A DNA stretch of 63,924 nt, counting the filler, from Asterionella formosa (taxonomy: Eukaryota), in assembly GCA_002256025.1 (NCBI GenBank). It is 13 parts of 13 records of this genome, joined end to end, with 100 filler letters (N's around TTAATTAATTAA, not from the genome) between each part and the next. Parts side by side here need not be neighbours in the genome. Positions count along the whole stretch, not along the records: positions 54,191 to 59,010 come from NKIB01013342.1; 12 more parts are not named here. One strand, given 5' to 3'. The notes beneath the pieces are model-generated. The model made no database searches. It was given only the letters and a program-made list of their open reading frames with translations, and was not told the origin of the DNA. A program made the position numbers and the translations under genes. Within the stretch, counting starts at the first letter, position 1; each line of letters starts with the position of its first letter. Of the stretch, positions 1 to 63,924 are shown one piece after another.

Positions 1-1209
1 TGTTCATTGCTTTGGTCCATCTTTCTTTGTCTACTTCGCAACAATTATATTAAAGTATGTATGGCCGTTAGTGGAGACCAAAATGCAATGCAATCAAGAT
101 TTAGTTGCCTTTCTTTTTTCCTTCCTCCAAAGATGTTTACAAACAGAAATTATAGTGGTACATCAAATATGTTGAGCCCAATCAATTTCAGAAATGAATT
201 TGAGTGGGTACATGTTCCTGTTTCAACAAACAACAAAGGAGGACCCACATTCCCCATAACATCAATCTTGTATCCTTGATTGATGCAAGGCATTCTCTTG
301 TCACCACGAAAATCAATCCTCTCAATTCCAAGACTCTCTTATCAATTGCATCATTTTAAATTACTTCGAAATGGATCAAATCCTTCTTGTACTTTTCGTT
401 GAAACCTTTAGATATCTTTCTCCTTTCCTTGGTTTTTGGTTGAAACTTGTAGACAGAATTCACCACAGCAAGCTTTTGGCAATTCTGACAAATCGCCTCT
501 TCATGTTGAGACATGGGCATTGGATTTATGCTGACGGGCAAGGATTACCTTCAGTGCCTTGCTTGTTAGTATTGTTACCATTTGTCGTGCTGTTTTTTTC
601 TATTCGTTCTCCCTTTGTCACTGAAAATCAATTGCAAGTTTCCAACAAGCTCATGGAACATGGAACGAATGGTACTACCTGTCATCAAGAACATCTGAGA
701 CTCAATGAGGATGGCATTGCTGGTCGATCATAGTTATAGCAAGGAGTTGATGGTGAAGATCAAACAATGACAAACAGAGGTATCATCATGGTGAGTGTAG
801 CAATCAAGTGTGAGGCTGTGGCTCCTCAGTGTATGTGGCATTTATTTGTCAAGAGATTCATGATGGTTTATTATTAACAAGTGGTATGTTCATTCATATA
901 TTTAATGAAGAGGAAATGAACGACATCAACTAGTAGGACGACTCTACTTTTATGTATTCAAAACAAATTTTGGGTTGTGCTAAATTTTACAAATGTAGAA
1001 CGAGCTACTGGTACAATGGGCCGGTGTGTACCATATCGTGAGAGACCACGTATGTACCAAACTCAAACTTCACTCCAAGTTCAACATAGTAGTACTAGAT
1101 ATACCGTCTTAAATTATGAAATGGGAATGAACGGAAGTTCAGACTTCGGCTGAAAAACCGGCCTACTGTCCGAACATTTCTACGAAAATCAGCGTAAGCG
1201 TCCGGTAGA

Positions 1210-1649
1210 TGTCTGATGATGTTCCATACATGCGCCGTACAAACCATACCGGCGCAACCACCAGATTAGGTACATCCGTGAGTGAGAGCTAACAACGATG
1301 TACTTGAAACAACAATACATAGAATAGTCATAATATAGTAATTCCCCATTATTCATGACAAGGTTCCCTCAACAGAACTACAATATCTGTTCTCTCTCCC
1401 TCGTCCGCACCTGTGATGTTGCGGCTCGTGTCGGCGGTGCAAACCAGCACTGTTTTTGACACGCAACTGTGCAACACCAATTGCCTGTTCGCTTTCCCTG
1501 TCTCTCGGGCCTTCTTCCGCCATTGCGACTCCATTCGTTTCCGCTGTTTTTCCAGTCCCTCATCCGCTCTTGATGCCGATCGAGGGCACACCTACAGCCC
1601 TCACTGTAACCCGCCTTCGCAAGGAAATCTTCGCCAACGCTCGCTCTGG
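1210..1649 (+). mobile_element. 5' LTR (1210-1374) plus leader and gag N-terminus of a CoDi-like Ty1/copia element, truncated
   Basis: TG...CA ~165-bp LTR (TGTCTGATG...CCCTCAACA). It is homologous to the reverse complement of ~32197-32633. The gag start PHPLLMPIEGTPTALTVTRLRKEIFANARS matches the contig-7 copy. Confidence 0.8.
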
Positions 1650-3228
1650 TACAGACACAAATGAGGATGGAGAGGCAGTTAGTAGTTCGAAAAGGAGCTT
1701 TGACTTGAAACGGAAGCGACCTAACCGCGATTCTCGTGAACGTGGACACACGAATAGCTGGAACGGAGAAAAGACGCATGGACGAAACCACCCGAGATAA
1801 CCTCAGAGCGAGAGACATTTCTTTCGTCAAGGAGAACAAATCGACCGAAAACTGGATCCCTGCCATGGAGAACCTGTGGGTGACGACAGCGCTCGTCTTT
1901 TGCATCGAGCCCCAGTTGGTACGCGGCCATGTCAGCCTCCTAGTAGTCAACCAGACAATGCTGGAAATTACAGCAGCCGACAGAATCACTATGGATTGGC
2001 ACCTCGTGGCGAGAAACGTGCCGGGTATGACTATAGCCACAGAAGTTTTGCCATGCCGGAAACAAACAGTAAGAAACTAGATTCTCGACCAGTTGTTCCA
2101 AAATCAAAAGCTTTTCGGTCACAGGGGTCTTGCAATCAAGACGACATTCCTTGGGACAAGTTTGTTCGTCGTCCAAGCTTTTGCAGGGAAGGTGCGAATG
2201 GTAAAATGGACGATTCTCCACGTGACAAATCTATGCGACATCCCGCTGTTCGTGGAGAATTCTTGAAAATTACACGAGACCAGTTTCTTCCATCGTTGCC
2301 GTTTGGAAGTCAAGACAACTTGCAGCGGGACAGGGATGTGAGATCAAATGTCGGCAGTCCCAAGAAGGAGACTTGGAAATCGGACTCGTATCACGGCTAT
2401 GTCTCGCGGTCATCTTCTCATACGCCTCGAGATAATCGCGGAACCTATCGAGGCGATGGAACACCGAGAGTCCACGGAATAACACCCAGTAGTGATGAGT
2501 ATTCGCTGCCGAGGCAACTCTCTCACGTTGATTTTCAACTCCCGGCTTTGGACCATCCACAGCGACCATTGTTGAACAATCGACAGGATTCATTAAAGAA
2601 TCGGTGGGTACCTCCAAATAGGAATATAAGTTCTGCGCCTTCTATTGATAAGAATGAAGCAGCGCCTACTATTATAAACTTTGCCAATTCTGTTGAGGTC
2701 AACATCAACGAAAGAAGAAAAACTCCTTTTACGAAGAATGAATCGCCTCAAGAGGAAGTCAAACCAAGTTGTAATTTCAAGGTGGAAGACATGTCTACTT
2801 CAGTTGCATCAGAGAAGGTACATGGCAACTCAATTTGTGATCCAAGTCCATTTGCTGCCACGAATGTTGCCACCCTTCGATCGTTTGATTCAACAAGTTC
2901 AGGTGACAACATGGAATCGAACGATGAGAAAGTAGACAAATTCCTGACTCGGCGACGAACTCCTTTGGAAGAGTTACCGAATCCGGAACCAACAGACTCC
3001 TCATTGGACTCATCAAAGAAGGAAATGCTTAAACCTTTCGGGCAAATACTGCCATCGGATCCTGTGGTGAGCGAATCGCCTCACTCTTCAAGCAGCTCAT
3101 TGGCTGATGCTCATATAACTGAGGGAAAAAAGGAAATTTCCGAGCAGGTCAAACTGGATCCTCCCAATGACACATTGTTGGTGGAATCCAATGAATACAA
3201 AATCTTTGCGGCCGTATTTGAAGAATAA
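1650..3228 (+). pseudogene. Low-complexity Ser/Pro/Arg-rich host-like coding sequence fused in frame to the gag fragment, with one in-frame stop at 1798-1800
   Basis: ORFs 1456-1800 and 1876-3228 are in the same frame. No recognisable domain. Confidence 0.5.
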
Positions 3229-4634
3229 GGGTTACGAACAACTTCTGTTGGACAAGGAGGCGCAAGGTTTACGGGGGTCTACATCGGGGGCAGCTCTAAA
3301 CTGATCTTTATCAGAAATATGCTTCAGGGGAACAAGAGCAGCGTCGATTACCTCATGTTCTTAGTTCTTGGTCGTTTTATGGTACTCCCTTGTTAATAAT
3401 CACTGAATTATTGTGGTGCATGGGTTCTGTACTTCAAACTGATCCCAGTAACATGCATGAGCTGGCAACAACTGCTGAATTTTATTTACAATTGAACCTT
3501 AAAATGTTTAAGTTGATGAATTACTACCGGTACTTCACTTCCTTTCAGGTTTTGTAAACTTTTGTAGGACAACATAAGGAGTGTTCAAAACAGGACCCGC
3601 CTTGTCAGGACTAGCTAGTATGTTGGGGAAATTCCATTCATTTTAGTATGCGAGATATTTCGTCTTCACATGATAGGTTAATTTACACCATATCGGCAGT
3701 TCACCAAGCAAGAAATGACCATAAGCAGGGGGTAGTACCCTTCACTGATCTTGGAAAATTTTACAACATTTTTGCATGCTGAGATTACAATTTAAAAGTA
3801 CGGCGTAGACGGAGTGTACCCACGTACATGTGATGTCCCATTCATACATCGAATGACCGACACCAACAAAAAGTGGGAAACCGCTAATGTCCACTTGCAA
3901 ATTATTTAACATGGTACTCCGTACCAGGGACCCGTAGCTTAATATGGAGTCAATCACTACATAGTACCGGTATCCTAAATATAAACGAGCGAAGTGCAAG
4001 GTAGCAGGTACCGATACAATACCAAAAGCACTTTTGTTGATATATGTCTTGCCTCTGGTGAACACAATGCAGAGAATTTTTGTACATATGTAAGCGGCTG
4101 ATCATGCTGTTTCGTCATCGAATTCGAATGACTTCTTTAGGGTGACAGACAGTCATCGTGTGATTGTTTGGGGTTCCCATCCATCCACGAAAACATGATT
4201 GGACATTTTGCAAACACAAAATTAAATTCGGATGATGCAAGTTTAAAAATTATTTCTGTTTCTATCGGTGAAGAAAACCACAAGGCATCAAAATGGAGCG
4301 TCATTGAAGGACATAAAAGTGTCACTCTCACCCTCATGCTACGACCTGCAATATGTACCGCGCAGAAAAACCACCGGTATTCGCTTTGCATCACTCTCCA
4401 TCGCTTCTCCCAGACCAGATCGATCGTACAGGCACCACATTGCTCCCGTGCCAATGTATTCTTGTACTTTGCTTAGTGAAATCCTTTTAAAAGTCATGCA
4501 ACGTTATCCGAGGTCTTTGGTTTGATTCCAAAAAGGTTAAACGATCATAAAAATGAAATGAAATTGATAAAATTAACTATTATTTACATATATTTATATA
4601 TTCATTCGGCTTGGTCCAATTCTTTGCGAATCAT

Positions 4635-4837
4635 TCACAAGACAAGCAAGCTCCTTCGTTGACGCTGCTTCGTAATGTTTTGAACAATATTCTCTGCCAA
4701 GACAATGGTAGAGTCTGTTGATCCGCCCCAGGAATCGCTATCATTCAATGAATCATCAAGGGAGGAGATGCTAGAATTGAAATCTTGCTGTATCATTGAA
4801 AGCATCGCTGCTGTTTGTGAGTTGCGTCGCTCAAAGC
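4635..4837 (-). CDS. 3' end of a hypothetical protein (FERRNSQTAAML...RRSLLVL*), cut by the contig end
   Basis: Manual translation gives an open frame from the contig edge to TGA at 4635. Confidence 0.4.
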
Positions 4838-4937
4838 NNNNNNNNNNNNNNNNNNNNNNNNNNNNNNNNNNNNNNNNNNNNTTAATTAATTAANNNNNNN
4901 NNNNNNNNNNNNNNNNNNNNNNNNNNNNNNNNNNNNN
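4838..4937. other. Artificial contig spacer (N-run, TTAATTAATTAA, N-run). Also at ~9773, 14704, 19616, 24545, 29474, 34402, 39329, 44252, 49178, 54091 and 59011
   Basis: Identical ~100-nt linker with stops in all six frames, recurring every ~4.9 kb. Confidence 0.99.
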
Positions 4938-6215
4938 ATTTCTACTTTCTCAATTGAAGTAGATGATGAACCTTTGTTTACCTGTTCCCTCAATCATCCA
5001 ATTTTGGCAGACAATATTCAATATCCTCTGGATTATAACTCCATACATGATAGACAATTGCTGGCTATACAATTGATTCTCAATCAAACAAACCAAACAC
5101 ATCCGTTAAGATTTCCCTCTATCAATTTTCATCATATACATTTAATATATTTTGTGAAGAATCCAGGAGATACTTGACGTATTGTTATTCCTACATCACT
5201 ATCGAATCCTATTATTTATTGGTATCATCAGATGTTAACTCATGTGGGTATGACAAGATTAAATGCCACAGTTTCTACACATTTTTACTATCCTCCATGA
5301 AAAGCAAGAGTGGAACATATTGCAAGCATATATGAAACATGTCAAAACGTACAAAATTACCTTGTGCTTGGTTTTGGTGAACTTCCACCAAGGAATGCAT
5401 TGTTATTACAATGCTCAGAAGTCACAGTGGATTTCATTGGTCCACGGAAGATAACAGTGACTCCACAAGCGATTGAATTTCATGCTCCAACTTGAGTTAA
5501 CACAGTCACCAATTTACCAGAAATTTCACATATCGATAATAAGACATCAGAATATATTGCGATGAAATTTAAAAATGATTGGTTAGAAAGATATCTCCGT
5601 CCAGAAGGTTGTATACATGACAATGGAGGTCAATTTACTGGTATTCCTTTCATACACATGTAAGTGGCTGTTGAATGGAATTAAAATTGGGACCATTACA
5701 GTCAAGAATCCACAAACAAATGCTATCCGTGAACGTTTACATCAATCTATCAGTAACAATCTATGTACGAGTTATGTTAAAGGCTCATCCTCCAATCAAG
5801 GAATTTCAAGTTCAGAATATTGTGGATACCAGTTTGCTGCATCATATGCAGCTCGAGCTACTATTTATAGTACATTGTGTATTTTCACCAGGAACATGGA
5901 TTTTCCAACATGATTTGATTACAGATATGTAATTGATATTGGGATATCAATGTCGATAAGTGATAATTGACAAATGACTACGTCGTGATAATTTCCGTCG
6001 TCGTTCTTGCAATTACAAGGTTGTTGATGAGGTTTTAATCCTATTGGATAATCCTACTACCTTGGATAACCATGGACGAGGTCCTTATTCTATTATTCAA
6101 GTATATGCCAATGGTACAGTTACTTTTCAACAAACTATGCATACTACGGAACGAATTAATATTCACTACATCAAACCTTTTCAAAGGTAAAAGGTTTTCC
6201 CTTGGTGTGGGAGAG
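4938..6215 (+). pseudogene. Degenerate Ty3/gypsy integrase region followed by a polypurine tract
   Basis: Fragments WYHQMLTHVGMTRL (zinc-finger region), VTVDFIGP, CIHDNGGQFTG and NPQTNAIRERLHQ (DDE core), broken by stops and frameshifts. GGTGTGGGAGAG lies immediately before the LTR. Confidence 0.85.
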
Positions 6216-6383
6216 TGAGCGATCTTGCACATCAATACAGATGTATATAGGGTTAGTGTTATATCATATATGTATCAGAACTCAATAATGAGAGAACTCG
6301 ACTAACCCTCATTGTATACTTTGGTGTCGACTTAGAGAATGAGTTACACACAAGGATTAACAAATAAGCTCATATATTCAACA
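6216..6383 (+). mobile_element. 3' LTR of the gypsy element (168 bp, TG...CA)
   Basis: TGAGCGATC...ATTCAACA follows the PPT. A near-identical copy starts at 9621. Confidence 0.85.
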
Positions 6384-7044
6384 AATACTACTACTTCTAG
6401 TTAGATACTTCACCAGGTACCCGTAATGAGTAAAGCTACCAGGTACCTGGTACCTGATGGTATGGTCGTACTGATGATATGCAAACATTCATGATCAGGT
6501 ACCACTACCTTTGTACACGGTGCTAGTAAATTCCTAGTGCACTAGCCTCCACTACGGGTAGCATTCTCTGTCGAATAAAAAGTGACTACCTGGTACCGGT
6601 AGTCTACCAGGGTGGTACCTCTATAGTACCTATGTACCGGTACATGATATGCATTCCCGGCATCATAGCTACATACCGTCGTCTATGCTTGATTTAAAAA
6701 ACTGCCGGCATGCATGATTTACTGTGTATACGCATATGACTTACCGGTAGTCACAATCTACCGTATGCATAATCATATCACCTAAAATCGAAAGGTATAA
6801 ATGACAGTGGGATTGTTCAGAACAGATGGTATTGAAGGTATATCTATATATTGGAGAAGCGGTCATTTTGTCGTTGGAAGTATGTATAAAATGTTAAACT
6901 TCGGAAAGCTGCTTAGCGTTGAAAAATACTCCGGAGTATTTGATAACTTGAACTTCAACAGGACCTCCAATTGTTGTGCTCGTTTATAGGACACACATTT
7001 ACAAATTCTTGGTCCAAATTATCTCACAATATTTCGTTCTCAAG

Positions 7045-7635
7045 ATGAAGCGAATTTGTAGCGAACCCCAAAATGCAACGAAGTCCGTCAGTTTCAGCGA
7101 GCGCGTCAAGGTTAAATGTACGACCCACCTTAATGACCTAACTCCTGTTGAAAAGACCCGCATTTGGTACTCTCCATCGGAATATACTGAAATGAAAATG
7201 GAGTTCCTCGAGATCGCTCAGATAATCACTGCCGCAAAGGAGGAGGGCACTAAGCTCGATAAGGATCAAGTGTGCTCCAGAGGTCTCGAGAGAAGAACAC
7301 GAAATGGCTCTACACAGTTCAGGCGCAACGTCGAAAATACTCGCAACGTCGTCCTGAAGGAGCAACAACGCCAAAAAGTGACTGGTGTAAAAAGTCCAGA
7401 GTGTCTTAGATTTGCATCCTCAAATGTCACATACTACTGCGTGAAAAAGGCCACGCAAATTGGCACTTTTGACGAACAGCAAATAATGCATGATAAAAAC
7501 AACGAGAGTATCATCAAGCGCAATGACGCATTTGTTGACAAGACGATACTGGACAAACCAAAGTATTCAGCCCAAGAAACAGCATTTTCGATCAGCAAGC
7601 CATCATGTTCGCGAGTTATACCTAGCTCGGCCTAG
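7045..7635 (+). CDS. Diatom-type hypothetical protein (VSFSERV..WY..RGLE motif)
   Basis: Intact ORF from ATG 7045 with KSVSFSERVKV, IWYSPSEY and CSRGLE motifs, typical of an expanded diatom family. Confidence 0.7.
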   Translation: MKRICSEPQNATKSVSFSERVKVKCTTHLNDLTPVEKTRIWYSPSEYTEMKMEFLEIAQIITAAKEEGTKLDKDQVCSRGLERRTRNGSTQFRRNVENTRNVVLKEQQRQKVTGVKSPECLRFASSNVTYYCVKKATQIGTFDEQQIMHDKNNESIIKRNDAFVDKTILDKPKYSAQETAFSISKPSCSRVIPSSA

Positions 7636-8679
7636 ATAATCTCAATCTGGAAAAATCTGTAACTATTCACAGCAGTCAGCTACTACCCTTTGCGCAAAGC
7701 TATCTACTCCAATAATATATTGCTAGTCACGAAAAGATGCAAATAGCTACATTATGATAGATGAACACTAGATAGTCTCAAACTCCCAACAAATGTGCAT
7801 CATAATAATAGTTTTTACTTCCTTTAGTGATTGTTCTACTGTTGAGGGTTGACAAAAAATGATTAAAACTTGTGGGGTCTTGGGTGAAAACCATTTCAGT
7901 TTCTTTAAAAGTCACATGAGCGTTTCACAAACAAATAAACTCTGATATAACATGTAGAATATCGTGTTGAATCACCAAAACGGTGATACTACATAGCTAC
8001 TTACAGGCATGACGTGAAAATATCAAGGACAGGAATAATAGCTGTGTCTGGAAGTGAACGGCAACGACACACACATGAGCCAAACTCGTCAACAGATTTG
8101 AACAGTTCATATCTGCCATCGTCATACTCGACGTGCCACGCTGTATCAGGTGATAAGTATCTTTTGAGCAATGACTCGGCAACTTTGACTAGCAGAATGT
8201 GTACCCAATAACCATTCAAAAGACAGGAAGGGAAACAAGCGCGTGTGTCACAAATAATTTTTGACCAAATCTCGCTTGCTTCACTTGAACTTGCTAAACT
8301 CTGCTATTTCAAAAGTATTTGAAGAAATTTTCCCAGATACAACCTCCCTATAGGCTATAAAATAGCTACTCAGGTTTTTGAAATTCAAAGATGTTGTCCA
8401 CATCTTTGGCTAGCAATTTCCCACCAACACGAACAGATATCCACTTATTAGTCTGTCGAATTCGCCTGACGAACCATAGGATGTGAAGGCCAGCGCATTT
8501 ACTTACTCTAAGAAGCTTTAAAGCAAGACAATGGCGTCGGAAGCAGGTATGCACCATTAATGTCGAATTGGTTGCGGCAATAGACCAACATCTATCGCAA
8601 CACGTAATTTTCAAGGCAGCACGCAAACATACATTTGAAAGCGTAGAAGAATTTTGTCGAAGATCAAAGCAAAAATTTT

Positions 8680-8960
8680 GTTCTTATGTTTGTGTTCTGC
8701 ATCGGCTTTTGGTGAGAGTGAAGAAGTGCTGGTCAACATGGCGAACATGGAACTGGCCATGTGCAAATGTTGATATGGTTTATTACTTTGATCAACATCA
8801 TTTGCTTTTCACGATGAGTTGGCTGTCGTTCATTCTTCCATTTGTGTCTCATTGCAATTTATCCAAGAGTCTAGCCCATATTGCCATAATGCCTTTACCA
8901 TCAAAGCAGTCCACTGTCCAGATGTGTTTATGTCAGAGATCTGGTGTGACGCCACCAGGT
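8680..8960 (-). pseudogene. Possible decayed C-terminus of a non-LTR retrotransposon ORF
   Basis: Manual translation WTALMVKALWQYGLDSWINCNE resembles the W...W..RN terminal motif of LINE-type RT proteins. Heavily disrupted. Confidence 0.3.
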
Positions 8961-9620
8961 AAGGAGCATTAGTCACACCTGTAAGGAGTTGACTTTGCAA
9001 ATAATTTAACTATTTGACATTTTTATAGAGATGCAGTGTTCGTCTGCCGCCGCCTACCGGTACCGGTATTCAATGGTGATGGATTTTATGTACCGGTATA
9101 TCCCCGTACCATAGTCGGATTGGGAAAACATGAGAATTACGTTACCAGGGTACCTGGTTCCCCTGGCAGAGTTGTTACCTGGTACCAGTACCAGGTACCT
9201 GTAGGAGGAGTTCTGATACCGGTATTCATTTACAGACCTGCTGCTGTCCATCCCCCAGCATCATGTACCAGTACCTGGTACCAGATATCTGGAATCTGGA
9301 AACAGGTACGGTACATGCACCGCAAAATCCCCGTATACATACCGGTAGGCAGTATTACTGGTATGTTATGCAGATTGGAGGCAAAGAAATGTCGGTGGAG
9401 AAGAAGAATGTGAAATGTCTGCCTTTATGTACCAGGTAACGGTTCCGGTTTGGTATTGGTGACATACCTGGCAAGTTGCGGTAATTTTGCTGAGACTAAA
9501 GATTTAGCTATCTTTATCCTAGATTAAAATGTTAGTTTCAAGCAAAATGACCGCAACTTGCTTTGGTACAAGGTGCCATGGCCCTGACTCTACTTCTGGC
9601 ACCTGGGACCTGGTACCTGG

Positions 9621-9772
9621 TGAGCGATCTTGCGCATCAATACAGATGTATATAGGGTTAGTGTTATATCATATATGTATCAGAACTCAATAATGAGAGA
9701 ACTCGACTAACCCTCATTGTATACTTTGGTGTCGACTTGGAGAACGAGTTACACACAAGGATTAACAAATAA
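9621..9772 (+). mobile_element. Second LTR of the same gypsy family, truncated by the contig end
   Basis: About 3 substitutions relative to 6216-6367, same orientation. Confidence 0.85.
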
Positions 9773-9872
9773 NNNNNNNNNNNNNNNNNNNNNNNNNNNN
9801 NNNNNNNNNNNNNNNNTTAATTAATTAANNNNNNNNNNNNNNNNNNNNNNNNNNNNNNNNNNNNNNNNNNNN

Positions 9873-11287
9873 GTGGACCACCAATTCTGATGAATCCATG
9901 GGTAGTAGGCATATCGTACATTGTGTTTTTTACACACGGCTCGGACTGTGGGGGCAATGTAGGGGTAATAGGCCGATGACATACGAGGGAATAAGTGATG
10001 TTCCACTTGAAAGTTCAACCCTCCCGTGAGTGCACCTGCGATAAATCCACCATAGGTACAGGATGTTTCAACTTGCGACTTGAACCAGCAAACGGGTTCA
10101 CCAGAGGTGCGAGCGTCCTTGGTGGGGTCGCGGTCGGCATGAACAAAGTTGTGGGAGAGAGAAAATAAGACAGCCAAGGTCAGGGATTCCGAAATGGCCA
10201 TGATGGTAATGTGAAAGGCGGCAGTGAGGGGAGAGTGGAATTGGAAGGGAACAATGACATTTACATAAATGTACAAAAGTCGCAAGGCAATTCCGTATTT
10301 GCGTCGGTCCTTGATGTAATCACTCTCCATTTTAAAGCCAACTCCCTGAGCACCAGCTTGCTGCAATGTCATGATTTCCGGATTGAACACCGATGACACC
10401 CAATATCCCGCAAGAACGACAAGATAGAAGAAAGCCTGGAATCTATGGAACCACTTGCGTGCCGGGTGGTCCAGCGGGTAGTCATTGAAAAGCATGAGGG
10501 GTTCTGCTCCAAACGAATCTGGATCTTTTTCAGCGTGATTTGTGTATGAGTGGTGCGTCCAATGCTGTTCCATCCATAACCACTTGCTGCCTCCAATAAA
10601 GTCCGCTCCGAGGCCCAAAACGTTGTTGACCCACGGTCGCTTCGAGGCAGCTCCGTGATTGGCATCGTGCTGAACATTGAGTCCGATCAGTGCCTGCGAT
10701 ACTCCATAAATCACAGCAAGGGTTACGGTGGATCCCTGCGTGAGCCAAACGTATTGCAAGCCAAAGAAGAAGGCCACGTAGCAGAAGCACCGAGCGAACC
10801 AGCCATAGGTTCCAAACTCCTGTCCGCGGCGGACAATCTTGAAGACTTCTCGCTTGATCTCTTGCTCAAACGGAGTGTCGAACTTGTATCTGTCGATGAA
10901 GCGGAGGCACGCGCGCAAAGGGAGTTGAGTCTCCACAGCTACAAAGAAACGCAGACGAACAGACGCAACATAACGCAAGCAACAGACTTACTCGCTGTGG
11001 TAATCCGGAATAATTCCAACGCGCTTCATCTTCTCCAAGTGTTTGCTCGTGTGATAGGGGTGAATCATATTGTACTGGATGGTGACATCATTGCCTCCGA
11101 ATATTCCAATCGACGATCCTCCGGGATGATCAAACGACGTGATGTCGTAAATGACTCCTTCAATGGCCACTTCGTTTCCCTTGAGTCCCTTCACGGTGGC
11201 AATGCGATCCTGAGTCGCAGCATCGCCGGCATTCTTCTCGGCGGATGCCGCTTTGCGTTGGCGCAACTTGTCTGCGTCGGGGGCCAT
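9873..11287 (-). CDS. Front-end delta-5 fatty acid desaturase with cytochrome b5 domain. Exons 11287-10992 and 10889-<9873; 3' end truncated
   Basis: HPGG b5 motif and the HDANH, HWTHH and QVEHH boxes. A GT-AG intron at 10991-10890 restores ...HSEYKFD. Confidence 0.93.
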
Positions 11288-12258
11288 TGTGTGCGGGAGT
11301 CACTCGTTGTTGGAAGTAACTGCAACAAATTCAATCAAGTTGATGTACAGGTAGGTATGCGGTAAGCGACAAGACTGTTGCAATATTATTATTATGATTG
11401 TCCGATTCTCCTCAGGGATCATTTTGAAGAAGGAACGAAGAAACCAAGCAACGCAAAAGACAGGACCAAAACCGAACAATTGGAATCCATACCACTACAT
11501 ACTGGTATACCGGCACTGGTATGCACGAGATTCAAAGGTGCTGGAATGTAAGAAACCCGGAAATTCGAGTAGAATCATACGGTTGTTCCACGGTTGAACA
11601 ACACCACGTGGACCGAGTGTTGGCCTTCTCTCCGAGTGACGATGTTCCGTCCGAGGAAAAACGTAGCAGTCGAATTAGTCCCTTATAGATACCTTTTCCT
11701 AGTCGTAAGAACAAGGTAAATACTGTACAGAAGTAAAGGTACGTAAGGGTATTATGTAGGACTACACCTACTACACGTGGTACCAGTAGCTGTCATTCAG
11801 AATTTTTCTTACTACATACCGAGGACTCTTTCGCTGTCTGACGCACGACGGGTGGCTGGCCAAAACTGGCTGGTGATGATCTGTTTGTTTACTTGATGAA
11901 CCGGCACTGTACCTGCAAATTGTTTTTCCTAAGAGTACCGTAGGTACCAGGGTACCTGGTACCAGGTACTATCTTTTACTACAACTCCCTCGGGTACCAG
12001 GGAACCGCCGGAGAGGAATCATTCCGGGTTTTTTTAAACGCACCCGACAAGCCGACGTAATGTTTTTCTTCAAAGTACAAACCGTCTTTTACAGCAAGAA
12101 ATCATCCCCAACAATTCCATTGTACCCTGGTACTAGGAAGCAGCAGGACCATATCTAGCACAGCCAGGTACTGGTACCAGGTACCAGGGTACTGGTATGA
12201 CATGATCATGGATACTGGAGGAATATCATATGTGTACTTTTTCCATCATTCATCGACC

Positions 12259-12997
12259 ATGTCATCGTTGCTAGTATCATTACGGCATTCCTACGGCTTT
12301 TTTCATAAACGACCATGGTTGTTGTCGTTGCGACAGTCCTTTCATTCCACCACCACCATCACCACAAACAATCAACAAACATCTTGGCAACGATCTGCCA
12401 AACTTGTCAAGAAGGATCCTACAGATGCTACTAGCACTGAAACGACCAAACATCTACATTATCTAGACACTATTCGAGCATCACATGATCCTTCATTACA
12501 TATTAAAACATTGGAAGATGAATTGATGGGAACTATGGGTGCTGCATTAGGGAAACAAGCAGAGAAGATTAAATATTATTTGCAACAAATGGAGATTCAA
12601 AAGAATATATACACAACGTTAGTACGAGAACAAGGAAGCGAACATATTTTGATACAAGAAACTGCGATACGATATAATGAATTTCGAAAAATGGCGAAAC
12701 AGGCAAGGTGGGAACTTTTGGTACATCGACAAGCAGTGGGATTTATTGTTAACAATCATAACGTTGGTGAGTGGAATCCACTATATTGTGTAGGAGGTCC
12801 GGAACTTTTTTGTATAGCAAATGACAGACAACGTAGGTCTCACTGTTGGACCTTTCCTTCCATCCATAGTACACGAAACATTTCCAATCGGAGAACCACT
12901 GCCAATGAATCCAAATGAGAAACCTGTTGTCAAAGAAGAGTTTACGAAATATGGCGATCAACGAGATTGGTGGGAACGTGTGGGGAGGTGGAAGTAG
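12259..12997 (+). CDS. Probable mitochondrial protein, DUF6665-like. Intron 12767-12869
   Basis: Ser/Arg-rich presequence and LEDELMGTMGAALGK...AKQARWELLVHRQAVG. GT-AG splicing gives a C-terminus ending DWWERVGRWK*. Confidence 0.65.
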
Positions 12998-13075
12998 ATA
13001 GAAAGTAGGTTGAATGTACTCTATAGATGAGGGGTTATTTCTGTAATGATTCGTTGCACGTCTCGCAATGAAAGT

Positions 13076-13399
13076 CTATTTCAAACTGGGATGTCCTTCG
13101 TCCATCTGGGGTAACTGCAACCCAGCCCTCGCCGCAGCTCGTCGACTCAATTCATGTGCAGACAAAATTTCATCAGCACCAGTATCCAAATCATGCAAGC
13201 GCTTTCTTTCTTTCAGGTCTGATAATAGTTGTGCATAGGTTTCGCTTAACTTTCGCAGCGATGGTGAAGTTGCAACTCGATATTGTTCCACTGCGAAGGC
13301 TCGAGTTGGTTGGGATGTATCGCCACCAATCAACGGAACATTTGTTTTGAGATTTCGAAGGATTCTTCGCAAGACATTCTTGGGGGCTTGAGATTTCAT
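13076..13399 (-). CDS. FMC1: FMC1-like mitochondrial ATP synthase assembly factor
   Basis: LYR-like start (VLRRILRNL), TYAQLL..LKERKRL and terminal AAARAGLQLP, all typical of FMC1. Confidence 0.65.
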   Translation of the reverse strand: MKSQAPKNVLRRILRNLKTNVPLIGGDTSQPTRAFAVEQYRVATSPSLRKLSETYAQLLSDLKERKRLHDLDTGADEILSAHELSRRAAARAGLQLPQMDEGHPSLK

Positions 13400-13992
13400 G
13401 AAATGTCGTTGTGTATTTATGTGTGTGATGGAAGAAGGTTTGGTTGCAAGAAGAATGACCAATCTGAAGGTTACACGGGAGGAAACAACAAAGCAACAAA
13501 CTCCGTGCGATATTGTTTTGAAAAATAAAACAGCAGCACGAATGTGTCTGTGGTGATGATATTTCTTGAAAGCAGAGCGTGGTAGTAGAAACGTGATATT
13601 TTGTCGTGCAGGTAGGTACCAGGGTGGTTGGAGAAGACATAAAACAAGAAGGTACCGGCACTCGTGGTACTAAATGGAGGCTACTACCGGTAGACACTAC
13701 TGGTTGAAGAACTGCCAAATACTGCATTGTATGTCCAAATACTGCATTTTATGTGTAAGCTGCAAAACAACAAACACTCTATAAATTGACTGCGACCGGT
13801 ACTGCAAAAGATCATCAGGGTTGCCACAACATGAATGTGTAGGTATGCCGTTAGTTTGTGTCAAACAGAGCTCAACTGAATTGGTCCTCGTTCATCATCA
13901 TGAAAGGAAGTCAAAACAAAAGCCTCACTATCCAGCAAGGACGCGACATTCCTATAATCAATCAAATAATTGTCATCGGGTTATAGATGTTA

Positions 13993-14703
13993 TTATGCAT
14001 AGGTTGTTACAACTTCAATTCCGGAGCCTCGAACCAGCATCATATTATCTATTGATGCACACATAGTATCAACATAATCAAAGAATTCTGCTGCAGGCTC
14101 GTGGGCTCGTATCAGGGGCATGTTAGTCACAACCAGGCTTGCTCGACTACTATATTGCTTGAGAGCCTCATTGAACGATCGGGCTGTTCTCATGCGCTCT
14201 CCGTGACTATGAGCATTATTGATGACGCCAGAGGGAAATTCAACATCTGCCATTGGCGATGCTGGGACATATGCTGATGCATCTCCACTCTCCATAATAT
14301 CCTCCCAGACAGCATGATATGGTACTTCATAGGCTTCTTGCGAGAAGACTTCACCAACTGTCAAATTTTGAGTACTGGTGTCTGTCAAGTCTCGGGTTGA
14401 GAGTCGCACTGATTCATCCGATTCTCTCATGTCATCGGCAATAGAAGTATCACTCAAATCGACAATTAATACAGAGGCTCGAATTCGAACCCTGGCCAAG
14501 TGCTCAATAACGGCTAGTCTGAGCCGATCTGGATTTTCTGTTGCACTTGAAGTGACTGCAAACAAACGAATTTTGATGTTCTTTTCAAACACTTCATCCT
14601 GTGAAAGGATATAGGGCAGCAACAACAAAAGCCCTCCGTCGTGAACTATCCACCATATGTCAATCGTTTGCGCTTGCGGCGTAATTGCATACTCGTTGAC
14701 TCT
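13993..14703 (-). CDS. C-terminus of an SLC12 cation-chloride cotransporter (5' part beyond the contig)
   Basis: IDIWWIVHDGGLLLLLPYIL and terminal MMLVRGSGIEVVTTYA motifs. Confidence 0.9.
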   Translation of the reverse strand, partial: RVNEYAITPQAQTIDIWWIVHDGGLLLLLPYILSQDEVFEKNIKIRLFAVTSSATENPDRLRLAVIEHLARVRIRASVLIVDLSDTSIADDMRESDESVRLSTRDLTDTSTQNLTVGEVFSQEAYEVPYHAVWEDIMESGDASAYVPASPMADVEFPSGVINNAHSHGERMRTARSFNEALKQYSSRASLVVTNMPLIRAHEPAAEFFDYVDTMCASIDNMMLVRGSGIEVVTTYA

Positions 14704-14803
14704 NNNNNNNNNNNNNNNNNNNNNNNNNNNNNNNNNNNNNNNNNNNNTTAATTAATTAANNNNNNNNNNNNNNNNNNNNNNNNNNNNNNNNNNNNNNNNN
14801 NNN

Positions 14804-16085
14804 TTTTTTTTCAGAACACACCATTTTGTCTGAAGAAGACCAAATGCCATTTCTATTCTTATCCTTAGCTGTGAAAGGAAAAAGTTAAATGTATCCTGTG
14901 TTGGATCATCACGTTGTGAGCCAACAAAGGGAACAAGCATTACATCAGACAATGTGTAAGCTGCATCGCCGACCAGATAAAAACCTGTGTTGAATGCTGC
15001 AACTCGATCGAAAATGGAAATTCGTTCAAAAGCTACTTGGTCACTGCATTTTCCCGGTGCAATTACACCAAAATAAATAAATCTTGAGTCAGCATCACAA
15101 ACAGCCTGGACATTGATTCCATAAGTCATGTAGTGACCGGAAAAAAATGAACCAGGGTTGTTGCCACTTTCAACTATAGTCGGGCGGTTGATGGTGGCTA
15201 GGAAGCCGTCAATAGCACCAACACAACCTCTCATCATGCCCTCTGAGCTTTTGCATTCAAAGCTGTAAGCCAATTTGATAAATTCTTCTTTTTCTTTTGG
15301 AAAAACAATTTCGAGTTCTCCACAGTTTAGTACAGCATCAATGAACAAATCACGACATCGATAAAGTGAAGCATGATGAATGTCGATGTAACTGCCACCA
15401 GCCAGCCATCGCAAACCAATGGCTACCACAATTTCGGGAATTATGGGCTCAGAAGTGCCACATTTGGAATAATTCCCTGCAATCTGAATTTCCAGCATGG
15501 AGGTGAGTTTTTTGAATGCTCTGTGTGACATTCTGTATGTCTTCTCGAAAGCAATTTCGTGATTGAGTTTCTTGACATGTGATTGCCAGGAGATTCTTTC
15601 GTGGTGCCACTTGTGCCTTCGTTGTCGTCGTCGTTCAGATGACTGAAACTGACGTTTACAGCGTCGCCTTTGTCGTTTGGATGAGTGTTCTTTTTCCGCT
15701 GCTTCCTTAGCTAAATGACAGAGGAAGAAGAAATCAAGATCACTACTGTCATCGTCATTATCATCAAGTAAATCAAATGGCGACGACATGATTCATGCAA
15801 ATGTGTGTTTTTAATATAATATTTAGTTTCCCGGTAATTATATTTTATGTTGTTGCTTGATATCAAGACCATCATTATATTCCGGAGGGATATACACATG
15901 ATCTTCGCCAGCCAGTTGCCGTTGAAGATCCATGTTACTCCATGATACAATGTGATCACAAATTAGTGATACAGTGACACTTTTGGAATGAATGAAATTC
16001 AGTTCAAATCGAGTTACCGTTGCTGATACATTTTCAAAAAAATTCAAATTCCGTTATACACGAAAAAAAATGATAAGAACAGCCC
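14804..16085 (-). mobile_element. PIF/Harbinger transposon: DDE transposase ORF 15789-<14804 and a probable terminus at ~16085
   Basis: GCVGAIDG, INVQAVCDADSRF, YLVGDAAY and RIRIEMAFGLL motifs. The end GATAAGAACAGCCC is followed by TTA. Confidence 0.9.
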
Positions 16086-16680
16086 TTAAACTAAGAATTG
16101 GTTGTTTGTATCGTCACTCCGAAAAAGGATGCGTTGCATGCCTTTTGGTTTCTTGACAATGCACCGTATGAGTGAAGGAACTTCTTGCTCGTCATGCATG
16201 ATGCACAAAAATCATATCATGATTTGATTGGCTTGCGAAAATTACTGCAAGACAGAACTCTGTATAACCTACACAAGATAATATGTGTGTAGAAGCAGGT
16301 ATAAAAAGCTGCGTCACTCTAGAAAAAAGTATGCTACTTGTGCTAATTTTCGGGCGCACAAGTGCACCAAAATTTGGAAAATCAATTCATCTTAGAAAAC
16401 GATTCAACCAAGAAAAATATCATTTTTTTTTAGCATTTGAATGTTTTCAACTATGCAGAAGTGCGTGGGTATGACGTTTTGATCAACAGAAGTTGGCAAT
16501 TCCGAAATCGCGATCATCCAGTCTCCCCATCTAAGTAAATCTAGTCGTGGCTGTGTACATTTGGGGAGACCGAAGCACGGGATTTACGGTAGACTACCCC
16601 GGTATGTCGATCATATACGAGGAGAGAGTGGCTGGTACCTGGTGGAGTACCTACCAGGTACCCGACATCATTTTAATTAA

Positions 16681-17873
16681 AGTTCCTGCATTTGAACCCC
16701 TAGGCAAAAATTAAAATACCCTGGAACTAAGAACTTTTATGTGCTGATTTGAATATCAATGATTCAGTTTGAAATATTCAAATGAGTGGAAATTTGCGCG
16801 TACGTGTATAGATTCCATTTCAAATGCATTAAATATGTAAAAATAGATTCTTCATCACTGAATGTTTTATATTGTTAGCTTTTCTACCGATAGTAACACC
16901 TACTCGTATCAACAAAAATGTTTCACATTCACGACCCGGCGGCTCCGAAAAATATTTGAATCTGCATACGAACGGTAGTAACGTACTGGTAAGCGTGCAC
17001 TATCTCGTACTATGACCAATGATGACCAGCTACCTGGTACCGGTAGGTCTACCCGGTACTCGGTATTCCTACTCTACCCGGTACTCGGTATTCCTACTCC
17101 GTACGGAAATGGTTTTCGGATAGGTCTACCCGGTACTCGGTATTCCTACTCCGTATGGATACTGGTATACGGGTAGGATCGGCCAACACCCAAGAAAATG
17201 CTTCATGTGCATCCAGTGTGGCCGGCGTGGGATTGCAAGACCTCGCAAACCGTGCCAATCGAACGGATGTAAGGATAACCAATCAGAATATGATTTTTAC
17301 AGCGGGCAATTACATTGGAACTTTATGTACACGAGATTTTACGACTACAAATTTTAGCACAAGACTACCATTCCGATGATGACGTTTCGGTGATTAGTGA
17401 TTCTGATTCCGACGTTTTGGTGACCGTTGAAAAGGCCGATATCGTCGAATTTTTGGACGACGATAGCTCAACGTTGGCAGGGTTTGAAGAAGAGTAAAGT
17501 ACAAAGGTAATCTTCATATAGCCCCAGAAGTTAACTTTCGGCGAGAAACTGCAGAAAGGAACTTCGGTTTTTTACTAGGCCAAATAAACGAATTAGCCCG
17601 GTAAAATCCACTATTTTCAGCATAGTTAAAAAACCGAACTTCCTTTCTGCAGTTTCTCGCCAGATCCTATATCCTGACGATATATAGCGTTGACCTATAC
17701 CCCTACTTTGATACATGACTGTATTTTAGCATGTTGAAAGGGTGTGTATTGGTGAAAGCTCCGTTTAGCGATATACATTTACGTTTTACTCTTAAGAAGT
17801 CAATGTTTGACTACTCTGACTTAATATTATTTTTTTAACCCTACCTCGAGCTAGGGGTTCAAAAGCAGGAACC
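16681..17873. mobile_element. Non-autonomous TIR element with TTAA flanks (Kolobok-like)
   Basis: Left AGTTCCTGCATTTGAACCCCTAG and right CTAGGGGTTCAAAAGCAGGAACC form 23-bp TIRs with 2 mismatches. TTAA on both sides. Confidence 0.8.
17048..17155. repeat. Three copies of TCTACCCGGTACTCGGTATTCCTACTC
   Basis: Direct repeats read from the sequence. Confidence 0.9.
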
Positions 17874-18303
17874 TTAAATTTTAGAAAATTCGAAGGGGTT
17901 TCTGCACTTTAAAGTGCTATCGAAACTGTAGATAATTGAAGATAAATATAAAGTAGAAACTAGTAGGAGTTATCACAACCAGGTTTGTCCCTGCTTGACC
18001 TCGAACTCACATGTGAGGGCAACCTTGCCTCCCCTTTTGGGGCATCCAAATTGACCGGCCCTTGCCTACTGGTTCCCTCAAATTAACATAACTGAGAATT
18101 ATCACTCAGATCTTAGAGCAGTTATCTAGTAGTACAATGTCTTCAAAAAACCATAAAGATGTTCATGGAAACAAGCAACATATGGCAAATACTGCCGGTA
18201 TGGAACAAAGAAGCAAGTACCAAAATGAGTTCACAAAAAAAGTGAATCGGCAATCATCCAAAGGAACCCAATCGGCAACAGGGAGTTAGTGGGGGTACTA
18301 CTT

Positions 18304-18436
18304 AATCGATTATGACGTTTCTTCTTCAGTTGTTGCAACAAGAAAAATGGCTCCTGTCGATAGTGGAGTTACTACTAAATCGATTATGACGTTTCTTCTT
18401 CAGTTGCTGCAACAAGAAAAATGGCTCCTGTCGATA
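18304..18436. repeat. Two ~59-bp direct repeats
   Basis: AATCGATTATGACGTTTCTTCTTCAGTTG...GGCTCCTGTCGATA occurs twice. Confidence 0.85.
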
Positions 18437-21044
18437 ATACCATTAATAAGCAACTCTCGGATGCAGATGGCTGGACAACATGGTACCATATCATACACTT
18501 TCTAATTGCACGGACCAGCAAGTACATGACAAACTAAGAGAAAAACAATTTGCACTTGCCAAAGGGAGGATATCATCAATTGGTCAATGAACTCAAACAC
18601 TACAAAGGTCGTAATTCGGTTCAAAACTAGTCCATACAAGGTGATCAAGAATCTTCTATTTCAGCAGCCATATCAGACCGTCGTTCCTGCTTTGCAAAAA
18701 TTGAACCATCAATTGTCAAAAAGGTTGTGAGCTTTATTTTCAAGACCAAGAAGTTTTGCTTTGAACATGTAAGTTTGATGTTATAGTTCGTGATTTACAG
18801 GTACTTTAAAACAGAATATCAATCTAAAGTGCTTTTTTTGGTCCCAAAGAGAATCAAACATCCCACCCTATCTGGTACAAGTAGTGGTATGAAATGCATT
18901 TCCAATCACAAACAGGATTGGTTTGCCCAATAATGCCTAACTCGGCTATACACAGTGAAACCTGAATTAGGCAAAGAAGTGGAGAGTAACCCAGAGCTTG
19001 CCAAATTCATATGGAATGGTTCTGATGCACTATTTCCTATCATTCAGATCATTGAACATATCAACAAGGCACGTTTAGATTACATCAAAGCAACATTTAG
19101 AGGCATGAGCATTAAAAAGTTAAGAGATTGTCAGAATGTATTGAATAATCAATTTAAAGGAATCTTAGGTAAGTTCTTGCAGCGCGGGAGATGCTCTGAA
19201 AGCATGATGATTATGTTCTTATCAAATATGTTTCAATTTAAAAATGCTAACCTAATTCATGACACACCAGCTGGTCTAACAGAATATAACTTTCAGAGAT
19301 ATTGATGACTTTATTATGTTGGCATTCACGCTTTATCAAAAAACATTGACAGGGGAAGCCAAGCAAGTATACCAAGTCTGGCGTGATGCTCTTGCTCCAG
19401 TGTATTTTAAAGGCAGAAGAAGCCGTGGAGAACCATTTTTAACAGGAGACAAATCTGGTGTGATCAAGTTTTGTTGGTTCGCTGATCAATGCCAGAACAG
19501 AAGCATTTTGCTTCTTGGTGCTGAAAGAAAATTTCCGATTGCAACAAAAATATTTGGGTTTCAATCCAGATACGCATGAAATTTCAGAGAACGATATTCG
19601 TCATTCTACTGATTTNNNNNNNNNNNNNNNNNNNNNNNNNNNNNNNNNNNNNNNNNNNNTTAATTAATTAANNNNNNNNNNNNNNNNNNNNNNNNNNNNN
19701 NNNNNNNNNNNNNNNTCTCATGATGACCAAACCTCATCATCTGAAGATGAGGAGGATGAAACAACTGGTAGTATTTATGGATTGTAATGACTAATATTTT
19801 GATAGTGGTGTGTTAATCTTAATAATTATGTAATTGATGGAGCTCCAGAGGATTTCATTTCTTTCAACTTGGAAGGTGTGAGTTAGAGCCTTCTCCCTTC
19901 CTATGCATTGAGTGAGAAGACCGGCAGTGCAGTGAGGATTCAAAAACTGCAAACAATCAAAGGATACAATGAAACCAGGAAATCCAAGAATTTAATAGTG
20001 GTCGTATATATGCTTTGTGGAATCAACTGATTCAGGAAACACAATCCATTTGTTCTGTTTCAAGCTCATCCACTCAACTAAACTAAAGATGAAAATCCAG
20101 TTTCCCCTGCTTATTCCAGTGATTCCGTCAAGGGAATCAAAATTTACATCCCTTGCCAGAGCTCACATTCCTGTTAGGACAAGAATACGATAATTATAAC
20201 ATGACCCTTGTACCTTAATGTCACTTTGTCTTCTGGTATCAGCTTCAATGGAATAGTCCCTGCAGATGCAATCGACAATTTCATAAGGAAGAAACCAAAA
20301 TCTGCTTCTGAAAACTGCACCAAGTTTTGAATCTGCATTCCAAATAATCTATAGGCTTTCTGTTCATGCAATCCTTAGTCTTGATAATGTATCGGGTGTA
20401 GAGAATGAAGCTCGTCGATGTTTCAGGACCAAGTGACGCCTTACCCTCTCCTTTAGAACATCATTGAGCACCGATTCCTTTCTTCATCTTCTGTGGCTTC
20501 CTTAACAATCAAATCCAACACTTCATTGACTACGCAATCATAGAGAGAGTATCTTGCCAATGACTACCAGTGGCAACCCATCGTAGAGAAGGACAAGGTC
20601 ATGGTGCAGTGGTGATCAATTGATCTATAGTCATGATGATTGCAATTGGAAGTTTTATATTTATAAAAATACTGGTGGTGATGTCATGATATGCCGGTAT
20701 GTTCATAAAATATTTGTAATGATGAGACAGTCAATCTAATCAAACTCTTTTATCGCCATTATTCTATCTAGTGTTCTGGATGCGAATCAAATTTCACAAT
20801 CTGACTGAATTTCCGAGGAAATTCGTCAGTGTCAAGAAGAACGTCGAATTCACTGATGTGAAAAAAAATTGATTTCGGAAATTCAAAACCAAGAATCATC
20901 AAGTTTCCAACACAGTTAGGAACTGGTTCATAAAAAGTCACAAGAATTTTCTCGAGTAGTAAGCAATAGCATGAGCATGAGCAAAGTAAGCAAAGAAATT
21001 AAACTTTCTTGTTCACTTTGCATTATTCTCTCCAAATTTAAAAC

Positions 21045-21393
21045 AAGTTGGGATAGCCCAGTGGTTGATAATTAAATGTGGTAGATTTGATCTTTGCTAT
21101 GTCATCTCGTCTTTAAGTCGGTTTAGCTCCTCAAAACGGATAAAATATCTAAGTGCACTGGAGCGAGTATTCAAGTATATCAATAAGAATCGAGCACTGG
21201 CAATCAAGATAAATCCGGATAACTACGGCTTGCCAAATCTCACGACATTATGAACGAGGGTGCAGACTGGACTGAGCAGTATCCAGTAGGGAATGAAGAA
21301 ATAGATGAGAAGCTTCCCACCCCTTTGGGGAAGGAACTGCCTACAACCATATACTTAGATTCGGATCACGCCCAAGACCAGAAAACTAGATCC
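21045..21393 (+). pseudogene. Copia RT/RNase H fragment
   Basis: GRFDLCYVISSLSRFSS, ERVFKYI, DWTEQYP..EEIDEKLPTPLG and YLDSDHAQDQKTR motifs. Confidence 0.8.
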
Positions 21394-21855
21394 TTTTCCA
21401 GCCAAACTGATGAAAACAATCTATCTTAATCTGCGTTTTCAAAAAAGTTTTTGGGATTTGAGAGTCAGAACTGCTGCCAGCATCATCATACATACCAACT
21501 TCCTGATCTAACTATCATATATTACTATGTGGCTGTATCCATGCTCAGCAGTGTATCCGAGGTATCCCTCGTTGGCGCTATATAATCGGTTGATTTCGTT
21601 TCATTTCTTGCCAATTAGCCAACAACTTTATGACTTTTTCGTTTGGAAGAATTTTTATCAGTAACCTACTAGCTTCATCACTAATTCGTGATACAGATGA
21701 TTCAAATTGTGAATTAATGAAGCATGAGCGCTTGCACGGCGTCATTTTGTCAATTTCAGCAAAATGACAGCAAATTGCTCGTACCAGGTGCGTACCAGAA
21801 TCTCTAGGACGTAGACTACCGGTGCATAGCTAGATACAGTCATAGCTACCTGGTA

Positions 21856-22623
21856 CTCCCTTTGGGTGGGCGACAACAATTGCGTCAATTTTCGCTTTCA
21901 ATAGATCTAATGTGTGCCTTGCGCTTACTAGCTACAGATTCATGTATAATATATAATTTAAATTGGCAACTATGTTTCCAAAACGACTTCTTTTTGGGCT
22001 TTTTCGATTTTTACTTATGGCCATCTAGAGCTAATTTTAGATATTTACGGACCTATTTTTATCGTCGAATCATATATTTTTAACATACTTAGGAAGTAGT
22101 AAATGTCAGTAGAATAACGGTAACTTATCTTCGATTATGGAATCAAGCGCAACCGCGAAAGTGGCGATGAGCGATGGGAAGGAAGAAAATAGTAGCATTT
22201 TCGTTTTGAGGATTGGAACTGTTAATTAGCTGGCGTTATGCTCAATTTAAATATAATTTCCGTCGAAGATGTACTGAACAACAGTTATTCCATTCATTTT
22301 ATAATTATGATAATGTCATGTTGTATTGGGTTTCCCGCAAAGATTTGAGTTGCCAGCCGATGTAAAACAGCATTTGGTGATATGTACTTTTTGTATGCTA
22401 TCAATATATGCATGCTAAATTGTTTTCGATTTATTTATTTAGATGCCAATAATTTAACAAGTGATTGAGAGTTTAAACTCATGTCCAAATAACCATTAAA
22501 AATGCGCCGACCGCCCTCGAGTAGTAAAATGGCTTGTTTTCTTCGTAATCCGCGGTCCTAAATATACGCTGCTTGGCACATGAGCTGCTGCATATTGACG
22601 CAATTTTTTTTGCCCAGAGGGAG
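21856..22623. mobile_element. Stowaway/mariner-like MITE
   Basis: TA|CTCCCT...AATTGCGTCAAT at the left and ATTGACGCAATT...AGGGAG|TA at the right, giving a TA TSD. Confidence 0.7.
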
Positions 22624-23500
22624 TATCTATTATTTCTCGGAGTACTTGTATTTGTACCAGGTACTGGTAGATATATACTTGTTTCAGTACTACTCCCCCT
22701 GTTCCGAAATACATGCATGGTTGCAACAATAGGATGAGGTATGCCCTTTCCAGCAAGTTGCCATCAGTTTGCTGAGCTGATACCATGGCAACTGACTGAT
22801 ATTCTATATATGACACCTTAGAGAACATATAAATTCTAAGCTTCAAATCTTCAATGAGCTGGCCTGCCAATAATTGGGCACAATAGAATCACTTTTGTTT
22901 TTGCTTTGGCAAAAATGATTCTGATTTGGTTGATAGAGTAAACTTTACTCAAATCAATGAGTGAGCCAATGAATTAAATTATACTTAACTTCATTTTAGC
23001 AAAGTTTACTTCTTGTGCTAAATCAACTGGTGTTTGCTTGCTTTATCTGGCAAAATTACAATATTTTGAGCTAAATCCAACCATCAAAATCAAGTCTTAC
23101 CATGCTCCACAAGTTTGAGGAGCTCTGAAGTCATCTTTTCGTCTTCTACTGCCTCATCAGATACATTATCGCCTTCTGCATGGTAAAAGAAGTCTGGATC
23201 ACCTTAAGAAATGATCTGGAAGTGCTTGTCAAGGCATAAGATACAGCTCAGCCAAATTTGCATCTAGACTGAATTTAGCCTACTTGCTGGGAGGAATCCG
23301 ATACTGTTCAATGCATATCTATGCCGGTCGGCTTTTTATACAGCCATGTATATATACCCGTATACCAGAGCTGTGTGTGATATGCTCTGGGTGACAATGG
23401 TGTCAATCTCCAACCCCCGACTAGCACTATCTGCTCCTAGTCATCAGGGTGATCCAAAGAAGTCTGCTGTCTACAGCGACAAAGCAGACTGAACGGGACC

Positions 23501-24544
23501 ATGCAGATTCGTCAGATAAGCATTTTACAGCGAGCTGTTCGAGCGAAGCAGCACGGCGCTTGTCAGAATCCCCAGTTTCTAAGAATTCTGAACGATTTCA
23601 GGTCGTTTGGTACTAATAGTGGCGCCTCGACGGAAATCGGACTCTTCTCCATCCCTCATTTGCGTAGGCCAAGCGATTTCGCCAAGTTGGCGGCCAAAGC
23701 CATATTGCAGTGTGATGCCCTCCGAAGCTCACTCGAAGCGGACACGCAAACTCCCATTCATTCGACGCACCAGGCCTTGGACGTGTTGTATCGGTTGGAT
23801 TCCATCTCCAAGGAAGTTTGCAACGTCATCGATGCTGCTGAACTATGTCGAAGCGTCCATACAGATCGTCAATGGCAAGAGAGTGCCAGTCATGCCTTTT
23901 CCATCCTAAGTGATTATATTGGGCAACTTAATGCGGATACCAACATTTTCAATGCACTAGTAATGGTGACCAATTCGCTGGTATTTCCTACTCTATCTGA
24001 AGAGCAACAACGATTTGCATCCTTGTTAAAAGCAGAGTTTGAGCGAGATGGGATTCATTTGTCCATCGAACAACGAAATGATGTTCAACAATTGCAGTCA
24101 CATGTGGTACAATTGGAATCGTTGTTTCAGCAAAACATTACTAATTCGACTCATTACTTTAATGTCGAAGCTCAATGGGTCGACGATGTTTTATCTCGTC
24201 ATGTGATTGAATCCAACATTCCACAATCATCGACACGAACTCCTTCTCAAGTGACATTAAGTACAGATGCGTCCATTTCCAATGCCCTTTTGCGCTATTC
24301 TCCCAATCAAACACTAAGAAAACACATTTATATGGAAACGTCCACCTCTTGTCCAGAGAATTTGCAGGTTTTGGAGTCGTTGCGGAAGGTACGACATGAG
24401 GTATCTGTGAAACAAGGATTTGAATCCTACGCTGATCGATCTTTGCGTGATAGGATGGCGCAAACACCGAAGAACGTCGAAACCTTTCTCACTCACTTAG
24501 AACATCGAATCTCGGGATTGTACCAGCAGGATATGGCTCTTTTG
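23501..24544 (+). CDS. MIPEP: Mitochondrial intermediate peptidase (M3 family), N-terminal part
   Basis: Presequence, LDSISKEVCNVIDAAELCRSVH, FERDGIHL and GFESYAD motifs. Truncated at the contig end. Confidence 0.88.
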
Positions 24545-24959
24545 NNNNNNNNNNNNNNNNNNNNNNNNNNNNNNNNNNNNNNNNNNNNTTAATTAATTAA
24601 NNNNNNNNNNNNNNNNNNNNNNNNNNNNNNNNNNNNNNNNNNNNACTTGTACGTAAACGAAATTTCGAAAAGTCAAATGAATTATTTGAAACATCAACTA
24701 ATTCAGTCTCGCGTTCAAAATTCATTGTGAAAACTTCACATGAAGCAGTTAAAACTTCACATGAAACCGTTAAAAGTAATCTTTTTTACGTGAAGAGTGG
24801 CATTAATGCATGTGAAGTACCACATAATTAACACTCATACGTAGACGAAATTTCGAAAAGTGGCGTATTTCGCGTCTTAGATGTTGTTGGTGACGGCGAC
24901 TTTCAAGCAGCCTTGGAGAGAAAGAGAAGCCCTCCCTGGATGGTCTCCTTTGACCGGAA

Positions 24960-27190
24960 GATATCATGAAAATATGATCAAGGGTATCGTACGCTAAGTG
25001 GCACAGGATTTTTGCATGTACGATAGTTTTTCGATCAAAATAATGATCAATGTATCATATAATTTTATGATCATGCAGTTAACTTTTACCGAGCTTGAAG
25101 TATGATGAGACTATCATAGTTATAATACCATTGCATCATATAATTAGTTAAACATGGTCATATGATGTTTATACTTTTGTCATACATCTATCTTAGCATG
25201 ATCGTAATTCTCATCGATATCACTGTCTAAAATAGGATGAAATTGATCGAAATATAGAACTATTTTTAGCTAAGAATGGTTCTATGATTCTATATCTTAA
25301 GTGGCTACAGAATGTTCTACAATGCTCTCATCGCAATGATTGTTGGTGCCGCTTTCACTTCCACCTTCCCCCCAATCCAATTCTGAAGGTTGTTGTACTG
25401 GTTGCCTTGCCGTTGTTCCCCTGCTTGCTTTGTTCCATTTAATCCTGAGGGTTCTGAGTTTGCATTCACGCACGATTGAATCCGTTTCGTTGTTCCAGTC
25501 AGCCATACTAACAAAGAGAAGCAATTCATTGTTAGCTGTTCAAGTTTTGCTACACAACAACATGCATTTCGCTTCTATCTTGCTTCACTTACCACAAATT
25601 GAGGAGGTAACTGATGCATATTTCTGTAGAAGAATATGTCAGTCGAAGATTGAATGAGAAGCAAAGTATCGATCAATAAATGGGCTCCAAAACTGCTGTT
25701 TGTAACTTACAAATACTGTTTATCTACCATTATCCTGAAAGAAGCAACACATATGTGTCAGTTTTTCTAACTGTTGTAGATTGATCCAAAGATGGCTGAT
25801 AGGCAGAACTTACTGATTTCTTTTGTCCACATTGATGGTTGGCCAGCCACCAAATCGAAAAGAAGCTATTGAATCACTGAAAGCAAGGGGACAAGTCATT
25901 CCGTATTTGTAATCCCAGCAATTGATCATCTTGGCATTTGCTATTGACAAACCGTGATGCTATGCCCAGCTTGTTGATTCCGCCCTTCTCCGTCATATTC
26001 ACTCATTCTTATCGTGCTGTATTGTCACTTCAGTTTTTCGTATCATGTGTTGCTTGAGATCCTTCATTTCAGGAAGTGGATGCAGCATGACAAGCAAGGA
26101 ACATGAAAGGCATTTGCTCTTGACTAACCATCAATTGATTCCGCCCTTCTCTTCTAAGCCGCAAGTATCATTGTGCTGTATTATCACTTTCGTTTTCCGC
26201 GTCATCATCTGTGTTAATCCTTCATTTCAGGAGCAAAGTGTATGTACGACAAGGAACATGAAAACATGATTTCAAATGTTTCAGCCATGAATACATATAT
26301 ATAAAGATTTCTAAGAAGTTTAAATGTATATATAGTTGAACATTTGCATAGCTTTAAACACGCTCATTATACGGCACATCCTGTGTATACTAATATCAAT
26401 CTTGATTATACATGACTCAAATAGATACAATGCATGATGAGTTCATAGTCTTCCATGACCTGTTGAGTTCTTTCAATTTTTTGTGTGTCAATTCTTGTAC
26501 CTACAAGTCAGTGGCTGATTTAATTAAGCCCCCTAATAAACGGGAGTCATCACCAATTTTTCAAAATGGTCGAAATCATACATTTGTGTATATAGACATA
26601 TTGACCAAAATTCATATGGCCTACTGGTAGTACTGTATAATTGCTGGTAATTACTTCCATCGTGGAATTACCACAATAGTGCAGTGGAAAACTGAATATG
26701 CTCATGTTTTTAGGATCATTTGATCATATTTTTAAGATCAATTGATCCTGATTCCTGAAAATAAATGTTGATTGTTCATTTTCTCATCAACGACACCGTT
26801 CATCATATGATCAATACTGTGCAATGTAGATGATGATTTATCGAAGACATATGATGACTTGAACGACAAATGAAGATTTTATCACAAACAATTGTTCCTC
26901 TTGACAAGGCTGGTGGTTTGTCGTTGTTGCAAGAATCAAAGTGAGGACTGGCGAGGATGATGAGCCAAACCACATAACTCTAACTGGTACATTATCCTAC
27001 CAAGAAATTTAAATAAAGGAACCTAAAGGAAACAATACATATAATAATTAAATTTCCATAGTCAAAAGGGTTACTATTTAAATTACGAGGGCATTTATCA
27101 AAATTATTAGATGATATAACGAAAAATTATGATCAGATGATCATAATCCTATGATGCATCATGGAAATATGATGGTTTTTATTTGCAGAC
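24960..27190. mobile_element. Non-autonomous DNA element of the GTCTGCAAATAAAA TIR family, copy 1 (outer ~15 nt of the left TIR missing)
   Basis: Ends TTTTTATTTGCAGAC. 25730-26830 matches the reverse complement of ~43190-44251, and 26920-27190 matches 41206-41480. Confidence 0.8.
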
Positions 27191-28123
27191 CCTATTGGCT
27201 GCTACACTATGATTGGTAGGGTAGCCAGCAAAGCGCTTCCTGGCATACCAAGCCTGGGTTTTTGCGAGTAAGACTTACTTATATAATGCACTGTTATTTA
27301 TGACTGTAAAAATTTGTGTTTTTGTTGACCAATTTTGGTAAACCTGGTCAACACAAACACAAATTGTTGGGTTATGGGCACAACGATTTGTGCTATAATA
27401 CACAAGATATAATAATTTTTTATTTTCAAAGCGCGCCCAATAATACATCCATAAAATAATTAACATTTTTATACTGCATAAAATAATTTACATATATCTT
27501 CTTACTCGGTGTTGTATTTTTTTCTTGATTTGGGGTAGAATGACTAATATATTCATACACTTGAATATATATCACTCTCCACTGATGATTGGAACCATCA
27601 TCTGCCATCCTCACTATGATCTTTTTATGCCTCTAAATCCTCCAGGAGAAGTACCTATTATGTAATTTATTACTGTTTTCTAGTCCACTTCGAATTATTA
27701 CAATAACGGGTGCTGGTACTCCTACCAAGATGGAAGGCGTAGTATGTCCAACGAGCAAGAGGAAAAACCTTGTCTTGTTTGCATTGGCTTACGTTTAGTG
27801 AAAACATGGGAGCAGTGCCCTGATTAAGATTGACAAGGTAGTGCAAATGAATGGAAATATCAGTAATACTGATGCTTTTATACGCGATGTACTAATTGTA
27901 CCCATACTTATAATCAGTACTTCGCATCCCGCAGAATTCTGTATCCTGCACCTAGAATTCATGGATGTGCACTGTCTTGCTCACAGAAAGTCTCTTGCAC
28001 ACTTATATATATTTGACACTCTAAAATAATTTGGGATATCAAGATCTGCAGTGACAGTATCAATATCGGAACATGAAATGACACCAAGCTCATGGCATTC
28101 TGGTAATAGAATGCTTCCCTACT

Positions 28124-28390
28124 AGTTTTTTAGCGTAGGTGAGTCCCCAACCACTTTTCGCTAAAAGTGATTGTTATACCCACAGCGTTAGGGGAAATTC
28201 CAACCGCCAAGGAAGGCAGCACAAGCTGCTTGTAGGGGGCAAACCCACTATTTCTCGCACACCAGGCAAGACCGTGCGGGATGGAAAGGAGTGTGGGAGT
28301 CGAACCCAACAAATTGCTTTTCAAAAAATTGCGGGAATCGAACCAAACAACTTCAGATCAAAGGCAATGTGCTCAGCCACCCATCTACTG
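28124..28390 (-). mobile_element. Candidate tRNA-derived SINE
   Basis: The minus strand has a degenerate tRNA-like head, two B-box-like motifs (GGTTCGATTCC, GGTTCGACTCC), a ~150-nt body and a short A-tail. Confidence 0.4.
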
Positions 28391-30169
28391 CAAGCCATTT
28401 CCTTAGTCTTACAGCACTTAATATAAGTGAAGTTATTTTTTTAAAATTAATTATTTAGGTCAATATACCACTAATTCTATAGTAGACATTACAATCCAGT
28501 TTCATCCTCTTCTTCTTCAGATGATGAGGTTTGGTCATGAGAAGAGTCTTTAACATCAGCAATGATTTAACTATTGATGCAAGGTGCTTCATTTCTGTTA
28601 CTGTACTGAAAATATGACTAGAATACATGCACTCTCAAGTGGAACTCTGTCCCTCTTTACTCGCTGATGTCCTCCAGCATGTTGGTCACTTTGCAAGATG
28701 AAATCGACACACCACACTCTAAAATGATGTGAAGTCGAAAAAGCTTTGTTAAAGAACTTGTATCTGTAATTGGAAAGCATATTTGAGTCCTTCAATTTGG
28801 GCTGTAGCCTTCAAATGATTAATAAGGATATGCATTATTTCCTGGAAGCAAAGGCTGTCAAAAAATTATGTGAGTAAATTATAGAAATATAAATGACAGC
28901 AACAACTGGATGAATAATATTGGATGGTGTGCACCATTAAGCAATACACAGCTGTGTTGATGCTCTGGGATTTTTCATAGTTTTGGCCTAGCAATGTCTT
29001 CGCTAGTGGACGAAGAACCGGGTTTGCCAATCACTTCATCGTTCCTGCCACAGTGTGGCCTGTGATCGAAACTGACGATGTCGTCATTTCTGATGATGCG
29101 CACTACATTGTACCTGGTACCTGGTACCATTCTGAGGAGATGAGAATTTATTCTCACACGGAACAAAATTAGTAATAATTGATTAAAGTTCGGCGCGACG
29201 GCGCAGGTCCGGAACAAGATTCTTCGCTTAGTATACCTACCTGTACTCTGTATACCGATACAACCAACTTTTCCGAGTGATTCTCACAATAAAAGGACAA
29301 TAAAAACTTTAGGCACAACAGGGACAAAGGCTGGCGAAATCGATAAAAATGAAGTCTTTTGCCTTTTACTTTCATCTAGCAATAGCTGCAATCTGTTGGC
29401 TCAGTGAATCAGCACTCGCATATTCATTCTCTTCGTTTCTTGGCCGGTCATTGGCATTGGAAGCATGTGCGCANNNNNNNNNNNNNNNNNNNNNNNNNNN
29501 NNNNNNNNNNNNNNNNNTTAATTAATTAANNNNNNNNNNNNNNNNNNNNNNNNNNNNNNNNNNNNNNNNNNNNTTCGAAGGATGGAGAATGTTTAAGGTA
29601 ATGAAGCCATCAATGTGGTACTTGGATGACAATCGTTGGGAGGCAGGCAGCACAACAACAAATTGTTAACTAAACGCACATTTCCTTTTTTCTCAGTTGA
29701 TTCAACAGCTCGTTTTGCTTGTTGGGGAGCACCAATGTAAAACAAAACAAAACAAAACCAAATTGCGTAAGTGCTCTTGTCGCTCGTTGGACCTATTCAC
29801 TTCTGTTGGAACAAAACTGACAAAACATTTACATTCTCTCAAAGTTAAGCTGACAAAAATTAACCGGTAAGTTTTATTCGACAACATTGGATACCCGAAA
29901 CTTACTTATTCAAGAATTTACTGACAATTTACTGTAATAGACTTATGCATCAGTTGCATTGACTTATGGTAAGTGAAGCAAGAGGATACAGTGGAATTGT
30001 GTGTTGTTGTGTCAATGTAACATGACAAGCTAACAAATCATTCCTTCTCATTGTTACTGTAACTGCATGCAATGGACAATAAAACCAATCAAACAACGGA
30101 ATAGTCGGTGAGTTCATAGTGTCACTAATTGCAGGGAGAAATGCGAGATATTAAGCACTGCATGGCGCA

Positions 30170-30913
30170 AGATTCAGAATAGAGGAAGGAAAGGGCGAGA
30201 CAGGATCAATATACATTGAGCCGAGTAGAGAGAGAAACGTTGGGTTGCTGGCCTGTAGAATCATAGATAGCATTGCTAAATTTGTCAATTAAATTAAGAT
30301 CTGTTCCAATCCTTTTTTAACAATCAAAACAACGGAAGAGTCGGCGAGTAAAAGAGTCGCAACCATAAGTTGGCGTTGCCTCACACATGATTCAGAATAG
30401 AGGAAGGAAAGCGCGAGACAGGAACAATATACTTTGAGCCAAGTAGAGAGAGACGTCGGGTTGCTGGCCTGTAAAATCATAGATAGCAATGCTAAATTTG
30501 ATAGTTAAATAAAGATCCATTTCAATCCTTTTTGAACAATGCTTGTGATCAGAAATATGATCATGTTTAAGATAGATATACGATGAAACAATTCAAATGA
30601 TAGCATATAGTTTAGCTGATTTTAGGATGCATTGTAGTTATAATTTACATCGGGCGATCACGAGAAGTGAAAATAATATGAGAAGGTTTATGATATTGAC
30701 GAGAAATGTTGTTGATCAGTTTATATACATTGTGTGATGATAATGCTCCTATTATCATTATACTTCAAGGTCGGTAACATATTAATAAATCATCATAGAT
30801 ACAAGATACCTTGATCATATTTTTGATCCAAAAAGACATATATATGAAAATCCTGTGCCACTTGGTGTATGATACCCTTGATCCTATATGCATGATACTT
30901 TTTATTTACAGAC
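30170..30913. mobile_element. Diverged end of the GTCTGC TIR family, abutting a copia pol gene, with an internal ~150-bp duplication (30171-30324 / 30389-30540)
   Basis: TCCTGTGCCACTT..GATACCCTTGATC..TTTTTATTTACAGAC matches the reverse complement of 24960-25010 and also 63085-63148. Confidence 0.65.
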
Positions 30914-32633
30914 GAATGCTCAATAAAGAGCAGTTGTGCAGACCAGATACAATGTGTACATGACAAGCAGCAGAAAAAAGCATAGGTAAAGATAATTCGG
31001 CCTCATGTGTAGATTTAACATGGTGGCCGTTAGGAAGTCGAATGGTGATAGAGTTGGTGCGTGGCAGGTTGTTTGTTGATGACGGGTAAAAAAACAGTGG
31101 CATAATTGCCAGAACTACCAGAATCAGCAATGAGTGTGATGGGGGGACAAGTGATGGGAGATAAGTTTGTGTCAATAGTATTATCGACAACAACTTGCTC
31201 CCCTCCACATCAAGCATGTGTTGAAGGTTGCGGTGAAACACGGGGTGGCCGGGCGGGACGGGTACCATCACTGAAAATACGGATGCTGCCACCCATACGT
31301 CGATCAAGGGTGGCAGTGATCTGATGGCCAGAAGCTGGATGATTGCAACTTGTACTGGTATGTTCAGGGTTTTTGGTGAGACCATGAGGAGTCCAACAAT
31401 AGCCTAATTGGACATTGTTGTAACTGTATCCAGAAGGGACAGCACAAGCAGCTGCAGCAATCCCTGGCGGAGGGGGAGTTCCACTGGTTTGAATGGCAGC
31501 ATGGGCAGCATGGTAACCGGTGGTGGCAAGGCGCAATCGTTCCTTATCGGTGTGGATGAAATGAGGGCAAAAATTAATCCAGGTACAGTCCATCTCAGCG
31601 CGATCACGCCAGCTTTGAATACTATGAGAATATACACCAGCCTGTTCTAAAGTGGAAAGAGTCAAATGCATGACAGTACTGTCAGATAAAGGCTCCCCAC
31701 CAGCATCGGCAATGGCACGAAGATGATTAATGCGGACCCATGAATGTTAAAGAGGTTCCTCTGGTGTCCAAGCATCAGCCAAATGCATGTGATTAAATTC
31801 TAAATCATCCGCACTCAAAGTGGCATATGTTGAGTCTAAGTGAGCGAGCAAGGTCATAACAGTCCAAAACGTTGTAGTAAGTAGGGTCAATGACGGTGAG
31901 AATTTGTTGCTGGAGAATTTCACGGATTTGGTAGTAATGGCGGAAGGCGTTGAGGGAGGTGTTAAAAAGACGGTGGGCAGCTGTGATTTGGGACTGTGTG
32001 GCAGTAATACTGTGAGGCGGCTGGGTGCCGGGATGTTCGGGCGGTAAAAATGGTTCACCAGCACATAAGAGATAAGGAGCAGCAGCCATGACAATACCAA
32101 GGAAACCATTGTCACCACCACCACTGGTCCACATAAGGAGCAGCAGCCATGACAATACCAAGGAAACCCTTGGCACCACCACCACTGGTACAGTGAACAG
32201 AGCGAGCGTTGGCGTAAATTTCCTTGCGAAGGTGGGTTACAGTGAGGGCTGTAGGTTTGCCCTCAATCGGCGTCAAGAGCGGATGAGGGAATGGGAACAA
32301 CAGCAGAAACGAGTGGAGTCGCCGTGATGGAAGAAGGCCCGAAAGACAGGGAAAGCAAACAGGCAAGCGGTGTTGCACAGTCGTGGGTCAAAAGCAGTGC
32401 AGATTGGCACTGCCAACAAAAGCTGCAATGGCACAGGTGCGGACGAGGGAGAGAGAACAGATATTGTAGTTCTGTTGAGGGAAACCTCATCGCGGATAAA
32501 GGTGAACTACAATATTATGACTATTCTATTGCTGTTTCGAGTACCTTGTTGTTAGCACTCACGCATATACCTATTCTGGTGGCTGCTCCGGTATGGTTCG
32601 TACGGCACATGTATGGAGAATCATATTCAGATA
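30914..32633 (-). mobile_element. Degenerate CoDi-like copia element: LTR 32633-32473, gag, protease
   Basis: gag motif EIYANARSV..GGG.KGFLGIVM, knuckle YCWT(P)HG..HTSTSC...GHQ..AT...MGGS, protease IADSGSSGNY and IRLPNGHHVKSTH..LLSI. Frameshifts plus a ~58-bp internal duplication. Confidence 0.88.
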
Positions 32634-32849
32634 TTAACAGTAGGTACCGGTATGTGTGCTTAGTGTAGACTTTTTTTAATACTGCTGACCCCTCCCCTCT
32701 CCGTTTCTAGTTGTCTCTATTCACATGTTGCCTCTTTATACGATCGGGAGAGCTATTTACAGTATATAGCCTAGCTACTTTTTCTTCGCTTTTTGAAATG
32801 AAATTCCAAGGAGGTTGGGAACCACAACAAGGAATAATGTTTGCCAAAC

Positions 32850-33840
32850 CGCCTGGATAGCCCTAGGTGTGACACCACGGAAAAACGCAATGTAGCTCCT
32901 CCAAGAATTGCAATTCAAGACGTTCCACCTCATGGCCCCACCCCTTCCCTCCTTCCTCCTCCGCCCTCCGGCACCCCCCACCGCCTTCCCTGCCCACCCC
33001 ATCCACCCACACCCAGTCCACCCACCCCTCAACCTCTGCCACCCTCATTAGCGACACCTCGTCCATTACGGGACCACCAGCCACTATCACTTCCACCGCT
33101 ACCCCTCGCCCCACCAAAATTGTGAACCCGGCCATCAACCCCGCCCTCAACGCCCCTTATCTTGCTTTCAACACTGCCGGCGGTCGCATTGGTGATGCCA
33201 AACAAAAAGCCCGACCACCAACCAACGCAACAGGAAAACCCATGTGCATCTCTTATCACTCCAAAGGTGACTGCGTCTCCCGTTGCCGCTGCGCTCCGGA
33301 TCCTGCCCCCCATTCGCTGGCGGAGGACGCCAAACTCCAAACCTGGATTGAAAAACACATGAGAGTCCCCCTCCAAACATAACACTTTGGCCGGGCCCTC
33401 ACTAATGAGGTCCTGTTGCCACCACACCAACCCCCACCCCCACCCCCATCCCTGGCCCTCCCCACCACGCGTCCCGACTCTACCACCTTTCCCCCCCACC
33501 CCCGGCACCATGACTACAATCGGCAAGTTTGCCGCACTTTTTGCCCGCCAAATTTCCAACTGGGGTTGGCGAACGTTTGTCCACTCCCGCCGCAGCACCA
33601 GTGACATCAACCCTGCTGTGGCCACCCTGGCACATCCAGCCGCTCGCCTCCTTAACCACCTCCGCCTCCGAGGAGCCCCAGTAGTCCTACACACCACCCC
33701 TCCCCCCCCGCTCTCCCCCCCCAGCATGCCATCCTCATGTCCCAGGGCCCCCATAAATCAGCCTTTGACCACCTCGCCTTTCTCAGCCAGGAATTCCAGG
33801 GCATGATCACTTAGGGTTTTGGGGTAGTCATACCTTACAC
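32850..33840 (+). mobile_element. Fragment of a DIRS/Ngaro-like (tyrosine recombinase class) retrotransposon: gag end and pre-RT region
   Basis: C-rich island. Cys/His knuckle MCISYHSKGDCVSRC, then HPAARLLNHLRLRGAPVVL and GPHKSAFDHLAFLSQEFQGMI*GFGVVIPY. Confidence 0.65.
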
Positions 33841-34004
33841 CAATTGGTGCCATTGGAAAAATCTATTATATGTATTGTTTCTATTAGATTCCTGTATTCG
33901 AATTTCTTGGTAGGATAATGTATGAATGAAAATATCGGCGGAAATGTGGCAGACATCACTTCAGAAGTAGAAATGGTTGAAAAGTTGCAAAACCAAGAAT
34001 TTTA

Positions 34005-34131
34005 TCTCACTATCCGTCCAGAACATCATGATGAACATCATGAAAGCAGAGAAACTATTGCATTTCTAAAGGAACCGATCTCACTATCCGTCCAGAACAT
34101 CAAGATGAATATCATGAAAGCAGAGAAACTA
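34005..34131. repeat. Two ~53-bp direct repeats
   Basis: TCTCACTATCCGTCCAGAACATCA..ATCATGAAAGCAGAGAAACTA occurs twice. Confidence 0.85.
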
Positions 34132-34501
34132 TGGTGTGCTTGATTGATCTCTTCATCCACAATTTCAACCGTCACTCCAATAAATGCATATTCTGTTTCT
34201 TCGCATGTAATGTAGACCTTTGTGTCTTCAACATATTCATAGTCAAAAAACGTCTTGTTGTTTGTAGTCAAGTCAATTATTTCAAAATCATCATCTGTAT
34301 CAGACTTTTCATCATGGATTTCGATCGTTTCAACAATACCAACAAACATTTCAGTTTCTTTCTTTACCTTTGTTTTCTTTTCTTCAGGACAATCCTTAGC
34401 ANNNNNNNNNNNNNNNNNNNNNNNNNNNNNNNNNNNNNNNNNNNNTTAATTAATTAANNNNNNNNNNNNNNNNNNNNNNNNNNNNNNNNNNNNNNNNNNN
34501 N

Positions 34502-36466
34502 GGCGTTTTCTCGACTCGGGAAAAGCTTCTGCCCCGCTGTGCAACAGCAATTGGAGACACAGTTGTGGATCTATCCATCTTGGCAGAATCCGGCATGCTT
34601 GATGATATACCCAATTTCTCGCCGCGATGCTTCACCCAGTCCACGCTAAACGAGTTCTTCACTTACCCCCGTCCCATTTGGGTCGCCGTTCGCAACACAC
34701 TCATTGACTTGTTCTCGGAGACCAACACTAGCTCGGACAGACTTCGAATCAACAAGGCGCTGCAAGCCGCTGCGCTTCATGACATGAAAGATGTCACGAT
34801 GCATTTACCAGCCGACATTGGGGACTATACTGACTTTTATGCGTCTCGGGAACATGCCACAAATGTTGGCACTATGTTTCGAGGAAAGGACAATGCATTG
34901 CAACCCAACTGGCTTCACTTACCAGTCGGATACCATGGCCGGTCGTCCACTATATTCGTATCAGGAACAACAGTACGACGTCCTTGTGGTCAACTACAAA
35001 AAGATCGGCAAGATCCCAAGCAGGGTTCCATCTTTGGTCCATGTGCCAAACTGGATTTTGAACTTGAAATGGCGTTTTTCGTCGCTGGACCACCAAACAG
35101 AGCCGGCGAAAGACTCTCGGTTAGACAGGCATATGAACGAATATTTGGATTTTGCCTAATGAACGATTGGTCAGCTAGAGATATTCAAACTTGGGAGTAT
35201 GTGCCATTGGGGCCATTTACTGCCAAGAACTTCGCAACCTCAATTTCACCTTGGATTGTGACAACAATGGCGCTGGAGGATTTTGTTACTCCCACTTCTG
35301 CCAAAGAACAAATTGAACCCATACCGCTAGAATACCTTCAAGATCCCAACTACAGTTCCTTCAATATTGCATTAAGTGTTGAAATTCAGAGCCAAGACAT
35401 GGAAAAACCTACCACAGTGTCAGAATCTAACTTTTCAAACCTTTATTGGAATGCTACTCAGCAGCTGGTGCATCATTCTGTCACAGGCTGCATTATGCGA
35501 CCCGGGGATTTATTGGGATCGGGTACAATCTCTGGTTGTGCCGAAGCATCCTTTGGATCGATTCTGGAATTGTCTTGGAATGGAACTAAGGAAGTTTCGT
35601 TGGGATCAAGTGGGGAGGTACGAACATTTCTTCATGATGGGGATACTGTCATTATGAAAGGCTGGTGTCAAAAAGGTGGCCACGGAAGAGTTGGATTTGG
35701 TACATGCAGCGGTACGATTCTTCCCGCACTGACTGGAGTGGGGGACATCCAAGTGCCCGCTGTCACGAACGAGAGATACCAAGATTTCCAATTATACAGC
35801 TTTTGGAGGTCGTCTTGTACCTATAGAGTCAGGATCGCTCTTGCGGCGAAGGCTGTGTCGTACAAAACAATCACGGTGAATATTATGAAACACGAGAATC
35901 TCGATGCGACGCTCGCAGATCGCAATCCAATGCATCAAGTGCCCGTGTTGGAGTTCAAAGATACAAGTACAGGCGAAACGATTCAGATATCTCAATCTAT
36001 AGCCATAATCGAATTTTTGGAGGAAGCCTTTCCAAAAGGACCAGCTCTGCTTCCAGCCGATACAACTGATCGCGCCAAAGCTCGTCAAATGGTGGAGATC
36101 ATCAATTCTGGTATTCAACCTATCCAGAATCTAGCCTTGCTAAAGGATATAGAGACGCGATCACAAGGGACGATATCTGCTGCTCAGATTGGCAAGGAAC
36201 GGATCACTAGAGGACTCAAAGCCCTTGAAGCAATCGTCGTGAAACAGCTCGCCACCAAATACAGCAAGAATTTCTGCATGGGTGGCTTCGCACCAACAAT
36301 TGTAGATGCATGTCTAGCTCCTCAATTGTTCAACGCCAAAGTTTTTGGCGTTGATATAACCGAAGTTTGTCCAACACTTGAAAAGATTGGTACCATTTTG
36401 GCATGCCATCCTTGGTTTGTAGGTGCACACCCTGATGCCCAACCTGATGGTGGGACATGGATTTGA
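34502..36466 (+). CDS. Fumarylacetoacetase fused to a C-terminal GST-zeta (maleylacetoacetate isomerase); 5' end truncated
   Basis: FAH motifs GDYTDFYASREHATNVG, LDFELEMAF, MNDWSARDIQ.WEYVPLGPF and GDLLGSGTISG are followed without a stop by YSFWRSSCTYRVRIAL, NPMHQVP, SQSIAIIEFLEE and AHPDAQPD. Confidence 0.93.
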   Translation, partial: GVFSTREKLLPRCATAIGDTVVDLSILAESGMLDDIPNFSPRCFTQSTLNEFFTYPRPIWVAVRNTLIDLFSETNTSSDRLRINKALQAAALHDMKDVTMHLPADIGDYTDFYASREHATNVGTMFRGKDNALQPNWLHLPVGYHGRSSTIFVSGTTVRRPCGQLQKDRQDPKQGSIFGPCAKLDFELEMAFFVAGPPNRAGERLSVRQAYERIFGFCLMNDWSARDIQTWEYVPLGPFTAKNFATSISPWIVTTMALEDFVTPTSAKEQIEPIPLEYLQDPNYSSFNIALSVEIQSQDMEKPTTVSESNFSNLYWNATQQLVHHSVTGCIMRPGDLLGSGTISGCAEASFGSILELSWNGTKEVSLGSSGEVRTFLHDGDTVIMKGWCQKGGHGRVGFGTCSGTILPALTGVGDIQVPAVTNERYQDFQLYSFWRSSCTYRVRIALAAKAVSYKTITVNIMKHENLDATLADRNPMHQVPVLEFKDTSTGETIQISQSIAIIEFLEEAFPKGPALLPADTTDRAKARQMVEIINSGIQPIQNLALLKDIETRSQGTISAAQIGKERITRGLKALEAIVVKQLATKYSKNFCMGGFAPTIVDACLAPQLFNAKVFGVDITEVCPTLEKIGTILACHPWFVGAHPDAQPDGGTWI

Positions 36467-36918
36467 TCGAACTTTGACGCAAATCAGCGATTGGGAACCG
36501 TGAGTTCCAACAGAGTGGTCACTCGCTCGTTACCTTCACCGAAACAGCCATGAAACAATAATCCTATAAGTTGCACGTAAAGGAACTGCAACGGCAGTGA
36601 ATGATGACGTATCAGAGGATACCAATCTTACCGCAGGCTGGCGGTAGTAGTCGTAATCGTCGGAGTTGTCCCTGTTGCGTTATTGTTTTCAGGGTCTGGC
36701 GGTCTGGGAGTCAGTAATCTCGAACGTTGAATGAAGGGCACATTGGTGCGCCCATAAAACGAACAAAGCCGCCTGGAAACAAATGATCAATTTTAGCAGC
36801 TCTGTGAAATTGTGAATACCTAATTTAGTTTGTTATTTGCGCTGCTACATTTGCTGAGGTTTGTGTTCATTGACTTCTCCAACTATAGAACCCAACAAAA
36901 TGTACCTGGAATAATAAG

Positions 36919-38422
36919 CTAAAAATTATCACATGCATCGTCATTTTCATTGTTATCATCCGCACTAAGCAAATGAGCAAGTGTCGCCTCATCATTTCCC
37001 ATTGCACACATTAGAGACAACCAGAGATCGGCTTTGGGACGTTCTGCTTCCTTAGTGTAAACTTCATCATCGCCAACATGGTCGCATGTACCTGTTAACG
37101 CCATTTCTGGCGGTCCACGGCAAGGAAGCCATATTCCCTGCTTGACTTCGCTTTCCAGTTGCCCAGCTTCCCAACAACTCGCTCCAACATAAAACGAAAT
37201 GTCGTCTAAGAATGTATTAGCTTGGTCAGAGAAAAAATGGAATGATGACTTGAACAGATTTAGCTACTCTCTTACCTCGATCAAGTGTTCCCTCTGTAAC
37301 GGCGGATGCTGCTTCAATCAAGTCCCCTTTGTAATACACCGCTCGGTCAGTATACATCGCCGGACTGGTATCCCCGTCATTGATTATTTTCAGCACTTCC
37401 CCGTTCAGCGTTGGTTGATCTTGTGGTCTTGCGCCATGTATCATCTTTCATTTATGACAGTGTAAATGATAAGCAAAACAAAATGCATGCAATAATTTCA
37501 AGGGGAAAATACTCACCTGCAAGGAGAGGTGAACGGGCCCCCCATGTCTAATAGAACATTCACCAAAAGAATCCAAAACTTTCCTGGGAAGGTGACGAAA
37601 GACAGCTCGGAGCGTTTGATCTCTACCTGTAAATGGATTTAAGCCAGGCTTATTGATGACGAGCCCATACGTGCCTCCGTGGCGTACCTTGTCGTCTTCC
37701 AAGACCTCTCGTTCGCAATGGTCCAGTATACAAACGACACTTCGTCGGAAGTACCCAGTTAACAGAGGATGAGCAATCAAGAATACCCCTTGCCTTAGAT
37801 ATGCATCTGGATCCAGAGGAAGCGGCTCTACATGCCGGGCTGCTTGGCGTTGATTTCGAAGTTTTTGAGCCTCGAGCTCCTTGTCCGCGACACTCAAAGT
37901 GTCCAGCCAAGAAAGTTTCGTGTTAAGTTGGCGGAGAGCCAAAAAACCCACCTCTTTTCGAGTTATGTAATCAAACGGACTTTCGAAGATTCTAAATTCC
38001 CGATGGATGATGTGGCGTAGTCTCGTGGTGTCTACTTGTTTCGGGAACTGCAACTGCCTTGTGCCATCCACTCCGGCCACCACTTCCCGCAGCAGGCGCC
38101 TAAAACAAATTCGTATAGGGGCTCGTCGCTGATCCTCGGAATTTCCAAGTTCAGAATTCGGTTCTTCATCAATGGCATAGCTTTTGGAGAGATTCCGCGC
38201 TTCTTCAAGTGATCGACCTTTTCGTTCACTCCTGGCGTTGGACAAGGCAGCTGCTATCCTTCTATTCGCCAAGTATTTTTCGAAATCTACGCCATCTCCA
38301 GCTCCTGTTCGATGTAAAAGACAAGAAGCTACAGCGGCATGGGGATTAGGAGAAGAAAACGGTTTCGATGCTTTGAGAAGGGATCTGTACAACCGTCGAA
38401 GGATCAGAGCGTTGGCCGACAT
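36919..38422 (-). CDS. DUF179 (YqgE/AlgH) protein with an LYR-like N-terminus. Exons 38422-37517, 37444-37276, 37205-36919
   Basis: FLIAHPLL..YFRRSVVCIL, YGLVINKP, HGGPV and FYVGASCWEAGQLESEVKQGIW motifs. Two GT-AG introns keep the frame. Confidence 0.85.
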
Positions 38423-38927
38423 GGTGGGTCATTAAATTGCAATATAATAATAAAAAAAGAAAAGCAAATGACAAGAAACTGACATCAGAATTCGTATCCC
38501 TAAACAATAACCCTATGATGGCTTCCTAAGTGAATGCCCAGCGTGATTCATTGTGAAGTGCTACTGTACCTGGTACCTGGTACCCATGGTTCCAAGTACA
38601 TACTGTGCCAGCTAGAGTACTACCGTATTGGTACTGGTATACCGGTACTTAAGGTCGTTCTTATCATTTTCGATTTGGTATCATATTTTTGGAAAAAGTA
38701 TCATGCAACGGCAACTCGATTTAAAGCGAAAAAATCCATTCTCCACAAAAATAAAAATAAAATTGTATCATCAAGAAGTATTACGAAAATTCAACGGATA
38801 CGGGCTGGATACAAACATGTGCTTTTCCTTCCAAACTACCGTACATAATGGTACCAAACCAGTCCTCAAACCATGCAAGAAATCTACGCGAATTATGTAC
38901 CGGTATATGGACTCCTATAGTCAATGG

Positions 38928-39100
38928 TATTTGCACAGGTATTTGTTGTAGTCACGTGATCATTTTCGTATTCTATTGCCTAGTACGTGCTGGACGAGAG
39001 ATAGTAGAATGTACCGGTAGTGACAGCCAAAGCCAAAGTATTTGCACAGCTAGTATATGTTGTAGTCACGTGATCATTTTCGTATTCTATTGCCTAGTAC
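38928..39100. repeat. Two ~60-bp direct repeats
   Basis: TATTTGCACAG..TGTTGTAGTCACGTGATCATTTTCGTATTCTATTGCCTAGTAC occurs twice. Confidence 0.85.
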
Positions 39101-39428
39101 TTTGTCATGAATTCCCGAATATCAGTACCGTACCAGGTACTGGTACCTGTAATTAGATACTGGGTATGTCTCTATGCACATGACTCAATCTGTTCAATTC
39201 TCAACTCTGTGGTTGTCGTTCTTTGGTGTTGTGGGTGAACATTGCCACACACGGCCGCTATAATGATTGTATGGTTCTTCTTTGATCCACACCATAATAA
39301 TTTTTGTATATTTCATGTAGATGTAAGGNNNNNNNNNNNNNNNNNNNNNNNNNNNNNNNNNNNNNNNNNNNNTTAATTAATTAANNNNNNNNNNNNNNNN
39401 NNNNNNNNNNNNNNNNNNNNNNNNNNNN

Positions 39429-39860
39429 CCAATCCCAGATTGATGCATCCCAATAATGTGTCATTTGATTTTTCTGATCCCTGCAAGGCTCCACAACCGT
39501 CTGATGTCCGTTCAGAATTACACACCGGGAGTTGGTGGATTGACGCTCAAAACTGTCTGTGAATTCAACCCAATGATTTTCTCGTCCCTCTAATGTTTTT
39601 CATTGATAGAACACATACTGTAGAAAATTCTAAATTCACCATGGAGCCAGTTTTGTTTTCTCTTGGGATTTTCCGTACAACTGTAAGGAACAAAGTCATT
39701 GCTTGGCGCCCCCTTGGTCTAATACCAAAACTTGATGGTCAGAGTCTTGCATTGAACAAAAATATGACTGCCGACGATAAGTGCAAGGATTATCACACAA
39801 TTTTGGCAATTATATTGTCGGGAGTTCAAGAGACTCAGAAATCTGGTGGCTTCATTCAGC
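39429..39860 (+). pseudogene. Plavaka-type transposase fragment
   Basis: ELHTGSWW, VPLMFFIDRTH, EPVLFSLGIF, AWRPLGLIP and YHTILAIIL motifs, with an internal stop. Confidence 0.75.
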
Positions 39861-40320
39861 TGGCAGCTGAATGATATCAAGATAGAAAAGTAGTTTGTAA
39901 GTGCATACAGAGAAAGGCAAAGAAATAAACAATACGAACATACGAAGAAAAGCGCTGACATTTAAGGTTTGAAAAAGACACCCATTCTTGGTTGAGTCGT
40001 GAATTTTCTTTCACATGAGACTATAGATTGGAAAGGAGGTTGAGCTGAGCGAGAGAAGGAGAATCTCTGAAAGAAGAAAAATCACATCAAACTTACCATG
40101 AAGAGGCCATCATAGTCATTGTGAGTTTTCGTTTCAGCATGATTTTACAATTATGTGGTGCAAGATTGACGATAATAACATATTTGTAATAAATTAATAT
40201 GGGTGCGGTCAATTGTGCTCATTTCATGATACAATGTACCAGATTATCGGTACCAGGTACTGTAAAATGAACACACTAAAATCCTGGCATGTTCTGCAGT
40301 GTTGTACGAGTATGCAATAA

Positions 40321-41122
40321 GGCCATTGCTAACGGTGGACCAAAACGCCAACCAAACAGTGTTTTGGTTTCGGCAACCCTAAAAAAACGATGCTATCGGG
40401 TGTGAAAAAAACAACGCAAACGCATAACATTTAGGGGATTCCGTGCCCATATCCCAATAAGTTACCCAAACGCATTACGTTTAGGTATTTTTCTTCCAAA
40501 GTTACCTGAACGTAGGATTCCATATTGACTACTTTGAATGTAGCCACTAGAAACCCAATTATAATCGTCATAGAATCACTACATATAGGATGCATCATTT
40601 ACATCATATATTTATACAACGATAGCTATATGGTACTCTAGTACCAGGCACCAGGGTACCCACTGGCAAGAACAACAACAATAACAGCAACAACAACAAA
40701 TCATCGCTGATTTCACCATAATCAACATGTCGTCAAATCCTCATTTCACCAACATGGCACACATGTTGTTGTTGTGTACCCGGTAATATGTACTCGGAGT
40801 ATAGTACATTGACAACACTATAGTATATATACATACCAGTGTGTAGTTGGATGACAACACAGCAGCATCGCTCAAATTGTGGGAAAAACTAACTAATTCC
40901 CAAATAGGAATAATAATATTTCATTCATAAAATTAGTCTAATAGAAAAATTACTTTTTTAAATTGACTTTGTCATCCTATATCACAGTAGATGGGTGATT
41001 GACAACATTTAGGATTTTCCAAAAACCGATAGCATCGTTTTTGCGTCAGTCTGACCAAATCCAAAAACCAATCTAAAAATAAGTTTTTGGGTTTTCGTTT
41101 GGGTCAATGGTTAGCAATGGCC
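40321..41122. mobile_element. Tourist/Harbinger-like MITE
   Basis: TAA|GGCCATTGCTAAC ... GTTAGCAATGGCC|TAA, plus the subterminal inverted repeat AAAAACGATGCTATCGG / CCGATAGCATCGTTTTT. Confidence 0.88.
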
Positions 41123-41205
41123 TAAGGACCTCCAATTTTACCACCACTCTTCAACGGCGCACCACCAGTAATAAAAACATAAGGAAAATACGTATGGATG
41201 TATTT

Positions 41206-44200
41206 GTCTGCAAATAAAAGCCATCATATTCCCATGATGCATAATAGGATTATGATCATCTGATCATAATTTTTCGTTGTATCATCTAATAAATTTGATA
41301 AATGCCCTCGTAATTTAAATAGTAACTAAATTTTGACTATGTCTATTTAACTATTATATGTATTGCTTCTTTTAGATTCCTGTATTTGAATTTCTTAGTA
41401 GGATAAAGTCGTACCAACTAAAGAAATGTGGTTTGGCTAAACATCCTCTCCAGTCCTCACTCTGATTCTTGCAACAACGACAAAGCTGCCATGTCGAGAG
41501 GAAAAACCCTCGAAAAAAGCACTACTTTGTTGATGTTCATGAAAAGCCAGACACTTTGGCCTATCGCCCACCACCAGCCAGTATATACTTCAAAAATGCT
41601 GTAAGATGCACAAGTTGAATGCCCATTTATGGATTCAAGTTCCATGTTCATGAAAAACCAGACACTTTGGCCTATCGCCCTCAACCAGCCAGTATATACT
41701 TCAAAAATGCAAGAAACACAGGTTGAATGCCCATTTATGGATTCAAGTTTCAGTAGTGCAACAATGTAAAATATTAGAAACCGGAAGTCACATTTCATCT
41801 AATTACGGTTTTCATTAGCTATACTAGCTAGAATTGATTGAGAGGAAGCAACGGTAGAATGGCTGCCAAACGGGCGGGGGCAAATACAGAGAATCCTACT
41901 AATTTTTCTCCCCAATGATCCCAGTCCCTTTTTGAATGTCACTTGCTACAGAAAATGTAGAACAGCCGCCATGATCTGTTGATTGTTGCTGTATGGTGCC
42001 ACTGAGGACCAAAACCTCCAGAAATCTCAATGAGTTGATTGTTTCTTGACTTGAATGCCAAAGGGATCAAAAACAGTGGAAAAAGCAAAAAGGGAACTAA
42101 AAATTCTCTGCAACATCAGGGCAATTGTGAAAGAGAAATGAAGTTTCTTGGGAGGAGAAGTAAAGGGATAATTGCTTCTGGTCTTGCGGAAACAAGTAAA
42201 AAAAATGACCCAAACAATATTGACACATAGGTACTACCTACCGGAAAAAGGAAGCAATGCTTTCGGCATCATCAATCTATACACAAACCTGCGCCAACTG
42301 ACGTCAATATAGCTACCTCGACTTCATCAATGAAGAAGTTGATGGGCGGAGCATTTGAGGAAAATCGGGGTTGAGGTTTTCTTGACGCCAACGTGGGCCT
42401 GCTTGGCTGAACTTGCAGATGAAAGCATTGAGTAACCTGGGCCTGTGAAGCCAAAGGATAAAGAAAAATCTATGACAAGGCTGGTGAGATGATAGTGTTT
42501 AGGAGGGGGGAGCAAAAGTTATCATATCTGAACGCATTCGAACATTCGTATACACAATAAATGGTGGCATACCAGCATGGCCGCTCTTGGCTGACAGTTG
42601 CCAATTCAAAGTCAATGTACAAATACAACAAGGGTGCACAAAATATGGTCCCATTTTGATCGACTGGCTGATGCATAGTTTTGAGACTCACTGTTCTGCA
42701 ATGGGGTGGACTTTGATCATTGCTTCGTTCGAAGCACAATCAATTCGAATGCTGTCCAGTGAAACAGCCAATGAAAACAATTGTGGCGGCGAAAAAGCGC
42801 AGAACAGATCAAGAGATTTCATGGGAATTAAAGTAACAGGGAAAATATGATGCACTGCTCCTTGTGTAGACTATATTTGATCATTTCCATGTTTCATTTA
42901 CAGGTTCATGGATGACTCCTCCCGCCCATTCATTAGATATGCAGCCATGTTGCGATATTTCTACCGGACCTATAGGATTGGTAGTTTGGTGGTCATCATT
43001 TCCGCATTCTATATACCACCAGTAGGAGTCATGTATGCATGCATGCTGCGATAATTCTTACAGGACAAATAAATTTGGTAGCTTGGGAGTCCAAGTAATC
43101 GCTTCCGTATTGTATACAGGGGTGGGGGTTGCATGCATGAACATTTACTCCGGTATAAACCATGATCTTTCATCAATAAATTTTGATTCGTTCATCCTAT
43201 ACCTTTGATCATAACATATTGATCATATAATAAATGGTGTCGTTGATGAGAAAATGAAAGATCAAAATTTATTTTCAGGGATCAGGATTAATTGATCTTA
43301 GAAATATGATGAAATGACCATAAACACATGAGCATATTCAGTTTTCCGCTGCACTATTGTACTAGTACTCCCATGATAGAAGTAATACCCAGCTAGTATA
43401 CAGTACTACTGGTAGGCCATTTGAATTTTTCGAATGTACCGGTATATGGTCAATATGTCCATATTCATAAAAGTATGATTGAGACCATTTGAGATTTTTT
43501 GATGACTCCCGTTTATTAAGGGGCTAAATTAAATCAGCCACTGACTTGTAGGTATAAGCAAGAATTCACACAAAACAATTTGAAAATTTCAACAAGTCAT
43601 GGAAAAATACTATTTACTCATCATGCATTGTATGTATTTGAATTATGTATAATCAAAATTGATGTTAGTATAAACAGGATGTGCCATATAATGAGCGTGT
43701 TTAAAAATATGCAAATGTTCAACTATATCTACATTTAATCTAACAAATCTTTATTTATATGTATTCATGGCTGATACATTTGAATTCATGTTTTCATGTT
43801 CCTTGTCATGCATTCACTTTGCTCCTGAAATGAATGATCATCACACATGATGACACGGAAAACGAAAGTGATAATACAACACAATGATACTTGCAACTGG
43901 CTTAGAAGGAGTTACCACGGAGAAGGGCGGATGCAAAAAACTGAAGTGACAATACAACACGATGATACACCATGCGGCTAAGAAGGAGTGAATATGATGG
44001 AGAAGGGCGGAATCAACAAGCTGTGCATAGTAGCACGGTTTGTCTAGAGCAATTGCCAGGATGATCAATTGTTGGGATTACAAATATGGAATGACTCGTC
44101 CCCTTTCAGTGATTCAATAACTCATTTTCGATTTGGTGGCTGGCCAACCATCAATATGGACAAAAGAAATCGGGAAGTGCTATCATCTTTGGATCAATCC

Positions 44201-44251
44201 ATTTCTGTTAGAAAAACTGACACATGTTTGCTGCTTCTTTCAGGATAATGG
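41206..44251. mobile_element. GTCTGC TIR family copy 2 (inverted relative to copy 1), with ~1.7 kb of extra internal sequence
   Basis: Starts GTCTGCAAATAAAAG and is homologous to copy 1 at both sides. A ~105-bp duplication lies at 41534-41750. Confidence 0.8.
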
Positions 44252-44351
44252 NNNNNNNNNNNNNNNNNNNNNNNNNNNNNNNNNNNNNNNNNNNNTTAAT
44301 TAATTAANNNNNNNNNNNNNNNNNNNNNNNNNNNNNNNNNNNNNNNNNNNN

Positions 44352-46271
44352 CAAATGCTCAGCTTGTCATTGAGCTGAAGCATGTTATGATGCTTGAAAG
44401 AAAGGTAAAAACTCAACGTGATGAGTTTCTATTCAAGATATTTTCAATGAATAGTGAATCAGCAGAAGCAAAAGGTGGCTTGCCATGAAGGCAAAGAAGC
44501 AATGGAGGAGAAAGATGCTGTGATTGGGAAACTGGCAGCCAAAAAGGCCAAAGAAGGTATAGTGGAGTTTGTCAATTCTGCTGAAGTATATGTTTCAACT
44601 TCTCCATCAGCATCTACTGATGATGATGAATCGATTCTAGAAACTGAACAACTAGAGTTTTAAAATAATTTGGTTACTAATTACTCTGCTAGTATCATTT
44701 CATTGTTTCCGATTTACATTATAAGAGTCAATAGATTGTTTAATTTAATAAAAATAAAATATTGTATTTTATATATCCTCATTTCGAGTCCACAAGTGCT
44801 CAATCAAATCATTTCGCAATTGATAGTGCTCACCTTCATTCATGTAGCTCATTCGATTTGCTTTGAAATCTAGGAAAATATGCACATTGTCAACCAAAAA
44901 GCCATCCTGAATATTATCAAATAAGTATTCATTTGTGTCTTTTGTATCCCACTCATCTTCTATAATCATGTTGCGTAGTATGATACATGCAATGATGACA
45001 TGATTCATTGCAACCACTCACCAAAGTTTGCACTGAAGCGCCAGGATCCTTCACCTTGCTTGTAGCACACCAAATGCTCGCTCTACGTCCTTGCGTTGGA
45101 CCTCTTGTACCATTGTCAAATGTGCACGCTTTGCACCTTGTGGTTGCGAAATTGTTTTGACAAAAATGTGCCAATCTGGTTAGATGCCATAAACCAAATA
45201 GTGACCTAGATTCTGTTCTTTGTTGTTGATTGTGAAGTTGACGGCAGGAGTCCTTCCAGCTGTTAAATCCCGGAATAACAGAGAACAATCCAAAATATTG
45301 AGATTGTTGTTAGCACCTGGCATTCCAAACCATGTGTGCCAGAACCAAAGTCTACAATTAGCCAACTGCAGCTTCCAAAGCAACAGTAGCCACTCCATCT
45401 TTTCCTTGAAACGCTCCTCTGTGTGCCTTGGGAAAATTCTTCCATTCCCACTGCATCACATCCAATGAACCAAGAAGTCCCAGCCAACCCTTTGCTTCAT
45501 GTAGACGTAAACCATTTCCATGTCATCCTTTGTAGGAGCTCGCAAATATTCTGTTCCATACCTGCTGATTATTGAGTTACAAAACACTTTTAGGTTGTGG
45601 AGTGGAGTTGATTCAGCCATTCTTGTGAGGTCATCCAGCTGATCTGCTGAAGTTCCATAAGCCAACATTCGAAGTGCTGAGGTTAACTTTTGATGCGGCG
45701 AAAAACTGACCAGACCCAAGGCATCTTTCTTCTGTAGTATGGATTCGCCTCAACCAAATCTTCAAGAATCTTTTCAAATAAGGAGCGATGCATCCGGAAG
45801 CGCCTCCTGAAATGTGCAGGAGAGTAGATTGGATTCTCGCCGAAATAGTCGTCCTTCAACAGCTTATCGTACTCTGCACAAAAGGGATTCACATTAGTAG
45901 CCTTGTCAACCTTGGAACCTCCTCCCCTATTTTGTATTTCTTTGCATCATTTTCATTTCTTTGTTGATGATGCATCTTGCGGAAGTGGAAGAGGCAATCA
46001 TCATCAGATGAGTCCATATCATTGCTCATAGTTTCATTTTGCGTTTATATATCTATGTATCATGTACCGCTATATCAACGATTCACATATAAAGACAATA
46101 TACCGGTAACTCTATTTCTATTTGCTAAAATTATTTTAGGATTTGGTCGATCCGGTGGAAAAAACTATGAAAATTTCGACTATTGATACAAAATTTCTCG
46201 ACCAAGTGACGTGTTTTGATATTTTCAACTGCGTTTGGCTTTGGTATTTGGTCGATGCGGTTGAGATGCTC
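44352..46271 (-). mobile_element. Degenerate PIF/Harbinger element: transposase pseudogene 46029-44769 and possible end of a convergent second ORF (<44352-44663, + strand)
   Basis: DDYFGENPIY..HFRRRFRM, LTSALRMLAYG, WFWHTWFGMPGANNNLNILD and ACIILRNMIIEDE motifs with frameshifts. Terminus GTTGAGATGCTC|TAA at ~46271. Confidence 0.88.
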
Positions 46272-46744
46272 TAAAGCCTTTTTTGAAGACCAAGCAACTT
46301 TCAAAATAGAAATAGAAATAGTACCGGTATACTGGTATACTGATACTGCGTCGCGAGTGGTATCAGGAATCAGTACCCTGGCACTTAATACTGCAGTATA
46401 CACTGCTTGCAGTACATACCGGTATGCTTTCATCGACGACCTCTTCCGTTACTACCGGTAGGTATCTCTATTTACCCTGGTACCTGATGGTATCAGGAAG
46501 AGCCATAACTGTTTGAAATGGAAATAGAATGTAGTTAGTATAAGGTACCGGTACCAGGCACAGTGCAAAAATACATCCCACAACATTACTTGTTACTGCC
46601 GGTTATTGAAACTGGCAAGGTTACTTGGAAGTACCGTTTCCGAGTCGCTTACGTCGCTTACCAAACCGAAAAGTGTTAGTTGACTGCATCTTATTGAAGG
46701 AAGTGAAGGTTGCTGCTGGTAGTGAGCGTCGAAGGGGTGCAATT

Positions 46745-47938
46745 ATGCCGTGGCTTGTCAAGGGCAACCCGAACCCGGCGGAGAATCTTCTGTTTGTGCA
46801 TGTTCCCCGCTGTGGAGGAACCTCTCTTATGCAGTTTTTCGATGTGCCCAAGAAAGCTATGGAAGGAAGATCTTGCATGGGTCGATTTGGTTTAAGAGTT
46901 TTCTTTCATCGTTACAAATTGTTGGAATCGGCAAATTTCCCCATTTGGACACATGGCAATGCCTTCTTTGCTATAATCTTCGTCGCATCAATCGCTATTC
47001 GCTTTGCTTCCACAAACGAGATCCTTCGCACGATCGGCAGATCAATGTCGGTCGTATCTATCTCGTTCTTGCTTTGCTTGTCCTTTGTTTTTACTGCACC
47101 TGTTATTGGAAGATTCCACAGAGTGCGCCGAATGTATCTTGTCTTCGTTCACTACATTCTTGCGAGGGCATTTGAATCCATCGAATGGTGCACTGGAACG
47201 AACAAAACTGGATACATTATGCATCTCACTGCTCACAAGCTCTTGGCGTATGGATACGTGACGCCGGAAGAAATGGAACAAGTTTCGTCGATGGCTATTG
47301 TCCGAAACCCTTACAGTCGGATGGTGTCCATCTACATGTACAATCGCTTCGGACGGCACGAATCGTTTTCTCATTTTTTGAAGAGCTGGCACAAATTGAT
47401 GTACGCCTATCGCACCAAAGGAGAAACAGAAGAGTGGTACACTCCATGCCATGCGATCCCGCAATTTGAATTCACTCACTATGAAGGGAAGCAATTGGTA
47501 CAGTCTATTGTGAAGCAAGAAGAACTCAAGCTACTCAAAACTAAGGAAGGCAAGGAAATCGCTGACATTCAAGACTCATCCGTTTCGGACTTGCCAGATC
47601 CAGTACGCAACGCTCTACTCGGAATGCCTCATTCAAACCAACGAAAAACAAAGGAGAAATGGTTCGACTATTATGACCAGGACACTCTCAATTTGACCTA
47701 CGAACTCTACAAGAAGGATTTTGTCGTTTTTGGTTACAGCCCCGAATTGGAACAAAGACCTGATTTGAAATCCCCGGAGTCTTTTCGTTTGGAAGCCCAT
47801 ATTGATACCATGCAAGAAACGCATTCAGTCAAGCGCCCTTTAGTGATTAGGGAGACGCGTCGGCCAATGTTGAGGAAATCATTTTCCTCAATCTACGTGT
47901 CTCCCCATTCTTCGCTCAATTTCAAAAAACGAGAATAA
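46745..47938 (+). CDS. Sulfotransferase (Sulfotransfer_2-like) with an internal hydrophobic insertion
   Basis: 5'-PSB-like LLFVHVPRCGGTS, 3'-PB IVRNPYSRMVSIY, HAIPQFEF and LYKKDFVVFGY motifs. Confidence 0.85.
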   Translation: MPWLVKGNPNPAENLLFVHVPRCGGTSLMQFFDVPKKAMEGRSCMGRFGLRVFFHRYKLLESANFPIWTHGNAFFAIIFVASIAIRFASTNEILRTIGRSMSVVSISFLLCLSFVFTAPVIGRFHRVRRMYLVFVHYILARAFESIEWCTGTNKTGYIMHLTAHKLLAYGYVTPEEMEQVSSMAIVRNPYSRMVSIYMYNRFGRHESFSHFLKSWHKLMYAYRTKGETEEWYTPCHAIPQFEFTHYEGKQLVQSIVKQEELKLLKTKEGKEIADIQDSSVSDLPDPVRNALLGMPHSNQRKTKEKWFDYYDQDTLNLTYELYKKDFVVFGYSPELEQRPDLKSPESFRLEAHIDTMQETHSVKRPLVIRETRRPMLRKSFSSIYVSPHSSLNFKKRE

Positions 47939-48506
47939 AATTGCGCTTTCATAGTGTCATCAGAATGACTTTGCAATCTCAAACTACCGTCGTGGGTTGT
48001 GAGACTTTTAGATGTTGGAACGGCAATAGAATTCCAGCTATTTGCTTAATTACCTATAGCAAAGTATTTTTGTTGCTTTTAGCACCTGAGTGCGACTAAT
48101 TGGAGTGATGCACCCATTTCTGAGCACACTAACAGTACCCAAGCAATCAGCTTTAGCCACTTCGTGGGGGGCACTTCGTGGGGGGCCACTTCGTGGGGGG
48201 GGGGAGGGCAGTACACCCCACAATGTATTTCTTGCTGTTACTCAGTCCCTTCCTAGCTCAGTGGCACGAAGTGTCCGGCAAAAGCACTGAAGGCATTGTA
48301 TGCGTATTAACCTGCATCAAATATGAACTCGTTCAATTCTGTTCTATACAACAGTATTCGACAAGAATCACCAGTGAGCTTTACCGGGAGTACCTCCCTA
48401 CCTAGGAATCCTCATTTGAGTTGGGGATTTGTTGTGTTAAATCGCAGTAGTTGCAACAGCTATTGAGCAAATATGGATGTACTAGGATGAACAGAAAAGT
48501 AGATTT

Positions 48507-49046
48507 CTAGGGAAGTATTGTTGTCAAGAAAGAAAGGGCCTGATCCTTCGTTCTAGCTTCTGCCAAATCCTCATATCGTATCGTGTTTCGGCCCCTACTC
48601 TTAGCGATGACATTGCTCGCTGTCGCCAAGCGCTTCACGAAGAGTTCTGCAGCCAAAGTCGTCAAAATAGCTGCCTCATTTTGTATGGTAGCGATGTCAG
48701 GGTCCAACTTCATTGTCCTCTTGGTAGCTCTAAACGGAATAGTCAATCCCATCACAGCAGGCTGTCGAATCTTCTTTCCTACTGGAGGACAGGGTTTCTT
48801 TCTCTTTTTACCCCCTGGCACCTTCGTTTCAGTATTGTTAGATTTTTTAACATTCGTGACTTCTTCTTCGTCATCTTCGTCGTCTCCTTGAACGCTAGCG
48901 TCGACTGCATCGTCATCCTCGTCATCAACTTCGACAGCGGCATCCGCAACGGCAACATAATTCGTATTTTCGTCGTCCTCGTCGTCGATTTCTTCGGCGT
49001 CAACTTGTGCTACATCGTCATCATCCTCGTCAGATGACATTATCAT
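48507..49046 (-). CDS. Histone-fold protein (NF-YC/CHRAC/DPB3-like) with an acidic N-terminus
   Basis: IPFRATKRTMKLDPD..IQNEA...AAELFV..LA and RNTIRYEDLA motifs. Confidence 0.85.
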   Translation of the reverse strand: MIMSSDEDDDDVAQVDAEEIDDEDDENTNYVAVADAAVEVDDEDDDAVDASVQGDDEDDEEEVTNVKKSNNTETKVPGGKKRKKPCPPVGKKIRQPAVMGLTIPFRATKRTMKLDPDIATIQNEAAILTTLAAELFVKRLATASNVIAKSRGRNTIRYEDLAEARTKDQALSFLTTILP

Positions 49047-49340
49047 TCAACTCAGATAAAAAAGCAATGTAGAGGTAGTCTACTTTGACTCTTTTTGAAA
49101 TGTTGCTTGCTTCCAACGAGAGGAGTGAAAGAGTCGACAGAAAGGAAGGCTGTGCGATACAACCGCCGGTATCATATNNNNNNNNNNNNNNNNNNNNNNN
49201 NNNNNNNNNNNNNNNNNNNNNTTAATTAATTAANNNNNNNNNNNNNNNNNNNNNNNNNNNNNNNNNNNNNNNNNNNNGAAAAATTATCAAGAGGTTGCTA
49301 CATGGACACGAAGGCGATATGATCTATGATAGGTGCAGGT

Positions 49341-49390
49341 TGTTGAGGGGAGCCTTGTCATTAACAAAGGTGAGCTACAATATTATGACT
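49341..49390 (-). mobile_element. Short LTR-end fragment of the same CoDi-like family
   Basis: TGTTGAGGGGAGCCTTGTC...GAGCTACAATATTATGACT matches 32473-32522 and starts exactly at the LTR boundary. Confidence 0.7.
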
Positions 49391-50521
49391 TCACCGGTAT
49401 GTTTTTATGGCTGTCGTTCGATTTTCGCAACACTTGGTACCCGGTAGCAGGGTACCGGTACCCTGGTACATCATTCCCACGGGTCTCACACATATTACCT
49501 GGTACCGGTACGGTACCTGGTGGACCAGCTATTTGGAACGGAGTACCGGTAACTGGTACCAGGTACCCTGATACCTACCTGTAGAACCAGCAGTATACCG
49601 GTACTGGTACTTACTATGTATTGCCCGAACAATATATACCGGTACCTGGTACCAGCACCTGATACCGCTACATATGTGCAGATGACGACAAATGATTCAC
49701 AGGATCAAACAACCAAGCGGTTTGTTCAAGCGTCCTCTTTTCTTGATAGTACAATTTTTGGGGAGACAAAACTCCCCATTTTTCTGCCCTGATTAAGCAG
49801 CATGAGTCCAGCCGCCCACTATGCATACGGTGGTATCGTATAATGATACCGTAGTTTTATTGCTATTATAGTATCGGGTACTGGTACCAATGCCTAGTTG
49901 TTACGGATGATGACGCTAGCATGTGAATACCGGTATTTCAAATCCTATTTGATATGCCGGTACTGGTAGAACCATTCACTATTTGCTATTTTCATCACTT
50001 CGGCCAGAAATGGAGAACGATTTTGAGTTTGGAGAGAATAAAGCGACGTAGTTCTAAGCAAGACTTGCTTACCGATACTTTGTTTACGTTGCCTACTTTT
50101 GCTTCGGTCCGCCCCTCTATTGCCCCAGTCATTGTCATTTTCTTTTTCCAGCCATTTGTCTCTTTTTGACGTTTCTGTGCTTGGACGAAATAATTATTTA
50201 TGGGCATGTCACTAAACAATTCGTGATACTTTCGATTCAAAGAGAGAGTTGATGACGTTATCTATTTAGCGGTGGCGTTTTTGAGCGCCTGTCCTGCATC
50301 ACACTTGTCCATTTCAGCAAAATTATCGCAACTCTTTGCAGGCAGATCGTACACAATACCGGTACCTGGTACATACCGGTAGTCAAGGTGATGGTTCGCT
50401 CATTTCTGATTTCCCATCATCCAAAGTGTGTGAAGAGTGCTGTCGTTGTTGGTGAACCGTACGCACATACAATAGTAGAGTAACTTCAGTTGAAGCAGTA
50501 TAGTATATAGAAAAGACCACC

Positions 50522-51529
50522 ATGTCGTTTCACTCTGTTCTCCTTCTCCTGGGCTTCGTAGTATGGGCCCTTCCTGTTGGCATGTATGCCGCGGACTTCA
50601 ACGAATGCAGCGCAGCAGATGAACGATGCGACGTCCAGCAAGAACTACCGCAACGACAACAACAATGTGGAGGCAAACAGCAGGGATGCTTGCTCCAGGC
50701 TTCCCTCTATGCTGGTGGCGGAGGTTCCGCTCAAGCGTACAAACCTAATGCCCCTATCAAATCTCATCAACATGTGTGTCATCATGATGATAAAAATGTT
50801 GGAAGGAAAGCTTATTACAATGTAGCGACGTGGCCATGGTCCCGAAGATCGAGGAGTATTGGGCCTCCTCGTCTGTTGTTGGATGTGACCTTGTGGAGTT
50901 GTAGTAGTACTGATGACAATAAATGCTGTTGCACTCCATTCTCCGCCAATGCTGATCAAACTTTGGAAGTTTGGCAAGCTAGATCAGATGGTACGTATTC
51001 GTCCATCTCGCCTGGTCAAGAGGAAGGAGACTGTCGAGCGACTGTGAAAGTGTCAAGACATGGTAGGGCAACCATCGAAACAGTCGCACCTGGATCTACA
51101 GGAAGTCTTGGCGGATTAGGACCATTCGGGTGGGATTTTTCCCCTTTTGGGCCTCCAGTGGTGCACATGTTGGTTACGGCAGACAGTCATGATCCCAAAT
51201 TGATTCATCTTCCCGTACTTTTGGATCAGACGACACTGACCCCAAGACCCTTTCGGTGGTCAGAATGGAGAGGTATGGGATTTGTGACGACTAAGAATAA
51301 TGCTAAAACGAAGGAATCCGGCTACAATGTGACGGCATGGACAGCCAACAAGACAGCCATACAGGTGACGATGGACATTTACATGAGACGACGAAACGAT
51401 GATGAGCAGTCTCGGCCAGACCTAAAAGACGCTCTTTGTCCTTCGCCATTCTATGGCCTACCCAGCTCCTTTTTCTTTGAACCCATTGCCGTATGCGCTC
51501 CATCGATGCTTGATTTCTTTGCATTGTAA
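50522..51529 (+). CDS. Signal-peptide-bearing intradiol dioxygenase-like protein
   Basis: Hydrophobic N-terminus, then LEVWQARSDGTY, CRATV, IETVAPG and PPVVHMLV motifs. Confidence 0.7.
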   Translation: MSFHSVLLLLGFVVWALPVGMYAADFNECSAADERCDVQQELPQRQQQCGGKQQGCLLQASLYAGGGGSAQAYKPNAPIKSHQHVCHHDDKNVGRKAYYNVATWPWSRRSRSIGPPRLLLDVTLWSCSSTDDNKCCCTPFSANADQTLEVWQARSDGTYSSISPGQEEGDCRATVKVSRHGRATIETVAPGSTGSLGGLGPFGWDFSPFGPPVVHMLVTADSHDPKLIHLPVLLDQTTLTPRPFRWSEWRGMGFVTTKNNAKTKESGYNVTAWTANKTAIQVTMDIYMRRRNDDEQSRPDLKDALCPSPFYGLPSSFFFEPIAVCAPSMLDFFAL

Positions 51530-51694
51530 CAATAAATTGAAGCATCAGTGAGGATAAATAAAATGAAAGCATTATTGCCTCCGAAATCATGCAATTGGTT
51601 TATTATTAGACTGTAGGAAATGAATGTCTCAAATGCGAAGCATTGATCTCCACAAATCACTTATACATTTTGCAAATAACAATCAATTGGCACT

Positions 51695-52390
51695 TTACTC
51701 CTCCTCGTCTTCCTCCTCTTCTTCTTCCTCCTCGTCTTCTTCTTCCGCCTCGGCTTCATCAAAATATTGAAAATGAAAAAAGTTAGAAGAACAGTCAATA
51801 CACACAAAGACAACTTTTTCATACTTAAAATTATACCAATAATAGTAATGATCAAACGTACCTTCTTCTTCCTCTTCTTCTTCATCATCGGCACTCTTGA
51901 ATTTCGACCAATCGACAGTCTCATATGTCTTTCCATAGTTTAACGATGTCCAAAGAGTATCGGTAACAAAACCAGTCATGACTTCTGTTCCCAAAATACC
52001 AATAACAAGCCAACTCATGTATCCTGCGTTGCTTGAACCGAAACTATATACATATACGTAAATATGTTGAAACAAACGATTCATTACGATAAGTGTGAGT
52101 CACCATTGTATTCTCAAAACTCTCAAGATGAATCCTTTTTGTTGTTTCGAAAATAAATAAATTCATTTTACATATATACCAGTACATAAAGTATCTGCAG
52201 TCTACACATAAAATATGTATAACAAGCAGACAGACAAACAAACACAAACTCACATGTTGTACCATGATCGCAACATTGATGCTGGCAATGCAATGACATC
52301 TGATTTCTTGGTGGTAGTGCTTTGATGACGAAGAATAGAACGAGTAGCAATTCGTCGAATCGATTGTCTTGCAGCAAAGGGAGCGATCAT
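51695..52390 (-). CDS. QCR9: Cytochrome bc1 subunit 9-like protein with an acidic tail; two introns
   Basis: Spliced product MIAPFAARQSIRR...WYNIFGSSNAGYMSWLVIG...LWTSLNYGKTYETVDW followed by poly-E/D. GT-AG introns at ~52254-52045 and ~51860-51752. Confidence 0.7.
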
Positions 52391-52993
52391 GATGGCAAAT
52401 GTTTTGTTGATTTATTGGACGAGGAGATGATGGTCTTGAGCAAACGCAGAAGCAAAAACAACGTATAATAACAACTTGTTTGGCTTTCGGCGAACACCCA
52501 AAGTAATATATCAACAGAGAAACGTACTATGACGTCACTTCCTTAGTCTTGTCGCCGCCTCCTGACGAAACAATTTGTCTGCAGTACCGGTACCTGGTAC
52601 CCTGGTACTACCATTCTACCTCGTACCTGGTACCAGGTACCGGTAGACGTGCGTTGTGTAATGTGATGTATGTGTATGAGTACCAGTAAATGTGTGTTCA
52701 AGTAATTCAGGGGTACCTGGTACCGGTAACTCCTCGTAGTGGTATCTGTTCCTCCGAGTACCGCATCAGATAGCCTAGGTCTGGTAGCCTCCAAGCAAAT
52801 TGGTAGATTTGCTTTTCTCGAATCATGCATTGCAAGTGTAGCTAGTTGTAGTTTGGAGTTCATCACTCTACATAAAATCCATCCAAACTCTGCTGTTATT
52901 AATATCTTTATAGAGTCAGAACACGATGAAATATTTTATGCAAAGTATAAACCTGTAGTAAGCATGATATATATTCGCGCATCATCGTTTTCG

Positions 52994-53719
52994 TTATACA
53001 GAAGTAATTTTGGCCAAAGGCACTCGTTCGCTATTCTTCACACTCATGCTGTTGTGAGAATTGTTGTACCCAACTTCTTGTGATGGTGTTGAAAATTGCG
53101 CTTCACCAATGGCACTATGACTTGCCATGAAATTCGGGGTAACTTGGTATGAATCCGCAGAATACTCGTCCATGCTGATACCAATATCTTCATACAGCGA
53201 CTGAGCGAACAAGGTCAACTCATCCCTACCCAGGGCTATCAATACAGCAACCATCATATCAAGTAAAAAGACAAAAGTAGCCCAAAACCAAATCCCAGAC
53301 ATGGTTCCTTTATGTTCGCAGTCGTATGAAAATGTGGATAACTGTACACGTACGCATTTGGACATTTGTCCGTAAAAGAGGGAAAGGACAAATGCAAGAA
53401 TTGATCCACCAACGGCAGTCCCTAGACATACGCCTACCATAAAGTCCGAAGGAGTCAAGGCGTTGCAATAATACGGCATGCTGGTTGAATTCAGAATGGA
53501 CCATGTGATTCCATTCTGAAGGATCAACAGGAAGGACATCAGCAATGAATTGATGCCAAGATTGGGCATCATGGTGGCTGACACACAATAAGTGAATAGA
53601 AACATGTTGCAAATGCCCATGGCCATCATAAGTAGATTGAGTAGTGCAGGTATTGAATCTGCATAGGAGGAGATACAACTAGGCAGGTATGCGCGTAATC
53701 TTCTTGAATTCAAGTCCAT
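52994..53719 (-). CDS. Hypothetical 4-TM membrane protein
   Basis: Intact 241-aa ORF with four hydrophobic segments. Confidence 0.7.
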   Translation of the reverse strand: MDLNSRRLRAYLPSCISSYADSIPALLNLLMMAMGICNMFLFTYCVSATMMPNLGINSLLMSFLLILQNGITWSILNSTSMPYYCNALTPSDFMVGVCLGTAVGGSILAFVLSLFYGQMSKCVRVQLSTFSYDCEHKGTMSGIWFWATFVFLLDMMVAVLIALGRDELTLFAQSLYEDIGISMDEYSADSYQVTPNFMASHSAIGEAQFSTPSQEVGYNNSHNSMSVKNSERVPLAKITSV

Positions 53720-54333
53720 GATGCTAATGGTTGTGTTTGTTGTAGACGAGCCCTGATGATGTTCACGTTGGCAATAAGGGTTGCTTCCCTGGGACGGGAG
53801 TCTGTAGTTTTAGAATGATTGATTGTATGGAAGGGGAGAACCAAAAGGGATGGCACTGTAATCGATTAATGATGAGAGCTGGTGCAAGAAATCATGCTCA
53901 TTTCTTTTTGTCGAAATGGAACCGTCATCACACGATCTGATCGGCGCCGCCTTCCCTGCATATATTAACATTCCGCCGTATACTAACCGGTACATATACC
54001 GGTATGAATTGCAAATTAGAACATTATTTATTTAGTCATTCTCGGAGTGAGTACGTAGTTGCCTGTTGTTTCTTAGAGGTACCAGGTACCNNNNNNNNNN
54101 NNNNNNNNNNNNNNNNNNNNNNNNNNNNNNNNNNTTAATTAATTAANNNNNNNNNNNNNNNNNNNNNNNNNNNNNNNNNNNNNNNNNNNNATTATAAACG
54201 CTAAGTAAATTTTATAGTACCGGTACGCTATTGTTAAAGAACTCGACAATTGTGGAGGTTGCGAAGTCGCACTTAGACCTTCTTGTTGTCTGCCTCACGA
54301 CCCAGAACCCAAGGGACTACATAAACAAAGCAG

Positions 54334-54397
54334 TTGGAGAATTCGGGAATCGAACCCGCCACCTCGGAAGGTGAGCTAACCAACTAAGCCACTCACC
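54334..54397 (-). other. tRNA-like pseudogene or SINE head lacking an anticodon arm
   Basis: A box TGGCTTAGTTGG and B box GGTTCGATTCC, ending CTCCA. Too short for a full cloverleaf. Confidence 0.45.
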
Positions 54398-54747
54398 GAG
54401 TAAATACACAAAGTACATACCGGAATGTTTTGGTTCATTTCTTGCGAGCCAGCATCATAATACGTGGCGTACGATTGTATACCCAAAGCGTTTCGAGGCT
54501 TCTCAACATTCTAAGACCTATTGCCCTACGACATACATTACATTCAGTGACATTAGTTTGTGCACAACTGCTCAAATCATCGTTTTGCGCGTCAGGATCC
54601 TGCTGCCTTACCTGGCGTACGATTGTGCACCCTGTCGAGTGTTCTCATCGCACATTTGTTGGAATCATATGTAAGTACAGAATGTGTAATACTTATCATA
54701 TTTATACAGAAATTTTATATAACTTTGTATTGTGAGTCAGCATCCCT

Positions 54748-54996
54748 AACAAGGGGCAGAAGGGAATGCTGGTAGGGCAAACCTACAGTCTCACAGTACT
54801 AACGTAGTAATAGGTATAGTTTCACAGTAGCAAGATCATGTTGCGACCGGGTATTGAAACAAGGGGCAGAAGGGAATGCTGGTAGGACAAACCTACAGTC
54901 TCACAGTACTAACGTATCAATAGGTATAGTTTCACAGTACCGGTAGCCACATCATGTTCCGACCAGGTATTGAAACAAGGGGATGACGGGAATGCA
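54748..54996. repeat. Tandem ~110-bp repeat (2 copies plus a partial third)
   Basis: AACAAGGGGCAGAAGGGAATGCTGGTAGG...GGTATTGA is repeated. Confidence 0.9.
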
Positions 54997-55119
54997 GAAA
55001 TTTTATTTACAGATGTTGGTGCCCAGTAATCTAATTTAGTTCATGCTCATACTATTTTTCTTTTAGTTTCTAAATAGATAATTATATGGTTTAGGGATGA
55101 TCATTTACATTACGATGTG

Positions 55120-55812
55120 ATGGCCAAACAATCTTGTTTTGTTTCCATAAAATATCAAAATGTTAAATGAGTTTACTCTTGAAGAACTGTAATTAATAAA
55201 TGCCGGACCACTCGAACTGTATCAACATTCTTTGTTATCACTTCAATATTGAAGTTGTCATTTGGATATGGCACTAAATTGCGAATTGCATCAGGAATTT
55301 GTCCATCACCATCATTTCCAGGACCCATTCCAGAGGTATCAATTGTTCGCAAACTGGCTAATCCAAGTACCACCGGTCTTGCAACTGCATTTAGCCTTTG
55401 AATAGCAAAAGGTGCTTTAGCTCCATTTAATTGGCCTAATGGTCCTTTCTAGTCACTTAAAAACCATTTTGCCATTGCAGGTCTAAGCCATCAATATCAA
55501 GTAACATGTTATGAAATGCGCAACATGTTAGCCAGACTTTGTCAGGTTCTGTTACTCCATGTATTCGGATATCAAGTAACATGTTATGAAATGCGCAACA
55601 TGTTAGCCAGACTTTGTCAGGTTCTGTTACTCCATGTATTCGGATGCCTGAATTTAAAATCCGCCAGCATCCCTTGAGTATTCCAAAGGTACATTCCACA
55701 TCTTTTCTAAGTGACTCCAGCCATTCAGACCATGTAAGTTCTTGTTCAGTTTCTGGGTTTTTGTTTGGAGGCACTGTTCTAGACCATTTTAGATATCCAT
55801 TGTCAACTTTCA
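55120..55812 (-). pseudogene. Harbinger-type transposase C-terminal remnant with a 75-bp tandem duplication
   Basis: VDNGYLKW, WLESLRKDVECTFGILKG.WRIL and TCCAFHNMLL (duplicated) motifs. Confidence 0.85.
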
Positions 55813-55841
55813 AAAAGCATCCACTATACTTTATGGATACA

Positions 55842-56041
55842 CCTAACCCTAACCCTAACCCTATAGGTATGACGACTAGAGGCGTTGTCCCTTTGCCCTA
55901 ACACTAACCCTCCATCTATAGGATTTAGTCATACTGTGTGCTACAGTTACATGACCAGCCCTAGAAGGGCTGGATGCTCTATAGGGATGACGCCTAGAGG
56001 CGTCATACCCATTTCCCGTTTACCCTAAATCAAAAAAAAAA
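55842..56041. repeat. Telomere-like (CCCTAA)n repeats with palindromic hairpins
   Basis: CCTAACCCTAACCCTAACCCTA, CCAGCCCTAGAAGGGCTGG and GGGATGACGCCTAGAGGCGTCATACCC. Confidence 0.75.
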
Positions 56042-56052
56042 TGTGTTACCAT

Positions 56053-59010
56053 TTATTTGAGATCTGGCCATTGCAAATCAGTGAGACAGGGTATGCTGCT
56101 TTTGCATACTGCAACAACTGTGATTTTCCCCTGGGTTTGAGGAATATTGGATTTCACAGAATCAGAAACGCTTTGTCTGGGACTTAAATAAATCAAAAAA
56201 ATCTTTGTAAACATTTTGTGCCATCCAGCCGCATTACACATTTTTGTAAACTTTTTCAACACATTGTGGTGATCGGAAGTATGTACCTGGACACCATAGA
56301 CACTTTTGCCACACTTCCAGATCAGATCAATTGCAGGAAAATTGCAGTTTTTGGGTACATACATTCCATCCTCATCCATGATTTTTGGCAACACATTTGA
56401 GGGAAAGGTCCCCTTGGAGGGAAAGAGTTCAATGAGATTGCATTCCTTCAAAGAAGGTAATTCCTTCAAAGAAGGTAATCCCTTCAAAGTAACATCAGCC
56501 TTGAGTGAACACCGGTTGATCACAATGAGCTCGAAAATCCGACCACGAGCATCATTTGTCAATTTAGGGTTGGCACAGACACACAAAAGTTCTTTCTCAT
56601 CGTCATTGACAGAAGCCATTATAGCTTTCCAAAAATAACGTCGATAGGCTATTATCACCACAGGAAACAAAGGCTCATAGTTATCAGCCTGTACCACCTC
56701 ATCAGGAAGTGAACCTTCGCTGTCATATTCTACTGCATCCTTTTTGGGAATTGAATCTTTCCTGTCATGTTCTATTGCATCCTTAACAGGAATTGAATAT
56801 TTCCTGTCATATTCCATTTGATCTCCTGTAGTTGACAAAACACAAGCAACAGCAGATTTGGTGATGCGATCAAATTTCGTTTTTGTTTTCGATTCTTTCA
56901 AATGGTCAAGAGAACTTAGAATTATGCGCAATTCAGCATCTTCATACTTAGGGATAGAAAAGTTAGAAGAAATTAATTTCATCACCTGCCAGGGCACCCC
57001 ACCAGTCACCTCCAAGATCCTTGCGCTGTCATTTCGTTTATCCAAAACCTTAAATGCGAGCGTTAATTCTTTCCAATCCATTTGGCGAGGGTGATTGTAT
57101 TCATCAAACCCTAGATGTCTTTCCTTGTATGCAATCTCGTTGTTTGCTGAAGCTGAAACGATGGAGACAATTTGGCCTCCCTGCATTATTTTATCGATGG
57201 CAATAAAAGGAAAGCGAAGCGTACCAAGATCTCTGGCTTCCTTTTGCCCTGGCCGAGCAAACAATCTGTTGATCTGATCGAAAACCAGGACCCATTTCTT
57301 CCCCATACTTCGAAGAATCAAGTCAATGGCATTGACAAAAGTGTTGAGGTGTTTCGATTGCGAAACCAAACCTGAGCTGCTCGACCACGAGAGAGCCGAT
57401 AATGACGTACCAAGTGAACTGCAGATCGCTGTGTACAAATCGTCAACGTCTTCCCATTTGTCACAGTCTGGAATGAAAGTTACGAGGTACTTGCAGCTAC
57501 TGCCATATTGCAGTTTCCGAACCAAGTTGACAAGAGAGTGCGACTTGCCGATTCCATGCGGTCCCTTAATCATGATTCCAGTCGGACCACCTTTTTCGAA
57601 GACATCTTCAACCGCTTTCGTCATCTCCTTCACAATTTCAGGGCGATATAAGATTCCCCGACTCTTACAATCATTAAACCGCACTTTTTGGAGACCATTC
57701 ATCCAATAACTATCTTGGGGGGAAAAGACGGAAACAATTTGATCAGAAGAAGGTAAAGGATCATTGGAAGGAAGCTGGTTTCGATCAATGGTATAGATAT
57801 GCGATGTCTCTTCAAAACTTCGCTCTTTCTGATCCTTCTCCAAGCGCGTGAAATAATCGTTGAGCTTCCCACTTAGTAGCCCTAGTAAGACGGCAACCTC
57901 CTGATCATAGTTTAGAGTCCGGGAGGGTACCACGTACTTATCATTTAGTTTCTGGCGTTTCGTCGCTTCTTGGTCTTTTCAACAGTAGCGAGGTATTTGT
58001 ATGGGATAGATGATACGAAATGATACGTGAGTATAAGGAGCTGTGAACTACAATACAATAGAAGGTATTCCATGAGATCAAAATGCGTACCAATATCAGG
58101 TGCAACAATCACGAACGCATTCTTGCTGCTAGCTCCCCAATTCAGATGAACAACCAGACCAGGATCCAAGGTTGGATCATTAGTTCCCTCAGGAACCGGC
58201 ACTTGAGTTCCAGGTGGATACACACGGAGCTGCGCTGAGGAAACACCTTGAAGATTGTCACCACATTTAATCTTCACGGCATCCATCAAGTCAGCAATGT
58301 CATCATTCTTCTTCAAAGTAACTTTAAAGGGCGTTTGTGCTGTGTGTCCTAGAAACAACTGGAACCAAACATTCATTGTTATCGACATCATGGTTGAGGG
58401 AACCATAAAGGAGGCAACGTCCTGCTCATCATTTAGTTTCTGGCGTTTCGTCGCTCCTTGGTCTTTTCAACAGTAGCGAGGTATTTGTATGGGATAGATG
58501 ATACGAAATGATACGTGAGTATTAGGAGCTGTGAACAACAATACAATAGAAGGTATTCCATGAGATCAAAATACGTACCAATATCAGGTGCAACAATCAC
58601 GAACGCATTCTTGCTGCTAGCTCCCCAATTCAGATGAACAACCAGACCAGGATCCAAGGTTGGATCATTAGTTCCCTCAGGAACCGGCACTTGAGTTCCA
58701 GGTGGATACACACGGAGCTGCGCTGAGGAAACACCTTGAAGATTGTCACCACATTTAATCTTCACGGCATCCATCAAGTCAGCAATGTCATCATTCTTCT
58801 TCAAAGTAACTTTAAAGGGCGTTTGTGCTGTGTGTCCTAGAAACAACTGGAACCAAACATTCATTGTTATCGACATCATGGTTGAGGGAACCATAAAGGA
58901 GGCAACGTCCTGCTCATCATTTAGTTTCTGGCGTTTCGTCGCTCCTTGGTCTTTTCAACAGTAGCGAGGTATTTGTATGGGATAGATGATACGAAATGAT
59001 ACGTGAGTAT
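56053..59010 (-). CDS. Crinkler/CR-type protein: tandem ubiquitin-like headers, P-loop NTPase and restriction-endonuclease-like domain. Introns 58090-57975, 58578-58463 and >59010-58951
   Basis: Header VWFQL..FKV..IADLMDAVK..L..V..AQLRVY, Walker A GPHGIGKS, Walker B VLVFDQ, and YVPKNCNFPAIDLI..GVQV. Manual splicing keeps one frame throughout. Confidence 0.8.
57940..59010. repeat. 488-bp near-identical tandem repeat (2 full copies plus a partial), each holding a header exon and an intron
   Basis: ORFs 57945-58406 and 58433-58894 differ by only 3 residues. Confidence 0.95.
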
Positions 59011-60499
59011 NNNNNNNNNNNNNNNNNNNNNNNNNNNNNNNNNNNNNNNNNNNNTTAATTAATTAANNNNNNNNNNNNNNNNNNNNNNNNNNNNNNNNNN
59101 NNNNNNNNNNAGAACGAAAACCAGTTGCAATGGAACGCTCGCATGTGAGGTCTGGAGAAGTTGCACAGCTTGATCTCGGTGGCCTTGTCATCTTGGTCAG
59201 AGTCGACCTTGCATTTGTAGGTTTGGTACTTCTTCAACTCCATAGGCTGTAACGTGCAATCAAGGTTTCGGAAACAGGGAAACGATGTGAGTTGAATTAT
59301 CACTAGAAACACATCAAACCCCTTACCACAATTTAAATTGCCTGATGTAGGATCAGTAGCTCCAGAGCTCTCCAGTCAATGACTTACAGCTCCAGTATCA
59401 ACTTCAGACATTTTAATAGTGTTTATTAGTGTCTCCAACAAAGAAATGTGAGACTATAACATCCAACCTTTATTATTAGACGCTATTCACCACTTCGGGG
59501 CAAATTTCTCCTGGATTCTTGATTGTTTCTGGATGCCGGTAATTTCATGCATAAACATATACCGGTTGGAATATATAAATATGTATTTTATGCTTATGTA
59601 TAGATGTGAAAACAGCAGTCATTGTGTGTTTGTGTTCACACAACAATTCATTCCAGGTGCGTGTGAGCGACCTTCCCAACTTCCCAGATCCTTCCGAAAA
59701 CGCACAAGGGTAATAATTTATGTAGGCACTTTGTAGCACGTACCGGTGTACATAAATTTGATTCTTATACATCTGCCTATTGCCGTCAAGAATGTGACGA
59801 AAGGCGCGGCATCATACTCCGGCACATACCGGTATCCTTGTAGGGGTCAGATTAGTTACCGTGAGCGTGTCCTGGAGTCTACATACCGGTAAATAAACTA
59901 ATGGATATACCGGTATGTTGAAAATCCATACCGTTAAACGTAGCACTGCGTAGTGAGCATCGGTATCATTAACTTCGGGAACCAAGAAAAGCACTGCCGG
60001 TATGTGTGAGAATCGCGAAGGTACATACCGGTACATATGAAGTACGTCTAAACTGTACTTAGCCGCTACCGGCAGTTCCCTAATACTGCAGATACCGTAG
60101 AATACTCGACCCATTCGATTGTCATGTTACTTAAACGAACAATACCGTATACTGTACTTGGTAATCCTCGATCACATAAGAACGCATACCGGTATAACGG
60201 TAGGTAATACGTCTTATGTGTACGTCGTCCTCGTATGTCTACATATTTTTTGGGGCTGTTCCAAGGCGCCAGGAGAAAACCCATCTGGCCGCTTTGCCTG
60301 CCTGCCTCATCGATGTTGGGTGCTTGGGGGGCATCATGGGAGAATTCGAACTCCTCACACCAGTGCACATAATCAGGAATGGTTTTTAAGCACCCCATCA
60401 TCCATTTATGTCGCTCCTGGTGTCCAGTGAGGCACCCCACCCCTTCACCTGGGCGAGTTAGTGTGAGACTGTAAGGAATGTTCGTCGCCACGTGCGTCG

Positions 60500-61030
60500 A
60501 AATTAGTTACAATGAGGAAGTCAACCTTGCTCGTGACATCAGAAATCGCTGGTTGTTAGACAACGGTGCTACCATTCACATCTGCACGGACGTGCGCATG
60601 ATGGAAGACAAGAAACAAGTGAGTGAAACGGTCGTGGTAGGGAATGGAACTGAGATAGTATCAACTGTCTCTGGTACCGTGACCCTGACGACTATGGACG
60701 AAGGAAAACGCTTGAAACTCAGCGATGTGCTTTATGCACCGGAGTTCAAGTAGAACATCATCAGTGTCTCTAGAATGATCGACAAGGGTAATCAAGTGAT
60801 CTTCGAGGACGATAGGATGACGATACAAAACAAGAGCGGCTTTCTGACCTGCAAAAGAGACAAAACGCGAAAACTCAGAGTAATGTATCATGTCGAAGGT
60901 AATCCGATCATCAAGCAAACGGTGATGGAAGTCGAGCAACTACAAGAGAACACTACACAACAATTGATCGACGAATACAACGAAAACGATTGGACGAAAG
61001 TTGAAGCAAAGACGGGAAGGAGTACGAGAA
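60500..61030 (+). pseudogene. Copia protease-region fragment
   Basis: WLLDNGATIHIC, VVVGNG and LSDVLYAPEFK*NIISVSRMIDKG. Confidence 0.8.
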
Positions 61031-61257
61031 CTTTCAACATATCTGTTGGTGATGAAGGGGATGCAATAACACTTTCTCGTACAAACAAGGTGACATAGGT
61101 ATCTATTGTCACCTCGTACTCAGGCTACAACACATTCTTGTACAGACAACAAGGTGACGACATTTGTATTGTCTATTGGTGATGGAGGGACGCAAAAACA
61201 CGTTTTTCTCGTACAAACAAGGTGACATTGATATCTATTGTCACCTTGTACTTAGGT

Positions 61258-61565
61258 TAAAGTAAGATCAAACGAGCTAAAAGTTGTTACCTGTGTTCTT
61301 ATTTATTGGTAATCATATCTAACCAGAAAGTATGATCTGTAATTTTTTAGTTGTAAGATATATTCATGTTGAAAGTAAGATCAAAAAAGCTAAAAATTGT
61401 TTTCTGTGATCTTATTTATTGGCAATCATATCTAACCAAAGTATGATCTGTATTCTTTTAGTAGTAAGATGTATTCATGTTAAAAGTAAGATCAAAAAAG
61501 CTAAAAATTGTTTTCTGTGATCTTATTTATTGGCAATCATTTCTAACCAGGAGGTATGATCTGTA
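61258..61565. repeat. Tandem ~112-bp repeat, about 3 copies
   Basis: AAAGTAAGATCAAA..GCTAAAA..CTTATTTATTGG..GTATGATCTGTA occurs three times. Confidence 0.9.
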
Positions 61566-61599
61566 AATCATAAAGATTGATTCGAGCAATTCATCTACT

Positions 61600-63148
61600 G
61601 GTTAATATTTTATGATTTGTACCATATGAAATTTCTTGTATGACTCCCGCTAATTGAAGGGCTTAATCAAATTACTTACTTGTAGGTACAAGAATTGATG
61701 CGGAAAAATTCAAAGACAGTACATCAGGTCGTGGAAAGCAATGATATCCTCATGCATTGTATATATTTGAATTATTTATAAGCTTAATTGATGATAGTAT
61801 AAACATTATGTCTATATATTTATATGTTTTAACATTTTTATAAATGTATATATAGCCTATACATTTGAAATCATGTTTAGAGGTTCCTTGTTATGCCTAC
61901 CGGTACCACATGATCCTGAAATGAAAGATAATCTCTGCCCTGTGACAAGCAAGGAAAACTGAAAGAACGACGCTTCAACGCACACAATGATGATAAACCT
62001 TGCGGCTTAGAAGCAAGGATTGAAAATGGAAGAGTGAATGGAATCTAGCTATGGTATGTCAAGATTACATGCCAAGGTGATCAATTGTTGGGTTCACAAA
62101 GACAAAATGATTGCCTTTTTCCCTAGCAAATCAAAAGCACATTTTGCATTCAGCGGGACACCACCAATGTCGACCAAAAACTTGTAAATGCTCCTGTTGA
62201 ATCAATGAGCCACTGTTAGAACATCACTGACACATGTTTGTTTTCAATCTTTCAGGATAATTTTAATCAAAGAGTTTTGTTGTAAGTTATAATGACATTG
62301 GTGGAATGGTTTGTTGATTTGTACTTATGTGATCATTGACTGACACATTATTTTACTGAATTATGCGATAAGTTCATCGATTTCTGGTAAGTGGAGCATG
62401 CTAAGAAAATGGGACTGCAGTGTTGAGATATAAACAAAACATGGCTAACGAGCAAGTAATTCCTTCTCATTGTTATTTTAATCAGGAAATCAAAATAGAT
62501 AAAACAGAATCGGATCAAAAGGAAATGGGATTTGCAGCTTGTAGTCAGATGAGTTTCAGAATCTGAGTGAAAGGGAGGTGGGAGGCATGCATCAAGAGAT
62601 TTGCTTGAAGGCAGGAGGCAATTCATCCTCAAGAGCATTGAAGGGAAGCGGGGGAGAGGCAGGCATCCTCAAGAGCATTGAAGGGAAGTGGAAGGCATGT
62701 ATCCTCAAGAGCATTGAAGGGAGTTGGGGAAGACATGCATCCTCACGAGCATTGAAGGGGGCGGGAGGCATGCATCAAGAGCATTGAGACAAGAATAGAA
62801 AAGGGGAACATTGGCTGTTTAACCACACAAAATGTAGAAACATAAAAATGATTTCGTGATATAACAGTAAAATTACAATCCATTTCAACCTATTTTTAAC
62901 AGCTATTTCAATTAGAGTTACCATCAAATAAGGCAGGATAGGTATATGATAAAAGAATATACATCATAGGATAATGTTTTGATAATTATATGGTGGTTTG
63001 ATTATTATGAGTAAGCTTAGCCTGTTCACTGTCATAGTATGCATTTATCATACATCTAACGAAATATGTATCATGCACAGAAAAATTTTGTGCCAGTTAT
63101 CATATGATACCCCTGATCTTATAAGTATGATATTTTTTATTTGCAGAC
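61600..63148. mobile_element. GTCTGC TIR family, diverged copy
   Basis: Similar to 43490-44250 (TGACTCCCG..ACTTGTAGGTA; TGACACATGTTTG..TCTTTCAGGATAAT). Ends TTTTTTATTTGCAGAC. Confidence 0.7.
62575..62790. repeat. Minisatellite, ~35-bp unit containing CATCCTCAAGAGCATTGAAGGG
   Basis: About 5-6 imperfect copies separated by short purine-rich linkers. Confidence 0.85.
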
Positions 63149-63924
63149 GTAGGTTTGAAGGCAATCTGAGAATGTGAATGCCATTGGGACCAAACCTTAT
63201 TTCACTAAGTGACAAAGGGCCAATTCAAAAGGAACTACCAAATAGGCAGCACATTAGTGACTAACATATCGCCTGCAAATCGACAAACTTTTTTTAATTG
63301 CAATCACAGGTCAATTTTTTGGTCCTCACTTAAACAGCTTCCTTCGCCATCTACCATGGTAAATCTCAGAACTGAAAGTCTATCCACTTCACAAACGTTG
63401 AGAATCAGAATGCCACAATTGAATAGAAACGAAACTCCAGAACTTGGACGTGTGTCACAAAACAGAACTCATGAACAAATGACTACTTCGGGCAGCACTC
63501 ACAGTCGACATAATTGACAGAGTTTCAATTCATATGTTGAGAGGGGTTTGTAAATCGAAGAGGAAGGCGTCAATAAAACTGGTTCAAAAGGTCTACATCC
63601 AGAGTGCTTCTCTATTCCCCATCAAAGCCACCAAGTCCTGGAGGAAGGAGAAATAATACAATAGTCTTGGCAACCATTGCGCGTGCAATATTGTGTTAGT
63701 CTACTTGAACATGAACTTGGAATGCGCAGGAGCTTCTATGGGTCATCAAACTTTAGGCACTTATATCTCAAGTCCAAACTGGAAATAACATAACAAAAAT
63801 TGGATGGACTAGAAATGACAGTTGCTGACTAAACAGTGGCCTAACAACAATCACAAAGAAGCTTCCATCAGTGTTTCTTCAAGGGTTCCATCACATCTTT
63901 TTCCAGGGAATTGGGTCATGGTAA

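Follow-up and report, generated by a model that had tools for sequence, protein, structure and literature searches.

What primes reverse transcription in a Ty1/copia element when the place of the primer-binding site (PBS), directly past the 5' LTR, is taken by the reverse complement of a stretch of that same LTR? Textbook accounts give Ty1/copia elements as tRNA-primed, and the hemiviruses (copia, Ty5, Osser) are examples of priming by a tRNA or an internal tRNA fragment. A sequence-only reading of DNA from Asterionella formosa had noted such an arrangement and proposed that this diatom copia family self-primes, on the premise that copia elements normally use tRNA primers. The premise agrees with the ICTV profile, which in the part available describes Ty1/copia elements (Pseudoviridae) as tRNA-primed (PMC8515867), but it calls for a qualification, since self-priming has already been predicted for the plant TAR lineage (PMC6317226, available part). 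Self-priming LTR retrotransposons are already known and a copia precedent has been predicted in plants; the mechanism itself is not new.

The window, the whole stretch of DNA analysed here, comprises 63,924 nt and consists of 13 contigs of ~4.8 kb apiece with N44-TTAATTAATTAA-N44 linkers between them; it is not continuous genome. The pair of complementary 12-mers is located in contig 7 (29574-34401) on the minus strand, the sense strand for the element. For this family the window contains one copy (contig 7) and two fragments (contigs 1 and 11), and no intact copy or LTR pair was found within the 63,924 nt. ARAGORN detected 0 tRNA genes in the window, and there was no Rfam match at E<=1 in 32150-32700.

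A perfect inverted repeat spans the LTR-leader junction of contig 7

A repeat search returned a perfect 12-nt inverted repeat, 32461-32472 against 32504-32515, with 100% complementarity and 31 nt between the arms, exactly as the sequence-only reading had described. Read on the plus strand, 32461-32472 is ATATTGTAGTTC and 32504-32515 is GAACTACAATAT. In sense (minus-strand) order the junction runs ...AATAGTCATA ATATTGTAGTTC, then 31 nt ending in CCCTCAACA, then GAACTACAATAT and CTGTTC.... The 5' LTR of this copy occupies 32473..32639 on the minus strand (167 bp; sense TGTTAATATC...CCCTCAACA). The putative PBS (32461..32472, minus strand, sense GAACTACAATAT) begins at the first base past the LTR, at LTR end +1, and does not open with TGG. 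Its perfect complement, the LTR-internal arm and proposed self-primer (32504..32515, minus strand, sense ATATTGTAGTTC), lies inside the same LTR, and we propose that it sits at or near the 5' end of the transcript. The loop from primer arm to PBS (32473..32503, minus strand, 31 nt) is the rest of the LTR, presumably the remainder of R and U5.

A fold-back complement of at least 12 nt within 250 nt upstream was found at 1 of 4548 contig-7 positions, which is the site itself. Shorter inverted repeats, of 8-9 nt, are frequent by chance in such regions. Among the 40 differences listed for four public runs, with 180 further differences beyond these, no majority variant falls in either arm, and three majority differences fall in the loop. 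The loop of contig 7 also contains the TGAGG-GAAA-CCTCA hairpin that had been pointed out in the sequence-only reading. This small hairpin is present as described but is not conserved: T is the majority letter at 32488 in the four runs, and the hairpin is absent from L001, a near-intact relative described below.

The extent of the LTR was determined from three observations. A TGTTA start lies 167 nt ahead of the PBS, the homology of contig 7 to contig 1 starts near 32624, and the depth of contigs from public run X1 drops ~1000-fold to the right of ~32645, marking the outer LTR end. The depth drop and the position of TGTTA together indicate that the contig-7 LTR is 32473-32639. Its 3' end is backed by the fragment in contig 11, in which the homology stops at CAACA.

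The contig-7 element is a decayed member of a divergent diatom copia family

The contig-7 element is decayed and broken; what is left is a gag-protease fragment from a divergent family of diatom Ty1/copia elements. Leader and decayed gag occupy 31213..32460 (minus strand) and contain several frameshifts; comparison with L001 showed that the gag start codon has changed from ATG to ACG, and sequence comparison also revealed a 61-nt tandem duplication in the decayed gag region (~32072-32195, minus strand). In a tblastn search the gag of L001 matched contig 7 with 81-88% identity in four pieces lying in different frames. Between gag and pol there is an in-frame TGA (31210..31212, minus strand), a layout shared by 7/7 related loci examined. 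Pol begins with a frameshifted protease region at 30909..31209 (minus strand; from the ORF list and the comparison with L001), which carries the motif LIADSGSSGNY. The similarity ends near 30915. In many contigs from public runs the match reaches 30912-30915, beyond which their sequences vary, and this indicates that another, high-copy repeat ends there.

The fragment in contig 1 (1216..1648, plus strand) comprises part of the LTR, the leader and the gag start. It covers the only 435 bp that contigs 1 and 7 have in common (1216-1648 against 32198-32624, 85% identity). Its arm (1333-1344) and the 12-mer at the PBS position (1375-1386) are complementary at 10/12 positions across a 30-nt loop, in agreement with the geometry given in the sequence-only reading. 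That reading had counted two LTR-plus-leader copies; both do contain the junction, but contig 1 holds just a 435-bp fragment and contig 7 is frameshifted and cut near 30915. In contig 11, ~50 bp of a related LTR 3' end (49341..49390, minus strand) include an arm homologue at 49372-49383 that matches the contig-7 arm at 11/12 positions, so that the LTR half is kept here, as had been claimed. CAACA ends at 49341, and the unrelated flank past it is not complementary to the arm.

Parts of the stretch were present in 20 runs from 17 studies among the matches listed, mostly labelled as freshwater or algae metagenomes, and 12,512 contigs of run X1 alone aligned to 30800-32900. The family is thus very abundant in at least one algal sample, which gives it practical relevance for diatom repeat annotation.

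No Pfam match at E<=1e-3 was obtained with the window's gag and protease ORFs; the classification of the family therefore rests on L001 and its relatives. L001 was retrieved from metagenome contigs using a pattern of LTR end and leader in which the 12 PBS bases were left free, a search that gave 3 rows from 2 loci. The second locus, L002, was rejected as a chance match, there being no similarity in its surroundings. L001 is a 5810-bp marine metagenome contig of the same family as contig 7, assembled with its LTRs collapsed into one (392-bp terminal overlap). It is near-intact, with gag at 98-1291, an in-frame TGA and a 1377-aa pol. In pol, the protease motif LIADSGSSGNY near the N-terminus is followed by the integrase-associated SH3_retrovirus domain (441-497) and by RVT_2 (914-1030), after which RNase H-like motifs were read by eye from the translation. 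The domain order of L001, PR-INT-RT-RNase H, is the copia order. RVT_2 matched 34/37 aligned relatives at E<=1e-3 (best 2.7e-10), and its score in L001, 20.9 bits, is under the 31.6-bit cut-off, which indicates that the clade is divergent. The named relatives come from the diatoms Fragilaria crotonensis, Cylindrotheca closterium, Nitzschia inconspicua and Fistulifera solaris.

Searching for related loci with a single pol protein found none in viral contigs or genome contigs, while an alignment of the pol relatives used as query gave 11 loci in genome contigs and 0 in viral contigs. The 11 loci are diatom copia contigs mis-binned into bacterial metagenome-assembled genomes (MAGs). Five loci (L004, L005, L008, L011, L013) were left out as they had no LTR-leader junction. 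When the MAGs behind the loci were searched again, with gag and with a motif of polypurine tract and LTR, only the known contigs and one gag fragment without a 5' end were found. The comparison set that resulted covered seven families and nine LTR-leader junctions, namely those of contig 7, contig 1, L001, L003, L006, L007, L009, L010 and L012. The pol proteins of L003, L006, L007 and L009 share just 40-48% identity with that of L001.

The LTR arm and the PBS covary across families

Covariation between the two 12-mers had been set as a check in the sequence-only reading, and because the window holds one copy and two fragments only, relatives from public contigs were needed to examine it. Pairs of arm and PBS were computed by script; a MAFFT alignment of the nine arm-to-PBS stretches was dropped as the basis for pairing, since differing loop lengths put the arms out of register. 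In L001, arm and PBS are identical to those of contig 7 (ATATTGTAGTTC and GAACTACAATAT; 12/12, loop 31 nt in both), and the two copies differ at 5/31 loop positions and at 0/24 arm positions. In contig 1 the arm is ATATAGTAATTC and the PBS GAACTACAATAT (10/12, loop 30 nt). L010 has a compensatory double change relative to contig 7 and L001, in arm (ATAATGTAGTTC) and PBS (GAACTACATTAT) alike, that leaves the pairing at 12/12 (loop 30 nt). The arms of L006, L003, L007 and L009 are each unrelated in sequence, have loops of 40-95 nt and still pair with their own PBS: AATCGAAATAGTC with GACTATTTCGATT in L006 (13/13, loop 46 nt), ATGTAAATC with GATTTACAT in L003 (9/9, or 10/12; loop 40 nt), TTTGTTGGCAAC with GTTGCCAACAAA in L007 (12/12, loop 89 nt) and TTAGCTTTGTA with TACAAAGCTAA in L009 (11/11, loop 95 nt). 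The L012 junction is ambiguous, with 10/12 complementarity, 8 perfect pairs and a loop of 40 nt.

Complementarity of at least 10/12 was thus observed at 9/9 junctions, in all seven families, compared to 0.4-1.5% of random positions. Perfect arms of 9-13 nt are present in 7/9 junctions, the other two (contig 1 and L012) having 10/12; perfect arms of 11-13 nt are present in six junctions from five families, which represent four unrelated sequences and one compensatory double change. In a cross-matrix, each PBS matched its own LTR at 10-12/12 positions and the LTRs of other families at 2-9/12. In contig 7, L001, L010, L006, L007 and L009 the PBS ranked first among the fold-back sites of the entire locus, and in L006 it was the sole such site among 17,181 positions. 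The 3' arm starts at LTR +1 in every family. Complementarity, position against the LTR end and covariation are direct observations.

These data bear on whether the arms might be complementary by chance, or through an artefact of assembly, in what is a decayed repeat copy. The window copy is indeed degenerate, the mismatches in contig 1 (10/12) are uncompensated and repeats of 8-9 nt are common in such regions. Against this, only the site itself, among 4548 contig-7 positions, has a fold-back complement of at least 12 nt, the pairing recurs in independent assemblies and runs, and it occupies the same place in 9/9 junctions examined. Given the rarity of such fold-back sites and the complementarity of at least 10/12 at all nine junctions, we regard chance as excluded for practical purposes and the artefact explanation as very improbable.

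LTR ends are set independently of the repeat in four sets of junctions

Self-priming predicts an arm directly adjoining the LTR, so the exact position of the LTR end is important. In L001 the same LTR as in contig 7 comes after the polypurine tract GGTGAGGGTG. More generally, in the family of L001, contig 7 and contig 1 and in L006, L007 and L009, the LTR terminates in TCAACA, the mirror of its TGTTGA/TGTTAA start, and this start comes after the conserved polypurine tract GAGGGTG; the complete arrangement, GAGGGTG directly followed by TGTT(G/A)A...TCAACA, was found in L001, L006 (5' LTR only), L007 and L009. The mirrored termini after a polypurine tract set the LTR end independently of the inverted repeat in these cases. 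L003 and L010 are partly circular evidence because their LTR ends (CAATA and CTTTA) were placed using the repeat itself. For L001, L003, L007, L009, L010 and L012 the LTR was taken from assemblies in which both LTRs are collapsed to one, no 3' LTR was found in the 162-kb contig of L006, and the junction set includes no true LTR pair with a target-site duplication.

A tRNA primer or a purely structural stem is an unlikely alternative

In the first alternative to self-priming, the primer bound at the PBS is a host tRNA, or an internal piece of one, and the match to the LTR is secondary, for example as an anti-PBS stem that masks the site. The wider group speaks for it, since the ICTV profile, as far as available, gives the Pseudoviridae as primed by host tRNA, usually initiator tRNA-Met (PMC8515867), and several copia lineages are known to use half-tRNA primers (PMC6317226, in part). 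The junctions themselves speak against it. As the sequence-only reading had stated for the window copies, the sequence after the 5' LTR is not TGG...; no PBS begins with TGG, which excludes a tRNA 3'-CCA end as primer. Six families have different PBS sequences, each matching its own LTR, so that a tRNA explanation would call for a separate fragment in each family, along with an LTR match that is coincidental in every case. The arm also abuts the LTR end exactly, as expected for the 3' end of a primer. Taken together, this makes priming by a tRNA or a tRNA fragment quite unlikely. A set of 27 distinct tRNAs (G001) was rejected as a host set, being bacterial (GC 52-69%, with encoded CCA); its best match to the PBSs was 8-9/12, a comparison that is void for host priming.

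RNA folding closed the terminal stem in 7/7 sequences folded (z -1.5 to -7.1), although folding by itself cannot separate a primer duplex from a structural stem. In some families a small stem adjoins the duplex. The second alternative is accordingly that the stem is a structural part of the leader RNA, with a role in packaging, dimerisation or translation control or as a U5-leader stem, and that priming uses another primer. Retroviruses provide a model for this, as their U5-leader and U5-IR stems surround the PBS, and the fungal copia element GalEa has a conserved hairpin in place of the PBS, whose function is unknown there (PMC5445492, available part). Against this, the diatom elements have their 3' arm at LTR +1 in every case, and none of the families has a further candidate PBS past the LTR. 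In 5/7 families the 5' arm sits shortly past an initiator-like motif, and the geometry matches that of Tf1 as described in the available text of PMC7175516. We therefore consider a solely structural role unlikely.

The initiator-like motif is TCAH(+1)W, a consensus proposed for diatoms (PMC4686930, in part). In 5/7 families TCAHW was found in the 12 nt that precede the LTR arm, compared to 5.5% of background windows (binomial P for at least 4/7 families, 2.7e-4), and its +1 base comes 2-9 nt before the arm; the two remaining families carry CCAHW upstream of the arm. In contig 7 the motif is TCATA and its +1 base is 2 nt upstream. This lends indirect support to the suggested placement of the arm at the transcript's 5' end. 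A contig from an RNA library run (X5) spans 32373-32525 and so extends 10 nt past the arm; contigs cannot show RNA ends, and this one fits equally well with U3-R of a 3' LTR or with DNA carry-over.

Self-priming as a model for the family and its possible extent

Collectively, these comparisons suggest that Tf1-like self-priming is probably the best explanation for the family of the contig-7 element. The proposal of the sequence-only reading is supported by the comparative evidence from nine junctions, including the compensatory double change in L010 and the unrelated but pairing arms of L006, L007, L009 and L003. In this model, the LTR would hold the transcription start, either at the 12-mer ATATTGTAGTTC or a few bases ahead of it. 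The 12-mer would fold over the 31-nt loop and pair with the 12 bases right after the LTR, a step that has the observed complementarity and geometry behind it. By analogy with Tf1, RNase H would then cleave where the duplex ends, and the freed 3'-OH would prime minus-strand synthesis, with the last LTR base as the first base copied. Plus-strand strong-stop synthesis would copy the RNA primer back into the PBS, so that the arms would stay complementary in new copies. A difficulty for the model is that the window family keeps just 31 nt for R and U5 after the cut, which is short. Further points against it are the complementarity of just 10/12 in contig 1 and L012 and the just nine perfect pairs in L003.

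A broader reading is that self-priming is general throughout a clade of diatom Ty1/copia elements, with an origin independent of Tf1/sushi gypsy elements and of plant TAR copia elements. We regard this as possible but lean slightly against it. The clade concerned is the group that dominates diatom repeat content. If the broader reading were true, the U3/R boundary and the transcript start of such LTRs could be read from sequence alone, the replication cycle itself would keep the arms complementary, and host controls acting via tRNA primers or tRNA-derived fragments would leave the elements unaffected. If self-priming were shown for copia elements of diatoms, the self-priming lineages would number three, the new one being distant and in the stramenopiles, and priming independent of tRNA would look either ancient or easy to evolve. 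A sequence-only rule for annotation would also follow, in which an LTR end is followed by a PBS whose reverse complement lies in the LTR just past an initiator motif. With standard tools that seek tRNA-type PBSs, such elements would be missed or misjudged. No report of self-priming in diatom copia elements was found in the full-text literature searched.

Comparison with known systems

Self-priming is established for the Tf1/sushi group of gypsy elements, including Tf1 and Tf2 of S. pombe, and to our knowledge it has been shown experimentally in this group only. The diatom elements can be compared with this group and with three sets of copia elements. The CoDi elements of diatoms, described by Maumus et al. 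in 2009, are Ty1/copia elements with the order PR-IN-RT-RH, LTRs of 153-844 bp with TG/CA ends, and at most one stop or frameshift from gag to pol; PBSs are not discussed in the main text of that paper as far as available (PMC2806351). The window family fits this description, on which the comparison is based, in its domain order, short LTR, TG/CA ends and gag-pol layout.

Like GalEa with its Conserved Hairpin Site, the diatom elements are copia elements that appear to lack a tRNA-complementary PBS and have a self-complementary motif at the PBS position. In GalEa this is a local palindrome downstream of the LTR, and no complement to it was found in U5 or the LTR according to the available text (PMC5445492). 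In the diatom elements, by contrast, the partner sequence is inside the LTR, 30-95 nt upstream. A closer parallel is the plant Ty1/copia TAR lineage, with Houba and Osr-1, for which self-priming has been predicted from sequence (PMC6317226, in part). The diatom family is likewise a Ty1/copia family that lacks a tRNA-type PBS and for which self-priming is predicted from sequence. The two were compared by description only and differ in their hosts, TAR elements being from land plants and the relatives of the diatom clade from Fragilaria, Cylindrotheca, Nitzschia and Fistulifera.

In Tf1, an 11-nt complement of the PBS lies within the element's own LTR-derived RNA and makes up the mRNA's first 11 bases, and RNase H has been demonstrated to cut between bases 11 and 12 (PMC7175516, available part). 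As in Tf1, the diatom PBS lies directly past the 5' LTR and is complementary to the element's own LTR, here through arms of 9-13 nt; a tRNA-type PBS is lacking, and a small stem lies by the duplex in some families. The loop of the diatom elements, in contrast, spans 30-95 nt, and their transcript start and RNase H cut are inferred only. The two groups also differ in their coding regions, which have the order PR-RT-RNase H-INT in Tf1/sushi gypsy elements and PR-INT-RT-RH, with an RVT_2-type RT, in the diatom element. An integrase-associated domain ahead of RT places the diatom element outside the Tf1/sushi lineage, so that the likeness between the two would be one of mechanism only.

Gag and pol of the copia elements lie in one frame around a single stop codon

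A single TGA or TAG divides gag from pol in the window copy and in all seven related loci examined, with both genes in one frame. In the window copy, which lies on contig 7, this stop is at 31210-31212 on the minus strand. It is found at 1289-1291 in L001, a near-intact relative on a marine metagenome contig, and at 1372 (L003), 6869 (L006), 1206 (L007), 2551 (L009), 984 (L011) and 567 (L013) in the related diatom copia loci. A G-rich motif follows 6 nt 3' of the stop, reading GGGGAG in five of these eight copies and GGGA in two; it is absent in L013, the remaining one of the eight compared. The shared frame, the lone stop and the G-rich motif downstream suggest programmed stop-codon readthrough. 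For diatom CoDi copia elements, Maumus et al. (2009; PMC2806351) describe at most one stop or frameshift between gag and pol.

The polypurine tract and LTR start overlap the end of pol

The polypurine tract and the start of the LTR, GAGGGTG-TGTT(G/A/C)A, are kept across families. They were located at 5300-5312 in L001 and at 5305, 5451, 1195, 829 and 813 in L003, L007, L009, L010 and L012, respectively. This segment sits within the pol reading frame, where it codes for the C-terminal GEGVL that is conserved in the alignment consensus. In L001, L003 and L007 the two ends of the contig overlap exactly, by 392, 141 and 141 bp, respectively; the assembly presents the element as a circle carrying a single LTR. 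These circles represent either two collapsed LTRs or genuine one-LTR circles.

The window copies are decayed

The copia copies in the window are all dead. Comparison by reading revealed ATG as the gag start codon of L001, whereas contig 7 has ACG (about 32326-32328, minus strand) and contig 1 has ATT (about 1513-1515, plus strand). Transitions account for most differences between the window sequence and the matched contigs from public sequencing runs. The contig-7 gag also contains a tandem duplication of ~61 nt (32072-32195); contigs of runs X2, X3 and X5 skip 60-62 nt there, indicating other copies without the duplication.

Within 30800-30941, a distinct repeat with the deepest coverage of the contig-matched stretch comes to an end at 30912-30915. 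Numerous public-run contigs match as far as 30912-30915 and beyond that diverge into varied sequence. This repeat truncates or interrupts the contig-7 copia fragment.

Elsewhere in the window, contigs 6 (24645-29473), 9 (39429-44251) and 13 (59111-63924) have other repeats in common at 66-87% identity, which by tblastn were unrelated to copia pol. Contig 12 carries a 488-bp tandem repeat (99% identity), and the contig 4 ORF at 14752-15792 is a DDE_Tnp_4 transposase.

Diatom copia elements occur in prokaryotic bins

The contigs of L003-L013, many of ~5.1-5.9 kb, are diatom copia sequences sorted into bacterial MAGs of several phyla, and one homologous protein (P0024) carries the NCBI label Marinobacter shengliensis. 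The diatom copia elements in bacterial MAGs reflect contamination of prokaryotic bins by eukaryotic repeats.

Follow-up and report, generated by a model that had tools for sequence, protein, structure and literature searches.

An expressed gene with tandem header exons, probably of Crinkler/RHS kind and from a freshwater alga

Proteins of the Crinkler/RHS type are known above all as effectors from pathogens of plants and animals. The locus described here raises the question of whether a free-living freshwater alga carries a gene of this kind, and whether the header exons stacked in front of its enzyme part are a genuine design of the gene. The window, that is, the whole 63,924-nucleotide stretch of DNA analysed (Asterionella formosa, GCA_002256025.1), consists of 13 separate contigs of ~4.8 kb joined by spacers (N44-TTAATTAATTAA-N44), and neighbouring pieces are unlinked. 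The gene lies on the contig at positions 54191 to 59010 (not stranded), which has such a spacer on each side; its flanks are unlinked sequence, and everything beyond 59110 belongs to a different contig. A tblastn search of the remaining 12 window pieces detected no other copy of the header or of the ORF.

Tandem Repeats Finder reported a period of 488 with 2.2 copies and 99% matches at positions 57940-59010. Read on the minus strand, which carries all features of the gene given below, this region comprises two complete 488-bp units (59010-58035) and the 95-nt start of a third, followed by a 626-codon frame (56053-57933). Each unit combines a 372-nt exon (phase 1 on either side) with a 116-nt GT..AG intron. 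Between the units at 59010-58523 and 58522-58035, 3 of the 488 bases are different, each of them within the intron. At the contig end, alignment of the units identified the last 60 nt of an upstream intron copy (58951..59010), cut by the end of the contig, which implies at least one further exon upstream. Next comes the distal internal header exon (58579..58950), which is 372 nt long, has phase 1-1 and is ordered as linker DQGATKRQKLNDEQDVASF, MVPSTMMSIT and header core (MNVWF...VIVAPDI; ATG at 58864). Comparison of the units then places a 116-nt intron (GTACGT...TTGAAAAG; 58463..58578) and a proximal internal header exon of 372 nt with the same sequence as the distal one (58091..58462). The last 116-nt intron (57975..58090), with 3 base differences from the distal copy and bridged by an RNA contig, leads into the last coding exon (56053..57974; stop codon at 56053-56055), which encodes a linker (DQEATKRQKLNDKY...), the NTPase, 14-aa repeats and the nuclease-like domain. 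A GTG at 57933, taken as the start of a '626-aa ORF', is an ORF-caller artefact inside this exon. The contig holds two complete header exons, and because the array stops at the contig end at 59010, the header copy number and the 5′ end of the gene lie beyond its reach. Between the NTPase and the nuclease-like domain, a 42-nt in-frame repeat in 2.8 copies (14-aa units; 56703..56818) lies in a low-confidence linker; DNA contigs of two runs skip 90 nt at this repeat, with 6 letters between. A remnant of a PIF/Harbinger-type DDE transposase is present on the same contig (55460..55897, minus strand; DDE_Tnp_4, E 6.9e-13), and this remnant and repeats adjoin the gene.

The earlier note on this DNA had described 488-bp units of a header exon and a 116-nt GT-AG intron, the last of which splices in frame to the 626-codon NTPase frame. 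Tandem Repeats Finder and the minus-strand reading agree on the units, and the tandem-unit observation is confirmed. The spliced reading (...VIVAPDI-D-QGATKRQKLNDEQDVASFMVPST...) is open throughout, with the last unit in frame with the 626-codon frame, and the predicted junction peptide between stacked headers reads ...VIVAPDIDQGATK...MVPST.... A contig of RNA run X7 joins 58579|57974 with GT..AG ends (CT..AC on the plus strand), which is equivalent to 57974|58091; the shorter side of this joint is only 24 letters, aligned at 92% likeness, and the tool cautions on both. The proteins P0145 and P0249, with headers 70-79% identical, run ...PDIDQGATKRQK... directly into the NTPase without an intron and, together with the X7 contig, confirm the in-frame splice, for which RNA support had been called for. 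The stretch is contained in 20 runs from 11 studies, 8 of them RNA rows, and the gene is expressed, as seen from its presence in RNA libraries. Depth in the intron bin at 57980-58083 was low in the two RNA runs, at 77 and 13.6, and high in the two DNA runs; contig depth is unfit for ranking parts of the gene, and the evidence for splicing rests on the RNA joint. Two headers per mRNA are weakly indicated by an X17 back-joint (58461|58091, depth 5) and an X17 contig ending at the acceptor. Among run contigs, which are at most 202 nt in this region, and reads, none spanned two header exons, and two-header proteins numbered none among the six longer header-bearing proteins, a weak comparison drawn from 78 candidates only. 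Rfam gave no match at E<=1 anywhere on the contig, and the predicted RNA fold of the intron was no better than that of shuffled sequences (z +1.44).

The header matched PF20147 (Pfam Crinkler) with an E of 0.0058 and 17.8 bits, under the gathering cut-off of 24.6. Of 42 header homologues, 12 matched this family at E<=0.01 (best 2.9e-5), and the header part drew matches to no rival family. All but one of 30 Atlas look-alikes of the header sit in PF20147-bearing clusters (top score 0.94, 213/256 shared features), and these clusters, from Mucoromycota and Oomycota, carry PF20147 on 46-79% of their members. The header family profile had no match among PDB sequences. The header exon closes with AFVIVAPDI, in which F88 and I90 are invariant, and SSAQLRVYPPG occupies the place of the oomycete LxLFLAK motif. 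Each header is followed by a basic, NLS-like linker (TKRQK), which may direct the protein to the nucleus.

Downstream of the headers we found a STAND/AAA+-like P-loop NTPase with a probable helical/winged-helix extension (56779..57657; ORF residues ~93-385). In an alignment of 71 sequences, its Walker A motif, GPHGIGKS (residues 124-131; 57541..57564), has G124, G129 and S131 invariant and P125, G127 and K130 in at least 90%, and a Walker B-like VLVFDQ (residues 215-220; 57274..57291) has D219 and Q220 in at least 90%. The NTPase model (pLDDT 86.4) resembled ORC/Cdc6/CED-4 in Foldseek (E ~3e-6), and in the VIA structural comparison it reached a Z of 12.7 to mS29 and 11.6 to PAB2304; matches to Cdc6/ORC and PF01637-type ATPases, which end in a winged helix, reach as far as model residues 383-433, where a helix-turn-helix like that of the NTPase+HTH+REase arrangement of CR proteins may lie. 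AAA_16 was detected on 51 of the 71 family members, and the NTPase Pfam matches of the window protein itself were all under the gathering scores. The family profile gave only weak P-loop matches to solved structures, namely to mS29, and SRP54, returned by a single-sequence search of solved structures, was at chance level and was discarded. As modelled, the protein has the P-loop NTPase module that characterizes CR proteins.

For the C-terminal domain (residues 414-626; 56056..56694), the structure model predicts a restriction-endonuclease-like fold. The domain was refolded alone (pLDDT 87.2); the structural list for the whole protein had been filled by the NTPase. Among the VIA rows with Z>=5.2, 13 of 17 have titles that name restriction enzymes or DNA nucleases, the best match being 2p14_A (Z 7.5, rmsd 4.0, 125 aligned), for which a Z<8 may reflect a common arrangement. 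Foldseek returned nothing for this domain at E<=0.001, with a best value of 0.017. Conservation points to a candidate active site spanning 56281..56532, with E468 (56530-56532), D536 (56326-56328) and Q549-V-H551 (56281-56289); D536 is invariant and E468, Q549 and H551 are present in at least 90% of the 71 sequences. E468, D536 and Q549-x-H551 are located at the expected alpha1, beta2 and beta3 catalytic positions, the third position being His, not Lys. Atlas look-alikes of the C-terminus fall in oomycete and euglenozoan clusters, one of which has PF07999 (RHSP) on 14% of its members; PF07999 itself matched neither the window protein (E<=1) nor any of the 71 family members (E<=0.01). The putative nuclease domain may carry out DNA cleavage controlled by NTP.

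A Crinkler/RHS-kind architecture of header, NTPase and nuclease-like domain, as proposed before, is thus supported by the sub-threshold PF20147 match, the STAND/AAA+ model and the restriction-endonuclease-like fold with Z up to 7.5. Our reading, to which we give a probability of about 0.6, is that this expressed gene belongs to a large family of Crinkler/RHS (CR) kind that recombines rapidly, that its host is a eukaryotic alga of fresh water, probably a diatom, and that it encodes a modular protein with one or more headers. Such a protein would consist of one or more Crinkler-type headers, a basic linker, a STAND/AAA+-like nucleotide-binding switch and a restriction-endonuclease-fold domain, in that order, and it may have a role in conflict, whether with other cells, parasites or selfish DNA.

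Related loci bear on the stacking of the headers. The family has 394 cluster representatives at E<=1e-3, and in the protein P0251 the same header is joined to a HECT ligase (HECT E 5.6e-88). Eleven header-bearing metagenome loci were found, of which L001 carries two headers, L002 three, and L004 two followed by the NTPase exon. The tandem copies in these three loci are divergent and therefore not collapsed loops; the tandem header design as an architecture, present on three independent metagenome contigs, is not an assembly loop. Introns across the loci are 115-125 nt long, and fragmentary copies were observed in arrays at L005, L006, L008, L009 and L011. The 'first' headers (n=6) have an in-frame TAG two codons ahead of their own ATG, and in the internal-type rows that position reads TCG in six of six, two of which carry ATA in place of the header ATG. 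Each internal exon retains its acceptor, its donor and a length that is a multiple of three, so that a transcript can include a single header, two, or more without a shift of frame. A variable header copy number is plausible, and multi-header proteins may be translated.

The introns separating these exons are more conserved than the exons themselves. Among eight units, mean identity was 97.6% for introns and 90.7% for header exons, with the intron more alike in 27 of 28 pairs; among paralogues, the near-identical block covers the ~116-nt intron and the first ~50 nt of the following exon. The header exons have a dS of ~0.15 and a dN/dS of ~0.82 (36 pairs, 9 units), and a ratio near 0.8 is compatible with weak constraint. 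The earlier note had taken the near-identical introns as a sign of very recent amplification. An intron identity of 97.6% between paralogues is a property of the whole family and holds no dating signal; two identical units at this locus do fit a recent event, but the tandem design is older and shared, because divergent in-frame copies occur in L001, L002 and L004. Conservation of the intron above that of the header exons suggests recombination at the intron and linker. We envisage the header module as a symmetric phase-1 exon that ends directly after the hydrophobic FVIVAP motif and is followed by the ~116-nt intron. Paralogues would recombine at the conserved intron/linker block; where such exchange is unequal, header exons would come to lie in tandem, the arrangement found here and on the three related contigs, and exchange could also move the header to other C-termini, such as the HECT ligase. 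A broader proposal, which we put forward tentatively and hold at somewhat less than even odds, is that the module junction marked by HVLVxxP in oomycete Crinklers has become a homogenised intron plus linker in the algal lineage, that headers there serve as cassette exons, and that recombination and splicing vary the number and kind of headers and move the header between NTPase-nuclease and HECT ligase. If true, a phototroph would have an intron-based means of generating diversity in a family of conflict genes.

Other explanations of the array have to be weighed. The two identical units may have arisen in assembly, by a repeat loop traversed twice via allelic or paralogous intron variants, and the true number of internal headers at the locus would then be smaller. 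The position of the array against the contig end is consistent with this, as are the 100% identity of the exons, the presence in other paralogues of the intron variants that make up the only three differences, and the highly multi-copy state of the family in the runs (in X4, 4966 contigs were placed and 2374 fitted two places). However, a loop requires a real linker-to-header junction, and the junction of the window recurs in L001, where it follows a different, divergent header and deviates at 1 of 142 nt, and without mismatches in an X1 DNA contig and an X17 RNA contig; moreover, the divergent tandem headers of L001, L002 and L004 show that the architecture exists. We consider an assembly origin unlikely. 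It is slightly less improbable, although still doubtful, that the array is real and a functionless by-product of unequal crossing-over, with a single header in use (the first via its own ATG, or the last via internal initiation or exon skipping) and the rest neutral. The dN/dS of the header, the existence of single-header genes (L005 and L007; P0145 and P0249, which begin MKVWF) and the absence of a two-header protein among the six longer matches would be expected on that account. Against it, indels have left the lengths of all five complete internal exons (372, 372, 375, 381 and 375 nt) as multiples of 3, with both splice sites retained and the spliced frame open, and the internal units lack the stop found ahead of 'first' headers, two of them having no ATG of their own either.

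The identity of the host and the nature of the family are subject to similar doubts. A diatom host is plausible. The only named relative is a protein of Attheya sp. (35% identity), the sequence is present in freshwater and lake runs, and Pfam scans of 17, then 88, other window ORFs revealed no lineage markers, only sulfotransferase, cytochrome b5, an AlgH-like domain and transposon domains. With no taxonomic marker on the contig, header look-alikes in Mucoromycota and Oomycota clusters and occurrence in mixed lake metagenomes, the contig might derive from another lake eukaryote, for instance a chytrid or oomycete parasite of algae, in which Crinkler-type genes are expected. This origin seems improbable to us given that the sole named family member comes from the diatom Attheya, that relatives of ~40% identity lie on Mb-scale eukaryotic contigs, and that depth was very high in an 'algae metagenome' run and in its poly-A RNA; in addition, oomycete CRN genes are not known to have introns of this kind. 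Least probable in our judgement is that, instead of serving as effectors or in defence, the genes of this family make up a selfish multicopy element, RHS-like or linked to transposons, which is spread and maintained by its own NTPase-nuclease. The many copies, with fragments of the gene in arrays, the transposase remnant and repeats next to the gene, and the look-alike cluster carrying RHSP would suit such an element, and a review of Zhang et al. 2016 connects NTPase+REase modules of prokaryotes with transposable elements (PMC5289972); yet the gene has a spliced, host-type structure, and its header is shared with a HECT ligase gene.

We return to the reading of a modular CR-kind gene in an alga. 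If it holds, the transcription of so large a family in an alga that lives free in fresh water would point to a role outside infection. An intron placed precisely at the header/enzyme junction, with headers that can be stacked in frame, offers a testable picture of recombination in modular genes. That a HECT ubiquitin ligase carries the header too is relevant to what the header does, whether it serves for delivery or acts as a general ubiquitin-like handle. Zhang et al. in 2016 reportedly redefined the oomycete Crinkler (CRN) effectors as CR proteins. According to a review of that work, the commonest CR C-terminus is a P-loop NTPase with a restriction-endonuclease-fold domain, and LxLFLAK defines oomycete CRN sensu stricto (PMC5289972). 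Listings and abstracts retrieved in a literature search included no paper on CR genes in diatoms, and Stam et al. 2013 used two model diatoms as CRN-negative controls (PMC3607596).

The window gene resembles oomycete CRN genes in its probable Crinkler-type header, which the Pfam Crinkler model recognises below threshold, its NTPase plus predicted restriction-endonuclease-fold C-terminus and the modular reshuffling among paralogues, and also in having a module boundary after a hydrophobic V-x-V-x-x-P-like motif, FVIVAP here and HVLVVVP in oomycetes; FVIVAP is similar in character and position to the oomycete recombination site HVLVxxP, but is a different motif. Unlike oomycete CRN, the window gene has AQLRVYPPG where a literal LxLFLAK would stand, an intron at the boundary and headers stacked as cassette exons, and its host is probably a free-living freshwater alga, the gene itself carrying no evidence of secretion or delivery. 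Kinetoplastid RHS (PF07999) is a C-terminal look-alike by language-model features (0.93) and likewise a large multicopy family with fragments, but it differs in its N-terminus, and HMMER found no PF07999 match in the window protein. The CRN-like families of Rhizophagus (Mucoromycota) and Batrachochytrium are high-copy header look-alikes with only distant similarity to the window gene, and a tandem-header arrangement was not reported for them in the portions of the literature surveyed. With the STAND/AAA+ switch ATPases (ORC/Cdc6, CED-4/Apaf-1, archaeal PF01637, mS29/DAP3, Avs) the protein has in common an intact Walker A and a fold that spans residues ~35-430 (Foldseek E ~1e-5 to 1e-6; Z 10-12.7), whereas its Walker B is D-Q, not D-D/E, and its ATPase part is joined to a Crinkler-type header and a nuclease-like domain. 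Polyubiquitin genes likewise have small domains repeated head to tail in frame, and the header presumably shares their beta-grasp fold; in contrast to polyubiquitin, the units here have no Gly-Gly processing site, are separated by introns, bear basic linkers and end in an enzyme.

The window is made up of 13 pieces, each about 4.8 kb long, joined by N44-TTAATTAATTAA-N44 spacers (4838-4937, 9773-9872 and so on to 59011-59110; 24 N runs and 12 linkers), which are filler. The pieces are unlinked, and neighbourhood arguments across the spacers are therefore void; the contig carrying the gene spans 54191-59010, and positions past 59110 belong to a different contig. Tandem Repeats Finder reported a repeat at 57940-59010 (period 488, 2.2 copies, 99% matches). 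Read on the minus strand, the contig comprises a partial intron of 60 nt (59010-58951), a header exon of 372 nt (58950-58579), an intron of 116 nt (58578-58463; GTACGT...TTGAAAAG), a second header exon of 372 nt (58462-58091), a second 116-nt intron (58090-57975) and a last exon of 1,922 nt (57974-56053) with its stop at 56053-56055. Both 372-nt exons have phase 1 at either end and encode DQGATKRQKLNDEQDVASF-MVPSTMMSIT-MNVWFQLFLG...AFVIVAPDI; from the last acceptor the frame continues open through DQEATKRQKLNDKYVVPSRT... to the 626-codon frame. This reading bears out the 488-bp units of an in-frame header exon and a 116-nt intron described in the earlier note, and the last unit does splice in frame to the 626-codon frame, as had been claimed. 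Between the full units there are 3 differences in 488 bases, every one intronic, and a third copy matches over 95 nt with one difference and is divergent beyond. The array meets the contig end with only two complete header exons on the contig; the partial intron there implies at least one further exon upstream.

The splice is real, as judged from two lines of evidence. In P0145 and P0249, database proteins that are single open frames with a header 70-79% identical to that of the window, the header runs via ...IQPDIDQGATKRQKQNDEQ... directly to the NTPase, with GPHGIGKSHSLVNL farther along and no intron; this reading is the predicted exon-exon junction and thus supports the splice. One contig of the poly-A metatranscriptome run X7 connects 58579 with 57974 and has the plus-strand ends CT..AC, which are GT..AG on the gene strand; since the header exons are identical, the joint is equivalent to 58091/57974, the last intron. 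The RNA junction that the earlier note had named as a check was thus found with GT..AG ends, but is weak alone (shorter side of 24 letters, likeness threshold of 92%, both flagged), so the case rests on the RNA joint and the two proteins jointly. The stretch was present in 20 of 24 listed runs (17 with at least half of the words; 8 RNA; 11 studies), which came from freshwater or lake metagenomes and one 'algae metagenome'. In the RNA run X17, a 202-nt contig over 58752-58951 had zero mismatches and ended at the acceptor, leaving two letters unaligned, and a back-joint 58461/58091 was seen at a depth of 5. No two-header protein was found among the six longer database proteins with this header (78 candidates only), and RNA gives little support for transcripts carrying two headers. 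An X7 RNA contig joining 58423 to 57892 (linker site 57892-57935, equivalent 58423) lacks 42 nt (14 codons) of linker after KLND, and probably represents an expressed paralogue or allele.

The header alignment was scanned over JGI metagenome contigs, which gave 11 loci, and these were searched by tblastn with the header and with the ORF. Two headers were found in L001 (391-699, 873-1190), three in L002 (1-276, 450-773, 946-1164) and two, then the NTPase exon, in L004; L005 and L007 have one header followed by the NTPase exon, and L003, L010 and L011 have a header at the contig end. The header in L006, L008 and L009 belongs to another gene, behind NTPase-nuclease fragments. On the window contig alone, where the exons of the full units are identical and the array meets the contig end, an assembler loop could lie behind the repeat, although we consider this unlikely; the stacked headers of the related loci match the window's header at 70-89%, and such divergent copies are therefore not collapsed loops. 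The linker-to-header junction of the window recurs in L001 with 1 mismatch over 142 nt, there preceded by another header. Every complete internal exon (372 and 372 nt in the window, 375 in L001, 381 in L002, 375 in L004) has a length that is a multiple of three and is open once spliced, and the accompanying introns measure 115, 116 and 125 nt. We conclude that the tandem-header architecture is real.

The 5' context distinguishes two types of header. Six first-type headers (L001, L003, L005, L007, L010, L011) begin ...ACC ATC AGT TAG AAA ACA ATG, with an in-frame stop immediately 5' of the start, whereas all six internal-type rows read ...ATC ATG TCG ACA ACA AT(G/A) after the linker, and two of them have ATA where the header's own ATG would be. 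The internal headers therefore look built for read-through from upstream. Upstream of the first-type headers of L003 (~2090-2150), L005, L007, L010 and L011 lies a long CT-rich tract ending CAG/GTACCC, which resembles a 3' splice site closing a 5'-UTR intron; the internal units have their breakpoint, ...TTAATG/GTACCC, at that base too. More NTPase-nuclease copies occur in tandem (L005 3124-4457, L006 521-2028, L008 3-591, L009 404-1550, L011 4-2067), several of them frame-split or truncated, which suggests that the related contigs are arrays containing decayed copies.

We compared introns with exons in the eight units, from 17 header hits in the window and the loci, in which both splice sites are present and the header is nearly complete. 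Pairwise identity averaged 97.6% among introns against 90.7% among header exons, and the introns were the more alike in 27 of 28 pairs, all except that formed by the window's own two units. The header exons had a mean dN of 0.122 and dS of 0.149 (ratio 0.82; 36 pairs, 9 units), so that, given the intron identity, exon synonymous divergence is about 6 times intron divergence. The intron had no Rfam match and no unusual fold (z +1.44). The header alignment appears mosaic, with discrete alternative segments combined differently among copies; the window header joins the N-half of the second L001 header to the C-half of the first. From these alignments we infer gene conversion or crossing-over, probably centred on the intron and the first ~50 nt of the next exon; headers would become stacked by unequal exchange at the intron and linker. 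Each of the three intron differences between the window's units is a variant found in other paralogues too and does not date a recent duplication; the very recent amplification read from near-identical introns in the earlier note would fit only the two near-identical units of this contig, as the tandem design is shared with related contigs and older.

The window header matched the Pfam Crinkler N-terminal domain PF20147 at E 0.0058, under the gathering score; PF20147 matched 12 of 42 aligned header homologues at E<=0.01 (best 2.9e-5) in an alignment of the window header, 38 of 48 header hits and three of the six longer proteins. Among Atlas look-alikes, clusters with similar language-model features, 29 of 30 were in PF20147-bearing clusters of Mucoromycota and Oomycota (top three 0.92-0.94). 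In the database protein P0251, a header 78% identical over the portion present precedes repeats and a HECT domain (E 5.6e-88). Headers of this type, 70-78% identical including P0251, lie at L006 2545-2832, L008 1108-1395 and L009 1889-2125, without an intron after the header. The header thus behaves as a mobile N-terminal unit and is not tied to the nuclease gene.

The 626-residue frame had 94 relatives at E<=1e-3 in a word-indexed search and 394 cluster representatives in an exhaustive one. One relative is labelled Attheya sp., and from this name and the habitat a putative diatom host is plausible. The AlphaFold2 model, from an alignment of 66 of the 94 word-indexed hits and four from the exhaustive search, had a mean pLDDT of 86.4 and pTM of 0.85. 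Residues ~35-430, the NTPase, matched ORC/Cdc6, CED-4 and archaeal PF01637 ATPases (Foldseek E ~3e-6) and, by VIA structure comparison, mS29 (Z 12.7, rmsd 4.0, 252 aligned), PAB2304 (Z 11.6), Avs3 (Z 11.6) and plant NLRs. The Walker A motif reads GPHGIGKS and is conserved, as is a Walker B-like VLVFDQ. Walker B usually ends in D-D/E, and the D-Q of this motif suggests a nucleotide-bound switch rather than a motor.

The C-terminal domain (residues 414-626), refolded alone, had a pLDDT of 87.2 and best matched the small subunit of R.BspD6I (Z 7.5, rmsd 4.0, 125 aligned), followed by N.BspD6I (7.0), Card1 (6.9), McrC (6.8), LlaBIII (6.4), and BstEII and FokI (6.1); of the 17 VIA rows at Z>=5.2, 13 carry the title of a restriction enzyme or DNA nuclease. 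Foldseek gave no match for the domain at E<=0.001 (best Can2, 0.017). The conserved E468 (helix), D536 (strand start) and Q549-V-H551 (following strand), candidate active-site residues, occupy the PD-(D/E)xK positions, with His in place of Lys. Atlas look-alikes were oomycete (0.96) and euglenozoan clusters, one with PF07999 RHSP on 14% of its members; HMMER found no PF07999 match in the window protein or the 71 family members scanned. Two in-frame repeats were also observed, 42 nt x 2.8 (14-aa units; 56703-56818) in the disordered linker that connects the NTPase to the nuclease-like domain, and 18 nt x 2.7 (LKGLPSLKELPSLKE; 56442-56489) within a low-confidence loop of the latter. At 56703-56818, contigs of the DNA runs X1 and X4 have 6 other letters in place of 90 nt, which amounts to two units fewer; the number of 42-nt repeats therefore varies between copies or strains.

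A Harbinger-type DDE transposase remnant (55460-55897, minus strand) adjoins the gene and contains a perfect 75-bp x 2 tandem duplication (55494-55645; 25 codons in frame). Directly past the gene's stop, at 55847-56050, short palindromes (GACGCCTCTAGGCGTC-like) are interleaved with TTAGGG-like repeats. Run contigs leave the window at 56004 for CCCTAA repeats, and depth over 55900-56003 is several-fold that of the gene; this region could be a high-copy repeat or subtelomere-like setting. Other window pieces hold remnants of a copia-type Pol beta-barrel (60475-61095, E 2.2e-13), Harbinger Plant_tran (45183-45455, E 6.9e-17) and Plavaka (39563-39871, E 1e-4, below the cut-off).

The gene is thus intact, RNA-represented and spliced, with header(s), a basic linker, a STAND-like NTPase and a domain of REase-like fold, and belongs to a multicopy family in which header exons are stacked in tandem and in frame and the intron and linker are over-conserved. 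We envisage that the NTPase would act as a nucleotide-dependent switch or oligomeriser controlling the putative DNA-cutting domain; an NTPase-controlled DNA-cutting domain was proposed for CR (Crinkler/RHS) C-termini by Zhang et al., as summarized in a review (PMC5289972). TKRQK is a putative nuclear signal, the headers may be ubiquitin-like handles for trafficking or regulation, and recombination at the intron would alter header number and kind. Possible targets of the protein are other cells, parasites or viruses, and the cell's own selfish DNA.

Using oomycete models, Stam et al. 2013 report no CRN genes in Phaeodactylum and Thalassiosira (PMC3607596), and listings and abstracts yielded no literature on CR genes in diatoms. 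As far as could be checked, header exons arranged as tandem cassettes around a homogenised intron have no earlier description. Unlike oomycete CRN proteins, the window gene lacks the LxLFLAK motif, and its FVIVAP is an analogue only of their HVLVxxP, at the exact module boundary. The gene would work like the CR class, to which it probably belongs as a distant member.
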